A stretch of 63,178 bases of DNA, the filler included. It is 5 parts of 5 records of this genome, joined end to end, with 100 filler letters (N's around TTAATTAATTAA, not from the genome) between each part and the next. Parts side by side here need not be neighbours in the genome. Positions count along the whole stretch, not along the records: positions 1 to 13,584 come from DRR378314_839; 4 more parts are not named here. The stretch is one strand, 5' to 3'. Positions 1 to 63,178 of the stretch are shown one piece after another; the stretch's first letter is position 1, and each line of letters starts with the position of its first letter. The notes under the pieces are model-generated. The model was not told the origin of the DNA, did no database searches, and was given only the letters and a program-made list of their open reading frames with translations. A program made the translations under genes and the position numbers.

Positions 1-267
1 CTGTTTGGTGCGGGATTTGATGCCGCCCGGATGACCAGTGTGCCAGTAGAAGTGCTCGTCACGCTTCTTGCCGGTCATCTGGATCTTGTCAGCGTTGATG
101 ACGATCACGTTGTCACCCATGTCCATGTGGGGGGTGAACGACGGTTTATGCTTGCCGCGAAGGCGAGTGGCAATGATCGATGCGAGACGGCCCAGCACCA
201 CGCCTTCGGCGTCGATGATGATCCACTTCTTCTCGATATCTGCCGGGGTAGCAGAGAAGGTTTTCAT
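1..267 (-). CDS. rplM: 50S ribosomal protein L13, 5' part (runs off window start)
   Basis: Manual translation [30 protein letters not shown]...[23 protein letters not shown]...HTGHPGGIK; absent from the ORF track. Confidence 0.97.
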
Positions 268-439
268 GTCAGGTCAGTCCTGTTTGTCGTGACAATGGGG
301 CCGCGGACGACTCCATCTGAATTCGATAGACGGGGTTTACGGTGGCGTCACAAAACAGTCAACACAGGTAAACGACATTAAAATGTTTAAAAACAAAGCA
401 CTATAAATTAGGTACTATAATACCCCAGCAAAAATCGAC

Positions 440-1855
440 CTAAACGCTGATTTGCTCCGGTGGATTGTCCAGCAGCATGCGCAACCGCAGCATCGCGTCC
501 TCGAACCGGGCCAGTGTGACATGCCCATTGATGGCAATGCGTACCGCGTTTGGCGCCCGGCCATCGCGCAGTGCGAACTCATCCGCCGAGCGCAATTGCA
601 CCCCCTGCGCCTCTGCCGCGCGGGTAAAGGCCCCGGCCCGCCAGCCGGACGGAAGCCGCAACCACAGGAATGGCACCTGCGCGTCCCAGGTCAGCTCAAA
701 CGCACCAAGTGCGTTGACCGCCACCCGCACATAATCCGCCATTTCCTCGCGGACGGTCTGAACAAGCTTCTTGCTGCGCGGATCTGCCAGTAGGATGCGT
801 GTCACCTCTGCGAGCGGCTGCGCCAGACCGAAGTACCCGTATTCGGCCACCCGACGCAGGTCCGCCGATTTTCCGACCGGTGCGATGGCGAAACCAACCC
901 GCAACGCGGGCGTCAGTGATTTCGAAATAGATGTGACGTGCCAACTGAGATCCGGCGCCAGCGCCCGATAGGTCGGTGCCCGCGCCTCTCCCATCCGGTA
1001 GCAATCGTCCTCGATCACTTGTACCCCATGCCGTCGCAGCACCGACAGGATTTCCTTCCGACGTTCGAGCGGCGTAAACGTGCCGGTCGGATTGTGCACT
1101 TCCGGACTGGTACAAAGCACCGATGCGCCGGATTTCTTGATCGCGGCGTCCAGAGCCTCCGGCACGACGCCATGTTCGTCGATTGCCACCCCGACAACCT
1201 TTGCGCGCAGAATTTCCGCCGCGCGGCGAAACCCCGCGTAAGACAGATCTTCGACCAGGATCGTTGGATTGCTGTCCTTCAGGATCGCCTGCAGCACCGT
1301 CATGACCGCATTCTGCCCGCCATGGGTCAGCACGATGTCACGCTCTCCCAACGGGCCAAGAGGTGTGTCGGACAACCAGTCCACCACCGCCTGCCGCACA
1401 GGTTGATAGGCGTCACGTGTCGGATAATTCAGCAGCGCCAGACGGTCACAATCAGCGGCCTTGCGCAGCGCCTCGCGGATCAGCTTGACCTGACCGACAT
1501 CCACCAGCCTGGGGCTGAACAGGCTGACGTGATTGGGGTTTGCCCCCTCCAGCAGATGCAATTGACGCGACCAGACATCGTCCATGACCACGGTTTCGCG
1601 CTCAGCGACAAAGGTGCCCCGGCCCACTTCGGCCTGCAACAGCCCTTCATCCGTGAGAATTGTATAGGCCCGCGCCACGGTGCCGGGCGTGATATTCAGC
1701 TGATAGGCCAATTCCCGTACTGGGGGAAGTTTTGCCCCCACCTGCAATGTACCACTTTCAACTGCCAACCGTATCGTATCGGCGACCCGTTTGTACTTCG
1801 GACCCGGCCGCTCGGCCAGCGATCCGGTCAAGGTGGAGGGCCAAATTGTACCCAT
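440..1855 (-). CDS. GntR/MocR-family regulator (wHTH plus PLP aminotransferase-like domain)
   Basis: LPPVRELAYQLNITPGTVARAY...GRGTFV wHTH; HNPTG, IEDDCY, SISKSLTPALRVG. Confidence 0.93.
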   Translation of the reverse strand: MGTIWPSTLTGSLAERPGPKYKRVADTIRLAVESGTLQVGAKLPPVRELAYQLNITPGTVARAYTILTDEGLLQAEVGRGTFVAERETVVMDDVWSRQLHLLEGANPNHVSLFSPRLVDVGQVKLIREALRKAADCDRLALLNYPTRDAYQPVRQAVVDWLSDTPLGPLGERDIVLTHGGQNAVMTVLQAILKDSNPTILVEDLSYAGFRRAAEILRAKVVGVAIDEHGVVPEALDAAIKKSGASVLCTSPEVHNPTGTFTPLERRKEILSVLRRHGVQVIEDDCYRMGEARAPTYRALAPDLSWHVTSISKSLTPALRVGFAIAPVGKSADLRRVAEYGYFGLAQPLAEVTRILLADPRSKKLVQTVREEMADYVRVAVNALGAFELTWDAQVPFLWLRLPSGWRAGAFTRAAEAQGVQLRSADEFALRDGRAPNAVRIAINGHVTLARFEDAMLRLRMLLDNPPEQISV

Positions 1856-1947
1856 AACAATCTCCGCTTAGACAATCCGCGCCGCACTTTGTACGCTCTA
1901 CATACCAGTACATTCAAATTGCATCAATACAAAATGTGAGACTGACC

Positions 1948-2178
1948 ATGACAAATGTGACAGAAAACCCGACACACCTCTCCTATCTGACCAGTCGTCC
2001 GGCCCTGCCGATGATTGCAGAATTGGCTATTGGTTTTGCGGTTCTGGTCACGAAGTGGTCGGTCCGAAAGCGCACCCGTCGCCAGCTGAGCAGGCTTGAT
2101 CAGCATCAATTGCGCGACATCGGCCTGCAACGCGAGGAAGCCATGCGCGAAGGAACTCTTCCGTTCTGGAGACCCTGA
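1948..2178 (+). CDS. DUF1127 (YjiS-like) small protein
   Basis: W..RKRTRRQLSRLDQHQLRDIGL....A..E...PFWR signature; divergent from the MocR gene. Confidence 0.9.
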   Translation: MTNVTENPTHLSYLTSRPALPMIAELAIGFAVLVTKWSVRKRTRRQLSRLDQHQLRDIGLQREEAMREGTLPFWRP

Positions 2179-2204
2179 AACCCCGGGGCACAGAACCAAC
2201 TGGC

Positions 2205-2234
2205 AGGCCGGAGCTCCGTCTCCGGCCTTTTTTT
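2205..2234 (+). terminator. Intrinsic terminator after the DUF1127 gene
   Basis: AGGCCGGAG-ctccgt-CTCCGGCCT followed by a T-run. Confidence 0.85.
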
Positions 2235-2395
2235 ATGCGCGACGCCCTTTGGTGTTCATAAATTTTGCCTTGATCGAATCTCTCCGCCCTCCTATTTGCG
2301 CCTGACTTTCGGTACCGATCCCAACCCTGAACTCTTATTCGGGGGGGCGCTAAGGACCGTCTGGATTGTCATCTACTGGAACGAAGGGGCGTGTC

Positions 2396-2902
2396 ATGAC
2401 CGACGCCAACCTCTTCCAACTGGGGATCGGTCTGGAGACAGGCGCCCATGAGGAAGATACCGCCAGCGGTGTACCCACCGCTATTGTGAACTCTTTGGTC
2501 GACGCCGACCGCGAGGATCACTTCATTCGCCGCAACGGCAAGGTTTTTGCCGGCACGCATCTGATCATCGAAGTGATGAAAGGCACCGGTCTGGACTGTC
2601 AGACCCGGATCGAGGACGCCTTTCGCAAGATGGTCGATGTCTGCGGCGCAACCCTGCTGCATATCCACACGCATAAGTTCTCGCCGCAGGGCGTATCCGG
2701 CGTGGCGGTGCTCGCCGAGAGTCATATCTCCGTGCACACATGGCCCGAAATTGGCTACGGCGCGTTCGACGTCTTCATGTGCGGCGATGCCGAGCCATGG
2801 AAAGCCGTCGACGTGCTGAAATCTGCCTTCGAGACCAACATGGTCGAGGTCCGTGAACTGCTACGCGGAGAGGAAATCGTTGCCAAGGAGGTCGCCGCAT
2901 GA
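2396..2902 (+). CDS. speD: S-adenosylmethionine decarboxylase proenzyme
   Basis: GTHLI..., HKFSPQGVSGVAVLAESHISVHTWPE (E-S self-cleavage site), DVFMCG; overlaps speE. Confidence 0.95.
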   Translation: MTDANLFQLGIGLETGAHEEDTASGVPTAIVNSLVDADREDHFIRRNGKVFAGTHLIIEVMKGTGLDCQTRIEDAFRKMVDVCGATLLHIHTHKFSPQGVSGVAVLAESHISVHTWPEIGYGAFDVFMCGDAEPWKAVDVLKSAFETNMVEVRELLRGEEIVAKEVAA

Positions 2903-3753
2903 CGGATGAGGTCTGGAACACCGAACGGCTGCACGATCATTTTGCCCAATCCCTGCGGGTGAGCGAAATGTATTACGACAGCAAGACCGAGCATCAGCGG
3001 CTCAAGGTTTTTCAGAACGGCACCTTCGGGCGCATTCTGACACTGGACGACGTTGTTCAGACCACCGAGGGCGACAACTTCATCTACCACGAGATGCTGA
3101 CCCATGTGCCGATCCTGGCGCATGGGGCCGCCGAACGCGTGCTTATCATCGGCGGCGGCGATGGCGGCATTGCCCGCGAGGTGCTGAAACACGCCTCGGT
3201 CGAGCATGTCACCATGGTGGAAATCGACGCCGGTGTTGTCGACTTTTCAAAGGAATACCTGCCGATGCTGAGCCAGGGCGCCTTTGACGATGCCCGGCTC
3301 AATCTGGTGATCAACGATGGCGCGGTCTTCATGAAGGAGACCGAGGACAAGTTCGACGTCATCATCGTCGATTCCACGGATCCGATCGGCCCCGGCGAAG
3401 TGCTGTTCACCGACACCTTCTATGGCCACGCCGCCCGCGCCCTGACCGAGGACGGCATCATCGTGACCCAGAACGGCGTGCCCTTCATGCAGGGCGACGA
3501 GCTGACCAATACGATGCGGGCCTTTCAGGCGCTGTTTGCCGATGCGACCTGCTATCTTGCCACCATCCCGACCTATGTGGGCGGGCCGATGGCGCTGGGT
3601 TGGGGGAGCCATTCGACCAAGGCCCGCGCGGTTGATCTGGCCACGCTGGAGAGCCGGTTTACTGCGGCTGGCCTCACGCCGGACTATTATACGCCAGAGG
3701 TGCACAAGGCCGCCTTTGCTCTACCCGGCTATGTGAAAAAGCTCATTCCTTAG
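2899..3753 (+). CDS. speE: Spermidine synthase (polyamine aminopropyltransferase)
   Basis: LTLDDVVQTTE, YHEMLTHVP, VLIIGGGDGG, DVIIVDSTDPIGPG. Confidence 0.95.
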   Translation: MTDEVWNTERLHDHFAQSLRVSEMYYDSKTEHQRLKVFQNGTFGRILTLDDVVQTTEGDNFIYHEMLTHVPILAHGAAERVLIIGGGDGGIAREVLKHASVEHVTMVEIDAGVVDFSKEYLPMLSQGAFDDARLNLVINDGAVFMKETEDKFDVIIVDSTDPIGPGEVLFTDTFYGHAARALTEDGIIVTQNGVPFMQGDELTNTMRAFQALFADATCYLATIPTYVGGPMALGWGSHSTKARAVDLATLESRFTAAGLTPDYYTPEVHKAAFALPGYVKKLIP

Positions 3754-3775
3754 AACGACCTGAGCCGTGACATTA

Positions 3776-3806
3776 AAGCGCCCCCGGAAACCTCCGCGGG
3801 CGTTTT
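3776..3806. terminator. Probable bidirectional terminator between convergent speE and the thioesterase gene
   Basis: Imperfect CGCCC-C-CGGA/TCCG-C-GGGCG hairpin flanked by an A-run and a T-run. Confidence 0.55.
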
Positions 3807-4227
3807 ATCGTTTTGGCGGGATCGAATAGGTCATGGTTGAGCGCGCCACAGGTTCGGCCTTGCCTTCGGAAAACAGCAGCACATCCCCCACCGCCAGGGT
3901 GCGCCCCAGCTTCAAAAGCCGCGCCTGGCCCAGCAGATCGCGACCGCCGTCCGGCTTGCGCATAAAATCGAACGAGGCATTGGTCGTCACCGCCAGCGCC
4001 TCGCCGCCCAAATGCGCCAGCACCAGCGCATAAACCGCGACATCCGCCAGCGCAAACATCGACGGGCCCGACACCGTGCCCCCGGGACGCAGATGCCGCT
4101 CCTGCACATTCAGCCGCATGGTGATCTCACCCGGGCGCAGTGCATCAACGCTGAACTCGCCGTTGATCTGCGGAAACACCTCCTCCAGATAGGTCATCAG
4201 TTGCGGTGTCTCAAAAACCAGCTGCAT
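3805..4227 (-). CDS. PaaI-family hotdog thioesterase
   Basis: HLRPGGTVSGPSMFALAD, AVTTNASFDFMRKP, LKLGRTLAVG. Confidence 0.9.
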   Translation of the reverse strand: MQLVFETPQLMTYLEEVFPQINGEFSVDALRPGEITMRLNVQERHLRPGGTVSGPSMFALADVAVYALVLAHLGGEALAVTTNASFDFMRKPDGGRDLLGQARLLKLGRTLAVGDVLLFSEGKAEPVARSTMTYSIPPKR

Positions 4228-4629
4228 CCGCGCGTCTCCCCTCTGTTTTCTCGTCACTGTGCACGCAGCGGGCCTCCTCACAAGCGGATTTGCTTAGAAC
4301 GCCACGGCACTCAGAGCGTCGGGCTGGCCGTCAGGGCGCCGCAAAGAACGCTTTTTCCTAAAATTTTCGGAAAATTCAGCCTTTGTTTACGAACTGCGGT
4401 TTATTGTTTCCGTGTTGAGGCTTCTAATGAAGGCAAGAAAGTGGCAAGAGTTGGGCAAGCCAACGCGCTTGTCGCAATTTGGGCCGCTGCTTCGGACCGT
4501 CCCTCCTACCGGATCTCTCACCCGGATATGACGTCCACGAAGCTGCGGCCCTAATTATTTCTGCCTCCGCGCCTCGAACACCAACAGCTGATATTGCGCC
4601 CGCAGGTAAGCTGCCCTATTTGCCATCCC

Positions 4630-5970
4630 ATGACACAAGAGCTTCACATCGTCGGCGGCGGAATGGCCGGATCCGAGGCTGCCTGGCAGGCGGCGCACAT
4701 GGGCATCAACGTGGTGATCCACGAGATGCGCCCTAAGGTCGAAACCTTTGCCCATCAGACAGGCAATCTGGGCGAGATGGTCTGTTCCAACTCCTTCCGC
4801 TCGGATGATGACGAACAGAACGCCGTTGGGCTATTGCATTGGGAAATGCGCGCGGCCAATGGCCTGATCATGGCCACGGCAGAGGAACACCGCCTGCCCG
4901 CTGGTGGCGCGCTGGCCGTGGACCGCGATCCCTTCGCCGAAACCGTGACCGCAAAGCTCAAAGCCCTGCCCAACGTGCGCGTCTCCTACGACGAAATCAC
5001 CGAGCTGCCCGCCGAAGGCCACTGGATCTTTGCCACCGGCCCGCTGACCTCCCCCGCGCTCGGAGAGGCCATCCAGCAAGAGACCGGTGCCGAGCGTCTG
5101 GCCTTTTTTGATGCCATTGCGCCGATCATCTACGCTGAGAGCATCGACATGTCGAAGGCCTGGATGCAATCGCGCTATGACAAGGGCGAGACCGAGGAAG
5201 AGCGCACTGCCTACCTCAACTGCCCGATGGACAAGGACCAATACGAGGCCTTCATCGACGCGCTGCTGGCCGCCGACAAAACCGAGTTCCACGAAGGCGA
5301 GACCGCCGGGTATTTTGATGGCTGCCTGCCGATCGAGGTGATGGCTGAACGCGGTCGTGAGACCCTGCGCCATGGCCCGATGAAGCCCGTGGGCCTGACC
5401 AATCCGCATCAGCCGGAGATCAAGGCACATGCGGTTGTGCAGCTGCGCCGCGACAATGCGCTGGGAACTCTGTTCAATATCGTCGGCTTCCAGACCAAGA
5501 TGAAATATGGCGCGCAAGCGGATGTTTTCCGGATGATTCCGGGCTTGGAGAACGCCAGCTTTGCGCGCCTTGGCGGCATCCATCGCAATACCTTCCTGAA
5601 CTCTCCGACGTTGCTCGACCACGAAATGCGCCTGAAATCCAAACCCAATATCCGCTTTGCCGGTCAGGTCACTGGAGTTGAGGGATATGTGGAAAGCGCT
5701 GCCATGGGGCTGCTCGCCGGGCGTCTCGCCGCGGCGGAAATCCTCGGCCAGGAGCTGCCACAGGTGCCACAGGACAGCGCCATGGGCGCGCTGATCCACC
5801 ACATCACCGGTGGCGCCGAGGCCAAGACCTTTCAGCCGATGAATGTGAACTTCGGCCTATTCCGCCCCGTGGACGGATTGAAAGGCGGGCGTCGCGGCCG
5901 CAAGGACCGCTACAAGGCCTATACCGACCGCGCCAAGACCGCGTGGCAGGACTGGCTCGGCAACTTTTGA
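4630..5970 (+). CDS. trmFO: Methylenetetrahydrofolate-tRNA-(uracil-54) methyltransferase TrmFO
   Basis: [55 protein letters not shown]. Confidence 0.96.
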
Positions 5971-6006
5971 TAGACGATTTCATGGTCCCGGCGCTACACT
6001 GGGACC

Positions 6007-6621
6007 ATGAGCGAAAAATTTCTCGAAAAATCCTACGGGCTGGGATCAGTAGAAGAGACCCTTGACCACTATGACCAATGGGCGGCAAGTTACGACGCGG
6101 AGATCGCGGACAACAACTATGCCACGCCGGGTCGCATCGCCGATGCGCTCTGGTCCGTTCTGCCCGATGTCTCTGCACCGATCCTCGATTTTGGCTGCGG
6201 CACCGGCCTGTCCGGACTTGCTCTGCGCCGCGAGGGGTATGAGATCATCGATGGCCTCGATCCCTCCAACGAGATGCTGAACAAGGCGCGCGAGAAGGCG
6301 GCACATCGAAACCTCGCCCTGCTTGATGCCACGACTGCCGAGCCTTTCACGCCCGATACCTACAAGGCGGTTGTGGCCTGTGGTGTGCTGGGCACCGGGG
6401 CCGCGCCGCCAGAGGCCTTTGGCCGCCTGATGCACTGCCTCTCCAAGGGCAATCTACTGGCCTTCTCGCTGAACGATCACGCGCTTGCAGACCCGGGCTA
6501 CACCGGTGCAATGAATGAATGGCTTGATTGTGGCGCGGCGCGGTTGCTATTCAAGGAATACGGTCCGCATCTGCCGGGACTGGACTTGAACGCCGACGTC
6601 TATGTGATTGAGAAAATGTGA
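6007..6621 (+). CDS. Class I SAM-dependent methyltransferase
   Basis: ILDFGCGTGLSG motif I; YDQWAASYD. Confidence 0.85.
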   Translation: MSEKFLEKSYGLGSVEETLDHYDQWAASYDAEIADNNYATPGRIADALWSVLPDVSAPILDFGCGTGLSGLALRREGYEIIDGLDPSNEMLNKAREKAAHRNLALLDATTAEPFTPDTYKAVVACGVLGTGAAPPEAFGRLMHCLSKGNLLAFSLNDHALADPGYTGAMNEWLDCGAARLLFKEYGPHLPGLDLNADVYVIEKM

Positions 6622-7475
6622 CATTCACAACCCGTTTCGCCCCATCTCCGACCGGGCCACTCCATCTGGGACATGCTTATTCCGCTTTGCTGGCGTCTGA
6701 CATGGCGGACCGGCGAGGCGGCCATTTCCTGCTTCGGATCGAGGATATCGACCAATCCCGCGCGCGCAACTCGTGGGAAGAGCAGATCTATGCGGATCTG
6801 TCCTGGCTCGGCCTCAGCTGGCCGCATCCCGTCATGCGGCAGTCTGATCGGTTGCCGCGGTATCGCGCGGCGCTGACGCAGCTCTCCGCGCTTGGCGTCA
6901 CCTATCCCTGCCGCTGCAATCGAGCTGATATCGAGGCTGCTGCCGGTGCGCCTCAGGAGGGCGTGCCGCAATTTGGCCCCGACGGGCGGATCTACCCCGG
7001 CAGCTGCCGGGATCGCAGCATGTCCGACGCCACTCCGAACGACGTGATCCGCCTCAACATGCAGGCCGCGTTGAAGCATCTTCCAAAGCTGGGATTTATC
7101 GAGACATCAGAAGAACTCGGTGGCCATATCTCACTTGATCCAGAGCATCTGATCACCGCCGTCGGCGACATCATCTTGGTGCGCCGCAACATGGGCAGCT
7201 CCTACCATTTGTCGGTGGTGGTGGATGACGCCGACCAGGCCATCACAGAGGTGATACGCGGCGCGGATCTGTTCGAGAGCACTCAGATCCATGTGGTTCT
7301 GCATGCGTTGTTGAACCTGCCCGTGCCGCGCTATCACCACCATCGTCTGATCCGCAACGATCACGGCAAACGCTTGGCGAAACGTGACGATGCCCGCGCC
7401 ATTGCCAAGTATCGCGAGGATGGCGCCAGCCCGCAGGACATTCGCGCCCGCCTTGGCCTGGCGCCAAAACCCTAG
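6618..7475 (+). CDS. gluQ: tRNA glutamyl-Q(34) synthetase (GluQRS)
   Basis: RFAPSPTGPLHLGH, LRIEDID, CxC...YPGSC, KRLAKR; 285 aa, no anticodon domain. Confidence 0.92.
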   Translation: MTFTTRFAPSPTGPLHLGHAYSALLASDMADRRGGHFLLRIEDIDQSRARNSWEEQIYADLSWLGLSWPHPVMRQSDRLPRYRAALTQLSALGVTYPCRCNRADIEAAAGAPQEGVPQFGPDGRIYPGSCRDRSMSDATPNDVIRLNMQAALKHLPKLGFIETSEELGGHISLDPEHLITAVGDIILVRRNMGSSYHLSVVVDDADQAITEVIRGADLFESTQIHVVLHALLNLPVPRYHHHRLIRNDHGKRLAKRDDARAIAKYREDGASPQDIRARLGLAPKP

Positions 7476-7480
7476 CCTTG

Positions 7481-7852
7481 TCAGGCCATTGGCGTCATGA
7501 TCTCAACTTCATCCCCATCCCGCACGGCGGTGTAGAAACAGCTGCGGCGGTTGGTGTGGCACGCCGGTCCGGACTGGCGCACCAGCGCCAGCAGCGCATC
7601 GCGATCACAGTCCACCCGCAGCTCCACCAGCTCCTGCACATGGCCGGAGCTTTCGCCCTTGATCCAGAACGACTGGCGCGACCGCGACCAATAGGTGACA
7701 CGGCCGGTCTCAAGCGTTTTTGCCACGCTCTCCGCGTTCATCCAGGCCATCATCAGAATCTCGCCGCTCTCGACATCCTGTGCGATGCACGGCAGCAGGC
7801 CGGCCTCATTAAATGTCAGTGTTTCGGGCGAAAATTTCACCGGATCTTGCAT
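7481..7852 (-). CDS. hisI: Phosphoribosyl-AMP cyclohydrolase
   Basis: YWSRSRQSFWIKGESSGH, DCDRD, ACHTNRRSCF; start could be 7870. Confidence 0.95.
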   Translation of the reverse strand: MQDPVKFSPETLTFNEAGLLPCIAQDVESGEILMMAWMNAESVAKTLETGRVTYWSRSRQSFWIKGESSGHVQELVELRVDCDRDALLALVRQSGPACHTNRRSCFYTAVRDGDEVEIMTPMA

Positions 7853-7929
7853 GTCAAAAACCTTTTGCATCTCGGGGGCGCGCCCCTATGTATGGGGAAC
7901 ACGGCCTTAGGGAAACCCAGGAACTGCAC

Positions 7930-8382
7930 ATGTCCGGCGAAACCGACCTGATCAAGCTTTATTCGACCAAGATCCTCGCCCTGGCGGCAGAGATCCCGCA
8001 TCAGGGGCGGCTTGATGATCCCGATGCCACGGTGAAACGCCGCTCTCCACTGTGTGGCTCAACCGTGACGGTGGATGTGGCGCTCGACGATGGCAAAATT
8101 GCGCGCTTTGCCCAGGACGTCAAAGCCTGCGCGCTGGGACAGGCCGCCGCGTCCGTGGTTGGTCAGGCCATCATCGGCCGCAGCCGGGATGAGGTCGAAA
8201 CCGCCCGCGATCAGCTGAAGGCCATGCTCACCGAGACCGGCCCTGCCCCCGAAGCACCCTTTGAAGGGTTGGAGGTGCTGATCCCTGCGCGGGAGTTCAA
8301 GAACCGCCATGCCTCGATCATGCTGGCGCTCGAGGCCACGCTGGAGGCGATGCAAACGGCGCAGAAGGCCAACTGCGCCTGA
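7930..8382 (+). CDS. NifU/IscU-like Fe-S scaffold-family protein
   Basis: SPLCGSTVTVD, VKACALGQAAAS, RHAS. Confidence 0.85.
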   Translation: MSGETDLIKLYSTKILALAAEIPHQGRLDDPDATVKRRSPLCGSTVTVDVALDDGKIARFAQDVKACALGQAAASVVGQAIIGRSRDEVETARDQLKAMLTETGPAPEAPFEGLEVLIPAREFKNRHASIMLALEATLEAMQTAQKANCA

Positions 8383-8454
8383 TTTCCGCCCGCGGTTGTT
8401 GCTCCCTCCCGAGCAGAAACTGCAATTGCGCCACCCTGATCACCTGTATGAGAC

Positions 8455-8490
8455 AAAAAAACCGCCGCACATCCGGGCAGATGGCGGCGG
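8455..8490 (-). terminator. Intrinsic terminator (minus strand)
   Basis: CCGCCGC...GCGGCGG stem preceded by an A-run on the + strand. Confidence 0.7.
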
Positions 8491-8501
8491 CAAGTCATAG
8501 C

Positions 8502-8613
8502 GCTTTCATGCGGGACCCGGGACACACCAAACACCGGAGTTCACACTCTGGTGCGGACCGAACAGGCAGTCAGTCCTTGCAAGACTTGAGGCTGGTGCGC
8601 CCGGCATGAAAGC
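8502..8613 (-). ncRNA. Candidate structured RNA (3' UTR or sRNA) downstream of the 40-aa ORF
   Basis: GCTTTCATG (8502-8510) pairs with CATGAAAGC (8605-8613) and encloses the CACCGGAG/CTCTGGTG hairpin and other short stems; strand inferred from the terminator. Confidence 0.4.
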
Positions 8614-8661
8614 ACAGGCAAAAAACAGAGAAATAGCTACAAAAACAAAAAAAGGCGTGGT

Positions 8662-8784
8662 TCAGATCAGACCAGGCAGGTGAAGCCCGACAACCAACAT
8701 CACAACCAACGAGGCGGCCCCCAGAGCATCCTGCAACAGGGTGGACTGGGAATTGCGCAATGCGGATTTGAACTGTGTGACCAT
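8662..8784 (-). CDS. 40-aa small membrane protein, candidate SOS-regulated
   Basis: MVTQFKSALRNSQSTLLQDALGAASLVVMLVVGLHLPGLI; strong SD GAGGAGGT; one C-terminal hydrophobic helix. Confidence 0.75.
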   Translation of the reverse strand: MVTQFKSALRNSQSTLLQDALGAASLVVMLVVGLHLPGLI

Positions 8785-8864
8785 CTGGAAACCTCCTCGA
8801 CCTCTGTCTGCGTTCACGACGCCTTTGTTGCTCCTTTGTTCCCACTTCACGCGAGTCGTGTAAA

Positions 8865-8879
8865 GAACTTTTTGAGAAC
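8865..8879 (-). promoter_or_regulatory. Alphaproteobacterial LexA (SOS) box GTTC-N7-GTTC
   Basis: + strand GAAC-TTTTTGA-GAAC exact; second near-box GTTG-CTCCTTT-GTTC at 8827-8841; more GAAC at 8886, 8896, 8908. Confidence 0.75.
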
Positions 8880-8930
8880 ATTTGCGAACAAAGTGGAACA
8901 CACAAGAGAACAAGCCGCTGGTGGCAGGAA

Positions 8931-11021
8931 TTATCCTACGGAAATCAGGCGGATAGCCTCATCCTGCCGCAACAGCCACAGCAGGGTCCGCGCCGCACGT
9001 CCCCGGTCGCTGGTCAGATCCGGGTCCGAGGTTATCAGGGCACGGGCATCGCTCTGGGCGACCGCCATCAGATCCGCCTGTCGCTCCAGATCCGCGATGC
9101 GGAACCTCGGCAGACCGGATTGGGCGGTGCCAATGACATCGCCCGCCCCGCGCATCTGCAGATCGGTTTCGGCAATGACAAATCCGTCCTCGCTCTCGCG
9201 CAGGACCTCCAACCGTTTGCGTCCGCCCTCGGTGAGCGGCGGCTGATACATCAAAAGACATGTGGACTCGGCGGTGCCACGGCCCACACGGCCGCGCAGC
9301 TGGTGCAACTGCGCCAGGCCAAAGATCTCGGCTCGCTCGATCACCATGATGGAGGCATTGGGCACGTTGACCCCGACCTCAATCACAGTGGTTGCGACCA
9401 GAACCCGCGTGCGGCCCTCCTGAAAGGCCGCCATGGCAGCATCCTTTTCCGCCGGTGGCATCTGCCCATGCACCAGCCCCACCACATCCTCGCCCAGCAC
9501 CGCGCGCAGGTGTTTGAACCGCTCATCCGCTGCGGTCAGATCCATCACCTCGGATTCCTCGACCAAGGGGCAGACCCAGTAACACTGCCGCCCCTCGGCA
9601 ATGGCGCGGCGCAGGTGATCGACCACCTCGGACATGCGTTCGGTGCTGAGGATTGCGGTCTTGATCGGTTTGCGCCCCGGCGGTTTCTCGTCCAAGACGG
9701 AAACTTCCATATCGCCGTATTGGGTCAACGCCAGCGAGCGCGGGATCGGCGTTGCGGTCATCACCAGCACATCGGCGCGCTTGCCCTTCTCGGCCAGCTC
9801 CATCCGTTGCCGCACACCAAAGCGGTGTTGCTCATCGACGACCACCAGCCGCAGATCGGCAAAACCGACGTCCTGCTGGAACACCGCATGGGTTCCCACC
9901 AGGATCTGAATGTCGCCGCGTTGCAAGGCCTCGACCTTGGCGCGGCGGTCCTTGCCCTTGTCCCGTCCCGTGAGGATTTCCAGCACCACACCGGCGTCAT
10001 TGGCAAGCGGCTGCAACCCCTCAAGATGTTGACGCGCAAGGATTTCCGTCGGCGCCATCATCACGCCCTGCCCACCGGCCTCCACCGCAACCAGAAGCGC
10101 CATGAAGGCCACCAGTGTCTTGCCGGCGCCCACATCGCCCTGCAGCAACCGGTTCATGCGCCGGGCCGAGGCCATATCCGCCGTGATTTCCTCGATGGCG
10201 CGCCCCTGTGCACCCGTGGGCCTGTAGGGCAGCGCTGAGAGCACCTTGCCTTGCAGTTTTCCGGTGGGAACGGAGCTCCGCCCCGGCTGCTCCCGCTCCA
10301 CGGACCGGGCGATCGCCAGCGTCAACTGATGCGCAAACAGCTCGTCATAGGCCAAGCGCGCCCTAGCGGGGGCAACCGGTTCAAGGTCCTCCGCGCCACC
10401 CGGCGTATGCGCCGCGGCGACCGCCGCGTGCCAATCCTCCCAGCCCTGTTTCGCCTTGTAGCCTCCATCCATCCATTCCGGCAGCTCCGGCATGCGCGAC
10501 ATCGCACTCTGAACCGCCTTGAACATGGTCTTCTGGGTGATGCCATGGGTCAGCGGATAGACCGGTTCGAAATCCGGAATCTCCCCCGCCTCCTCGACGG
10601 GCAGCATGTGGTCTGGATGGACCATCTGCGCCATGCCGTCGAACAGTTCCAGCTTCCCAGAGACAACGCGGCGCGACCCTTCCGGCAGTTGCGCCGTCAG
10701 ATATCGGCTGCGGCCATGGAAAAACACCAGCTGAAACTCGGTATCCTTATCCGTCACGTCGATCCGATAGGCGCCCCCCTTGTTGCGCGCGGGGCGGTGG
10801 TGACCAACTGTCACCTCGACCGTGGCCGTTGTTGGCAGCTCCAGCCCCCGGATGCTGTCACGCCGCCGTCGATCCACCACGCTATAGGGCAAAGTGTACA
10901 GCAGATCCCGCGGTGCGGAGATCCGCAGTTGTGCAAAGTGCTCAGCTGTTTTGGGACCGACACCTTGCAATGTCTCCAATTCCGCAAAAAGGGGGAACAG
11001 CTGTTCCGGACGACCGCTCAT
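8931..11021 (-). CDS. recG: ATP-dependent DNA helicase RecG
   Basis: RLLQGDVGAGKT, DEQHRFGV, MTATPIPRSL, QLHQLRGRVGRG, GTAQSG. Confidence 0.97.
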   Translation of the reverse strand: MSGRPEQLFPLFAELETLQGVGPKTAEHFAQLRISAPRDLLYTLPYSVVDRRRRDSIRGLELPTTATVEVTVGHHRPARNKGGAYRIDVTDKDTEFQLVFFHGRSRYLTAQLPEGSRRVVSGKLELFDGMAQMVHPDHMLPVEEAGEIPDFEPVYPLTHGITQKTMFKAVQSAMSRMPELPEWMDGGYKAKQGWEDWHAAVAAAHTPGGAEDLEPVAPARARLAYDELFAHQLTLAIARSVEREQPGRSSVPTGKLQGKVLSALPYRPTGAQGRAIEEITADMASARRMNRLLQGDVGAGKTLVAFMALLVAVEAGGQGVMMAPTEILARQHLEGLQPLANDAGVVLEILTGRDKGKDRRAKVEALQRGDIQILVGTHAVFQQDVGFADLRLVVVDEQHRFGVRQRMELAEKGKRADVLVMTATPIPRSLALTQYGDMEVSVLDEKPPGRKPIKTAILSTERMSEVVDHLRRAIAEGRQCYWVCPLVEESEVMDLTAADERFKHLRAVLGEDVVGLVHGQMPPAEKDAAMAAFQEGRTRVLVATTVIEVGVNVPNASIMVIERAEIFGLAQLHQLRGRVGRGTAESTCLLMYQPPLTEGGRKRLEVLRESEDGFVIAETDLQMRGAGDVIGTAQSGLPRFRIADLERQADLMAVAQSDARALITSDPDLTSDRGRAARTLLWLLRQDEAIRLISVG

Positions 11022-11034
11022 GTTCTGCTCACGC

Positions 11035-13389
<2,355 letters not shown>

Positions 13390-13424
13390 CTAGAAATTGT
13401 TGTGCGTTAAGTGCCTTGCCGTGC

Positions 13425-13584
13425 TCAGGCGCCGATCGCGATCCTCGGACCACCGGTGGACAGGTCCTCCTGCGGATCGCGCAGCACATAGCCGCGTCCC
13501 CAGACGGTTTCGATATAGTTTTCGCCGTCAGTTGCAGTGCTGAGCTTCTTGCGCAGCTTGCAAATAAACACGTCGATGATCTTC
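13425..13584 (-). CDS. ctrA: Cell-cycle response regulator CtrA, C-terminal fragment (contig end)
   Basis: Manual translation [37 protein letters not shown]...; ctrA-ligA-recG order typical of Rhodobacteraceae; absent from the ORF track. Confidence 0.92.
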
Positions 13585-13684
13585 NNNNNNNNNNNNNNNN
13601 NNNNNNNNNNNNNNNNNNNNNNNNNNNNTTAATTAATTAANNNNNNNNNNNNNNNNNNNNNNNNNNNNNNNNNNNNNNNNNNNN
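13585..13684. other. Artificial contig spacer 1
   Basis: N44-TTAATTAATTAA-N44. Confidence 0.99.
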
Positions 13685-14264
13685 AGCGGCGGAACTGGTC
13701 GCGGATCATCTCCAGTTCCTCGTCGAGACCGGAGGTGCCGAACATGGTGCTGCCGGACTGCCGCTCCATCAGCTCCACCAGCCGCACCCGCGCCGCCTGG
13801 GTGTTGCCGGACTGCGTCAACGTCATCACCGCCGGCGCCATCAGTGCGCGCTGATCGTCCTGGCTGAGGCCAAGATCCTGCAGGCGCAGCACCTCGCCCT
13901 GGTTCATCTGGATGCCGCCGTAGATCTGCCAGAGGTATTCACCAAAGGCGATCTGGTGGATCAGCTGCTCCATCTCGCCCAGCTTGCCCGCGCCCGAGAG
14001 CGTCTCGGCCCAGCGGTGCATCTGGCGCAGCGCATAGACATAGGTGGCCAGCCAGGCCAGCCCATGCGCGGCATATTGGTTCTGCTCGACCAGGGCGCCC
14101 GAGACCCGATCCCCGTCGCTGACCGTCGCACGCACCCGCGCTGTGGCAATCTCCAGCAGCTGGTCCAATGGCGTCAGGGCGTCTCGTGTCAGCGCCAGCA
14201 AATCCGGCAGCAATGGCGCGCTTGGGTTCATGTCCTGTCCGTCCATTTGTCCGTCATGGGGCAT
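13685..14264 (-). CDS. mcd: Acyl-CoA dehydrogenase, (2S)-methylsuccinyl-CoA dehydrogenase type, N-terminal part
   Basis: QYAAHGLAWLATYV..LRQM, QIAFGEYL.QI.GGI, GLDEELEMIRDQFRR match the recalled Mcd N-terminal extension. Confidence 0.8.
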
Positions 14265-14412
14265 CGGTCACATCCTCTTCAGGTCTGGCTCGGTGATAGG
14301 CTACTTTGCAGGTGCAGCGCAACAATAAATCCGAAATGATCCATCATTCATTCATTAATTACCCTTTCGTTTTTGCAGTGCAGTGCCCTCCGGATGTGCT
14401 ATGCGCAAGTTT

Positions 14413-15180
14413 ATGATGGATCTTTTTCCCTTTCTCGCGCCGGCCGGATTCGTGCTGGCCTTTGCCGTGGCGCTGGTCGCAGGCACCATCAAGGGCATTG
14501 TCGGCTTTGCCATGCCGATGATCATGGTCTCGGGACTGAGCTCGATCATGGCACCTGATCTGGCATTGGCCGGGCTGATCCTGCCGACGCTGGTGACCAA
14601 CGGGTTTCAGGCAATGCGGCAGGGCCCTCGCGCGGCCTGGCAGTCGATGAAGCGGTTTCGCGCTTTCCTGCTGGTGGGGGGCGTCTTCCTCATGTTGAGC
14701 GCGCAGCTGGTGCGGGTCTTGCCAGCGCAGGTGATGCTCCTGATCATCGGCGGGCCGATCACACTCTTTGCCGTGACCCAGCTGATGGGCAAGCATCTGG
14801 TGTTGCACGCCCCCTCGCGCCGGATGGAAATCGGCATCGGTGCCTTTGCCGGCTTCATCGGCGGCTTTTCCGGTATCTGGGGCCCGCCCACGGTGGCCTA
14901 TCTGACCGCGCTTGGAACCGAAAAACGCGAGCAGATGCGCATCCAGGGGGTGATCTACGGGCTGGGCGCGGTGGTGCTGTTCTTTGCACATGTCGGCTCC
15001 GGTGTGATGCGCAGTGAAACGCTGCCATTCTCGATCCTGATGATCCTGCCGGCACTGTTTGGCATGTGGCTGGGTGGACGATTGCAGGACAAAATCGACC
15101 AGAAGACCTTTCGCCGGGCGACCCTGTTTGTGCTGCTGATCGCGGGGCTGAACCTCATGCGCCGCGCGTTGGTGGGCTGA
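14413..15180 (+). CDS. TauE/SafE-family sulfite exporter-like membrane protein
   Basis: AGTIKGIVGFAMP, GFIGGFSGIWGPP, multiple TM helices; start uncertain. Confidence 0.85.
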   Translation: MMDLFPFLAPAGFVLAFAVALVAGTIKGIVGFAMPMIMVSGLSSIMAPDLALAGLILPTLVTNGFQAMRQGPRAAWQSMKRFRAFLLVGGVFLMLSAQLVRVLPAQVMLLIIGGPITLFAVTQLMGKHLVLHAPSRRMEIGIGAFAGFIGGFSGIWGPPTVAYLTALGTEKREQMRIQGVIYGLGAVVLFFAHVGSGVMRSETLPFSILMILPALFGMWLGGRLQDKIDQKTFRRATLFVLLIAGLNLMRRALVG

Positions 15181-15184
15181 GCCG

Positions 15185-16108
15185 ATGTCACCGGATCTCA
15201 GCACTCGCCTTTCAGCCAGTCAGATCGCCGGTGGCACCATTGTCGTGTCGCTGCTGGTCCTGGCGCTGAAGCTCGGCGCCTGGGCACTGACCGACTCTGT
15301 CGCCCTGTTCTCCGATGCTATGGAAAGCCTGGTGAACGTTTCGGCCGCAGTGTTGGCGTGGTTCGCCATCCGCTACGCTGAACGCCCGGCGGACGACGGC
15401 CATCCGTTCGGACATCACAAGGCCGAATACTTCTCTGCGGTGATCGAAGGCATCATGATCATTCTCGCCGCCGCATTGATCGTGCATCAGGCGATCTCTG
15501 CGCTGACCTCGGGCGCCATGGCAAACCTGACGCCCGTCGCCCTGGTCGTCAATGCGGCTGCACTCGCGATCAACCTCCTCTGGGCGCAGATCTTGCTGCG
15601 CTCAGGTCTACGCCTGAAATCACCCGCCTTCGAGGCCGGCGGACGCCACCTGATGAGCGACGTCTGGACGTCGGCCGGGGTGATGGGCGGGCTGATACTG
15701 GTTCTGGTCACCGGCTGGACGGTTCTGGATCCGATCCTGGCGCTGCTTGTTGCGGTGAACATCCTGCGCGAGGGGCTGCATGTGGTCTCCGACTCCGTGG
15801 ACGGCCTGATGGACAAGGCCGCCACCGCCGAGGAACAGGACAAGATCCGCGCGGTGATCCTCGGCTCTGGCGGCGGCGCACTGCAAATCCACGACATCAA
15901 GACCCGACGCGCGGGTAAGGCGATGTTCGTGGAGTTCCACATGGTGGTCGACGGCGCAATGACGGTGGCGCAAAGCCATGACATCTGTGATCGGCTGGAG
16001 CACGAGATCGAGGCCACCCTGCCCGGTGTGCATGTCACCATCCATGTGGAGCCCGACCACAAGTTGGAAGACAGCGGGCTGGAACCGACGTCCCCTGCCC
16101 CCCGCTGA
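15185..16108 (+). CDS. Cation diffusion facilitator transporter (FieF-like)
   Basis: SDAMESLVN, HPFGHHKAEY, HLMSDVWTS, HDICDRLE, IHVEP. Confidence 0.92.
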   Translation: MSPDLSTRLSASQIAGGTIVVSLLVLALKLGAWALTDSVALFSDAMESLVNVSAAVLAWFAIRYAERPADDGHPFGHHKAEYFSAVIEGIMIILAAALIVHQAISALTSGAMANLTPVALVVNAAALAINLLWAQILLRSGLRLKSPAFEAGGRHLMSDVWTSAGVMGGLILVLVTGWTVLDPILALLVAVNILREGLHVVSDSVDGLMDKAATAEEQDKIRAVILGSGGGALQIHDIKTRRAGKAMFVEFHMVVDGAMTVAQSHDICDRLEHEIEATLPGVHVTIHVEPDHKLEDSGLEPTSPAPR

Positions 16109-16120
16109 CAGCCCACCTCT

Positions 16121-16260
16121 GCAGGAGGGTTTGCGCTGCGCTGCGCGCATCGCGCGGGGGCGGGGGCCGCGCCTTCGGCGCGGCCCCCGCCCGGCCCAAC
16201 TGCCATGTGGCAGCCGACCGAAAGGTCGGTTGAGCATGGCGGGCGGGAGCACCCCCTTGC
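16121..16260. repeat. 140-nt nested inverted-repeat element (MITE/REP-like or structured leader)
   Basis: Termini GCAGGAGGGT/ACCCCCTTGC pair; 16-bp perfect stem 16158-16192; CCGACC-GAAA-GGTCGG hairpin 16214-16229. Confidence 0.65.
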
Positions 16261-16347
16261 GACGACACCATACGGACAGGTTGCAATTCCGGAGCCGAGA
16301 GGCTTTTTAGGCCGGAGCCCACCAACTGGCACAGGAGAGAGCACCCG

Positions 16348-17715
16348 ATGGACTGGACCCAGCTGCTGAACCCGGGACGCCTGTGCCGCCCCGACTACGC
16401 CGACAAACCGGATCGCCCGGCCTATCTGCAGGACTACGACCGCATCCTGTTCTCGGAACCGTTCCGCCGCCTGGCGCAGAAGACGCAAGTTCACCCGCTC
16501 TATGACCACGATCATGTGCACCATCGGATGATCCACTCGATGGAGACCTCCTCGGTGGGCCGGTCGCTGGGGATCCAGGTCGGGCAAGCGCTGGTCAAGG
16601 ACGGACGCCTGCAGGAGGGGCTGCAGCATGTGATCGCAGGCACCGTGCAGGCCGCTTGTCTGGTGCATGACATCGGAAACCCGCCGTTTGGTCACTCCGG
16701 CGAGGCGAGCATCGGCGCATGGTTTGCCCAGAAGTTTGCCGCCGACGCGGGCAAGCGCAGCGGAATCGCCGGAGGGATCCCCCCGGAACGTCGCGCCGAG
16801 TTTACCGCCTTTGAAGGCAACGCCCAGGGCTTTCGCATCGTGTCCCGCCTGGAGATGGCGCGGCGCGAGGGCGGCATGCGGCTGTCCTATGCAACGCTTG
16901 GAGCCTTTGCCAAATACCCCTGCACCGCCGCCGCAGCAGCCGACTCAGAGCACTCTTACGTTGGCCTGAAGAAATTCGGTACCTTCGCGAGCGACGAAGA
17001 CCTCTTTGCCGAAGTCGCCACCGCCCTTGGCCTGCCAGAGGAGCGCACGGCCGCAGGACACCGCTGGTGGCGCCGCCATCCGCTGGCCTTCCTCGTCGAG
17101 GCGGCGGATGACATCTGCTACCGCATTCTGGATCTGGAGGACGCCGCCACCGTGGGTGACCTCGACAGCGCCGTTGTGTCGGAGATCCTCGAAGAGATCA
17201 CCGGCAAGCCCAACCGCGCACCCGATCCCGGCATGACGCTCAGCGACCGCACAGGGATGCTGCGTGCCATGGCAATCGGCGCCGCCATCGACAGTGCGGT
17301 GACGGCGTTCCTTGACCACTACGATGACATCATGGCGGGCACGTTCAACGACGGGCTGATGGAAGTCTCCTCAAAGGCCTCCGCCTTCAAACGTCTCAAG
17401 GAGATCTCCAACGCCCGCATCTTCACCGCCCAGCGCAAGACCGAACTGGAGGTGGTGGGACGCAAGGTGCTGTTCACCATCCTTGACGAGTTCCATGATC
17501 TGCTCATCGCCTTGAAGGACTGCAATTGGGACGCGGATCGCCTGCTCAATGAGCATGGCTACTGGACGCAACTGGTGCGCGCCGTGGATCTGGATCTGCG
17601 CGGTATCGAGGACGACTATACCGCGGCCCATGCGCTGACCGATTTTGTCTCCGGCATGACAGACCGCTACGCCCTGCGGGTGCGGGACATGATCACCGGG
17701 CAGGTGCCCAGCTAG
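16348..17715 (+). CDS. dgt: HD-family dNTP triphosphohydrolase (dGTPase)
   Basis: DYDRILFS..FRRLAQKTQV, HS, HDIGNPPFGHSGE, FEGNAQ, EAADDICY, DFVSGMTDRYA. Confidence 0.9.
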   Translation: MDWTQLLNPGRLCRPDYADKPDRPAYLQDYDRILFSEPFRRLAQKTQVHPLYDHDHVHHRMIHSMETSSVGRSLGIQVGQALVKDGRLQEGLQHVIAGTVQAACLVHDIGNPPFGHSGEASIGAWFAQKFAADAGKRSGIAGGIPPERRAEFTAFEGNAQGFRIVSRLEMARREGGMRLSYATLGAFAKYPCTAAAAADSEHSYVGLKKFGTFASDEDLFAEVATALGLPEERTAAGHRWWRRHPLAFLVEAADDICYRILDLEDAATVGDLDSAVVSEILEEITGKPNRAPDPGMTLSDRTGMLRAMAIGAAIDSAVTAFLDHYDDIMAGTFNDGLMEVSSKASAFKRLKEISNARIFTAQRKTELEVVGRKVLFTILDEFHDLLIALKDCNWDADRLLNEHGYWTQLVRAVDLDLRGIEDDYTAAHALTDFVSGMTDRYALRVRDMITGQVPS

Positions 17716-17903
17716 CAGAACCGGCACGGGCGCTGTCCACACATGCCACGAGACAGCGCCCAGGCGATACGACAGCCCTTCTGACCCAATGTTTCGCGCG
17801 CGAAACAATAGGGCAGCATGCGCGACCTATCATTCTGTTTTTATTAAATATTCCAAACATATTCCGAACATTGCGCCCGGAGCAACGGCAACAGCTGCAC
17901 GGC

Positions 17904-17933
17904 AAAAGGCCCCCTCCTTTCGGAGAGGGCTTT
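17904..17933. terminator. Bidirectional-type terminator downstream of phoX
   Basis: AAAAGGCCCCCTCC-tttc-GGAGAGGGCTTT. Confidence 0.7.
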
Positions 17934-17955
17934 CGGTAAACCTACCGCCTATGAC

Positions 17956-19839
17956 TTAGCCGAAGGCGGCGCCGTCTTCGCGCCAGACGGTGACCACGGC
18001 AGAGCGCGGCTTGCCGTTGCCATCGGGCCATGCGCCACCCGGATGCTGCACGCCGACAAAGGCGACAGTCTTGTCCAGCGACCAGCACAGGCCGGTCACC
18101 TCGGCGCCGTTCGGCACGGTCATGAAGCGGGCGATCTCACCCGATTCCGGGTCGCCGACCAGCATCTGGTTGTTGCCCTGACCGGCAAATTCACCCTCGT
18201 TGCTGTCGTCGCCATCGGTCTGGATCCACAGCATCCCGTCGGAGGAAAAGGCCATGCCGTCGGGGGAGTTGAACATGTTGCCCGCGTTGACGTTCTCGGA
18301 CCCGGCATAGGCGTTGTTGTAGACTGTCGGGTTGCCGGCCATCACGTAGAGATCCCAGGTGAAGGCATCACCGGCGTGATTGCCGTCCGCCGGAGTCCAA
18401 CGCACGATTTGACCATAGTTGTTGGTCTCACGCGGGTTCGGCGCGTTGACCGAGGTGTCGTCGCCGCCAGCATTCGGCTTAACACCACGGTTCTTGTTGT
18501 TGGTCAGCGCGCAGTAGCCTTCCGCCTTCAGCGGGTTGCAGGCCACCCACTCGGGGCGGTCCATGGTGGTGCCACCCACAGCAGAGGCCGCCATACGGGT
18601 GAAGCAGAGGATCTCTGCCGCGTCCATGCCGGTGGCCTCGGGCGTCAGGGCCAGCCATTCGCCGGTCATGTCGTCGTTGAACTTCGCCACATAAAGCGTG
18701 CCGTCGTCCAGCAGGCCATCAGTTGCCTCGCCTTCGGCCCAAGTGTTTGCGGAGACGTATTTATAGAGATACTCACCGCGCTCATCATCGCCCATGTAAA
18801 CCACGATATGGCCATCGGCGGCGTGCACCATCTCGGCATTTTCATGCTTGAACCGGCCCAGAGCGGTGCGTTTCACCGGGGTGGAGGTCGCATCCGCCGG
18901 GTTGATCTCGGTGATGAAGCCGTGGCGGTGCGGCTCGTTCGGCTCTTTCGACAGATCGTAGCGATCATCGAATTTCTCATAGGCATAGCGACCTTCGCCA
19001 CCGATGCCATAGCGGATATAGCCCTCGCCTTCGGGCATCTCGCCGGTGGCACCGAAGTAGCCGTTAAAGTTCTCTTCGCAGGTCAGATAGGTGCCCCAGA
19101 GAGTCTTGCCGGAGCCGCAGTTGTTCATGGTGCCCTTGACGGTGCGCCCTGCGGGATCGGCCTTGGTCTTGACCAGATCGTGACCGGCCAGCGGGCCTGC
19201 CAGGGTCATCTCGGTCTCATGGGTGATGCGGCGGTTCAGTGGGCTGTCTTTTACAACGGCATAGCCCGTGTCGCCCATCGCCACTTCCATCACGGTGACG
19301 CCCTGCAGGTTTTTCAGCAGCATCACCTCGTCGGCAGTCTGCGGCACCCCGTCAGAGGCGGCGGGCAGGTTGATCTTCGGGTTCACATATTCGGAGTTCA
19401 CCGCGATGACCTCGCGGCCCTCGATCTCGAACAGCTCCATGCCGTCGGTGTTCTCGCCAAAGACCTTGTCGGACATCTCGACCGAGACGCCGGTCTCGGC
19501 GGAATAGGCGCCCTCGGCGTCGGACCAGAGCGCATCGCCCCAGCGCACCAGAACCTGGCTTTTGTAGCCGGCGGGCACATGCACGGCGTGATCGGTGGCG
19601 ATGCCGATGGGCTCAAACGCGAATGTCGCGCCACCGGCGGCGCGCGCTGCGGTGGTGGAGGACATCAGCCCGGTGCCGAAGACCGCCGCGCCGGAGCCAA
19701 ACGCCAGCGCTCCGCCCAGAAAGCCACGGCGCGAAACGGCGCGTTCGACAACGGCATCAAACTGGTGCTCGTTAGGGCGGGGATCCCGGTGCTCGTCAAA
19801 GTCGTCCCAGGAAAGATCGATGAGGGTCTTATCAACCAT
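17956..19839 (-). CDS. phoX: PhoX-family alkaline phosphatase, Tat-exported
   Basis: SRRGFL Tat motif, NCGSG.T.WGTYLTCEENF, GRFKHE, MDRPEW, NSPDG, EVTG, VQHPG. Confidence 0.95.
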   Translation of the reverse strand: MVDKTLIDLSWDDFDEHRDPRPNEHQFDAVVERAVSRRGFLGGALAFGSGAAVFGTGLMSSTTAARAAGGATFAFEPIGIATDHAVHVPAGYKSQVLVRWGDALWSDAEGAYSAETGVSVEMSDKVFGENTDGMELFEIEGREVIAVNSEYVNPKINLPAASDGVPQTADEVMLLKNLQGVTVMEVAMGDTGYAVVKDSPLNRRITHETEMTLAGPLAGHDLVKTKADPAGRTVKGTMNNCGSGKTLWGTYLTCEENFNGYFGATGEMPEGEGYIRYGIGGEGRYAYEKFDDRYDLSKEPNEPHRHGFITEINPADATSTPVKRTALGRFKHENAEMVHAADGHIVVYMGDDERGEYLYKYVSANTWAEGEATDGLLDDGTLYVAKFNDDMTGEWLALTPEATGMDAAEILCFTRMAASAVGGTTMDRPEWVACNPLKAEGYCALTNNKNRGVKPNAGGDDTSVNAPNPRETNNYGQIVRWTPADGNHAGDAFTWDLYVMAGNPTVYNNAYAGSENVNAGNMFNSPDGMAFSSDGMLWIQTDGDDSNEGEFAGQGNNQMLVGDPESGEIARFMTVPNGAEVTGLCWSLDKTVAFVGVQHPGGAWPDGNGKPRSAVVTVWREDGAAFG

Positions 19840-19998
19840 TTTAGTGCGCTCCTCGCTGTCAAATTGGCTGGGATACGACCCCTTCTGCACGGGCCGAACC
19901 GCAAGGGCGTTCTTCCCCTCGTGATGTATCATGCGTGTGACGTCGGTGGCCGGGGCACTGCATTGTCACAATCAGCGGCGGGTTTTTGCGCGCAATGA

Positions 19999-20724
19999 CT
20001 AGAGCCGCCGCGCCAAAGCATCGAGGAACCGCCCGCGTGCCTCGGGCAGGGGACGGTTGCCAAGCGCCGGGGCCAGTTTTGACTCGAAGAAGAAGCCGGT
20101 GGTTCTGAGCGCGGTGAGGACCTCGATATCCTCCGCCGCGCCCTGCCCCAGCATCACCGGCGGCAATTGCAGCAGCCGGTCGGCCCAGTCGCCGGCGCCG
20201 TCCTGCGACACCGCGCGGCCCGTCTTGGGCGACACATAAGCCAGCCCCTCGGTCGCCCCCGTGACGGCACAGGCCGAAAGGTCGAGCCCGTAGCCCAACT
20301 CCTCCAGCAGCGCCATTTCCCAGCGCAGATAGGCCAGCGGCCAGAGGTCGTCATTGTCCAGCAGGTCCAGCAGCGCCTCGCTGCGACGGTACAGCCCCGG
20401 ATGGGGTTCCCGGTCCGGCAGGGCAAAGGCCAGCAGCGCGCAGACCGCGTTGAGCCCGGCGAGCGCCAGCCGACCGGAGAGCGCCGCCGCTGCCCGGCTG
20501 CGCAGCGGTTCTGCCTTGAAGGTGCCAAGGTGGTCTTCAAGCCGCGCAGACCAGGCCAGATCCAGCTGTGCGCCCGGTTGCAGCATCGGCGCCATGCGAC
20601 GGCTGGCGCCCCCGCGCACGAGGCCGGCATGGCGACCGTGGTGTTCCGTGAAGACCTCGATCAGGGCGGAGGATTCGCCGTGGCGACGTACCGTCAGCAG
20701 AATGCCCTGATCGCGCCAGTCCAT
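19999..20724 (-). CDS. recO: DNA repair protein RecO
   Basis: [42 protein letters not shown]. Confidence 0.95.
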
Positions 20725-20727
20725 TGC

Positions 20728-21057
20728 TTACTCCAGACCGGGTTCATCAAGCAGGTGGCGACCCGCGCGGTCCTCCACCTCGATCACCCAGAGGTCGCTG
20801 TCGAACTGGCGCTGCCTGGCGATAGCGGCCTCGGCTTCGGCATCCTCGCCTGCAGTGAGCTCGACCCATTTGCGCTCTCCGGTCATCAGGTCAAAGGACC
20901 GCTGATAGACCTGGGCCTGCCCGTCGAGCGTGTTGAGCTTGACCAGCACCGCACCGGCGGTGTCATCACCATGGGCCGTGACAAAGGCCGGAATGTCCTG
21001 AAACCGCAGGCGGGCCAGATAGGCGTCGACCCAGAAACGGGCGGTGAGGCGGGTCAT
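20728..21057 (-). CDS. DUF1491-family protein
   Basis: RLTARFWV.AY, GDDTAGAVLVK, FDSDLWVIEVEDR; lies between era and recO. Confidence 0.85.
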   Translation of the reverse strand: MTRLTARFWVDAYLARLRFQDIPAFVTAHGDDTAGAVLVKLNTLDGQAQVYQRSFDLMTGERKWVELTAGEDAEAEAAIARQRQFDSDLWVIEVEDRAGRHLLDEPGLE

Positions 21058-21091
21058 GAACGCTCCTGCTGCAGTGGCGGCCTGCGTGGAC

Positions 21092-21200
21092 GCCTCCGGC
21101 AGTATTTAGGGAAAGATGGCGGCGCGGCGCAAGGGGCGCGGAGGCTCCGCCGGAGGCAACGGGAGGAGCCTCCGGCGGGGATATCTTCGAGAAGATGAAA
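21092..21200. repeat. REP-like palindromic intergenic repeat, two related units
   Basis: GCCTCCGGC-agtatttagggaaagatg (21092) and GCCTCCGGC-ggggatatcttcgagaagatg (21168); CCGCCGGAGGC/GCCTCCGGCGG hairpin 21147-21178. Confidence 0.6.
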
Positions 21201-21265
21201 GGCTTTTCGCGCCCGCGCCGGGCGACGGGATTGCAGCGCGGCAGTCAGGTTGCGTCAGGGCGGGG

Positions 21266-22171
21266 TCAGTTTCCGTCCTTGAACTCCAGGCCCATTTCCG
21301 AATAGCGCTCGGATTCCTCGAGCCAGTTGGGCCGCACCTTGATCTGCAGAAACAGGTGGATCTTGCGGTCGAGGAATTCCTCCAGCTCGGCGCGGGCGGC
21401 CTGCCCCACCGCCTTGATGGTCTCGCCGCGCTTTCCGAGCACGATGCCCTTGTGACCGTCGCGCACCACATAGACGATCTGGTCGATGCGGGCGGAGCCA
21501 TCCTTGCGCTCTTCCCATTTCTCGGTCTCGACGGTGAGCTGATAAGGCAGTTCCTGATGCAGCCGCAGGGTCAGTTTCTCGCGGGTCATCTCGGCAGCGA
21601 TCATGCGCAGCGGCAGGTCGGCGATCTGATCTTCGGGGTAGAGCCAGGGGCCTTCGGGGACCTCCTGGGCCAACCATTTGCGCAGATCTTCGGTACCATA
21701 GCCCTTTTCGGCGGAGATCATGAAGGTCTCGGCAAAGGCAAAGCGGTCGTTGAGATCCTTGGTCAGACCCAGCAGCACGTCCGACTGCACCCGGTCGATC
21801 TTGTTGATCGCCAGCGCCACGCGGCGGCCCTCTCCCACTTCGGCGAGGTTCTCCAGGATGCGCTCGACGCCTTCGGTAACGCCGCGATGAGCCTCGATGA
21901 GCAGCACGATCACATCGGCATCCGCAGCCCCGCCCCAGGCGGCGGCGACCATGGCGCGGTCAAGGCGGCGGCGCGGCTGGAACAGGCCCGGCGTGTCGAC
22001 AAACACCAGCTGGCTGTCACCTTCCATGGCCACGCCCCGGATGCGGGCGCGGGTGGTCTGCACCTTGTGGGTGACGATGGAGACCTTGGCCCCCACCATG
22101 CGGTTGAGAAGCGTGGACTTGCCCGCATTGGGCTCGCCGATCAGGGCGATGAAGCCCGCGCGTGTACTCAT
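21266..22171 (-). CDS. era: GTPase Era
   Basis: [24 protein letters not shown] domain. Confidence 0.97.
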
Positions 22172-22854
22172 GACTTTTGCTCCAGCTTGGTCAGCAGCGC
22201 CTTGGCTGCCGCCTGTTCCGCCAGCCGTTTCGATCCGGCGGTGGCCTGTTCCTCGGTGCCGTCCTGCAAGCGGGCGGCAATGGTAAAGACGGGTTCGTGG
22301 TCGGGTCCGCTGCGCGCAACCAGCACATAGGCGGGGGGGGGCTGCCGGCGGGCCTGAACATACTCCTGCAGCGAGGTCTTGGGGTCGCGGGCGTCTTCGT
22401 CCACGGTACCGACGCGCTTGCCCCAAAGCCGCAGGATCACCGCTTGTGCTGCCTCAAAGCCCGCGTCCTTGTAGACGGCGGCGATCACCGCCTCCATCGC
22501 ATCGCCCAGCAGCGCCTGTTTGCGCCGCCCGCCCGAGAGCATCTCGGAACGGCCGAGTTTCAGCACCGCACCGATGTCGATCTCGCGGGCCACATCGGCG
22601 CAGGCTTCCTTGCGCACCAAGGCGTTGAAACGGGGCGCCAGCTGACCTTCGGTGGCCTGCCGGTCATGATCCAGCAATGCCGTGGCCATCACCAGACCCA
22701 GCACCCGGTCGCCCAGAAACTCCAGCCGTTGATTGTCCTGCCGGTTCGGCGAAGAGACAGACGGATGGGTCAGTGCCCGGATCAGCAGTTCGGGGTCGGC
22801 GAAATCATGGCCGAGCCGTTCCTGAAAGGCATGGATATCCTTGGATAGCTTCAC
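22168..22854 (-). CDS. rnc: Ribonuclease III
   Basis: [14 protein letters not shown]; ds[11 protein letters not shown]. Confidence 0.97.
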
Positions 22855-23134
22855 GTGTGGTCCTCAAACTCTGGGGGCAGCGGCTGCCCCGACGGGATCG
22901 TTCCTTATCCCAGCGCCGCAGAATAGGAAAGCGCCCCCGGCGGGCTGTTTCCCTGCTTTTGATGACAAACAGGCCCGGCGATGTCCGACGGTCGCATATG
23001 CGGGTCCCGTTTGACTAGCATGACGCGCGGCCGGGACAAAGCGACATCGCCGAGGCGTGGCAGGGACGGCCCGAACGGCACGAGGCCGCGGAGATACACC
23101 GCGGCCTCGTCGAAGTGGTCAGATCTCAGTGTGC

Positions 23135-23971
23135 TCAGTTGACGGCCTTGAAGAACCGGTCACTGCGCCACGTCCAGAAAAACAGCATCGACCGCCCGGC
23201 GGACGAGAACATGATACGGTCCGCACGACCGATCAGGTTTTCAAAGGGCACATAGCCGACGCCGCCCACGGCCTGTGGCACGCGGCTGTCGGTGGAGTTG
23301 TCGCGGTTGTCACCCATGAAGAAGAAATGCCCCTCGGGCACATGGTAGACTTTGGTGTGGTCGCTGGACTGATTGCCGATATTGATGATTGCGTGGGATG
23401 TGCCACCCGGCAGCGTTTCGATCTGACGGGATTTCTTGCAGACGCCGCCCTGCCCCACCGGATCATTCTCGCAGCGCGGGAAATTGCCCTGCGGGCCCTG
23501 ACGCTCCATCGCTTCCTCGAATTCGCCATCGTCCATCAGCCCGACAGCAGCGCCGTTGATGTGCAGCACACCGTCCTTCATCTGCAGCTTGTCACCGGGC
23601 AGGCCGACGAGGCGCTTGATGTAGTCGGTGCGGTTCACCGGATGGCGGAAGACCACCACATCACCGCGCTCCGGCTCACCGCCAAGGATACGGCTGTTGT
23701 CACCATCAAGAAAGCCACAGATATCCTGCGCGTCGATATTGAGGCCGACCGCCCCGAGACGGATCGAGGGGCAGGAGGCGTAGGAATAGCCATAGGCCAT
23801 CTTGTTCACGAACAGAAAATCGCCAACCAGCAGCGTTTCCTTCATCGAGCCGGAGGGAATCCAGAAGGGTTGAAAGAACAGGGTGCGGAAGACACCGGCA
23901 ATCAACAGCGCGTAGACAATTGTCTTGATCGTCTCCAGGATTGAATTCCCGGCAGTGGTTTTCGACGCCAT
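23135..23971 (-). CDS. lepB: Signal peptidase I
   Basis: IPSGSM, YIKRLVGLPGD, MGDNRDNSTDSR. Confidence 0.97.
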   Translation of the reverse strand: MASKTTAGNSILETIKTIVYALLIAGVFRTLFFQPFWIPSGSMKETLLVGDFLFVNKMAYGYSYASCPSIRLGAVGLNIDAQDICGFLDGDNSRILGGEPERGDVVVFRHPVNRTDYIKRLVGLPGDKLQMKDGVLHINGAAVGLMDDGEFEEAMERQGPQGNFPRCENDPVGQGGVCKKSRQIETLPGGTSHAIINIGNQSSDHTKVYHVPEGHFFFMGDNRDNSTDSRVPQAVGGVGYVPFENLIGRADRIMFSSAGRSMLFFWTWRSDRFFKAVN

Positions 23972-24174
23972 CAGGCTCTCCGGTCTTTTGTGGGCGGGTC
24001 GGGGCGTACATGCGGGCAGGCCCGGCGCAAGTCAAGCGATGCCGTCGGGACGGGCCAGATGTGGCTCAGCTGTGGGCACTCTGCCGCAGGTATTGCGGTT
24101 TGCCTGCGCGTTGGCCCGCCGCGCGCCTTCGCGGTCAACGGGTGTGAAACCGAGGCGGAGGTGCAGCCCGGCGC

Positions 24175-24588
24175 TCACTCCGAGGCCGCGACCACCAAAC
24201 GGGCCTCAATCAGGACAAAGGCCTGTGCCCAGGGGTGATCATCAGTCAGCGTGACGTGGATGATCGCCTCATGTCCCGCCGGGGTCAGCGCAGCCAGACG
24301 ATCTGCCGCCCAGCCGGTCACATGCATCACCGGCTGCCCGGTCGAGAGGTTGGAAACCGCCATGTCTTTCCAGGCGATCCCCATGCGCAGGCCGGTGCCC
24401 AAGGCCTTTGAGCAGGCTTCCTTGGCAGCCCAGCGTTTGGCGTAGGTGCCCGCAACATCGCGCCGTCGTTCGGATTTTGCCTGTTCCACATCGGTAAAGA
24501 CCCGATTGCGGAACCGGTCCCCGAAACGGTCCAGCGTGCGCTGGATGCGGTCGATGTTTGCCAGATCGGTGCCGATTCCCAAGATCAT
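24175..24588 (-). CDS. acpS: Holo-ACP synthase
   Basis: [29 protein letters not shown]. Confidence 0.95.
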
Positions 24589-24607
24589 CCTCGCCACCAA
24601 CCGGGCC

Positions 24608-25045
24608 TCAGCCCCGGCCCTCCTGGCGGTCACGGGTCCGTAGCACGGATTTCGCACCGCTGGCCAGAAAGAACCGAACCAACAAGAACGACATAACCGC
24701 CTGGAACAGAAGCGCCCCGGCCACGAACAGGGCACCATAGGGTTGCGATACCATGTACTGCAGTTCGGGAAGCGCCAGACTGAAGGCGACCGCCGAGAGC
24801 AGGATCAGCCCCAGAATGACAACCGAGGCGCGGCGGGCAAAGCCCCACATCTCGGATGTGTCAGGCATACGGTTCTCGGCTTTGGCAAAAGCCTGCCCCT
24901 CGACCATCGAAGCCCCCATGGCCGGGATCAACGCCATACCGGCATTGGTGATGTCGAAATCGGCGAGGATCTGCACCAGAGCGCTGACGATGATGATTGC
25001 AACGATGATCGCAAGATAAACCAGAGTGAAGCGACGCAGCTTCAT
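24608..25045 (-). CDS. Hypothetical 4-TM membrane protein
   Basis: 145 aa, hydrophobic; overlaps the pdxJ stop. Confidence 0.75.
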
Positions 25046-25800
25046 GCGACATCTCCGCGACGGGCTGCATCCATCAGGCGGCGCATTTCCTGCACGGCCG
25101 GGGTGAGGCCGCGAAACACCGCCTCGCCGATCAGGAAATGGCCGATGTTCAGCTCAACCACCTCGGGGAAGGCGGCGACGGGCGCGACCGTTTCATAGGT
25201 CAGACCATGGCCCGCGTGCACCTCGAGCCCCAGCGAATGGGCAAAGGTGGCCATGTCGCGCAACCGGTCCAGCTCCGCGTCGCGGGCGGCGAAATCCCCC
25301 TCGGCGTGGTGGTCGCAATAGGCGCCGGTGTGCAGCTCGATCACCTCAGCGCCGATGCGATGGGCGGCCTCGATCTGGGCCGGGTCGGCGGCGATGAAGA
25401 TCGACACCCGGCAACCCGCATCGCGCAGGGGTGCGATGAAATGGGCCAGCTTGTTTTCTTCACGGGCGACTTCCAGCCCCCCTTCGGTGGTGCGTTCCTC
25501 GCGCTTTTCCGGCACGATGCAAACCGCGTGGGGTTTGTGACGCAGGGCGATCTTCTGCATCTCATCCGTCGCGGCCATCTCGAAATTGAGCGGTACGGTC
25601 AGGGCGGCCATCAACCCGTCGATATCGGCGTCGGTGATGTGGCGGCGGTCTTCGCGCAGATGGGCGGTGATGCCGTCGGCGCCTGCTTCCTCGGCCAGTT
25701 TCGCGGCACGGATCGGGTCCGGATAGGCCCCACCACGCGCGTTGCGGACGGTGGCGACGTGATCGATATTCACGCCGAGGCGCAAGTCATTCTGGGGCAT
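25042..25800 (-). CDS. pdxJ: Pyridoxine 5'-phosphate synthase
   Basis: [42 protein letters not shown]. Confidence 0.97.
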
Positions 25801-25978
25801 GAGACGGTCTCTTTGTCATTGGAGGTCTTTTGCCCGAGAGCCTAGCTGGCAGGTTCGCAGAGGCAAGGACCAACGGCGCGAGTGATACAATTCTTCGCAC
25901 TGAGTCGGCCTCCCCCTCACCCTGATCGGTGGTCACTTGTGGCCAACGAGACAGGCCCTATCGCCACCCTGGACAGGT

Positions 25979-26683
25979 TTATTCAGGTCGCCCGACCTTG
26001 GGGCTGCGGCCTGACGGAGGGGGCCCGCTCGGCGCATGGGGGCTGTTCACGGCCTCCAGCTCGGCGCGTTTCTTGATCGCGTCGAACTTGGCCTTGATCT
26101 TGCGGCGACGACGCAACTGATAGGTCCGGATCACCGGGACGGACAGGATGTAGCCCACGGTCGCGACAATGACCCCGGGCAGCAGCCCGCCGATCATATA
26201 GGGATAAAACACCTCATCATAGAAGATCACCAGCCCGGTCCAGTCCGTCGGCGTGCCGGTCGCATAGGCGTAGACGTTGTACCAAAGGTCCCATCCAGCG
26301 GCGAGAAACTTGTCCGTCAGCGTCGCGTCCACCTCGGCCACCGGCTGACTGCCCAGCAACCAATGCCCGGTCTGCAGAGAGATCACGCCGATCGGCACAT
26401 AGGTCAGCGGATTGCCGAAGAAGGTCGCCGACAGTGCCGCAAGAAGATTGCCATTCATCACCCGCGCGATGAGGGCAGCCACGAAAAAATGCACACCGTA
26501 AAAGGGCGTAAAGGTGGTAAAGAGCCCGGCCCAGATGCCGCGCGCGATACGCTCCGGGTTGTCCGGAAGACGGCGCACCCGGTGTTTGACATAAAGAAAC
26601 GCCCTGCCCCAGCCTCCGCGAGGCCAGAGAAACTCCGCAACCGCCCTGAGCGGCGGGCGTCTGTCTCGGCGCCTGAATACCAA
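25979..26683 (-). CDS. DUF2062-family membrane protein
   Basis: WPRGGW.RA..Y, PERIARG, GNPLTY. Confidence 0.8.
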   Translation of the reverse strand: MVFRRRDRRPPLRAVAEFLWPRGGWGRAFLYVKHRVRRLPDNPERIARGIWAGLFTTFTPFYGVHFFVAALIARVMNGNLLAALSATFFGNPLTYVPIGVISLQTGHWLLGSQPVAEVDATLTDKFLAAGWDLWYNVYAYATGTPTDWTGLVIFYDEVFYPYMIGGLLPGVIVATVGYILSVPVIRTYQLRRRRKIKAKFDAIKKRAELEAVNSPHAPSGPPPSGRSPKVGRPE

Positions 26684-26714
26684 AGGATCATCCCTATTCT
26701 TCGTACGGAAGAGG

Positions 26715-27881
26715 CTAGATCGTACGGTGTTGCGCTCCAGGCCGCTCCCGGTAGCGCGCGACCGCGGCGACGTGGCTCTCTGCTTCCAGCGTCAGTATCA
26801 ACGAATGCAGCTGCTCCACATCACGCAATTCCACATTGATCATCAAGCGGTAAAAGTCTGGTTTCCGATCCTTGAATTCAAGGTTGGAAATATTTGCCTT
26901 CTTCTCGCCAATCAACGTGCAGATCCGCCCCAAAACGCCGGCGTCATTGCCGATCGTCAGTTCCAGGGTCACACTGTAGACTGCCGGATGGGTGCCGGAG
27001 TGCCAGTGCACGTCGACCCAGCGGTCCATCTGGTCCTCGAACTCGCCCAAGCGGTCGCAATCTGCGGTGTGCACCACCACGCCGTGACCCCGCGAGGTGA
27101 TGCCGATGATACGTTCGCCCGGCAATGGTTCGCAACAGGCGGCGCGCTCGAACTTCTGCCCCGGTTCCAGACCGATCACTGCGCGGCGTGGCGATACTTC
27201 GTCGCCGTCCTTGGCGGTCAGCTCCGGATAAACGGCCTGAACAACATCATGGGCGGTGATCACTGCGGCCCCGAGCCGGGCCAGCAGCTCGGTCACATCG
27301 CTGACACGCAGGGCGCGGGCGGCGGTTTCCAGTGCTTTGTCGGTGGCTTTCTTGTTCACATGCTCAAAGGCGGAGCGTGCAAGTTCGTGGCCCAGTTTCA
27401 CGAACCGTTCGCGGTCCGCCTCGCGCAGGGCGCGGCGAATGGCGGTGCGCGCTTTGCCGGTGGTGGCGATCTCCAGCCAGCTCACCTGCGGGGTCTGACC
27501 CTCGGCGGTGATCACCTCGACCGACTGGCCATTGCGCAGCCGGGTCCAGAGCGGCACCCGGATGCCGTCCACCTTGCCGCCAACACAGGCATGGCCGATG
27601 CGGGTGTGGATGGCATAGGCAAAATCGATCGGCGTGGCGCCCTTGGGCAGCTTGATCACATCGCCCTTGGGCGTGAAGCAGAACACCTGGTCCGAATACA
27701 TCTCCAGCTTGACCGCTTCGAGGAATTCGTCGTGGTCATCCTCGCCGTCAAACTGCTCGGTCAGCGAGGCGATCCACTTGGCCGGATCAACGGCAAAGGG
27801 GTTCTCGGTGCGCACACCATCGCGATAGGACCAATGCGCCGCCACCCCCGACTCGGCCACGTCATGCATCTGGCGGGTGCG
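26715..27881 (-). CDS. spoT: RelA/SpoT (p)ppGpp synthetase/hydrolase, C-terminal part
   Basis: AESGVAAHW.Y, TGS domain (FTPKG, DFAYAIHT), CC motif, ACT domain. Confidence 0.93.
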   Translation of the reverse strand, partial: RTRQMHDVAESGVAAHWSYRDGVRTENPFAVDPAKWIASLTEQFDGEDDHDEFLEAVKLEMYSDQVFCFTPKGDVIKLPKGATPIDFAYAIHTRIGHACVGGKVDGIRVPLWTRLRNGQSVEVITAEGQTPQVSWLEIATTGKARTAIRRALREADRERFVKLGHELARSAFEHVNKKATDKALETAARALRVSDVTELLARLGAAVITAHDVVQAVYPELTAKDGDEVSPRRAVIGLEPGQKFERAACCEPLPGERIIGITSRGHGVVVHTADCDRLGEFEDQMDRWVDVHWHSGTHPAVYSVTLELTIGNDAGVLGRICTLIGEKKANISNLEFKDRKPDFYRLMINVELRDVEQLHSLILTLEAESHVAAVARYRERPGAQHRTI

Positions 27882-27981
27882 NNNNNNNNNNNNNNNNNNN
27901 NNNNNNNNNNNNNNNNNNNNNNNNNTTAATTAATTAANNNNNNNNNNNNNNNNNNNNNNNNNNNNNNNNNNNNNNNNNNNN
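27882..27981. other. Artificial contig spacer 2
   Basis: N44-TTAATTAATTAA-N44. Confidence 0.99.
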
Positions 27982-28011
27982 CTTCGGCTTCGGCTTCGGC
28001 TTCGGCTTCGG
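27982..28011. repeat. Tandem hexamer (CTTCGG)x5 encoding Glu-Ala repeats at the contig end
   Basis: Read directly from the sequence. Confidence 0.9.
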
Positions 28012-28153
28012 AAGTCAAATCATCCGCAGGCTCTGCTTCGTCAACGGGTTTGTTTTCCGAATTAGAGTTGCTTTCGCCCTCAATGGCCTCAGCAACATCC
28101 TCAATCTTGGGGTCTTTGACCGGCTCCTGATCGGGTTTCTTCTTATCAGCCAC
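27982..28153 (-). CDS. Acidic N-terminus of a protein downstream of hemD (probably COG4223/mitofilin-like), truncated
   Basis: VADKKKPDQEP...EAEAEAEAE; identity inferred only from its position after hemD. Confidence 0.5.
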
Positions 28154-28207
28154 CGTCCTAATCCCCTTATCGATTCCCAAAACACGTGAACAACAGACTA
28201 ACCCAAG

Positions 28208-28921
28208 TTAATCTGCACCCGGCGCGCTCTCAACCCGCAACGCGTGTTTCACAAGTTTTTTAACGACTTCCTGCATTTGGTCCGAATTCGGCTCGCGCGC
28301 AATCTTCAATCGCTCAAAGGTCAAGGAATTAAGGGGCCACGCGGTGGCTTCGCTAAATGCAGCCAGCAACAAAGGCGCTGTTCCGGCCCATATATCGGCA
28401 AATTGTCGCGCTGTGCGGGGCGAAAAAATTGGGGCAATAATTGGCGAATTACGTTCGGCGACCTGGGTTGCCGCGTCACTTAGCGGTAATAGATGTTGCT
28501 GATAAATCGGTTGCTCATGGGTCGTCAGGCCCGAATTGGTCAGGCGCTTGGCGACATCACCACGGCTGTGTTCTCCGCGCAGATGCAGCAACGGACCTTG
28601 CGGCGCGCACTTCAACAGATTGGCCACCAACTCGTCCGCCGTTGCACCCAGCATCTGCGCGTTCCAACCAGCTGCTTTCGCGCCTTCTGTGGTCGCCGGG
28701 CCGACACAATAAACGGGCAAGTCGCGGTCCACATCCAATATGGCTGCAGCATTCACGCCGTTGGCCGATGAAAATATCAGTCCAGCAGAGGCATCTGTCG
28801 CAACCGGACCCCCCAACGGTTCGATCTCCAACAGGGGTGAATGGATAACCTCGACCGCTGACCTGATGCGGGCCGGCAGTTGCGCAACAAACCTGTCCGA
28901 GGCGGCGCGAGGGCGGGTCAT
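28208..28921 (-). CDS. hemD: Uroporphyrinogen-III synthase
   Basis: [25 protein letters not shown]; start may be further upstream. Confidence 0.85.
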
Positions 28922-29018
28922 CAACAAATACAACGGTCGGCGCCTTCGGCCTTGGGATTGTTTGCGTCCGCGCGGGGTGATACCCCGCATGGAAATCATG
29001 ATGCAACGGATCAGGCCT

Positions 29019-30116
29019 ATGGTGCAAACACTTACCGTCCTCGGGCTGGAAAGCAGCTGCGATGATACAGCCGCCGCTGTCGTGCGACAGCAGTCAGGTG
29101 CGCAGGCCGAGATTCTGTCATCAGTGGTGCACGGCCAGACCGAGTTGCACAGCGCCTATGGCGGTGTTGTGCCTGAGATCGCGGCCCGCGCGCATGCAGA
29201 AAAACTGGACGTCTGCGTAGAACAGGCTCTAACACAGGCTGATATTGCCCTCGATGATCTTGATGCAATTGCCGTAACTGCCGGTCCGGGCCTGATTGGC
29301 GGCGTGATTTCCGGCGTAATGTGCGCAAAAGGCCTGAGCGCCGCGACTCGCCTGCCCCTGATCGGCGTGAACCATCTGGCCGGGCATGCCCTTACTCCGC
29401 GCCTGACGGACGGGATCGCCTTTCCCTATCTGATGCTTCTGGTTTCGGGGGGTCATTGCCAATACCTGATCGCGCACGGGCCAGAACAGTTCACCCGCCT
29501 CGGGGGTACAATCGATGATGCTCCGGGAGAGGCCTTCGACAAGACAGCTCGACTGCTAGGCCTTCCGCAGCCCGGTGGCCCTTCGGTCGAGGCCGAGGCC
29601 CGCGCGGGTGATCCCAACCGTTTCCGCTTTCCCCGCCCGCTATTGGATCGTCCCGGATGCGATCTGTCATTCTCGGGCCTAAAGACCGCATTGATGCGTT
29701 TGCGGGATCAGATCGTCGCCGACAAAGGTGGCCTGACCCGTCAGGATCGGGCCGATTTGTGTGCCGGGTTCCAGCGATCCATCGTCGATACGTTGGCTGA
29801 GAAAACGCGCCGCGCAATTGCGCTGTATCTTGAAGCCTCGCCACCTGTTCCGGTCATCGCAGTTGCGGGGGGTGTTGCGGCAAATACCGCTATTCGCGCA
29901 ACGTTAGAGGCTGTTTCTGAAGAAAAAGGTGCCCGATTTATTGCCCCGCCACTGGCCTTGTGCACCGACAATGCGGCTATGATTGCCTTTGCCGGTCTAG
30001 AGCGATATCGCACCGGCGCAAGGGACGGGCTTGATCTGATCGCACGTCCCCGATGGCCTCTGGATCAAACCAGCCCTTCGATGCTCGGTGGTGGTAGGAA
30101 AGGGGCCAAGGCATGA
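29019..30116 (+). CDS. tsaD: tRNA t6A37 synthesis protein TsaD
   Basis: [45 protein letters not shown]. Confidence 0.97.
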
Positions 30117-31075
30117 GCGTATCCGTACTTGGATCAGGGGCCTTTGGAACCGCTCTGGCTATATCTCTTGCGGGAAATGGACCCGTCACACTCTGGTCGC
30201 GCACCACCGAGCAAGCGCAGCTTATGCAGCAGTCACGCGAGAATTTGGGTCGTCTGCCGGGCGTGACGTTGCCTGACAACATTTCTGTGACGGCTGATTT
30301 TGAACGGGCGGTGCAATCCGATGTTTTGTTGTTGGCGGTGCCGATGCAGAAACTACGCGATGCCTTGACCCTCAACTCTGCTCAACTGAGCGGCAAGACG
30401 CTGGTGGCCTGCTGCAAAGGGATCGAACTGACCTCGGGGCTTGGACCGGTTGCCGTTATTAATCAGACCGTCCCGGATGCGCATCCGGCGCTTCTGACCG
30501 GACCCAGCTTTGCCGACGATATCGCACGCGGTTTGCCCACAGCGCTGACACTGGCCTGCACTGACGCCGGATTGGGTGAGAACCTTCAGCAAGAACTGAC
30601 GACCGCCAACCTGCGTCTATATCGAACCACCGATACTGTCGGGGCTGAGCTGGGCGGTGCGCTAAAAAACGTGATGGCCATTGGCTGTGGCGCCGCCATT
30701 GGCGCGGGGCTGGGTGACAGCGCTCGCGCTGCGCTGATCACCCGCGGATTTGCCGAGATGCAACGCTTCGCCGCCCTGCGCGGCGCACGGCCCGACACGC
30801 TGATGGGGCTGTCAGGTCTGGGCGATCTGGTGCTGACCTGCTCGTCCGAGCTGTCACGAAATTACCGTTTTGGCCTGTCTTTGGGCCTAAATAAATCATT
30901 CGACAGCGCAACCACCGTCGAAGGTGTTGCCACCGCACAAGCCATGTCCAAGATCGCCGCGAATGAAGGATTGGACATGCCCATCAGCTCGACTGTGGCG
31001 AAACTCAGCAGCGGTGATTACAGTGTGACTGACGCGATTCAAGCGCTGCTGGGTCGCCCGCTCAAGGAGGAATAA
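30113..31075 (+). CDS. gpsA: NAD(P)H-dependent glycerol-3-phosphate dehydrogenase
   Basis: [34 protein letters not shown]. Confidence 0.96.
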
Positions 31076-31076
31076 C

Positions 31077-31346
31077 ATGCTCATTGCCCTGATCGCCCGG
31101 GACAAAACTGGCGCTCTGCAAACCCGAATGGACAACCGCGCCGCCCATCTGGGTTATATCGAGGAAACCGGTGTTGTGTCGCAGGCGGGTCCGCTGTTGG
31201 ACGGCGATGCGATGATCGGGTCGCTGATCATTTTGGACGTTGAAGACCTGGCCGCCGCTCAGGCCTGGGCGGCCAACGACCCCTATGCGCTGGCAGGGCT
31301 TTTCGACTCGGTCGAGCTGATCCCATGGAAGAAGGTGATTGGCTGA
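31077..31346 (+). CDS. YciI-family protein
   Basis: R.AHL, AGPL, GSL, DPY. Confidence 0.9.
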   Translation: MLIALIARDKTGALQTRMDNRAAHLGYIEETGVVSQAGPLLDGDAMIGSLIILDVEDLAAAQAWAANDPYALAGLFDSVELIPWKKVIG

Positions 31347-31768
31347 TGGCGTACTGGCTGTTCAAATCCGAACCTTCAACCTGGAGCTGGGATCAGCAGG
31401 TCGCCAAAGGTGATGCAGGCGAAGAATGGGACGGGGTCCGAAACTATCAGGCCCGTAATTTTATGCGCCAGATGCAGATTGGCGATCGGGGATTCTTCTA
31501 CCATTCGCAAAAGGAAAAGGCGATTGTTGGCATTGTCGAGGTCTGTGCCGAGGCGCATCCTGACAGCACCACCGATGATGAACGCTGGGAATGCGTGGAC
31601 ATCAAGGCGATACGGCCTTTTACCGTTCCAGTCACGCTGGATCAGATCAAAGCGGATGAACGTCTGGATGAGATGGTCTTGGTCAAGAACTCTCGACTGT
31701 CCGTGCAACCGGTCAGCAATGCGGAATGGGCGCTGATCTGCGGTTTGGGGCAGACAGTCGCGGATTGA
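31346..31768 (+). CDS. EVE-domain protein
   Basis: YWLFKSEP, WDGVRNYQARN, FFYHS, SRLSVQPV. Confidence 0.93.
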   Translation: MAYWLFKSEPSTWSWDQQVAKGDAGEEWDGVRNYQARNFMRQMQIGDRGFFYHSQKEKAIVGIVEVCAEAHPDSTTDDERWECVDIKAIRPFTVPVTLDQIKADERLDEMVLVKNSRLSVQPVSNAEWALICGLGQTVAD

Positions 31769-31805
31769 AAAAAGGGAAGGCCCTGACGAATGCAGAACCT
31801 TCCCT
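31768..31805 (-). terminator. Intrinsic terminator (minus strand) with no adjacent CDS on that strand
   Basis: AGGGAAGG...CCTTCCCT stem with an A-run on the + side. Confidence 0.5.
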
Positions 31806-31942
31806 ACCCCGCGTGCTCCCAAACTCACCACACGCATACGGAAATCTGTTGGCTCTGACCGTCCTGGTCATGTCCTGACCCTAACCGATTTGCGCCCAAC
31901 GCTTCAAACGCCAAGTAGTTAGAGTTTCACTCAAATACAGAA

Positions 31943-31967
31943 CACCCGTCGGAACAACCGACGGGTG
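31943..31967 (-). terminator. Terminator-like hairpin after the DUF2853 gene
   Basis: CACCCGTCGG-aacaa-CCGACGGGTG, perfect 10-bp stem. Confidence 0.7.
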
Positions 31968-31989
31968 CCGCATCGGTTTATTGCCCTGT

Positions 31990-32331
31990 TCAGCTGTAGA
32001 CCGACTCTTTACCGAAATGCCTGGTCAGCATGTAATAGACCACAGCGCGGTATTTGTTGCGTTCGGACATGCCATAAGTTTCCATGGCCTTGTTGATCGC
32101 TTCCATCAGTTCTGGACCATCCGACAAGCCCAGCTTTTTGATAAGGAAGTTGTTCTTGACCGTCTCAAGCTCAGCTTCCTGGCTGGCAGCCACTGTTGAC
32201 GCATCCGCGTCATAGATCGCCGGGCCGCAACCGATGGTAACCTTGGTCAAAAGGTCCATATCTGGGTCCAGCCCGCATTTGCCTTTCAAATCTTCAGCGT
32301 ATTTGGCGATCAGCTCATCGCGTTTGCCCAT
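31990..32331 (-). CDS. DUF2853-family protein
   Basis: DLLTKVTIGCGPAIY, ELETVKNNFLIKKLG, RNKYRAVVYY. Confidence 0.85.
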   Translation of the reverse strand: MGKRDELIAKYAEDLKGKCGLDPDMDLLTKVTIGCGPAIYDADASTVAASQEAELETVKNNFLIKKLGLSDGPELMEAINKAMETYGMSERNKYRAVVYYMLTRHFGKESVYS

Positions 32332-32455
32332 TTTCAACTCTCCTGCGCAGAATTCCAATTAAAAGTGGCCCAATTGCCTGAATGCTAGGATTGGCAGAGA
32401 ACCGGGCCTCTCAAATAGGATTTTTTTCGCTGTTCCTTCCCCCTAAAGCACAACG

Positions 32456-32484
32456 AAAAACCACCGGGGTTGGCCGGTGGTTTT
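32456..32484. terminator. Terminator downstream of ahcY
   Basis: AAAACCACCGG-ggttgg-CCGGTGGTTTT. Confidence 0.85.
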
Positions 32485-32510
32485 CAGGGTAGTTTGACAA
32501 TGAGTCGGGA

Positions 32511-33899
32511 TTAGTAGCGGTAATGTTCCGGCTTGTACGGGCCTTCCGGCTTCACGCCAATATAGGCCGCTTGTTCACTGTCCATCTGGGTCAGCTTTAC
32601 ACCAATGCGATCCAGATGCAGCCGGGCGACTTTTTCATCCAGATGCTTGGGCAGGATGTAGACGTCGTTTTTGTACTCATCGCCCTTGGTGAATAGCTCG
32701 ATCTGCGCCAGAACCTGGTTGGTAAACGAGGCCGACATCACGAAAGAGGGGTGGCCGGTGGCGTTGCCAAGGTTCAGCAGACGACCTTCGGACAGCAGGA
32801 TAATGCGATTGCCCGAAGGCATCTCGATCATGTCCACCTGTTCCTTGATGTTGGTCCATTTGTGGTTCTTCAAACTGGCCACCTGAATCTCATTGTCGAA
32901 GTGACCAATGTTGCCAACGATGGCCATGTCTTTCATCGCGCGCATATGCTCGATGCGGATCACGTCCTTGTTGCCGGTCGTGGTGATGAAAAGGTCTGCC
33001 GATGCAACTTCGTCTTCCAGCAGTGTGACTTCGAACCCATCCATCGCAGCCTGCAGGGCGCAGATCGGGTCCACTTCGGTCACCTTCACGCGGGCACCAG
33101 CGCCGCGCAGAGACGCGGCCGAACCTTTGCCCACGTCACCGTAACCACACACCACAGCAACCTTACCGGCCATCATCGTATCGGTAGCACGGCGGATACC
33201 GTCGACCAGCGATTCCTTGCAACCGTATTTGTTGTCGAATTTCGACTTGGTAACACTGTCATTCACGTTGATCGCAGGGAAGGGTAGCTGACCTTCTTTG
33301 ACCAGTTGATACAGCCGGTTAACACCCGTAGTCGTTTCCTCGGACACGCCCTGAATCTGGTCCCGCATTTTGGTGAACCAGCCGGGCGATGCGGCCATGC
33401 GTTTCTTGATCTGCGCCTTAATCGCCTCTTCCTCTTCCGAACCGGGAACAGGGATAATGTCCTCACCCGCTTCGGCACGGGCACCCAGCAGGATGTACAA
33501 TGTTGCGTCGCCGCCATCGTCCAGGATCATGTTCGGGCCATCTTCGAACAGGAAGGATTTATCCAGATAATCCCAATGCTCTTCCAGCGTCTGCCCCTTG
33601 ATGGCAAAGACGGGAATACCCGCTTCGGCAATCGCCGCGGCCGCGTGATCTTGCGTTGAGAAGATGTTGCATGACGCCCAGCGTACATCCGCGCCCAGCG
33701 CAACTAGCGTTTCGATCAGAACGGCGGTCTGAATGGTCATGTGCAGCGAACCGACGATCCGCGCACCGCTCAGTGGCTTGCTGTCACCGTATTCAGCGCG
33801 CAGGGACATCAGGCCCGGCATCTCGGTTTCAGCAATATTCAGTTCTTTGCGGCCAAATCCGGCCAGCGAAATGTCTTTGACGATATAGTCCCCGGCCAT
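32511..33899 (-). CDS. ahcY: Adenosylhomocysteinase
   Basis: [49 protein letters not shown]. Confidence 0.98.
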
Positions 33900-34001
33900 C
33901 AGGTGCTCCACTCCGGTAAATATTGATCCGGGCTGCCCTAACACTCATTGAGGCAGGTGGCAATGTGGATAGCCGGGGCAAAAACCTGACACTGAAAAAT
34001 A

Positions 34002-34316
34002 TCAGCTTGGCGTGCCTTCAACCTTGAGCTTGGGGATCGCTTCAAAAAAATCTGTGCCAACGGCGACGATGCAACTGATGCCGTTCGCTTGGGTCACCAA
34101 AACGGTATAACTTCCCGTTTCCTTCGAGGTCCAAACCTCCATGACCGATTGCGCGCCACGTGACTTCTGCAGACCGCCAAAGACCAATTCCTCGGCATAA
34201 CTGTCTTGCAGTTTGGTAATCACGTGCTCGCGTTCTGCACAATTCTGGGCAAAAGCAGGCGGTGCGGTCGCAGCCATTCCAAAGGTCAGGGCTATTGCAA
34301 ACAAACGCTTGAACAT
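34002..34316 (-). CDS. Small secreted hypothetical protein
   Basis: Signal peptide ending AFA-Q; two Cys; G.YTVLVT...G.SC. Confidence 0.8.
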   Translation of the reverse strand: MFKRLFAIALTFGMAATAPPAFAQNCAEREHVITKLQDSYAEELVFGGLQKSRGAQSVMEVWTSKETGSYTVLVTQANGISCIVAVGTDFFEAIPKLKVEGTPS

Positions 34317-34522
34317 AACAAGCTCCTTTCGATACGAGTTTCGTTTCGAGAGGGCGCAACTGGGAGGAGTCAGCACCCCCCTCAGTCCTTAATGTCGGGA
34401 TCGTATCGTACCGTTTCAAAGCACGAATGCTCAAGAAAGTGTTGGCAGCATGTGATCCAGACAGGTACATCATAACATAAGAACACGGATTGAACGTGTC
34501 CTAGTTCACAAGGCATGGCAAA

Positions 34523-35116
34523 ATGGCAACACAACCCAGAGCGTGGCAAAGAATGCTGTCGGGCCGTCGGCTGGATTTATTAGATCCGACACCGGTGGAT
34601 ATCGAGATCGAAGATATCGCGCACGGGCTGGCCTTTGTGGCGCGATGGAATGGGCAGACAAACGGGGATTTTGCCTATTCCGTGGCCGAACATTCCTTGC
34701 TGGTTGAAGAGCTTTTTGGCCGCATCGCACCAAATGCACCCGCAAAATGGCGTTTGGCAGCACTGTTACACGACGCGCCCGAATATGTGATCGGAGACAT
34801 GATTTCCCCTGTCAAATCCGCTGTTGGCCCGGATTACGGTGATTTAGATGACCGGCTGGCTGCGGCCATACATATCCGTTTCGGATTGCCCGCTGCAGTG
34901 CCGAAAACGATAAAACGCCAGATCAAAAAGGCCGACAAGATCAGCGCCTGGATGGAGGCCACGCAAATCGCGGGCTTTTCTGAGGCCGAGGCGACAAAGT
35001 TCTTTGGCCGCCCTGACAGGGCAGTTCTGGAGGGGTTACAGATCAAACTGCGCCCACCACTCGACGTACGACAGGCCTATACCGCGCGGCACGAAGAGCT
35101 ATTATCCAGTTTCTAG
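34523..35116 (+). CDS. HD-domain hydrolase (YfbR-like)
   Basis: YSVAEHS, ALLHDAPEYVIGD, KKAD. Confidence 0.88.
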   Translation: MATQPRAWQRMLSGRRLDLLDPTPVDIEIEDIAHGLAFVARWNGQTNGDFAYSVAEHSLLVEELFGRIAPNAPAKWRLAALLHDAPEYVIGDMISPVKSAVGPDYGDLDDRLAAAIHIRFGLPAAVPKTIKRQIKKADKISAWMEATQIAGFSEAEATKFFGRPDRAVLEGLQIKLRPPLDVRQAYTARHEELLSSF

Positions 35117-35178
35117 GTCAGCGGTGCGGCGCAGGCTAGGCCGCCAATAAACAACACTATTATCGGGCGCAGGTTCAA

Positions 35179-36003
35179 ATGAGCGATGCAGATAGCCGGG
35201 CACGGGTAACAGACGCGCAGATGGAATACGCCAATTCCTGCTTGCGCGAAGCCTACAATCTGGCGGGCCGGGGGCGGGTGCGCAATCTGATCCGAAAATC
35301 GCTGCTGCCGCAGATGATCGAGTATCGCAACTTGAATATCCATCTGCACCCTTGCGACAATTTCAGCGAGTTTGTTCTTTGGCGAAAGGGTCGGTCCCCA
35401 GAAGAGCTTGAGCTGAACTGGTTGAAAGACACTTTTGGGGGCAAAACTGTCAAAATCTTGGATATTGGGGCCAACTTTGGCCTGTACTCGCTTTTCTTTG
35501 CGTCAGTCCTCGCCTCGGACTCCCGGATTTATGCATTTGAACCAAACCCCACGTTGGCTAAGCGTTTCAAGAGAAACTGCGCTCTGAATGGTTTTGACAA
35601 TGTAGACCTCAACATCTGCGCCATCTCGGGCGAAACCGGCGGAGCAACGCTTTCAATCGAGCTGCGCGGGGACACAGCGACCAATCTTGGTGAGGCGCAT
35701 CTGACCACCGACCCTGCGCACCTGGACAAGACAAAATACGAGTTCATACAAGTGCAAACCCGATCGCTTTTGGAGCTGACGCATCTGCACGGGGTCGATT
35801 ACGCCAAGCTTGACGTGGAAGGGCACGAGCCGAATATTCTTATGCCTTTCTTTGAGGTCGCTGAGGACGAGGCTCTTCCCCGATACCTGCAACTGGAGGC
35901 CGTGAAGCTTGGCGAAGGTGCAGAAAGCCTCTTTGCCGCCATTTCCGGCCGTGGTTACAAGAATGTCTTTCAAACTCAGCGCAATATCATATTCAATAGG
36001 TAG
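35179..36003 (+). CDS. FkbM-family methyltransferase
   Basis: LDIGANFGLYS, AFEPNP, KLDVEGHE. Confidence 0.9.
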   Translation: MSDADSRARVTDAQMEYANSCLREAYNLAGRGRVRNLIRKSLLPQMIEYRNLNIHLHPCDNFSEFVLWRKGRSPEELELNWLKDTFGGKTVKILDIGANFGLYSLFFASVLASDSRIYAFEPNPTLAKRFKRNCALNGFDNVDLNICAISGETGGATLSIELRGDTATNLGEAHLTTDPAHLDKTKYEFIQVQTRSLLELTHLHGVDYAKLDVEGHEPNILMPFFEVAEDEALPRYLQLEAVKLGEGAESLFAAISGRGYKNVFQTQRNIIFNR

Positions 36004-36053
36004 GTGATGCGGCAAGAACCAACCCTCATAGCCGGGCCTGGGATCAAGCTGAT

Positions 36054-37022
36054 ATGAATGTCGGGTTGTTCTCTTGCGCCAGAAACGAGGGGCCGTTCAT
36101 TCTTGAGTGGGTCGCCTATCATTTACTTGTCGGGTTTGACCCGATCCTGATCTACAGCAATGACTCAACCGACGGCACAACTGAACTGCTTGATGCCCTC
36201 GATCGCAATGGCATCATCGCTCATGTTCTGCAGGACCTGAAGCCGGGCGAAATTCCGCAGCACGCGGCTGCCGACAAGGCCTTTTTGCACCCATCGCTTG
36301 TTTATGCCGATTGGCTGATGTGGCTCGATATTGATGAGTTCCTTTACTGCGCGGGTCCCAACAATAAGGTCACGGATCTGATCGAGCGATGCGCCAGAAA
36401 CGTAGAGGGTGTGGCGGTGAATTGGCTGATATTCGGGGACGGATTTCACCACAACTGGGAACCCGGCCTTGTCACCCAACGATTTCTGCAACGCGCGGAA
36501 GACGATCACCGCCTGCATCGACGCTACAAAACTCTGTTTCAGACATCTGAAAAAATTCGCGGGTTCGGCATCCACAGGCCCCACCTGTACAAAGGGTTTC
36601 AGGTGGATGGTGGGCAGTTCGTCAACGCCTCGGGGCAACCCATGCATGACGATATTTATCGTTCCGGCGTGCGGAGACGGCATGCCTTTGGAGCTGCGCC
36701 CGAGTACCTGGTTTGTCATGACTGGGCCGCTGTATTTCACTACCCGGTGAAAACAAGGGACAGTTTCGAACTGAAGCGCCAACGCGGTCAGGGAACGAAA
36801 CCGATTGATGCGCCTGACCGGTTCAGCCGGTTTCGCGAACAGTATTGGAAGAAATACAACCAAAACAGTGTTTTGGATGACCGGATGCTGGCAATGGGTG
36901 ACAGACTCCAGACGAAGGTGGAGAAACTGTTGTTATCGACTGATATCAGGCACGCATATGAATCCTGTCTCAGAATATGCGCGCAGCGTCTTCACGCATT
37001 GGCGGAACGTCCAGCACTTTGA
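36054..37022 (+). CDS. Glycosyltransferase, family 2/92-like
   Basis: RNEGPFILEWVAYH...GFD, SNDSTDGT, LDIDEFL. Confidence 0.87.
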   Translation: MNVGLFSCARNEGPFILEWVAYHLLVGFDPILIYSNDSTDGTTELLDALDRNGIIAHVLQDLKPGEIPQHAAADKAFLHPSLVYADWLMWLDIDEFLYCAGPNNKVTDLIERCARNVEGVAVNWLIFGDGFHHNWEPGLVTQRFLQRAEDDHRLHRRYKTLFQTSEKIRGFGIHRPHLYKGFQVDGGQFVNASGQPMHDDIYRSGVRRRHAFGAAPEYLVCHDWAAVFHYPVKTRDSFELKRQRGQGTKPIDAPDRFSRFREQYWKKYNQNSVLDDRMLAMGDRLQTKVEKLLLSTDIRHAYESCLRICAQRLHALAERPAL

Positions 37023-37396
37023 CAAATTAAGGAAGCTTTCACTTGCTACAGCTGTCTAACAGTTAGGCTTTGGATCAACCTAAAGTGCACAGAGAGTTAA
37101 GTCATGTTTACAAAAAGGTTTCGCATAGGACGATGAGCATGGTTCAGCTTGGTACCTCCAGTAGAAGCCAACAGGGCACGATACCTGACGACCTACGATG
37201 ACTGGATTTCTTTGAGCATTACATCTTCATCACACCTATCCGCCTCAGGATGAACCATTTGTCAACACGACCCGACAGCTATCGCTTAAACGATCAAATC
37301 CAGAATTGAGTCATCAGCGCTGACCGCACTCATCCCGATCCGTTGTCAACACGTTTCGCGTATGTCATACGCGAAATTAATATAGCGGGGTTTTTT

Positions 37397-38203
37397 ATGG
37401 AACGCAGTAATGTGGCGTCGTTATGGATCGGCAAACGCTTGAGTTTTTTAGACCTCCTTTGCCTCAAATCTTTTGACGAAATTGGTCAACGTGTAACACT
37501 GTTTTCGTACGAACCGATCGAAAATTTACCTTCATATGTCACGCAAGCCGACGCCCGAAGTGTGTACGATCCGGAGCGTATACTGCTTCAAAGAGTTGGG
37601 AACGGCCTCGTTCGGCGAAGCCCAGCTCTACATTCTGACATATTTCGAATACACCTTCTTAATAAAACAGATTTTATTTGGGCAGACACCGACGCTTACG
37701 CGCTGAAACCTCTAACAACCAAAAATGGCTATCTGTTTGGAAGAGTCGGATCAAACATTCTAAATGGCGTACTTGCGTTGCCAAAAGACAGCCATGCCCT
37801 CAATAAGTTGTTAGAATTCTCAGCGACGGAAAATGAATTTCCACCCTGGTGGGATCAGCAGACCCGTCTGAGACACCAAGAGAAAAATCTCCCGATTCAG
37901 CCTGAGTTTTTCCCTTGGGGAACATATGGTCCTCGGGCCTTGCAGTATTTTCTAGGTGCAACCGGAGAAGAAACTCATGCGTCAAGAAGTGACGTCTTGT
38001 ATCCAGTCAAAGCGCGTCACAAAGAAATCTTATTGACCCGATCAGATATCGAGATTCCTAAAAGGGCGCTTTCGATCCACCTGTACTCTACCAATCTAAA
38101 AGCGATGATCAGGCGGAACTTTGGTGGAAAAATACCCGAAGGGTGCTTTCTACATCAATTGTGCGAGAAGCAAGGCATCGATCCACTTGAAGCCCCGCTT
38201 TAA
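37397..38203 (+). CDS. DXD-type (GT32-like) glycosyltransferase
   Basis: SLWIG..LSFLDLLCLKSF, HSDIFR, WADTDAY, WG.YGP; AT-richer than neighbours. Confidence 0.72.
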   Translation: MERSNVASLWIGKRLSFLDLLCLKSFDEIGQRVTLFSYEPIENLPSYVTQADARSVYDPERILLQRVGNGLVRRSPALHSDIFRIHLLNKTDFIWADTDAYALKPLTTKNGYLFGRVGSNILNGVLALPKDSHALNKLLEFSATENEFPPWWDQQTRLRHQEKNLPIQPEFFPWGTYGPRALQYFLGATGEETHASRSDVLYPVKARHKEILLTRSDIEIPKRALSIHLYSTNLKAMIRRNFGGKIPEGCFLHQLCEKQGIDPLEAPL

Positions 38204-38238
38204 GTTCTTAGCCGCACCGAGGGGTGCACCTGGTTATC

Positions 38239-38793
38239 TTAACGTGGGCTACGCTTCGCCAAAATCCGCTGCAAAGTCCGGCGATGCATGTTCAGGCGGC
38301 GCGCGGTTTCGGAAACATTCCGATCACACAGCTCATAGACCCGCTGAATATGTTCCCAGCGAACGCGGTCGGCACTCATGGGGTTTTCCGGCGGTGGGGG
38401 CAGTTCGTCGCCCTTGGCCAGCAAGGCGTTGGTGATATCAGTGGCATCGGCGGGTTTGGACAAATAGTCAGTTGCGCCGATTTTGACCGCTGCAACGGCG
38501 GTGGCGATGGCTCCGTACCCGGTCAGAACCACAACCCGGCTGTCGGGGCGCTTGTCACGTAGCACTTCAACCACGTCGAGCCCGTTGCCATCCTCAAGCC
38601 GCAGATCAACCACTGCATATGCAGGTGGGCGTGCGGTCGAAATGGCGCGGCCCGCAGCGACGGAACCGGCGGTTTCAACCTCAAAGCCGCGCTTCTCCAT
38701 GGCTTTGGCCAGACGCCTCAGAAATGGCTCGTCATCATCTACCAGCAGCAGCGACTTGTCGGGGCCGATTTCAAGCTGGGTACTGTCTGCCAT
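38239..38793 (-). CDS. regA: Redox response regulator RegA/PrrA
   Basis: Receiver domain plus MSADRVRWEHIQRVYELCDRNVSETARRLNMHRRTLQRIL. Confidence 0.97.
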   Translation of the reverse strand: MADSTQLEIGPDKSLLLVDDDEPFLRRLAKAMEKRGFEVETAGSVAAGRAISTARPPAYAVVDLRLEDGNGLDVVEVLRDKRPDSRVVVLTGYGAIATAVAAVKIGATDYLSKPADATDITNALLAKGDELPPPPENPMSADRVRWEHIQRVYELCDRNVSETARRLNMHRRTLQRILAKRSPR

Positions 38794-38879
38794 ATATGGG
38801 TCTTTCCGCTATTTCATGCCTTTGGCTTAAACATGAGTCATAGCAGCGCCACGACAAAGGTCAAACCGACTGTTGCGCC

Positions 38880-39497
38880 TTAGATCTGGTCAAGGAAGCA
38901 GCCAACCTTGTCCGCCATCTGCTCGGCCGTGTCATCGCGCTTGAAGAATTCGAGAAACCCGTCCTCGGGCGTGACCAGATAGGTAAAGGTAGAGTGATCG
39001 ACCAGATAGTACTCGTCGCTTTTGTCATGGGCCTTGTAATAGGTCTTATAAGCCTTGCTCGCGGCCTTGACCTGCTCGGACGAGCCGGTCAAGGCGATCA
39101 TGCGTTCGTGCAGGTTAAAGGCATAATCGCCCAAAACCTCGGGCGTGTCGCGGTCGGGGTCGATCGAGATGAACATGGGCGTCACCGACTGACCACGCTG
39201 TGCCAGAAGATCAATCGCCTCGGCATTGCGGGACATGTCAAAGGGGCAGACATCTGGGCAGAACGTATAACCGAAATAGATCAACGTAGGTTCGGTAATC
39301 ACATCCTTGTCGGTCACGGCCTCACCCTTGCTGTTGACCAGTTCGAATGGCCCACCAATCGTGGCGCTGCCACCCGCAATCTGGCTAGAGCGGCACTGCG
39401 CAAACTTGTCGTCTGAACCACCGCGCGTCAGCAGCCACATCGCGCCCAAGCCAATGGCCAGAACAACGGTTGCGAGTATGGCATAAAGGCGGAGCAT
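38880..39497 (-). CDS. senC: SCO-family copper chaperone SenC/PrrC
   Basis: YFGYTFCPDVCP, DPDRD, VDHS; lies between regA and regB. Confidence 0.93.
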   Translation of the reverse strand: MLRLYAILATVVLAIGLGAMWLLTRGGSDDKFAQCRSSQIAGGSATIGGPFELVNSKGEAVTDKDVITEPTLIYFGYTFCPDVCPFDMSRNAEAIDLLAQRGQSVTPMFISIDPDRDTPEVLGDYAFNLHERMIALTGSSEQVKAASKAYKTYYKAHDKSDEYYLVDHSTFTYLVTPEDGFLEFFKRDDTAEQMADKVGCFLDQI

Positions 39498-39586
39498 GAC
39501 ATCTATCCTGACACGAAGGTTGTTGATCGGTTTGGTCGGCACTCCTATCAACGTGGTGGGCCGACGCAATAGGACATAATCGACAG

Positions 39587-40978
39587 ATGACGGATTCCAA
39601 CACCAGTCTTTGGCGCGGACAGGAACGCAGCACATGGATCAGGCTGCGCACGCTGATTCTATTGCGCTGGGTGGCCATCATCGGCCAATTCACCGCGATC
39701 ACCGTCGCGCAGCAATATTATCATGTACAGCTTGAACTTGGCTTGTGCTACTTTGCCATCGGCGTTTCGGTCATGGGCAATTTAACAGCCATCCTGCTGT
39801 TTCCCGAAAACAAGCGCTTATCCGAGTTTGAGAATTTCCTGATGGTGCTGTTCGACCTGCTGCAGCTGTCGATACTGCTGTATCTGACCGGTGGGCTGAA
39901 CAATCCATTTGCGCTGCTGCTGATCGGACCGGTGACGATTTCGGCGAATGTCATGAGCACGCGATCAACCCTGATCATTGGTAGTGTTGCGGTGATCCTG
40001 ACAACATTGCTGGCGCAATTTCATCTGCCGCTGCGGACCAATCTTGGCCTTGTGTTGGATATCCCCGACATCTTGCTGTTCGGAAACTGGGCGGCGATCA
40101 TCATCGCCATCGTCTTCATCGGCGCCTATTCCCACCGCATCAGTTCTGAGGTGCAATCGATGTCCGAAGCGCTATCGGCCACCCATATGGCACTGGCACG
40201 CGAGCAAAAGCTGACTGATTTGGGCGGCGTCGTCGCGGCCGCTGCGCATGAGTTGGGAACCCCGCTGGCCACGATTAAATTGGCCAGTTCTGAGTTGATC
40301 GAAGAGCTGGACGACCGGCCCGAGCTGATAGAAGACGCCGCTCTGATCCGCGAGCAGGCCGACCGCTGTCGTGACATCCTGCGCGATATGGGCCGGGCAG
40401 GGAAAGACGACCTGCACCTGAGGCAAGCGCCGCTGTCAACGGTGATCCACGAATCCGCAGAGCCGCACATCCACCGGGGTAAACAGGTGCATTTCGACGA
40501 GAGGCCGATTGCCGATGGCGATGTGCAGCAACCGTCGATCCTGCGCAAGCCCGAGATTATACATGGGCTGCGTAACCTGATCCAGAACGCGGTGGATTTT
40601 GCGCAGTCGAATGTCTGGATCGAGGCCGAATGGACCTCGGACCGAATCAGCGTCTCAATCATGGATGACGGTCGCGGATACCCTTCTCATATCATCGGAC
40701 GGATCGGTGATCCGTTCATGCGCCGCCGCCGCACCGACCGCAGCAGCCGACCCGAATACGAAGGCATGGGGCTGGGTTTGTTCATTGCGAAAACGTTGCT
40801 GGAGCGCAGCGGGGCCGAACTTTACTTCGCCAATGGCGCCGACCCTTACCAGACGCTGACCGATCAGCAGGAACGCAAGGGCGCAATCGTCAAGGTCATC
40901 TGGCCGCGCAAACTTATCGACGCGCAAACTGGTGACACGCCCGTCCCGTCAGGCGCAAACCAACCCTTCCAGATCTGA
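39587..40978 (+). CDS. regB: Redox sensor kinase RegB/PrrB
   Basis: LRWVAI.GQ, GGLNNPF, AHELGTPL, RCRDIL, GMGLGLFIA. Confidence 0.96.
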   Translation: MTDSNTSLWRGQERSTWIRLRTLILLRWVAIIGQFTAITVAQQYYHVQLELGLCYFAIGVSVMGNLTAILLFPENKRLSEFENFLMVLFDLLQLSILLYLTGGLNNPFALLLIGPVTISANVMSTRSTLIIGSVAVILTTLLAQFHLPLRTNLGLVLDIPDILLFGNWAAIIIAIVFIGAYSHRISSEVQSMSEALSATHMALAREQKLTDLGGVVAAAAHELGTPLATIKLASSELIEELDDRPELIEDAALIREQADRCRDILRDMGRAGKDDLHLRQAPLSTVIHESAEPHIHRGKQVHFDERPIADGDVQQPSILRKPEIIHGLRNLIQNAVDFAQSNVWIEAEWTSDRISVSIMDDGRGYPSHIIGRIGDPFMRRRRTDRSSRPEYEGMGLGLFIAKTLLERSGAELYFANGADPYQTLTDQQERKGAIVKVIWPRKLIDAQTGDTPVPSGANQPFQI

Positions 40979-40979
40979 G

Positions 40980-40995
40980 TTAAGACCCCGTTAAC
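40980..40995 (+). promoter_or_regulatory. CtrA full site TTAA-N7-TTAAC
   Basis: TTAA-GACCCCG-TTAAC, about 50 nt upstream of the PAS gene ATG. Confidence 0.8.
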
Positions 40996-41043
40996 CATTG
41001 CCGTCCATACAGGCCGGGATGTTTTGACAGGGGCGTTGGATCA

Positions 41044-42552
41044 ATGGCCGACTGGTTCGTTCTGGCCGCTATAAGCGTGGTTTCGGCCAGCTTTGCGATA
41101 TTGTGGTTGTGGCCACGTCGCCAGAAAAGGATTGGCGACTATGGGCTTTCGACCCCAGGGTCACTGTTCGATGTAGTCTTTCTGTTCGATGGGGACAGAT
41201 TGATCAGCCACTCGGATATCGCGTTGACCGGATATGAAACTGTTTGCAACTGGTCCGATTTGCGGCGGCTGTTGCAGCGAGACTATCCTTCTTTCCCGGA
41301 AACGCCCGAGGTTGTGCGCTCCGAAGGCAATCTGGCCGTTTCCGCCATTGATTGTACGGTTGAGCGCGAAGTTCTGTGCGAATGGATCGACGGTGTAATC
41401 CGCGTTCAACTGCGCGATCTGACGGGCATGCCGCCGGCCAAGCGCACTGACCCGAACGACCCGATCCGGCTGGCGATGGAACAAGCGCCCTACCCCGTTT
41501 GGTTGTCGGGCGATTGCAATACCGTGCGCTGGTGCAACGCTGCGTATGTTTCGCTGGCGCGCAAAATCTCGGGGCAGGATGCGGACCTGACCGAGCCGGT
41601 CTTTCCATTGCAATTGGACGATGCGCAGCTTGGCCGGAAGACCCGTGTCTCAGTTCAGATAAAAGACAGCGAGGCCAGATTGTGGTTTGATCTGACCCGT
41701 GTCGCCCATGATCAGGGCCAGCTGTGCTATGCCGTCGATATAAACGCGATTGTCGAGGCTGAAACCGCACAACGTAAATTCGTTCAGACGATGACCAAAA
41801 CCTTCGCCCAGCTCTCGATTGGTTTGGCTATCTTTGATCGCAACAGCCAGCTGGCATTGTTTAACCCCGCGCTGATCGACCTGACCTCACTGCCGCCAGA
41901 TTTCCTTAGCCTTCGTCCCAGCTTGTCCAGCTTCTTTGACCGGCTCCGCGATCAGCACATGATGCCGGAACCCAAGAACTATCGCGGATGGCGTCGTCAA
42001 ATGAATGATCTTCTCGAAGCGGCCCAGGATGGCAATTATCAGGAAACATGGTCTCTCCCCTCGGGGTCGGTCTATTCCGTCAGCGGTCGGCCGCACCCCG
42101 ATGGTGCCGTCGCCTTTCTGTTCGAGGATATTACCGCAGAGATCACACTGACCCGACGTTTTCGTGCAGAAATGGACCTGATGCAATCCATTCTGGACAA
42201 GCTGGCCGATGCGATTGCGGTTTTCTCGGACGACGGAACGCTGGCAACCACGAATTACGCCTACCAAATGATGTGGGGAGACAGCGGAGAGGTTGGGTTT
42301 GAACCCGCAACTGTGGTTGAAATCACTCGTCAGTGGCAGGAGCAGTGCACAGCCACGCCAATCCTTGGCGAAATCCGCGAATTCGTCACCGCGCGCGAAA
42401 ACCGGGCCGAATGGTCGGGCGAGCTGATCCTGAAATCTGGTGGCTCAATCACCTGTACAGTCAACCCCATGCAGAACGGGGCAACCATTGTCCGTTTCTC
42501 CTCAAGCAACGCTGTCAAAAACAGTGCAGAAATGCAGAAAATCAGCGCCTGA
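41044..42552 (+). CDS. divL: Multi-PAS protein without kinase domain; Rhodobacteraceae truncated DivL homolog
   Basis: N-terminal TM, PAS repeats (TFAQLSIGLAIFD...LFNPAL, GRPHPDGA), no H-box; next to regB as recalled for R. capsulatus divL; CtrA box upstream. Confidence 0.7.
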   Translation: MADWFVLAAISVVSASFAILWLWPRRQKRIGDYGLSTPGSLFDVVFLFDGDRLISHSDIALTGYETVCNWSDLRRLLQRDYPSFPETPEVVRSEGNLAVSAIDCTVEREVLCEWIDGVIRVQLRDLTGMPPAKRTDPNDPIRLAMEQAPYPVWLSGDCNTVRWCNAAYVSLARKISGQDADLTEPVFPLQLDDAQLGRKTRVSVQIKDSEARLWFDLTRVAHDQGQLCYAVDINAIVEAETAQRKFVQTMTKTFAQLSIGLAIFDRNSQLALFNPALIDLTSLPPDFLSLRPSLSSFFDRLRDQHMMPEPKNYRGWRRQMNDLLEAAQDGNYQETWSLPSGSVYSVSGRPHPDGAVAFLFEDITAEITLTRRFRAEMDLMQSILDKLADAIAVFSDDGTLATTNYAYQMMWGDSGEVGFEPATVVEITRQWQEQCTATPILGEIREFVTARENRAEWSGELILKSGGSITCTVNPMQNGATIVRFSSSNAVKNSAEMQKISA

Positions 42553-42593
42553 ACCGGGTTGCAGCCAACTCGGCGCGGGTTCATTGTGGCGCC

Positions 42594-43064
42594 ATGAATA
42601 CGCCGCTGAAACTGACTTTAAATTCCCCTCAGGTAACCGCCGACACAGCCGTCCGAATGAGCAGCGCATTGCAACCGGGCGATACAATCCTGCTTGAAGG
42701 TACGATCGGCAGCGGCAAGACCCATTTCGCCCGCGCTTTGATTCAATCCGTCTTGGCCATGCCCGAGGACGTGCCTTCGCCGACATTTACCCTCGTTCAA
42801 GTCTATGAGACACGGATTGGAGAGATTTGGCACTCTGATCTCTATCGGCTTACTTCCGTAGAAGAGATTGAAGAGCTGGGGCTAACCGAGGCTTTCGACA
42901 CCAGCATCTGCCTGGTGGAGTGGCCCGAAAAACTAGGGCAGCTCACCCCGGAATCAGCCCTTTTGATCCGGTTTGTCACTGACCCGGACGATCAGGATAC
43001 GAGGCATCTTGCGCTGTCATGGTCGGACCCGAAATGGAATGCCATGCTGGAGATGATCCAATGA
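42594..43064 (+). CDS. tsaE: t6A ATPase TsaE
   Basis: G.IGSGKTHFAR, VPSPTFTLVQ, H.DLYRL, VEWP. Confidence 0.95.
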   Translation: MNTPLKLTLNSPQVTADTAVRMSSALQPGDTILLEGTIGSGKTHFARALIQSVLAMPEDVPSPTFTLVQVYETRIGEIWHSDLYRLTSVEEIEELGLTEAFDTSICLVEWPEKLGQLTPESALLIRFVTDPDDQDTRHLALSWSDPKWNAMLEMIQ

Positions 43065-44065
43065 CGAACCGGGCCATTCTGGCAGAAGCGTTGATCGCAC
43101 AGACGCCATGGAACGGCGCGCACCATGCGCCTTTGGCTGGTGATGCCTCAAACCGTCGGTATGAGCGCTTGACCGACCCCGCAACTGGCCGGACTGCCGT
43201 TTTGATGGACGCCCCGCCCAACAAAGGTGAGGCGGTCGAACCCTTTGCGCGCATGTCGGAATATCTACGCTCCATCGGGCTGAGTGCGCCGGAAATCTAT
43301 GCCGAAGACAGTGAATACGGATTTCTGCTGCTCGAAGATTTAGGGGATGCGCTTTTTGCCCGCGTGTTAAGGGATGATCCGACGCTGGAGCGTACTTTGT
43401 ACGATGCGGCAACAGATGTGCTGGTTCACCTTCACGCCGCCCCAACACTTTCGCTCGACAGTTATGATCCCGCCCTAATGACCGAGTTGGCAGCGCTGTC
43501 GTTCACGAAATACGCGCAAGGCATTCAGGGGTCGCATGACGAAGAAGCCCGCGCCCGGTTCGAACTGCGCTTTGCCGATATCCTGCACCGGGAAACCGGC
43601 GGGACGCGGGTTGTCGTGCAGCGTGATTACCACGCGGAAAACCTGATCTGGTTACCCGAGCGTGACGGTCTGGCGCGCGTGGGTCTGTTGGATTTCCAAA
43701 GTGCGATGCTGGGGCATCCCGCCTACGATCTGATGTCGTTACTGCAGGATGTGCGTCGGACTGTGCCTGTCGGGATCGAAATGCGGATGATCGACCGCTA
43801 CATTACGGCAACCGGCGCGGACGGGCATGATTTCCGCACCGCCTATGCGGTTCTGGGCGCCCAGCGCAATCTGCGCATTCTGGGCGGTTTTGCCCGGCTG
43901 GCGACAGATTACGAAAAACCGCATTACGTTGATCTGATCCCGGCTGCTTGGGCCCATCTGATGCGCGATCTGGAACATCCCGCACTTGTCCCAGTCGCCG
44001 ATTTGCTGCGCAGCGCCCTGCCCGCCCCAAGTTCCGAGAATCTGGCAAAGCTGAGGACGCGATGA
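43061..44065 (+). CDS. amgK: Anomeric MurNAc/GlcNAc kinase-like phosphotransferase
   Basis: GDASNRRY, LLEDLGD, RDYHAENL, LDFQ; upstream of a MurU-like gene. Confidence 0.75.
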   Translation: MTNRAILAEALIAQTPWNGAHHAPLAGDASNRRYERLTDPATGRTAVLMDAPPNKGEAVEPFARMSEYLRSIGLSAPEIYAEDSEYGFLLLEDLGDALFARVLRDDPTLERTLYDAATDVLVHLHAAPTLSLDSYDPALMTELAALSFTKYAQGIQGSHDEEARARFELRFADILHRETGGTRVVVQRDYHAENLIWLPERDGLARVGLLDFQSAMLGHPAYDLMSLLQDVRRTVPVGIEMRMIDRYITATGADGHDFRTAYAVLGAQRNLRILGGFARLATDYEKPHYVDLIPAAWAHLMRDLEHPALVPVADLLRSALPAPSSENLAKLRTR

Positions 44066-44748
44066 CCAACAAGCCCGAAGCTGCAATGCTGTTTGCCGCC
44101 GGATTCGGCACTCGTATGGGTGCCCTGACCAAAGACCGCCCCAAGCCTATGATCGAGGTTTCCGGGCGACCGTTGATCGACCATGCACTGGATCTGATCG
44201 ATGTGCTGCGGCCAATTCGGGTCGTTGCCAACTTGCACTATCGGGCCGATCAGCTGGCCGATCATCTGGCGGGCTATGACGTCGCGCTTTCGCGGGAAGA
44301 ACCACGCATATTGGACACTGGCGGCGGCCTGCGCGCGGCACTGCCACTGCTTGGAACTGGGCCAGTTTTTACCCTGAACAGCGATGCCATCTGGGCGGGG
44401 CCCAACCCGCTGCACCTGCTTCGGGATCATTGGAATCCAGACAAAATGGATGCGCTGCTGATGTGTATCCCGGTTTCGAAAACCCTTGGTCATGCAGGTC
44501 CGGGTGACTTCACTCAGGACAACACCGGGCGGATCACCCGTGGTGCGGGGCTGATTTATGGCGGCGCGCAGATTCTGAAAACCGACGGGTTGAAGGAGAT
44601 CAAGGAAGACGCGTTTTCTCTGAACGTCCTGTGGGACCAGATACAGAAGCAAAAACGCCTGTTTGCGCTGTCTTACCCCGGCCGCTGGTGCGATGTGGGC
44701 CGACCCGAAGGCATTGAACTGGCCGAAGGGCTGATCGCCGATGTTTGA
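44062..44748 (+). CDS. murU: MurNAc-1-P uridylyltransferase-like nucleotidyltransferase
   Basis: AAGFGTRM..LT..RPKP, LDTGGG, W.DVG.PE. Confidence 0.75.
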   Translation: MTNKPEAAMLFAAGFGTRMGALTKDRPKPMIEVSGRPLIDHALDLIDVLRPIRVVANLHYRADQLADHLAGYDVALSREEPRILDTGGGLRAALPLLGTGPVFTLNSDAIWAGPNPLHLLRDHWNPDKMDALLMCIPVSKTLGHAGPGDFTQDNTGRITRGAGLIYGGAQILKTDGLKEIKEDAFSLNVLWDQIQKQKRLFALSYPGRWCDVGRPEGIELAEGLIADV

Positions 44749-47668
44749 ACCCAGCACCCTACCCCGGGTATTTGCGGCACCGCCGGGCGCGGATTTTCCC
44801 AAGGTACTGGTCGACGGGCTTCATCGGCGATTTGAAGGACAGCCACCAGACGCATTGGCCAGAGTCCAGCTTGTGGTCAACACCCGTCGCATGGCGCGCC
44901 GTGTACGCGACCTGTTTGATCGGGGCCCTGCTTGCTTGCTGCCCCGATTGTCACTGGTCACCGATCTGGGTGAAAGCGCTGATCTGGCGCAGGTACCACC
45001 CGCGATTCCGCCTCTGCGTCGCAGGCTGGAGCTGACGCAGCTGATCGCCAAACTACTCGACCAGCAACCAGATCTGGCCGCGCGGTCATCCCTGTTCGAC
45101 CTATCCGACAGCTTGGCCGCGCTGATCGATGAGATGCAGGGCGAAGGTGTCTCACCCGATGCGATCAGACAACTGGATGTCAGTGACATGTCCGGCCACT
45201 GGGCGCGCGCGCAGTCTTTCATAGGCATCGCCGATCAGTTCATGCATTCCGGCGCAGATGCGCTGGATGCACAAGCGAGGCAGCGGCGCGTGGTAGAGAA
45301 CCTGATCGCACGCTGGCAGGTCTCACCACTCGAGCATCCTGTCATTCTGGCGGGCTCTACCGGATCGCGCGGCACCACATTGATGCTGATGCAGGCGGTC
45401 GCTTGCCTGCCACAAGGGGCGTTGGTCCTACCGGGTTATGATTTCGACCAGCCTGAGCATGTCTGGCGCAATCTTGATGACGCACTGACATCCGAAGATC
45501 ATCCGCAATACCGGTTCCGCAAACTGATGCTTGAGCTCGGGCTTCACCCGGACCAAATCCTGCCGTGGACAACGGAGCAGCCCCCCTCGCCCGCCCGTAA
45601 CAAACTGATTTCGCTCGCATTACGTCCTGCCCCGGTCACCGACGCCTGGATGACCGAAGGCCCGACCCTGCCAGACCTGAACGGCGCAACCAAAGATGTT
45701 ACGCTGATCGAAGCCACCTCACCCCGGGCTGAGGCTTTGGCAATTGCGCTTCGTCTGCGCCAGGCGGCTGAGACTGGACAGACCGCCGCGTTGATTACGC
45801 CCGATCGGATGTTGACCCGTCAGGTCAGCGCGGCGTTGGATCGGTGGAATATTCTACCCGACGACAGCGCAGGCCTGCCGCTACAGCTGTCTCCACCAGG
45901 TCGGTTTTTGCGCCATGTCGCCGGGTTGTTCGCGCGCCGTCTGGATGGCGAGGCACTGCTGACATTGCTTAAACATCCGCTATGCCATGATGGCGGGGAT
46001 CGGGGCAGCCATCTATTGCACACCCGCGACCTGGAACTTGACCTGCGTCGACACGGTCCACCTTTTCCAGACAGCACCAGCCTGACCGCCTTTGCCATTC
46101 GCACCGAAACGCCCGAGGATTGGGTCCGCTGGGTGACCAAGATGTTCTGTGATCAATACAGTCCGGGTGAGCGACCCCTGTCGGATTGGGTCACCCGGCT
46201 GCATATTCTGGCCGAGACGATCTCGGCGGGTATGACCGGTGAAACCGGCACCTTGTGGGACAAAAACGCAGGTCAGAAAGCGCTTGCGGTCATCACGGCG
46301 CTGGAGCACGAGGCACAACATGGCGGCGCAATGACCGCCCATGATTTCGCTGATCTTCTGGGTGCACTTTTGGCGGGTGAGGAGGTTCGCGACCGCGATG
46401 CGCCCCACCAGCATCTTATGATCTGGGGCACACTTGAGGCACGCGTACAGGGCGCAGATCTTTTAATCCTTGGCGGCCTGAACGAAGGCAGTTGGCCCGA
46501 GGCCCCGGCCCCTGATCCCTGGCTGAACCGGCAGATGCGCAACGCCGCCGGGCTTTTGTTGCCCGAACGCCGGATCGGTTTGTCAGCGCATGACTTCCAG
46601 CAGGCAGCGGGTGCAGCAGAAGTGGTTTTAACACGCGCGACCCGCTCGGATGATGCGGAAACCGTGCCGTCCCGCTGGCTGAACCGCATGACCAACCTGT
46701 TGCAGGGCTTACCCGAACAGGGCGGAACAGATGCACTCGCGGCAATGCGCGCGCGCGGGCAGCAATGGCTGGATTGGGCGGAAACGCTGGAACAAGCGCC
46801 GCGAATCCCATCTGCGCAACGCCCGTCGCCACGACCGCCGGTTCCTGCACGTCCGCGACAGTTATCAGTGACCGAGATAAAGCGCCTGATCCGCGATCCT
46901 TATGCCATCTACGCCCGGCATGTCTTGCGGTTGAAACCGCTGGATCCGCTAGTTCAAGCCCCAGACGCTCTGTTACGCGGCATCGTCATCCACGAAGTAC
47001 TGGAACAATTCGTCCGCGACAGTGTTCTGGACCCGGCCTTGCTGAGCCGCGAGAACTTTTTAAAACGAGCCGAGGCCTTGTTGGTGGATCATGTTGCGTG
47101 GCTCACGGCCCAAAAGCTCTGGTTGGCGCGACTCGAACGGATCGCCGACCGCTTTCTATCCGCCGAGATACAGCGTCGTTCGGATGGCGGACCTGTGGCT
47201 TTTGAAGCGGGAATGCGAATGGCGCTGACGCCGCTGGATTTTACCATTACCGGGCGGGCCGACCGGATCGACCGAAGCGGGCAAGGGGCGTTACGCATCA
47301 TCGACTACAAGACTGGCGCCCCGCCAACAGAAAGTCAGCAGGCCAAATTCGACAAGCAACTGCTGATCGAGGCCGCGATTGCCGAACAAGGCGGTATCGA
47401 CGGTTTTGATCCGCTCCCCGTTGCGCAGGCGATCTTCATCGGCATGGGTGGAACGTATAAAGAAGTGCCCGCTCCGCTGCTGAAAGAGCCCACAGACAAG
47501 GTTTTGGCAGAGCTGAAAGAGCTGATTTCGGCCTATTTAGAGCCTGATCAGGGATTTTCTTCGCGCCGGATGCTGCATAAGGACACGGATATCGGTGACT
47601 ATGATCACCTCGCCCGGTTTGGGGAATGGGATCGTTCTGCGGAAACTTTCCCTGAGGACCTGAAATGA
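44741..47668 (+). CDS. addB: Double-strand break repair protein AddB
   Basis: AGSTGS, WGTLEAR, LSVTEI..LIRDPY, GRADRID, IIDYKTG. Confidence 0.95.
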   Translation: MFEPSTLPRVFAAPPGADFPKVLVDGLHRRFEGQPPDALARVQLVVNTRRMARRVRDLFDRGPACLLPRLSLVTDLGESADLAQVPPAIPPLRRRLELTQLIAKLLDQQPDLAARSSLFDLSDSLAALIDEMQGEGVSPDAIRQLDVSDMSGHWARAQSFIGIADQFMHSGADALDAQARQRRVVENLIARWQVSPLEHPVILAGSTGSRGTTLMLMQAVACLPQGALVLPGYDFDQPEHVWRNLDDALTSEDHPQYRFRKLMLELGLHPDQILPWTTEQPPSPARNKLISLALRPAPVTDAWMTEGPTLPDLNGATKDVTLIEATSPRAEALAIALRLRQAAETGQTAALITPDRMLTRQVSAALDRWNILPDDSAGLPLQLSPPGRFLRHVAGLFARRLDGEALLTLLKHPLCHDGGDRGSHLLHTRDLELDLRRHGPPFPDSTSLTAFAIRTETPEDWVRWVTKMFCDQYSPGERPLSDWVTRLHILAETISAGMTGETGTLWDKNAGQKALAVITALEHEAQHGGAMTAHDFADLLGALLAGEEVRDRDAPHQHLMIWGTLEARVQGADLLILGGLNEGSWPEAPAPDPWLNRQMRNAAGLLLPERRIGLSAHDFQQAAGAAEVVLTRATRSDDAETVPSRWLNRMTNLLQGLPEQGGTDALAAMRARGQQWLDWAETLEQAPRIPSAQRPSPRPPVPARPRQLSVTEIKRLIRDPYAIYARHVLRLKPLDPLVQAPDALLRGIVIHEVLEQFVRDSVLDPALLSRENFLKRAEALLVDHVAWLTAQKLWLARLERIADRFLSAEIQRRSDGGPVAFEAGMRMALTPLDFTITGRADRIDRSGQGALRIIDYKTGAPPTESQQAKFDKQLLIEAAIAEQGGIDGFDPLPVAQAIFIGMGGTYKEVPAPLLKEPTDKVLAELKELISAYLEPDQGFSSRRMLHKDTDIGDYDHLARFGEWDRSAETFPEDLK

Positions 47669-50600
47669 ATGCCCGCAACGACGCAACCGAACGACAGGTG
47701 CAGGCTGCACGCCCCGAGGCATCGACCTGGCTGGCGGCCAATGCGGGCTCGGGCAAGACGCGGGTCCTGACCGACCGGGTGGCACGTCTGCTGCTGGATG
47801 GCGTTCAACCGCAACACATCCTTTGCCTGACCTACACCAAAGCTGCGGCCAGTGAGATGCAGAACCGACTGTTCAAGCGGCTTGGTAAATGGGCGATGCT
47901 GGGTAATAGCGATCTTCAGGACGAGCTGGTCGAACTTGGTGTACCGGGCGTGATCAAACCCGGCCAGTTGGCACAAGCACGGACACTGTTCGCCCGCGCC
48001 ATTGAAACACCCGGCGGATTGAAAATTCAAACGATCCATTCCTTTTGTGCTTCGCTGCTGCGACGGTTTCCCCTTGAGGCCGAGGTCAGCCCTCAATTCG
48101 CTGAAATGGAAGATCGGTCCGCAGCCTTGTTGCGCGAAGAGATCATTGAAGATTTTGCCGCCGGACCGCAGGCCGGGTTGATCGAGGACGTAGCCCGATT
48201 CATTACTGATACCGGTTTTGACAAGCTGACGGCCGCCGTTGCACAGAAACGTAGTCATTTTGAGCAAACGCTACAGTGGCCGGATATATTGCAACGTTTT
48301 GATCTGCCGGAAGATTTCGATGAACATGCCTTGCTGCAGATGGTATTTCTGGGCGGTGAAGTCGAACTGATCCGCTCTATCCTGCCCGCCCTGAATGAAA
48401 GCGGTGGAAACAACGCCAAAGCCGCGGACAAACTTGCGGGCTTTACCGATACACGGCTAAGCAGCCTGCCGATTTTGGAAAACGTATTTCTGACAGGGAA
48501 GTCGGCAAAAGAACCGTTTACCGCAAAAATCAACGGCTTCCCGACCAAAGCGCTGCGCGACAGGGTGCTCGCCGACCGGATGCCTCAGCTTGAGGACCTT
48601 ATGTTACGGGTCGAATCTGCCCGGGAACAGCGGCTGGCGCTGGTCGCCGCGCAGAAAACCGTTGTTCTTCATCGCTTTGCTGCAGCTTTTCTGCCCGAAT
48701 ACGAGCGGCGCAAGCAATTGCGGGGCTGGCTTGATTTCGACGATCTGATCCTGCGCGCGCGGCAGGTGTTGAACGACCCGGCGGTAGCAGAATGGGTGCT
48801 GTATCGGCTCGACGGTGGCATAGATCATATTCTGGTGGACGAGGCTCAGGATACCAGCCCGGATCAGTGGGACGTGATCGAAAAACTGGCGCAGGAGTTC
48901 ACCAGCGGGGAAGGGGCCCGATCCGGGGTCGAACGCACAATATTTGTGGTCGGTGACAAGAAGCAGTCGATCTATTCTTTCCAGGGCGCCGACCCGCAAG
49001 CCTTTGACCGGATGCAGGCAGAGTTTGGGCGGAAGCTGCAGGAATCAGGCTCTAAACTGTGGGATTCGACGTTGGAGTATTCATTCCGGTCATCCAGCGC
49101 GATCCTGGGACTGGTGGATATTCTGTTCGAAAATCACTCGGATGCGGGCTTCCACAAGGACTCATTGCACCGCGCGTTTAAGGCTGATCTTCCGGGTCGT
49201 GTTGATCTGTGGCCCGTGATCGAAAAGGTGGAAGATGAGGAAGATACCGATTGGACCGATCCGGTCGACCGGCCCAATGCGCGGCACCATACAGTTATTC
49301 TGGCAGAACAGGTGGCCCGGTCGATCAAGGGCATGATCGATGGCGGCACGACAATTCCCGACGAGGGGGAAACTCCAGGCATCTTTGTCCGGCGCAAGGT
49401 GCAGCCCGGCGACTTTTTGATCCTTGTCCAGCGCCGATCAGACTTGTTTGCTGAAATCATCCGCGCCTGCAAAGCTGCTGACCTGCCCATCGCGGGCGCT
49501 GACCGCCTGAAAGTGGGCGCGGAATTGGCCGTAAAAGATCTGGCCGCTTTGCTAAGCTTTCTGGCCACGCCCGAAGACAGCCTCTCCTTGGCCACAGTTC
49601 TGAAATCCCCTCTGTTCGGGTGGTCGGAACAGCAGCTTTTCGATCTGGCGCACCGCAGGGAGGAAACCTACCTTTGGGCCGCTCTGCGCAATCGTTCCGA
49701 GGAATTCACGGAAGTGCTGTTGGTTCTGAACGATTTGCGTGGGCAGACCGACTTTCTGCGCCCCTATGATCTGATTGAGCGTATTCTGACCCGCCATGAC
49801 GGGCGCCGCAAACTGCTGGGCCGCCTAGGGGCCGAGGCTGAGGATGGCATCAACGCGCTGCTGTCTCAGGCGCTGGCCTATGAACGGACGGATATTCCCA
49901 GCCTCACCGGTTTTCTGGTCTGGATGCAAACCGACGATCTGGAGATCAAACGCCAGATGAGTGGTGTCGGCAATATGATCCGGGTGATGACCGTCCATGG
50001 CTCGAAAGGGTTGGAATCCCCGATCGTGATCTTGCCTGATACCGGCAAACGGCAACCTCCACGCGATGCCGAGATCATGATGGCGGCGGATACCCCTTTG
50101 TGGAAGTTGCCTGCTGACGCGTCGCCCGCACTGATCGCTACGGCCCGTGAAGAAGCGCGAAAGCGCGAGGAAAATGAACGACTGCGGTTGCTATATGTGG
50201 CTCTAACAAGGGCCGAGAAGTGGTTGATTGTCGCGGCAGCAGGTGATGTGGGCAAGGATGGCAGCAGCTGGTATCAGATGGTCGAGGCCGCGATGGCGCG
50301 CGCCGGGGCAACTCAGTTACCCGGATCCCAGACTCTGCGGCTGGCGCATGGGGACTGGGACGCGTTGCCTGTTGTTGAGCGTGGCAGCGCCCAGCAAATC
50401 GAGCAAAGCCTGCCAGCCTATTTTGAACATCCTGCGCCGCCAACGTCAGCGCCATCAGAAACGCTGAGCCCCTCTGATCTGGGGGGCGCAAAAGCCCTGC
50501 CCGGCGATGCAGGGCAGGATGAAGAGGCGGCGAAGCTCCGTGGAACGCGGCTGCACCTCCTGCTGGAGCATCTGCCCGTAGTTTCTCAGGATCAATGGCC

Positions 50601-51024
50601 ACAACTCTGCTCACGGCTATTGGCCGGTATGCAGGACGTGGAACGCCAAGAGCTGCTGAATGAGGCTGCTGCTGTCCTGACCGCTGATCATCTGAGGCCT
50701 GTGTTTGCTCCAGAAGCGCTGGCCGAGATTCCGGTTTCCGCTGAACTCAATGGCAGACGAATGCATGGTGTGATTGACCGGCTGGTCGTCACGGAGGGCG
50801 AAGTCCATGTGATTGATTTCAAATCAAATGCGACCGTCCCGGATAACCCAGAAACCTGCCCTGAGGGACTGCTACGCCAGATGGGCGCCTATGCACATGC
50901 CCTGTCGCAAATCTATCCCGATCGCCGTATCCGCACCGCAATCCTATGGACCCGGACTGCGCATTTGATGTGGCTGCCACACGATATGGTGACCAGTGCG
51001 CTGGCGCGTAACCCTATATCTTGA
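47665..51024 (+). CDS. addA: Double-strand break repair helicase/nuclease AddA
   Basis: [55 protein letters not shown]. Confidence 0.96.
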
Positions 51025-51083
51025 CCTCCCCCCGAACGGCACCTACGTTCTGTGCCCAAGCATTCCCCATTCAGGAGACAGAC

Positions 51084-51404
51084 ATGTCGACCGTTGCCGT
51101 TACCGACGATACCTTTGACGCCGAAGTCAAGAATTCCGATATCCCCGTTGTGGTGGATTTCTGGGCCGAGTGGTGCGGCCCCTGTAAACAGATCGGCCCC
51201 GCCCTGGAAGAGCTGGCAAATGAATACGGTGGCAAAGTGAAGATTGCCAAGGTTGATGTCGACAGCAATCCGAACGCGGCTGCTGCCATGGGTGTTCGTG
51301 GCATTCCGGCGCTGTTTATCTTCAAAGACGGGCAGGTAGTTTCAAACCGCGCGGGCGCTGCGCCCAAGGCGGCCCTGCAAAGCTGGATCGACGAGTCGAT
51401 CTGA
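51084..51404 (+). CDS. trxA: Thioredoxin
   Basis: [18 protein letters not shown]. Confidence 0.97.
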
Positions 51405-51504
51405 NNNNNNNNNNNNNNNNNNNNNNNNNNNNNNNNNNNNNNNNNNNNTTAATTAATTAANNNNNNNNNNNNNNNNNNNNNNNNNNNNNNNNNNNNNNNN
51501 NNNN
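51405..51504. other. Artificial contig spacer 3
   Basis: N44-TTAATTAATTAA-N44. Confidence 0.99.
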
Positions 51505-51524
51505 CGAAAGGCAAGCAAAGCTTG

Positions 51525-51585
51525 CCGGCAGGATTCCAGAGACCTGATTCAGGGAGATTAAATCAGGTCTCTGGGATCCCGCCGG
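51525..51585. repeat. 25-bp near-perfect inverted repeat
   Basis: CCGGCAGGATTCCAGAGACCTGATT / AATCAGGTCTCTGGGATCCCGCCGG, 2 mismatches, 11-nt loop. Confidence 0.85.
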
Positions 51586-51598
51586 GCGACCAGGGTCG

Positions 51599-51627
51599 CC
51601 CTTTCGCGGGCATGGCCCGCTCCCACA
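51599..51627 (-). repeat. REP element (GTGG type)
   Basis: Reverse complement TGTGGGAGCGGGCCATGCCCGCGAAAGGG; 27/29 identical to 56709-56737. Confidence 0.85.
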
Positions 51628-51647
51628 AGAACGACATCATTTGGGGG

Positions 51648-53786
51648 ATGGAAGTGCGGGGGCACAAGACCTTACTACTGGCGTTTCTGCCATGGCTGGC
51701 GCTGTCCGCCCGGGCGGACGCGCCGTTCGATTCCGATAGCGAGGTGCCCCGGGTGCTGACCCCGGCGCGCCTGGACCAGCCCATTTCCGAAGTGCCCGCC
51801 AGCGTCACCATTATCGACCGGGATCTGATCCGCGCCAGCGGCGCCCGGGAGCTGCACGAGGTGCTGCGTCTGGTGCCGGGCATGGCGGTGGCCAAGGCCG
51901 ACGGCAACGTGCCCACCGTTTCCTACCACGGCACCCAGGCCCGCGACGCCCGCCGCATGCTGGTGCTGATCGACGGGCGCAGCGTTTACCAGCCCGGCTT
52001 CGCCCGGGTCAGCTGGAACGATCTGGCGGTCAGCCTGGAAGACGTGGAGCGCATCGAAGTCACCCGTGGCCCGGCCTCCGCCGCCTACGGCGCCAACGCC
52101 TTCACCGGGGTGATCAATATCATCACCCGCGACCCCCGCGACAGTGTCGGCCAGCGGGTCAGCGTGCGCGCCGGCAACAACGGCATCCGCGAGGCGCGCC
52201 TGGGCGCCAGCCACCAGTTCGAGAACGGCGCCTTCCGCGTCAGCGTCAGCAGCCAGCGCGACGACGGCTACGACGCCGGCCTCACGCCGCTGGAAAACGG
52301 CGACGCCAAGCGCGTCGACAAGCTCAACAGTCGCACCGTGTTTGAGCTGTCGCCCCGCGACACCCTCACCGTGCACGCCGGCGGCAGCCGCTCGCGGCTG
52401 GACCGGCCGCCGGAATCCGGCCTGCAGGAACTGGCCGACTACTACGACGACACCCACCAGGTGGGCGAGCGCGCCTTCTTCGGCCTCGACTGGCAGCGCC
52501 AGTTTTCCCCGCGCCACCAGCTCAAGGTGAGCGCCTACGGCCAGTACACCAACGAAGACAACAACCTGGACCTGTGCTTCCGCGACCCGCTCACCGGCGC
52601 CCAGGGCCCCGGCGGCGGCCTGTTCTTCTCCCAGGAACTGCGCGACCTCTACCTGGCCAATAACAGCGACATCGGCCAGACTCTGGCCGCCGCCGGCGCC
52701 GACCCGGGCATCCAGAACCGCTATGCCACCCTGCAGGCCAGCGGCGCGCAAGCGTTCTGCGGCCGCGCCTGGCTGGACACCCAGGAAACCCGCTACGACC
52801 TGGAAATCCAGGACACCCTGCAGGTCACCGACTGGGCGCGGCTGGTGGCCGGCGCCAACCTGCGCCACGACCGGGGCGAATCCCAGGCGTTTCTGTCCGG
52901 CACCGGCGAGAACGTCAGCCGGCGCCTGTTCGCCAATCTGGCGGTGAAGCCGGTGGCGCCGGTGACCATCAGCCTGGGCGGCTTCTGGGAACACGACGAC
53001 ATCAACGGCGAGCACTTCAGCCCGCGCGCCGGCATCAACTGGCAGGTGGTGCGCGGCCACACCCTGCGCGCCTCCTACGCCCGCGCGTTGCGCACCCCGG
53101 ACATCTACGAAGACCAGGCGCGCATCAACCTGCCGATCACCGACCTGAACGCGCCCTTCGCCGGCAACCAGCAAGCGCTGCTGGGCTGGAACCCGGCCTA
53201 CTTCTTCGTCACCCAGCAGAGCCCCGGCATGCTCAAGCCGGAGCGCATCCGCTCCCGCGAGCTGGGCTACTATGGGCGCTTCTTCGCCGGCGCCCTGGGC
53301 GGCTTCGAGCTGGACATCCGCTACTTCCGCGAAGAGCTCTGGGATCTGGTCAGCGGCGCCCTCAACCCGTTCGATTTCGACCCGGCCAACGACGGTGAGG
53401 TGGAGCACCGCGGCACCGAGGCGCAGCTAAGCTGGCGGCCCAATGCCCGCCATCTCCTGCGGCTCACCGGCGCCCATGTGCACACCGAAGCCAACATCGC
53501 CACCGAGCAGCGCTTCGCCGCCCGCGACAGCGCCAGCGCCCTGTGGCATTGGCGCCTGGGCGGCGGCTGGTCCTGGTCCACCGCCTATTACCTGGCCCGC
53601 GATTACAACGACTACCCCTTCGAGCGGCTGGATGCCCGGCTTGGATTCCGACACCGTCTGCATCAGACAGAAGTGGAATGGAATTTCGTGGTCCAACACC
53701 CGCTCAATAAAGAACCGGTGGTTTTTGTCGAAAATGAATACCGGGATGATCAGCGCTATTGGATCGGCGCCACGGTCACTTTCTAG
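51648..53786 (+). CDS. TonB-dependent outer-membrane receptor
   Basis: Signal peptide; plug ASVTIIDR..I..SGA, LVLIDGR, ERIEVTRGP....YGANAF.GVINIIT; C-terminal Phe. Confidence 0.93.
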   Translation: MEVRGHKTLLLAFLPWLALSARADAPFDSDSEVPRVLTPARLDQPISEVPASVTIIDRDLIRASGARELHEVLRLVPGMAVAKADGNVPTVSYHGTQARDARRMLVLIDGRSVYQPGFARVSWNDLAVSLEDVERIEVTRGPASAAYGANAFTGVINIITRDPRDSVGQRVSVRAGNNGIREARLGASHQFENGAFRVSVSSQRDDGYDAGLTPLENGDAKRVDKLNSRTVFELSPRDTLTVHAGGSRSRLDRPPESGLQELADYYDDTHQVGERAFFGLDWQRQFSPRHQLKVSAYGQYTNEDNNLDLCFRDPLTGAQGPGGGLFFSQELRDLYLANNSDIGQTLAAAGADPGIQNRYATLQASGAQAFCGRAWLDTQETRYDLEIQDTLQVTDWARLVAGANLRHDRGESQAFLSGTGENVSRRLFANLAVKPVAPVTISLGGFWEHDDINGEHFSPRAGINWQVVRGHTLRASYARALRTPDIYEDQARINLPITDLNAPFAGNQQALLGWNPAYFFVTQQSPGMLKPERIRSRELGYYGRFFAGALGGFELDIRYFREELWDLVSGALNPFDFDPANDGEVEHRGTEAQLSWRPNARHLLRLTGAHVHTEANIATEQRFAARDSASALWHWRLGGGWSWSTAYYLARDYNDYPFERLDARLGFRHRLHQTEVEWNFVVQHPLNKEPVVFVENEYRDDQRYWIGATVTF

Positions 53787-53862
53787 GGGGCAGAACGGGG
53801 ATGGCAGCCGATGCGGCACGATAACAGCAACACGGACGGCGCCTGGAGGCGCGGCAGCTAGG

Positions 53863-54753
53863 ATGCGTCGCGCCTGGGGGATAGGCTTACTGCTGCTTGG
53901 CGTGGTGGCCGGTGCCGCCGCCGCGGGCGCCCCTGCGTTCGGCGCTTACGCGGCGGACCTGGACGAGCAGGGCGAGCCCGTGCGGCTGGCGGTGCGCGCG
54001 CCTTCCGCGGAGGCCGCCGCCGACTTCGCCGACGCCCTGCGTGCCCTGGGTGACGATAGCCTGCGCCTGGTGGACGACGATCCCGACCTGGTGCTGGCCC
54101 TGGGCGAGCAGGCGTTCCGCGACGCCCTCGCCGCCGAGGGGCCGCCGGTGCTGGGCCTGGCGGTGCCACGCCGCGCCGCCGACCAATTGATCACCGACGA
54201 TTGCCAGTGCAGCGCCATCTGGCAGGGCGTGCCGCTGGACACCCAGCTGGCCTTGTTGCGCGCCTTGCTGCCGGAGGCCCGCCGCATCGGCATTCTGCGC
54301 GCCCCGCACAGCGTCTGGCGGACCCTGCCGGCGGCGCCGCCGGGCCTGAGCCTGGAGGCGGTCACCGTGCCCGAGCCGAGCCGGCTGGGCGTGTTGCTGC
54401 GCCGCCACCTGCCGGAATGGGACGCGCTGCTGCTGCCCGAGGACGGCGCGCTGTTCGACGGTGGCGCGGCCCGGCTGGTGCTGCTCACCAGCTACCGCCA
54501 GCGGGTGCCGGTGGTGGGGCCGGACGGCGCCTACGTGCGCGCCGGCAGCGTCGCCAGCGCCCGCGTGCTGCTTAAGGATCTGGCCGCCGCCGCGCGGGAC
54601 ACGGTGCACGCCCACCAGCGGCTCGGCCACTGGCCCGCGCCGGGCTTCGCCGGCCATTACTCCCTGGCCGTCAACGAGCACGTGGCCGGCGCCTACGACC
54701 TGGGCCCGGTGGAACGGGCGCCCCTGGAACGGATTTTGGAGGCTACGCCATGA
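53863..54753 (+). CDS. Exported ABC substrate-binding-like protein
   Basis: Signal peptide; QL.LLR.LLP.ARRIG, DALLL..D, LLTSYRQRVPVVG....YVRAGS, VNEHVA; overlaps the kinase start (ATGA). Confidence 0.75.
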   Translation: MRRAWGIGLLLLGVVAGAAAAGAPAFGAYAADLDEQGEPVRLAVRAPSAEAAADFADALRALGDDSLRLVDDDPDLVLALGEQAFRDALAAEGPPVLGLAVPRRAADQLITDDCQCSAIWQGVPLDTQLALLRALLPEARRIGILRAPHSVWRTLPAAPPGLSLEAVTVPEPSRLGVLLRRHLPEWDALLLPEDGALFDGGAARLVLLTSYRQRVPVVGPDGAYVRAGSVASARVLLKDLAAAARDTVHAHQRLGHWPAPGFAGHYSLAVNEHVAGAYDLGPVERAPLERILEATP

Positions 54754-56627
54754 CACGTCGCGGCGGCATTCGCCGGCAACTGCAATGGCTGGGGGTGATC
54801 CCGGCGCTGATCATGCTGATCCTGGTGCTGGTATCGCTCACCTGGCAGCGCTTTCAGGACGCCGACAACGAAGTGCGCCAGCTGGGCGGCTTCCTCGCCC
54901 AGCAACTGGCCGGCAGCGCCGAATACGGCGTGCTCAGCGGTAATCTGTCCGACCTGCGCCGCCAGGCCAACATGGTGCTGGCGCGCCCGGACGTGCAGTA
55001 CGTGCAGTTCCGCGACCAGGACGGCGAGCCGCTGCTGCGCGCCGGCCTGGAGGCCGACCGGGTGGTGGGCGAGGACGTGCTGGAATTCCACGCCGGCATC
55101 TACCGCCAGCCGGTGGCCCTGGACCCGGCCTTCGGCGAAGGCCGCCCGGCGCGGCCGGACCGCATCGGCGAGGTGGTGCTGGGCGTGTCCCGGGGGCGCA
55201 TCCTCGCCCGCCAGAAGGAGATCATCGGCACCAGCCTGCTGCCGGCGTTGCTGGCCATGGTGGTGGGGCTGTTCAGCGCCGGTTACCTGGCGCGGCAGAT
55301 CGCCGACCCGATCAGCTATTTGTCCGGGCTGGTGCGGGTGATCCGCGGCGGCGACTACCACGTGCGCGGGGTGCGCCCGCTCAGCGGCGAACTGGGCCAC
55401 CTGCAGACCGACATCAACGAACTGGCCGCCAGCCTGGATCAGGCCCGCCGCGACCAGCAGCTCGCCATGACCGAGCTGCGCGAGGCCCACCACCGCGCCG
55501 AACACGCCAGCCAGGCCAAGAGCGACTTCCTGGCGATGATGAGCCACGAGCTGCGCACCCCCATGAACGGCGTGCTGGGCATGCTGCAGCTGCTGGAAAC
55601 CACCCACCAGGACGACGAGCAGCGCGAATACACCGACGCCGCCCTGGAATCCACCGGCCACCTGCTGGCGGTGATCAACGACATTCTCGACTTTTCGCGC
55701 ATCGAAGCCGGGCGTATGGAGATCGACCAGAGCTACTTCGCCCCGGAACCGCTGCTGCAGAACTGTGTGGGTACCTTCCGCTACCTGGCCCGGGAAAAGG
55801 GCCTGTACCTGGAAATGGAGGGCGCGGAGGCGCTGGCCGGCCTGGAGATCCGCTCCGACGCCACCCGGCTGCGCCAGATTCTCAGCAACCTGATCTCCAA
55901 CGCGGTGAAATTCACCGAGGCCGGCGGCATCCGCGTACGGGTGGACGTGCGCCACGACGAACGCCACATGCTCAACCTCACCATCGACGTGCGCGACACC
56001 GGCATCGGCATCGCCGAGCACAAGCTCGACCGGCTGTTTCAGGCGTTCTCGCAGCTGGATTCGTCCAGCGCCCGGCGCTTCGGCGGCACCGGCCTGGGGT
56101 TGGTGATCGCCCGGCGCCTGGCGCAGATTCTCGGCGGCGACCTGACCGTCACCAGCGACCCGGAGCAGGGCAGTTGCTTCACCCTGGCGCTGCGCGTGCG
56201 CAGCCGCGCCGTGGAGCAGCCCACCCTGCCGGAGCCGAAACGGGACGTCACCGAACTGAGCGGCCGGGTGCTGCTGGTGGAAGACAACGACGTGAACCGG
56301 CTGGTGGCCTGCCGCATGCTCGAGCACCTGGGGCTGGAAGTGGCCACCGCCGGCGACGGCGCCACCGCCCTGGCGATGTGCGCCGAGCAGCACTTCGACT
56401 GTCTGCTGATGGACGTGCAGATGCCGGTCATGGACGGCCTGGAAGCCACCCGCGCCCTGCGCCGCCGCGAACGGGAAGCCGGCCGCGACCCGGTGCCGAT
56501 CATCGCGCTCACCGCCAACGCCATGTTCGAAGAGCGCCAGCGCTGCCTCGCCGCCGGCATGGACGCCCACCTGGCCAAACCCTTCCGCCGCCGCCGCCTG
56601 GCCCGCCTCCTCAGCCGCTACCTGTAA
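54750..56627 (+). CDS. Hybrid sensor histidine kinase (2 TM, HAMP, HisKA, HATPase, receiver; no Hpt)
   Basis: MSHELRTPMNG, NLISNAVKFT, DTGIG, GGTGLGL, VEDN, MDVQMP, AKP. Confidence 0.95.
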   Translation: MTRRGGIRRQLQWLGVIPALIMLILVLVSLTWQRFQDADNEVRQLGGFLAQQLAGSAEYGVLSGNLSDLRRQANMVLARPDVQYVQFRDQDGEPLLRAGLEADRVVGEDVLEFHAGIYRQPVALDPAFGEGRPARPDRIGEVVLGVSRGRILARQKEIIGTSLLPALLAMVVGLFSAGYLARQIADPISYLSGLVRVIRGGDYHVRGVRPLSGELGHLQTDINELAASLDQARRDQQLAMTELREAHHRAEHASQAKSDFLAMMSHELRTPMNGVLGMLQLLETTHQDDEQREYTDAALESTGHLLAVINDILDFSRIEAGRMEIDQSYFAPEPLLQNCVGTFRYLAREKGLYLEMEGAEALAGLEIRSDATRLRQILSNLISNAVKFTEAGGIRVRVDVRHDERHMLNLTIDVRDTGIGIAEHKLDRLFQAFSQLDSSSARRFGGTGLGLVIARRLAQILGGDLTVTSDPEQGSCFTLALRVRSRAVEQPTLPEPKRDVTELSGRVLLVEDNDVNRLVACRMLEHLGLEVATAGDGATALAMCAEQHFDCLLMDVQMPVMDGLEATRALRRREREAGRDPVPIIALTANAMFEERQRCLAAGMDAHLAKPFRRRRLARLLSRYL

Positions 56628-56651
56628 ACCAAGCCGGGGCGGGGCAGGGCC

Positions 56652-56737
56652 TTATGGGGGCGGGCTGTGGAGAAGGCCTTGAGGAGAGCGGATCTTGTGG
56701 GAGCGGGCTGTGGGAGCGGGCCTCGCCCGCGAAAGGG
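56652..56737 (+). repeat. REP cluster: one full copy plus partial and degenerate tandem copies
   Basis: TGTGGGAGCGGGC twice in tandem (56696, 56709); degenerate TATGGGGGCGGGCTGTGG upstream. Confidence 0.8.
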
Positions 56738-56740
56738 TGG

Positions 56741-56840
56741 NNNNNNNNNNNNNNNNNNNNNNNNNNNNNNNNNNNNNNNNNNNNTTAATTAATTAANNNN
56801 NNNNNNNNNNNNNNNNNNNNNNNNNNNNNNNNNNNNNNNN
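56741..56840. other. Artificial contig spacer 4
   Basis: N44-TTAATTAATTAA-N44. Confidence 0.99.
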
Positions 56841-56932
56841 GGGGGGCTCTGAGCCAGCATTGTGCTCGTGCTTCTCGCCACGTCGTCCTGAATTTGCTGT
56901 CTACTCGTTGCCGCTGTTCTGCGACTGCGCAG

Positions 56933-57333
56933 AAATGGATGCCGATAAGAAGAAATCAACAGAGTTTTTTGATCTCATCACCAAGTTTGTCAATAACTAC
57001 GCCTCATGCCTTCCAAAAGAAGAAAAGAAAGAAGGGCGAAAGGGCCGGCAGAGCAAGCGTAATATGGGACGCAAGGTGCGGTGGTACAGCAGCATGTGCT
57101 GTTATGTGTTTTTGGCGTACGTATGGCGATTGAGTATTGCTGTTGTGTGCCGTTTTACACGCTGACGCCGTGCAGCTTCGCACTCATCTCTTTTTGGCTC
57201 TTGTTGCGGATATGTCAATGACTTGTTGCACACACAGATTGCCGAGGGCGTCAAGGATGGCGAGGACCCTCTTCTTGCCGTGATCGATTCGATTCGAAAG
57301 GGCGGCTTCAAGGTCAAAGGAGGAGCTGCAAAG
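56933..57333 (+). CDS. Eukaryotic spliced gene, 3' exons 56933-57075 and 57238-about 57333; formin FH2 end plus DAD-like motif
   Basis: GT-AG intron joins in frame: STEFFDLITKFVNNY...MGRK|IAEGVKDGEDPLLAVIDSIRKGG; final exon end uncertain. Confidence 0.5.
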
Positions 57334-58336
57334 GTTCGTTCTGGTAGCGATTGTGTTTCAGCGCGACCGCGTGGTACTTCCTCACAGCAGGCGGCGGTTC
57401 GCAGCGGGTGGGCTGCGCGCACAAGAGCACAGCGACGCGTTCTCCTATCAATAGCCTTCGCAACCATCTGCCGTGTGTTGAGGCGCTAGTGCAGTAGAAT
57501 TGCTGCCTACGCTGCTGTGAACCCTCGCGAGTACCTGACCGGGAAAAGTGCGCGATGCACTCTGTGCCTGCAGGGTCGAAGGCCCGTTCCGAGCACGCGC
57601 GACGCGCCAGCACAGGCGAAGAGCGCCGCCTCTGCATCTGTGCAGTCCAACAAGCCTCCGCCTTCGCCATTTGAAGTGTAGCTGGCGCGTTCGGTGAATG
57701 GCACGGCTGGGAAAGGCAGCTCTCGGCGGAAAATGCTCGGGCACCGTTGAGCGCAGCCCTCGTCGAGGAAGCGCCTGCCTCGTTGCCGAGGGCCCTCCCG
57801 CAGCTTTTTTGCCTTTCGTTTTCATAGTACGCAAGGGACCGCAATGTAAACACTTTTCGCGTTGCGCGAAGCGAGCCCTGTGCTTGGCTGCTGCATTACA
57901 TGACTTTTTCCGCGGCGCTCGGTGTGCACCTTCTGGAGGAGTCTCGCACCTGCACTCGTTCGCCTTCCGGTAAGCTCCACAGCACCATGCGGGGGGTATG
58001 CGGTCTACGAGATGGCTAGTTCCCACTATTCCCTGCTTCTATGCAATACGATTCACACCTTGTCAGAGAAGAGAATTGTATTCTCGCGAGTTCCAGGCGT
58101 CGCACCTGCTTACAGCACTCTTCTCTCGTCTTAGTCAAGGCGGAGGTACCGTCCGCAGCGGAAGCGGAGCAAGGAGGGGGTCTGCATAGACAACCCCCCT
58201 CCATCACGCGAGGCGCCGTACGAAAGGTTACGATCTAGGGTGAAACGACTGGTTCCGCGCCTGCTCTGCTCGCGCAGCCTGTCGCCGGCTCGTCGCCTCT
58301 GTCCGCCGCCGCAGCGCTGAGTCTGCCCGCACGACC

Positions 58337-61300
58337 ATGCTCGAGGGCGTTGTGTCCGACGTGCTCGAGCGCGTCTTGGGAGACTATGTTCAGTCGCTGG
58401 ATCGGAAGGCACTGAAAGTCGCTGGTATGTCGTATAGAGAGTTGCTGTGTTGCGCGGCAAATACGTTGCATTGAGAAAGGCGGCGTCGCAGCTTCTCTTT
58501 CCTGCCGGTGTCGCGTTGTTTCTGCCCGCCGGTTCGCGCACAGGTGGTGCTGCGAGGCGTTGTGCGAGCGGTCGGCGCAGCGGTTGCTGCTTCTCGGCGG
58601 CGGCTCTTCACCTGCTTGGTTGTGCGAGCGAAATGCCTGCAGCACGTGCGCTGCGATATCCCTGCCGGCTTTTCGCATGCATAGGAAAAATGTATCTGGT
58701 ATAGTTGACCCTATGAATACGTGAAAATGCGCTCTGATGGTGGAGGAAATGTTTTAATCGCGGCGCAGTGTGGGAGCGAGCTGTACTCTGCGCCACTACG
58801 AGCTGGCTTCGTTGCTGCCGGCCGCTGGTCCCTGTTGACGCCGCCGGCGCGCTCATCGCTCGTCGTTCGCCGATACCTACTGTTTTGCTCGTTCAGTGTG
58901 GAAGGGCACCGTCAGGCTCACTGATCTTGTGCTGCGAGATTCATGTCTCGCCGCTATCGACCCTTCATTTACGGTGCGTTCCCTTTTGGGCACCAATCAG
59001 CGGTTTTCGCGTGCGTCTGGCTTTGCGCAGCAGCCGAGCACGCGGTGTGCCTGGGACACCGCTGGCGCCCAGATGGTCGGCAGCGGCGCTCGGGATCGGG
59101 ACGCCCGGTCCGCGCGCCGCGCACGGAGATTCCCAGCGCTGCCTTTTCCCAGTGAGCACAGTAAACGGAGCCTTCGTGCCTTTGTTATGTACCTATTTAC
59201 TATGTTAGCCACAGAGGCGCCGTGGTTTGTTGCTGTTGGACGAGCTGCCGTAAATAACGGTGCAGTGATAAGAAAGTGTTGGGGCTCAGAGCTCTGTGAT
59301 TGCACGCGCGCGTGCTACGCAAGAACCAGAGCCCTCTGCTCCCGCTTCGCCTGCGTATCTACCCGCGTGGGACGCTGTCTGCGAACAGTTCATTTTCCGG
59401 CGTTTAAATGATTGCAGTCTATCGACAATGCTTCTCGCTCTCTACCCTTTCCTGCATTGCTTCTTGCTTTCGATTGGGATGCGGAGGAGACTGCGAAGCA
59501 GCAGCGTATTCCTTGCGCGACCGACCATTCCCATCCTGGTGCTGACAGGCGGTTCTGTTCTTTTGTAGTGCTATCGCCAGTGACACGCAAGGACATGCTG
59601 TGCGTTTTTTTTTCAAGATGCATTTTCTGTGGGACGTGTATGGTATTGTATCGTGCCGTAACTTGTGCGTTTAAAATTCAGGTGGCGCGCGGTGAAGTGG
59701 ATGAAATATCAATTTCCGTCCCGTGGAAGCATCTGCGGAAGAAGCCACTTCAGGTGGCAGTGCGCGGAGTCAACATCCTCGTAAGCACGACAGATGCGGT
59801 CCACGAGGTTCAGGATGTGGAGGCAGAATTTCGCCGTTTGGCTTCGCAAAAAAGGGTATGAAGACTTGCGTGCTGGTGCTCACAGTGATGGGATCGGCCT
59901 GTCCTGGGAAATCGTCACTTTGTTCGCCCGTGCAGGGCGGCAGCGGCGGCGGCGTGTCTACTTGCGCCTGGAGAGGCATGCGCCTGGCGGAATCGGCCTG
60001 TGGGTATCGCTCCTTCCAGGAGCTTGTTCTGGCGAAAGATACCCAACGGCCAGGGATAATACCGTACTTCTTGCCCACAATGTAGCATTCTGACGTTTTG
60101 TTATCCGTTTCTGGCGTTGTCGTCGTCGCTTCCACAGGATCGCCTCAAGCAGTTTCTGCGCGAGGAGCTGCGACGAAAAGCTGCGCGCAGTGGCGAGTCC
60201 CTCAAAGCCCGTCTTGTGACGAAGTTAGTGGACAATCTTCAGGTGCGGCACGTGCCACGGTGCGGTAAAGCGACCCTGCCACTACATGGCTTCTTTGCTG
60301 GTGACGTAGGCGCGCTGGTTTCGGTACTGCGCGCGCACATGGGCACGTGTGCTTATTGCTGATGTCCCATGGAACGAGCCCTTACGCTGGAGGCACCGGG
60401 TAGCATGTCTGCTATGACGGATTTTCCCTCGGTTGTACTGACTGCTGCCTCTCTTTCATGACTTTCTGTGCAGATCGATATCGAGCGGTTTCACGTCCGA
60501 TTCGAAGAGCACGGGTCCGAGTCCTTCCGCGCTCCGCTTGCTGCGGGTGTCGCTCTCGAAAGCATTCGCGCACACACCGTAAACGCGCAACTGGAGCCGA
60601 CAATGACCTTCGACAAGGATGTTCTCTACAAGAAAGTGGAAGTGTCTGGCTTGTGCTCTTACGTAGAAGCGTCGCCATACGCGTTTGTGCAGGACGAGAG
60701 GGACGACTGGCGAGGCGCGATGGAACGAGCGCTCGACGATGTGCGATCCGGCGCTGACCCAACGCGTACCGATGTCGATGTTGCCGTTACAGACGCCGTG
60801 TTGCGCCCGTGCTCGCTAACCGGCGTGCTCACAATACGCAAAAAGCCCCAGTCCACCGAGTCGCATGTGGAGATTGGACTGGAAACCGATGCGGTCGCAC
60901 TGTCGCTTAGCCGTGCCCAGTACGCCGCTGCCCTGGAACTCAGCGATGTTCTTGCCGCGGCCTATATGCTGCGGCAGGAGCGGCTCGAGCATCGGCCACG
61001 GACGCGCCCGCGCGGTCGTGAAGCCGCGTTTGCGTGGTGGCGGTACGCAGTGCGGTGCGTGCAGACCGCGCTGCACGGCGCAGAGCGCGCGCCCACGCGC
61101 CTGCTCGATGCGTGGCGCCGCACCAAAGCGTACATCGAGCTCCTTGTGGAAGAATTAAGTGCAGACTCGATTCCCGCGGAAAGCGCAACCCAGCTTGCTC
61201 ACATCGAATCGCAGGCTTCTGCGAGCATTCCGTGGCTTGCTGCGTGCCGGGAGGTCGCGGTCGCCGAGGTCCAGCGCCGCGGACGCCGCGTGCGGCCGCG

Positions 61301-63178
61301 CGCCGCCGAGCGCTGCGGGGCGTTCACCGCGGACCCCGCCGCAGCCGCAGCTGCAGCATCTGCAGAACGCGGTATTTTTACACGTCTTCGCAGAAGGCTC
61401 CGTCGGCGACACCGTGCATCTGCGGGAGAGGATGACGACGGTGCTGGTTATCTCTCTGAAGGCGTTACGGACGGGGAAGATGCCGTGCTGAGCGACGGCG
61501 AGGAAACCGACGTGGACGCGAGCGCAGCAGCAGCTGCCGCGGCCGCTGCTACGGGCGACCCTAGCGAAGAGGAGCGAGCGCTGTATGACGTGATTGGCTA
61601 CAAGCCGTCGGCGAAGGACTCGTCGAGCGCGCAGTCGTCCATTTATGTCCTCGCGCCGTACGAGCTGCGCGTTCGTGCGACAGTTTCGGCTGCACGGGCG
61701 GCCGTGTCGCTCCGAACTTCCAGCGACGCGCCGCTGCTTGCGGCGCTGCTGACGCGCGCATCGGTGTCGGCTTGGCGCGGCGAGAACGCGACTGCGCGCG
61801 AGATCGGAATCCGTGTCGATGATGCGCGCGTGTCGTCGCCGTTCTTCCGGGCTTTCCAGCCGTTGGTTCTGTCGTCCGTGGCTCCGCGCGAGAAGGGCGA
61901 CGCCCCGCTGGTCGATGTAACTGTGCGGCGCGATCGCCTCCGCACGACTGTAGGCGGAACTGTCGCGCCTATTCTCGTTGCGCTGGAAACGGCGGTCGTG
62001 GCGGAGATGGCGGCGTTTGCGCGGAGCGACGGCTTCCACCTTGGCGGCGCGCGCGCGGCGAATAAGCTTCGCTCCGCTGCGTCGTCTGTGCGCGCGCGTG
62101 CGGCTGCGCGCATCTTTGACATTGCGCGTCCGCGCGCTCGCGGGGCAGCGCCCACGGCGCGTCGTATCGCGCTCAACCTCAACGCTGTCGAAGTGCAGAT
62201 GTTTGCGATCGATTCATCGACCGGGCACGCGCTCGCCGTAGCCGCGGAGTCGCTGTCGCTTGCCGATGCTCCGCGCACGCGTCGCGGCTGCGATAGCGTC
62301 CAGCTCGAAGCGAGTGCTACGAAGATTTGGGCTACCGATCTGGGCGATGCCGGCGAAGACCTGCTCGCCGTTGCCGCGCGGGGTCGCAGCGGGAAAGCGT
62401 ATGGTATGCTTGCGCAGCTGGAGCGCCCCGCGGTGACCGTGCACGCCATCGCGGCAGGCGCAGGGCGAGACGACGAGGTCCCGCTGCTTGCCGTGGACGC
62501 GGACGCGCTGGGGATCACCGTCCACGCAGACGCTGCGGCGCTTGCGCTGGCCGTCGGCTGTGCCCAGGCGTCCGCCACCGCTGTGCAAAGCAGGCGACCG
62601 TCGACGGGCGAGCGGGGTGCAGGCGCTGTCGTGTCCGCTGCGCGCGCGAGGGCGGGCGCAGCGGCAGGTTCTGCGAGCGGCGCGAGGCTGCCGGGTCGCG
62701 CCGGCACCGCCGCTGCGGCTGCCGCCGCGCGCGCAGCGACGGGCGTCGAGCGCATACTGTTCGCCACTTCGATCCGCGCATCCAGCGCGGTGGTTCTTCT
62801 CGTATCGGATGGCGCTATCGCGACGCCAGAAAACGGGGGTCCGTTTGCCTCGCTGCACATGACCGATATGGCAGCCTCTGCCTCGGCAGCCGCCGCGTGG
62901 TGGCGCGTCGAGGTCAAAGCTGACGCGGCGGAGCTGCGCGACACGGGCGAGTTTGCGTCGTCGATTCGCGCTCCGCCCGCCGTGCTCGGGTCCGCGCGGG
63001 TGACCGTCGGGCGATTTGCGGAAGATGCGCGTGACTTTCGCGGATTCGAGCGCGAGATTCACGCCGCGATGGGCTCCGCGGAGGTGCACCTCGGCGCGCA
63101 CCTGGCCACATCGCTGCGGACGTGGGCCGACGAGTGCTCTGCGGTGGTGCGACAGGTGCGCGGCGACGCGGGCCCCGA
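58337..63178 (+). CDS. VPS13: Eukaryotic VPS13-family lipid-transfer protein, 5' part; exons 58337-58424, 58897-58973, 59682-59855, 60138-60242, 60474-window end
   Basis: Spliced translation MLEGVVSDVLERVLGDYVQSLDRKALKVAVWKGTVRLTDL...ISVPWKHL...LVTKLVDNLQIDIERFHVRFEE...WWRYA...LYDVIGY (chorein-N domain); four GT-AG introns with consistent phase. Confidence 0.9.

What the first reader, a model, noticed from the sequence alone, without database searches (positions are those of the whole stretch)
8455..8911. Candidate SOS-induced small membrane protein module behind recG (LexA-box array, 40-aa TM peptide)
Seen: the 146 nt between the recG stop and a 40-aa ORF hold a perfect GAAC-N7-GAAC (8865-8879), three more GAAC at 10-12 nt intervals (8886, 8896, 8908) and a near-box in the opposite orientation (8827-8841). 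The ORF has a strong SD and one C-terminal TM helix. Known: GTTC-N7-GTTC is the alphaproteobacterial LexA site, and Caulobacter SidA is a tiny LexA-controlled membrane inhibitor of division. Inference: this is a tightly LexA-repressed small protein in the ctrA-ligA-recG neighbourhood, possibly a Roseobacter DNA-damage division checkpoint or toxin. The ORF track shows it only with a wrong, longer start.
Basis: partly seen in the sequence, partly recalled or inferred. Interest (0 to 1): 0.8.

Follow-up and report, generated by a model that had tools for sequence, protein, structure and literature searches.

The report
SOS-controlled membrane peptide plus RNA
Just behind the DNA-repair gene recG lies a 40-residue membrane peptide gene under a DNA-damage (LexA) switch, joined to a conserved folded RNA; most Rhodobacteraceae carry it, and it may be their unidentified brake on cell division after DNA damage.

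Summary
The 40-aa ORF (8784..8662, minus strand) is a real gene. It is single-copy in 252 of 301 genera of the family, and I found it nowhere convincing outside the family. Its substitutions follow a coding pattern.

Its promoter region is nearly invariant. A perfect GTTC-N7-GTTC box is present in 50 of 50 orthologous loci. A -35-like TTTACA follows directly, and a second box (GAAC-N7-CAAC) sits exactly 23 nt further on in 49 of 50. The lexA and recA promoters of the same genus use the same operator type.

Right after the stop codon comes a ~170-nt structured RNA (8625..8455) that ends in a terminator. It shows strong covariation and has no Rfam match. Its unpaired CUGCCU(G/C) motifs are complementary to the unusual ribosome-binding regions of ftsZ and ftsW.

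Best reading: one LexA-repressed transcript gives both a small inner-membrane protein and a 3'UTR RNA, both probably acting to delay division. LexA control is well supported by comparison across genomes. The division function and the RNA targets are inferred only. No expression data could be had. I found no description in print. Interest is high.

The parts
8931..11021 (-). recG (ATP-dependent DNA helicase), the upstream neighbour. Its stop codon lies 146 nt before the small ORF.
   Evidence: ORF list. Pfam finds DEAD, Helicase_C, RecG_wedge and RecG_dom3_C. A recG-like C-terminus lies directly upstream of the small ORF in at least 40 of 50 orthologous loci.
8865..8911 (-). Array of five GTTC half-sites on the minus strand, spaced 12, 10, 10 and 11 nt apart.
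   Evidence: Sequence. The triple-GAAC pattern is found only here in the window, 3 overlapping matches against 0.09 expected. The third GTTC, at N6 upstream of the box, is conserved in 39 of 50 loci. Distant genera show similar N6 arrays.
8865..8879 (-). Box 1: perfect alphaproteobacterial SOS box GTTC-N7-GTTC (GTTCtcaaaaaGTTC on the gene's strand). It is the candidate main LexA operator.
   Evidence: perfect in 50 of 50 loci (21 of the same genus including the window, 29 other genera). It is perfect in 16 of 20 further distant loci. The same repeat stands at lexA and recA in 5 of 5 same-genus genomes each.
8859..8864 (-). -35-like hexamer TTTACA, directly abutting box 1.
   Evidence: TTTACA in 38, TTTACT in 7, TTGATC in 2, and TTGACT, TTTACC and TTTACG in 1 each, of 50 loci. 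The next 14 nt are unconstrained, as in a promoter spacer. That this is the -35 is an inference.
8827..8841 (-). Box 2: GAAC-N7-CAAC (GAACaaaggagCAAC), an imperfect second operator that overlaps the presumed -10 and transcription start.
   Evidence: It lies exactly 23 nt after box 1 in 49 of 50 loci. The second half-site is CAAC in 45, AAAC in 2, TAAC in 1 and GAAC in 1. It resembles the recA operator GAACaagaggaGAACaaag.
8792..8798 (-). Shine-Dalgarno GAGGAGG, 7 nt before the ATG.
   Evidence: Sequence.
8662..8784 (-). 40-codon ORF plus stop: MVTQFKSALRNSQSTLLQDALGAASLVVMLVVGLHLPGLI. It has a polar, basic N-terminus and one C-terminal hydrophobic helix.
   Evidence: Found in 252 of 301 genera. 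Invariant residues are D19 G22 L26 L30 L34 H35 P37. Pairwise differences by codon position are 0.36 / 0.19 / 0.56. No hit in Pfam or NCBIfam, and the Atlas clusters are all 'hypothetical protein'.
8455..8625 (-). Conserved structured RNA in the 3'UTR. It has a 5' single-stranded U-rich/GCCUG segment, a long closing stem (about 8615-8592 with 8535-8500), internal hairpins and an intrinsic terminator.
   Evidence: Covariance model R1 scores 83.6 bits, E 5e-18. The fold has z = -5.4. Covariation: 93.9% of cells paired, and 26 of 33 pairs have compensatory changes. No Rfam match at E <= 1.
8616..8620 (-). UGCCU motif in the 5' single-stranded segment (UUUUUUGCCUGUGC), a candidate seed.
   Evidence: Unpaired probability 0.96. 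It forms a 13-bp duplex of -18.4 kcal/mol with the ftsZ ribosome-binding region of the nearest genome.
8555..8576 (-). Hairpin whose loop carries ACUGCCUGUU (UGCCU at 8568..8564), a candidate seed.
   Evidence: Fold. Unpaired probability 0.97. Across 49 RNAs the UGCCU motifs have a mean unpaired probability of 0.84, against 0.39 for the whole RNA.
8455..8489 (-). Intrinsic terminator (CGCCGCC...GCGGCGG plus a U run). The stem sequence itself is conserved across genera.
   Evidence: The stem pairs are invariant in 48-49 of 49 RNAs.

Best explanation
This is one DNA-damage-inducible transcription unit with two products.

In undamaged cells LexA sits on a perfect GTTC-N7-GTTC box that abuts the -35 hexamer, and probably also on extra GTTC half-sites upstream and on an imperfect box over the -10 and start site. 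This shuts a promoter 146 nt downstream of recG. When RecA-stimulated self-cleavage of LexA lifts repression, a transcript of roughly 380 nt is made.

That transcript encodes a 40-residue inner-membrane protein. Its basic N-terminus lies in the cytoplasm, and it has one transmembrane helix with a conserved G22-L26-L30-L34 face flanked by D19 and H35/P37. The transcript continues without a gap into a ~170-nt structured RNA that ends in an intrinsic terminator.

I propose that both products slow cell division while DNA is repaired. The peptide would dock on a conserved membrane protein of the division machinery, as SidA does. The RNA, probably released from the 3'UTR, would pair through its unpaired CUGCCU(G/C) motifs with the ribosome-binding regions of ftsZ and ftsW, as DinR does.

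Shown here by computation: the ORF is a real, conserved, single-copy, family-restricted gene. The operator architecture is near-invariant and matches the lexA and recA operators. The RNA is structured, covaries and is physically joined to the ORF.

Inferred: LexA binding and damage induction (about 0.85). Membrane location (about 0.85). Processing of the RNA into an sRNA (about 0.5). A role of either product in division (about 0.4). ftsZ and/or ftsW as RNA targets (about 0.35-0.4).
For: GENE. A single-sequence search finds the peptide in 20 of 20 same-genus genomes, in 4 of 5 other genera of the family at E < 1e-4, and in 0 of 16 genomes outside the family. A profile search finds it in 252 of 301 genera, with one copy in all but two. 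Class-wide, only 2 of 249 non-family genomes give marginal hits (E 0.004 and 0.009), both inside long ORFs. Across 46 forty-codon orthologues, pairwise differences by codon position are 0.356 / 0.191 / 0.562. In codons 15-40 there are 11774 synonymous against 7369 non-synonymous codon differences.

OPERATOR. Box 1 is perfect in 50 of 50 loci, and box 2 lies exactly 23 nt downstream in 49 of 50. The hexamer between them varies only within -35-like forms, and the next 14 nt are free to vary. In 20 more distant loci box 1 is perfect in 16; the other 4 carry N6 arrays and/or a perfect GAAC-N7-GAAC at position 2. lexA and recA of 5 of 5 same-genus genomes carry a perfect GAAC-N7-GAAC at their promoters. 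GTTCN7GTTC is listed as the Caulobacter SOS box (PMC9578287, Table 1 passage).

RNA. Model R1 hits 49 of 50 loci, once each; 9 of these were its own seeds. 93.9% of cells are paired and 26 of 33 pairs show compensatory changes. There are 164 double-change cells against 36 +/- 5 in shuffles, with 0 of 500 shuffles reaching the observed value; slid controls give 18-34. The model matches in 96 of 151 genera under strict filters. In all 57 genomes where both coordinates were listed, the RNA lies on the same strand just downstream of the ORF, with a median gap of 9 nt and 53 of 57 within 45 nt.

TARGETS. The ftsZ ribosome-binding region has CAGGC[AG]G in 18 of 19 genera, and ACACAGGCGGA is invariant in 20 of 20 same-genus genomes. 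The ftsW region has AGGC[AG]G in 25 of 30 and GAGGCAG in 16 of 30. Controls carry the motif far less often: murG 2 of 28, ftsA 1 of 12, window genes 2 of 37. CUGCCU occurs 1.16 times per RNA against 0.12 expected from composition, and the motif is predicted to be unpaired. In the nearest genome the ftsZ site is the best of 153,874 windows in a 385-kb contig. Loop variants CUGCC, UUGCC and CCGCC all keep pairing with GGCGG.

PRECEDENTS. SidA (PMC4211646 passages) and DinR (PMC10907235 abstract and passages).
Against: I have no expression, binding or phenotype data of any kind.

The consensus scan finds no sigma-70-like promoter in 8200-9100. The -10 I infer (GAACAA or GAGAAC) is a poor match.

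Box 2 has C rather than G in 45 of 50 loci, so it may be conserved for promoter or 5'UTR reasons rather than for LexA. A single exact box is not rarer than chance in the window.

The target evidence is mixed:
- In two other genera the ftsZ site is only at the 1.4% and 6.8% quantile of random windows, and ftsW at 16% and 1.9%. In the nearest genome ftsW is at 4%.
- RNAduplex against shuffled ftsZ leaders gives a mean z of -1.08, with 3 of 16 below -2.
- The matched-versus-mismatched test within the genus is weak (140 of 5000 permutations as low), and relatedness confounds it.
- The ftsW link was noticed after the fact, and the motif definitions were refined after seeing the data.
- The conserved GGCGG ribosome-binding region could serve another factor.
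- The apparent compensatory change in G058 is a single case.

Nothing links the peptide itself to division. I did not compare it with SidA.
Confidence: 0.6

Rival explanations
1. The peptide is an SOS-induced type I toxin-like peptide (in the manner of TisB or DinQ; recalled). It would depolarise or permeabilise the inner membrane to induce dormancy. The structured 3'UTR would only control stability or translation of its own mRNA.
For: It is a small hydrophobic single-helix peptide under a LexA-type box. Long structured untranslated regions are typical of type I toxin mRNAs (recalled). The conserved leucine face could serve self-association.
Against: It is single-copy in 252 of 301 genera, with conserved synteny next to recG, unlike the patchy, multi-copy spread of type I systems (recalled). 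No promoter-like site stands on the opposite strand. No 5'UTR-3'UTR pairing exceeds chance: mean z +0.39, and 1 of 46 below -2. The N-terminal third is polar and variable.
Confidence: 0.15
2. The peptide is an SOS-induced regulator of some other conserved membrane complex, such as a transporter, the respiratory chain, or DNA uptake or gene-transfer-agent release. The RNA would be a trans-acting sRNA with targets other than division genes.
For: A strongly conserved transmembrane face implies a specific partner, but nothing identifies it. In this family LexA is tied to competence and gene transfer agents (PMC6473078 passages). C/U-rich loops can pair with many ribosome-binding sites. The energy scan does not single out ftsZ in 2 of 3 genera.
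Against: The conserved, atypical ACAGGCGG and GAGGCAG in the ftsZ and ftsW leaders match the RNA's most conserved unpaired motifs. Control leaders rarely carry them.
Confidence: 0.2
3. The 3' element is only a stabilising structure and terminator of the mRNA, with no function in trans.
For: It is always joined to the ORF. No separate promoter is visible. No processing data exist.
Against: Sequence conservation is concentrated in unpaired motifs, while the stems covary. That pattern is expected of seed regions, not of a mere stabiliser. CUGCCU is enriched tenfold over composition.
Confidence: 0.3
4. The GTTC repeats are bound by a regulator other than LexA, for instance a response regulator that reads direct repeats with a 10-11 bp period. 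The unit would then not be part of the SOS response.
For: The repeats are direct with helical periodicity. N6-spaced arrays recur upstream. Box 2 is imperfect.
Against: The identical N7 repeat stands at the lexA and recA promoters of the same genomes, and it is the documented alphaproteobacterial SOS box.
Confidence: 0.07
5. The ORF is not translated, and the whole unit is a non-coding RNA.
For: It is short, and many genomes leave it unannotated. For example, there is a 400-nt unannotated gap after recG in D. shibae.
Against: The codon-position pattern is that of a coding gene and synonymous changes are in excess. Frame, length, start codon and SD are conserved across genera.
Confidence: 0.03

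Closest known systems
SidA of Caulobacter crescentus (29-aa LexA-controlled inner-membrane division inhibitor that binds FtsW)
   Same: A tiny single-helix membrane protein behind a GTTC-N7-GTTC SOS box in an alphaproteobacterium. The proposed role is the same (PMC4211646 passages; PMC9578287).
   Different: It is 40 rather than 29 residues. No homology has been shown, because I did not compare the sequences. It is restricted to Rhodobacteraceae, fixed next to recG, and carries a conserved structured RNA in its 3'UTR. No partner is known.
[quoted passage not shown]
   Same: An RNA element at the 3' end of an SOS-box-controlled mRNA for a small protein, ending in an intrinsic terminator, with predicted pairing at the ftsZ ribosome-binding site (PMC10907235).
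   Different: The sequence, structure and host lineage are unrelated. Here the element is conserved across a whole family and covaries, whereas the DinR pairing stretch is Klebsiella-specific. Processing, Hfq dependence and targets are untested here. The upstream protein is a membrane peptide, not DinI.
TisB/IstR-1 and DinQ/AgrB of E. coli (SOS-induced type I toxins; recalled, not looked up)
   Same: Small hydrophobic peptides under LexA control.
   Different: No antisense or divergent antitoxin RNA is seen here. The gene is single-copy, syntenic and near-universal within a family.
CcsR1-4 with the DUF1127 protein gene in Rhodobacter sphaeroides (a small protein co-transcribed with 3' sRNAs that have C-rich loops; recalled, not looked up), and 6C RNA of Actinobacteria (PMC5014011, listing and start of abstract only)
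   Same: A small-protein gene followed by structured RNA with C/U-rich unpaired loops. 6C RNA is linked to the SOS response.
   Different: The loop motif differs (CUGCCU against CCUCCUCCC or C-runs). There is no Rfam match, the promoter logic differs (SOS box), and the protein family differs (no Pfam hit).

Membership tests
Alphaproteobacterial LexA (SOS) regulon | Direct repeat GTTC-N7-GTTC in the promoter region | tested here: met
   Perfect at 8865-8879, and in 50 of 50 orthologous loci.
Alphaproteobacterial LexA (SOS) regulon | Same operator as at the canonical SOS genes of the same organisms | tested here: met
   recA and lexA of 5 of 5 same-genus genomes each carry a perfect GAAC-N7-GAAC at or after promoter-like hexamers.
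Alphaproteobacterial LexA (SOS) regulon | Operator overlaps the core promoter | tested here: inconclusive
   Box 1 abuts a conserved -35-like hexamer, and box 2 lies 23 nt on. The start site is unknown, and the consensus scan found no promoter.
Alphaproteobacterial LexA (SOS) regulon | LexA binding and induction by DNA damage | not testable with these tools
   This needs EMSA or ChIP and RNA data.
SidA-like SOS division inhibitors | Very small inner-membrane protein with one transmembrane helix | tested here: met
   It is 40 aa. Residues 16-36 are hydrophobic and the N-terminus is basic. This is by inspection only; I ran no topology predictor.
SidA-like SOS division inhibitors | Sequence homology to SidA | not tested
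   No SidA sequence was fetched. Pfam and NCBIfam give no family.
SidA-like SOS division inhibitors | Binds FtsW/FtsI/FtsN and blocks constriction | not testable with these tools
   The one complex-prediction job gave no verdict (see Tried and rejected). This needs two-hybrid, suppressor and microscopy work.
Type I toxin-antitoxin (TisB/DinQ type) | Antisense or adjacent antitoxin RNA | tested here: not met
   No promoter-like site on the opposite strand, and no conserved opposite-strand element was noticed. The test is weak.
Type I toxin-antitoxin (TisB/DinQ type) | Patchy, often multi-copy distribution | tested here: not met
   One copy in 250 of the 252 positive genera. Synteny with recG in at least 40 of 50 loci.
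3'UTR-derived sRNA (DinR type) | Lies between the stop codon and the mRNA's own intrinsic terminator | tested here: met
3'UTR-derived sRNA (DinR type) | Conserved structure with conserved unpaired seed | tested here: met
3'UTR-derived sRNA (DinR type) | Released by processing, stable, chaperone-bound | not testable with these tools
   This needs a Northern blot, RNase E tests and Hfq co-purification.
3'UTR-derived sRNA (DinR type) | Pairs with target ribosome-binding sites | tested here: inconclusive
   Motif complementarity to ftsZ and ftsW is conserved. ftsZ is the top-ranked site in 1 of 3 genera by energy, and unremarkable in the other 2.
Any Rfam family | Covariance-model match | tested here: not met
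   0 matches at E <= 1 over 8200-9100 on both strands.

The most novel reading that the evidence does not exclude
Rhodobacteraceae may run a two-armed SOS division checkpoint from a single LexA-repressed transcript. The 40-aa membrane peptide would hold the late divisome at the membrane. The RNA cut from its 3'UTR would at the same time shut down translation of ftsZ and ftsW, by pairing with their shared, atypical GGCGG/AGGCAG ribosome-binding regions. Protein and RNA would be co-evolved partners of one checkpoint, conserved across more than 250 genera.
Probability: 0.25. Interest if true: 0.9.

Novelty: new variant of a known kind. Interest (0 to 1): 0.8.

Why it matters
As far as my searches show, no SOS-dependent division inhibitor has been described for the Rhodobacteraceae. 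This is a very large family of marine and phototrophic model bacteria, including Roseobacter-group organisms, Rhodobacter/Cereibacter, Paracoccus and Dinoroseobacter. In these bacteria LexA, CtrA, quorum sensing and gene-transfer agents are intertwined.

A single, tiny, family-wide locus with one of the most conserved promoters I have seen in these genomes makes the question directly testable: delete it, induce it, watch the cells. It also offers a clean natural case of one mRNA delivering both a micro-protein and a regulatory RNA.

The locus is unannotated in many genomes. In the D. shibae gene table, for example, recG is followed by a 400-nt empty gap. So it has been invisible to transcriptome tables and regulon predictions.

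Tried and rejected
1. RNA-seq evidence. The look-up of sequencing runs listed no RNA holder.

2. Own genome. No G000 is held, so all genome-level work used relatives. The nearest, G001, has an identical peptide.

3. 5'UTR-3'UTR pairing, a hok-like fold-back. RNAduplex against shuffles gave mean z +0.39, with 1 of 46 below -2. Rejected.

4. RNAalifold on plain MAFFT alignments recovered only the terminator and 4 long-range pairs. I replaced this with a hand-trimmed structure and an Infernal alignment. That alignment is fitted to the model, which favours the structure; the shuffled and slid controls are given.

5. The first gene-level target scan was flawed: stem bases were in the seeds and the start calls were crude. 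I discarded it and replaced it with the window-level scans.

6. Complex prediction for the peptide with FtsW (alignments A1 and A6). There is no verdict, and I did not pursue it further.

7. Family and look-alike searches. Pfam, NCBIfam and the ESM Atlas gave nothing or only 'hypothetical protein'. A resemblance to the Flp pilin leader that I recalled got no Pfam support.

8. Earlier findings of this scan: none.

9. Literature. Six searches found no paper on this ORF or RNA.
- The sRNA catalogues of Ruegeria pomeroyi (PMC4809877) and Paracoccus denitrificans (PMC5107571) have no 'recG', 'helicase' or loop-motif strings in the supplementary files held.
- The D. shibae LexA-site table (PMC6473078 supplements) does not list Dshi_1510 or Dshi_1511.
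- PDF supplements and subscription journals were not searchable, so an earlier description cannot be excluded.

10. A GGGACAGG target motif in the window: 2 found against 2.3 expected. Nothing there.
Full report
OBSERVATION. recG occupies 8931..11021 on the minus strand. 146 nt downstream, an ATG at 8784 opens a 40-codon frame ending at 8662. It is preceded by GAGGAGG. The spacer holds, on the plus strand, a perfect GAAC-N7-GAAC at 8865-8879, three more GAAC at 8886, 8896 and 8908, and GTTG-N7-GTTC at 8827-8841. One exact box is no rarer than chance: 2 found, 1.9 expected. A run of three GAAC at 10-12 nt spacing occurs only here: 3 overlapping matches against 0.09 expected, with 0 of 100 shuffles reaching 3. 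So the description is correct. Its weight comes from comparison with relatives.

THE ORF IS A REAL, FAMILY-WIDE GENE. The peptide is found in 20 of 20 genomes of the same genus. It is also found in 4 of 5 other genera of the family at E < 1e-4, and in 0 of 16 genomes outside the family. Start, length and frame are conserved.

A profile of 26 homologues matches 252 of 301 genera of the family, one copy each except in two genomes. Across the class, only 2 of 249 non-family genomes give marginal hits (E 0.004 and 0.009), both inside ORFs of 330 and 679 aa.

Named records place the window in or next to Tritonibacter: T. scottomollicae has 100% peptide identity and T. mobilis 98%. They also show the gene in Phaeobacter, Ruegeria, Sulfitobacter, Rhodovulum and others. 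Sources call it 'hypothetical protein' where they name it at all. Pfam, NCBIfam and the ESM Atlas give no family.

I compared 46 orthologues of exactly 40 codons. Four of the 50 were dropped for length, and two of the 46 are 42-aa forms entered from codon 3. Pairwise differences are 0.356, 0.191 and 0.562 at codon positions 1, 2 and 3. In codons 15-40, synonymous codon differences outnumber non-synonymous ones, 11774 to 7369.

The N-terminal third is polar and variable. From T15 onward the sequence is nearly fixed, with D19, G22, L26, L30, L34, H35 and P37 invariant in the 26-sequence alignment. That pattern is one face of a transmembrane helix, as expected for specific helix-helix contact. 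More distant genera keep D..G...L...L but vary the LHLP tail.

THE PROMOTER REGION IS ALMOST FROZEN. I examined 50 loci: the window, 20 same-genus genomes and 29 other genera. The 29 were the best-scoring peptide hits, so they are biased towards similarity.

- All 50 have a perfect GTTC-N7-GTTC on the gene's strand.
- In 49 of 50, a GAAC-N7-NAAC starts exactly 23 nt after it (CAAC 45, AAAC 2, TAAC 1, GAAC 1).
- The six bases directly after box 1 read TTTACA (38), TTTACT (7), TTGATC (2), or TTGACT, TTTACC or TTTACG (1 each). These are all -35-like forms.
- The next 14 nt vary freely.
- A third GTTC stands at N6 upstream in 39 of 50.

To counter the sampling bias I fetched 20 loci behind weak RNA hits. 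Four of them came from genomes with no peptide hit. All 20 have the small ORF (18 by pattern, 2 by eye), and 16 have a perfect N7 box. The other four have GTTC arrays at N6 spacing and/or a perfect GAAC-N7-GAAC at the second position.

In five genomes of the same genus, recA carries TTGCAA-N17-CATAAG followed at once by GAACaagaggaGAAC. lexA carries TTGACA followed by GAACatgaataGAAC across the -10. So this genus uses the same operator at its canonical SOS genes. Box 2 of the small ORF (GAACaaaggagCAAC) closely resembles the recA operator.

GTTCN7GTTC is the SOS box listed for Caulobacter (PMC9578287 Table 1, passage seen). That Rhodobacter sphaeroides LexA binds it is my recollection, not something I looked up.

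I read the layout as box 1 against the -35 and box 2 over the -10 and start site, which gives tight repression. The start site is not known. The consensus scan finds no sigma-70-like promoter, and the -10 I infer is poor.

THE MISSED HALF: A STRUCTURED RNA. Aligning the DNA after the stop codon showed a variable spacer followed by a highly conserved block that ends in a terminator. In most genera the block begins 0-15 nt after the stop.

Independent folds of 23 sequences give one architecture:
- a 5' single-stranded UUUCUGCCUG;
- a long closing stem in two parts, with a 3'-side internal loop (A/G)UCCC(A/G);
- internal hairpins with C/U-rich loops (CCUGUCCCA, CCUGCCUGUCC, CUGCCUC);
- a terminator whose CCGCCGCC stem is itself conserved.

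The window RNA folds with z = -5.4. Rfam has no match at E <= 1.

A covariance model built from nine sequences, with the stems that RNAalifold supported, hits 49 of 50 loci once each. The window hit is 8455..8625, at 83.6 bits. On that alignment 93.9% of cells pair and 26 of 33 pairs show compensatory changes. There are 164 double-change cells against 36 +/- 5 in shuffles, with 0 of 500 shuffles reaching the observed value; slid controls give 18-34. The alignment is fitted to the model, which favours the structure, but the margin is large.

The model matches in 96 of 151 genera under the stricter filters used for large searches. In all 57 genomes for which both the peptide and the RNA coordinates were listed, the RNA is on the same strand just downstream. 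The median gap is 9 nt, and 53 of 57 are within 45 nt. With so little room for a promoter, the RNA must be made as the 3'UTR of the peptide mRNA. Whether it is then cut free is unknown.

A TEST OF DIVISION GENES AS RNA TARGETS. In Klebsiella the LexA-controlled dinI mRNA yields a 3'-end sRNA, DinR, that blocks the ftsZ ribosome-binding site (PMC10907235, abstract and passages). Because of this precedent I chose ftsZ as a target before looking at it.

ftsZ. Its leader in 19 genera has an atypical, conserved ribosome-binding region aCAGGCGGa. CAGGC[AG]G occurs in 18 of 19 and ACAGGC[AG]G in 14 of 19. In 20 of 20 same-genus genomes ACACAGGCGGA is invariant while the flanks vary. This is the complement, with one G-U pair, of CUGCCUGU, the RNA's most conserved unpaired motif.

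ftsW. I had fetched its leaders for another purpose and used them as a control. They unexpectedly carry AGGC[AG]G in 25 of 30 genera, with two or more copies in 10. GAGGCAG, the exact complement of the loop motif CUGCCUC, occurs in 16 of 30.

Controls:
- murG: 2 of 28.
- ftsA: 1 of 12, by eye.
- ftsQ leaders have an ordinary GGAGGA.
- Window genes: 2 of 37.
- Crude all-loci gene starts: 34 of 283, of which 19 are ftsW or ftsZ themselves.

CUGCCU occurs 1.16 times per RNA against 0.12 expected from composition, and is present in 35 of 49 RNAs. UGCCU motifs have a mean unpaired probability of 0.84 against 0.39 for the whole RNA, and 80 of 85 exceed 0.5.

For the window's RNA, UUUUUUGCCUGUGC pairs with the nearest genome's ftsZ leader over 13 bp, at -18.4 kcal/mol. 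In a scan of 153,874 windows of 28 nt across a 385-kb contig of that genome, the three best windows are all the ftsZ leader.

Results against this reading:
- In two other genera ftsZ is only at the 6.8% and 1.4% quantile, and ftsW at 1.9% and 16%. In the nearest genome ftsW is at 4%.
- Duplex energies against shuffled leaders are weak: mean z -1.08, with 3 of 16 below -2.
- A matched-versus-mismatched test within the genus is marginal (140 of 5000), and relatedness confounds it.

Two suggestive details. Loop variants CUGCC, UUGCC and CCGCC differ only at positions that face G, so all of them keep pairing with GGCGG. In one genus (G058), ftsZ reads AGGUGG and an RNA loop reads CCACCUC instead of CUGCCUC; this is a single case.

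I rate ftsZ and/or ftsW as true targets at about 0.35-0.4.

WHAT IT IS NOT. A fold-back between the 5'UTR and the 3' RNA is not supported. A type I toxin-antitoxin reading is weakened by the single-copy, syntenic, near-universal distribution, and by the absence of any sign of an opposite-strand RNA. The complex prediction with FtsW gave no verdict. No RNA run was listed.

COMPARISON AND NOVELTY. In regulation and in the kind of product, the peptide arm resembles SidA, and the RNA arm resembles DinR. It is not shown to be a member of either family. Both arms on one transcript, with this degree of conservation across more than 250 genera, is a variant I did not find described. Six literature searches and four supplement look-ups were blank. 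The D. shibae gene table shows recG (Dshi_1510) followed by a 400-nt gap with no gene, and that paper's LexA-site table does not list the locus. PDF supplements and subscription journals were out of reach.

VERDICT. LexA control of a real small membrane-protein gene is well supported by comparative evidence. A conserved structured 3'UTR RNA is a new part of the picture. A role in division arrest is plausible and directly testable, but it is inferred only.

Noticed in passing
window 34481-34495 and 34523-35116 (+): The window's only other perfect GAAC-N7-GAAC lies 28 nt upstream of a YfbR-like HD-domain 5'-deoxynucleotidase ORF. It sits in a recA-like context (cataacataaGAAC...GAAC). This is probably a second SOS-regulated gene.
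   Followed up: partly
L031-L033, L037, L039, L041, L042, L047, L052, L055, L056, L059 (5'UTR of the small ORF); not in the window: In a subset of genera, box 2 runs into TCAAcaaag.cTTAAC. This is one mismatch from the CtrA box TTAA-N7-TTAAC (motif recalled), which hints at dual LexA/CtrA input.
   Followed up: no
ftsZ loci L203-L232 and L302-L320; ftsW loci L153-L182: ftsZ and ftsW share an atypical ribosome-binding core, GGCGG instead of GGAGG. It is present in 17 of 19 ftsZ leaders and 19 of 30 ftsW leaders. Whatever reads it, this is a conserved peculiarity of the two genes.
   Followed up: partly
ftsW loci L154-L182, about 25-45 nt upstream of ftsW: A conserved small hairpin (gacccgg-aaaa-cgggc type) stands between murD and the ftsW leader in many genera. 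It could be a processing or attenuation element.
   Followed up: no
L146/L153 (G001) and L144 (G009), murG leader: In Tritonibacter the murG leader also carries AGGCAGG (gaAGGCAGGcacga), complementary to CCUGCCU.
   Followed up: no
L053 (G067), downstream of the small ORF: This is the only one of 50 loci without an RNA hit. The region after the stop codon is filled with short tandem-like repeats (ggggcctttgt...), which suggests an insertion or a replacement.
   Followed up: no
window 7481-7870 (-) and 7813-8382 (+): hisI (PRA-CH) and a NifU-like gene overlap in the ORF list. The NifU-like gene converges on the RNA's terminator, so the module is bounded by a convergent gene.
   Followed up: no
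G001:C10:55217-55272: The RNA model gives a second, weak, partial hit (28.8 bits) elsewhere in the nearest genome. It probably reflects only the terminator-like part.
   Followed up: no
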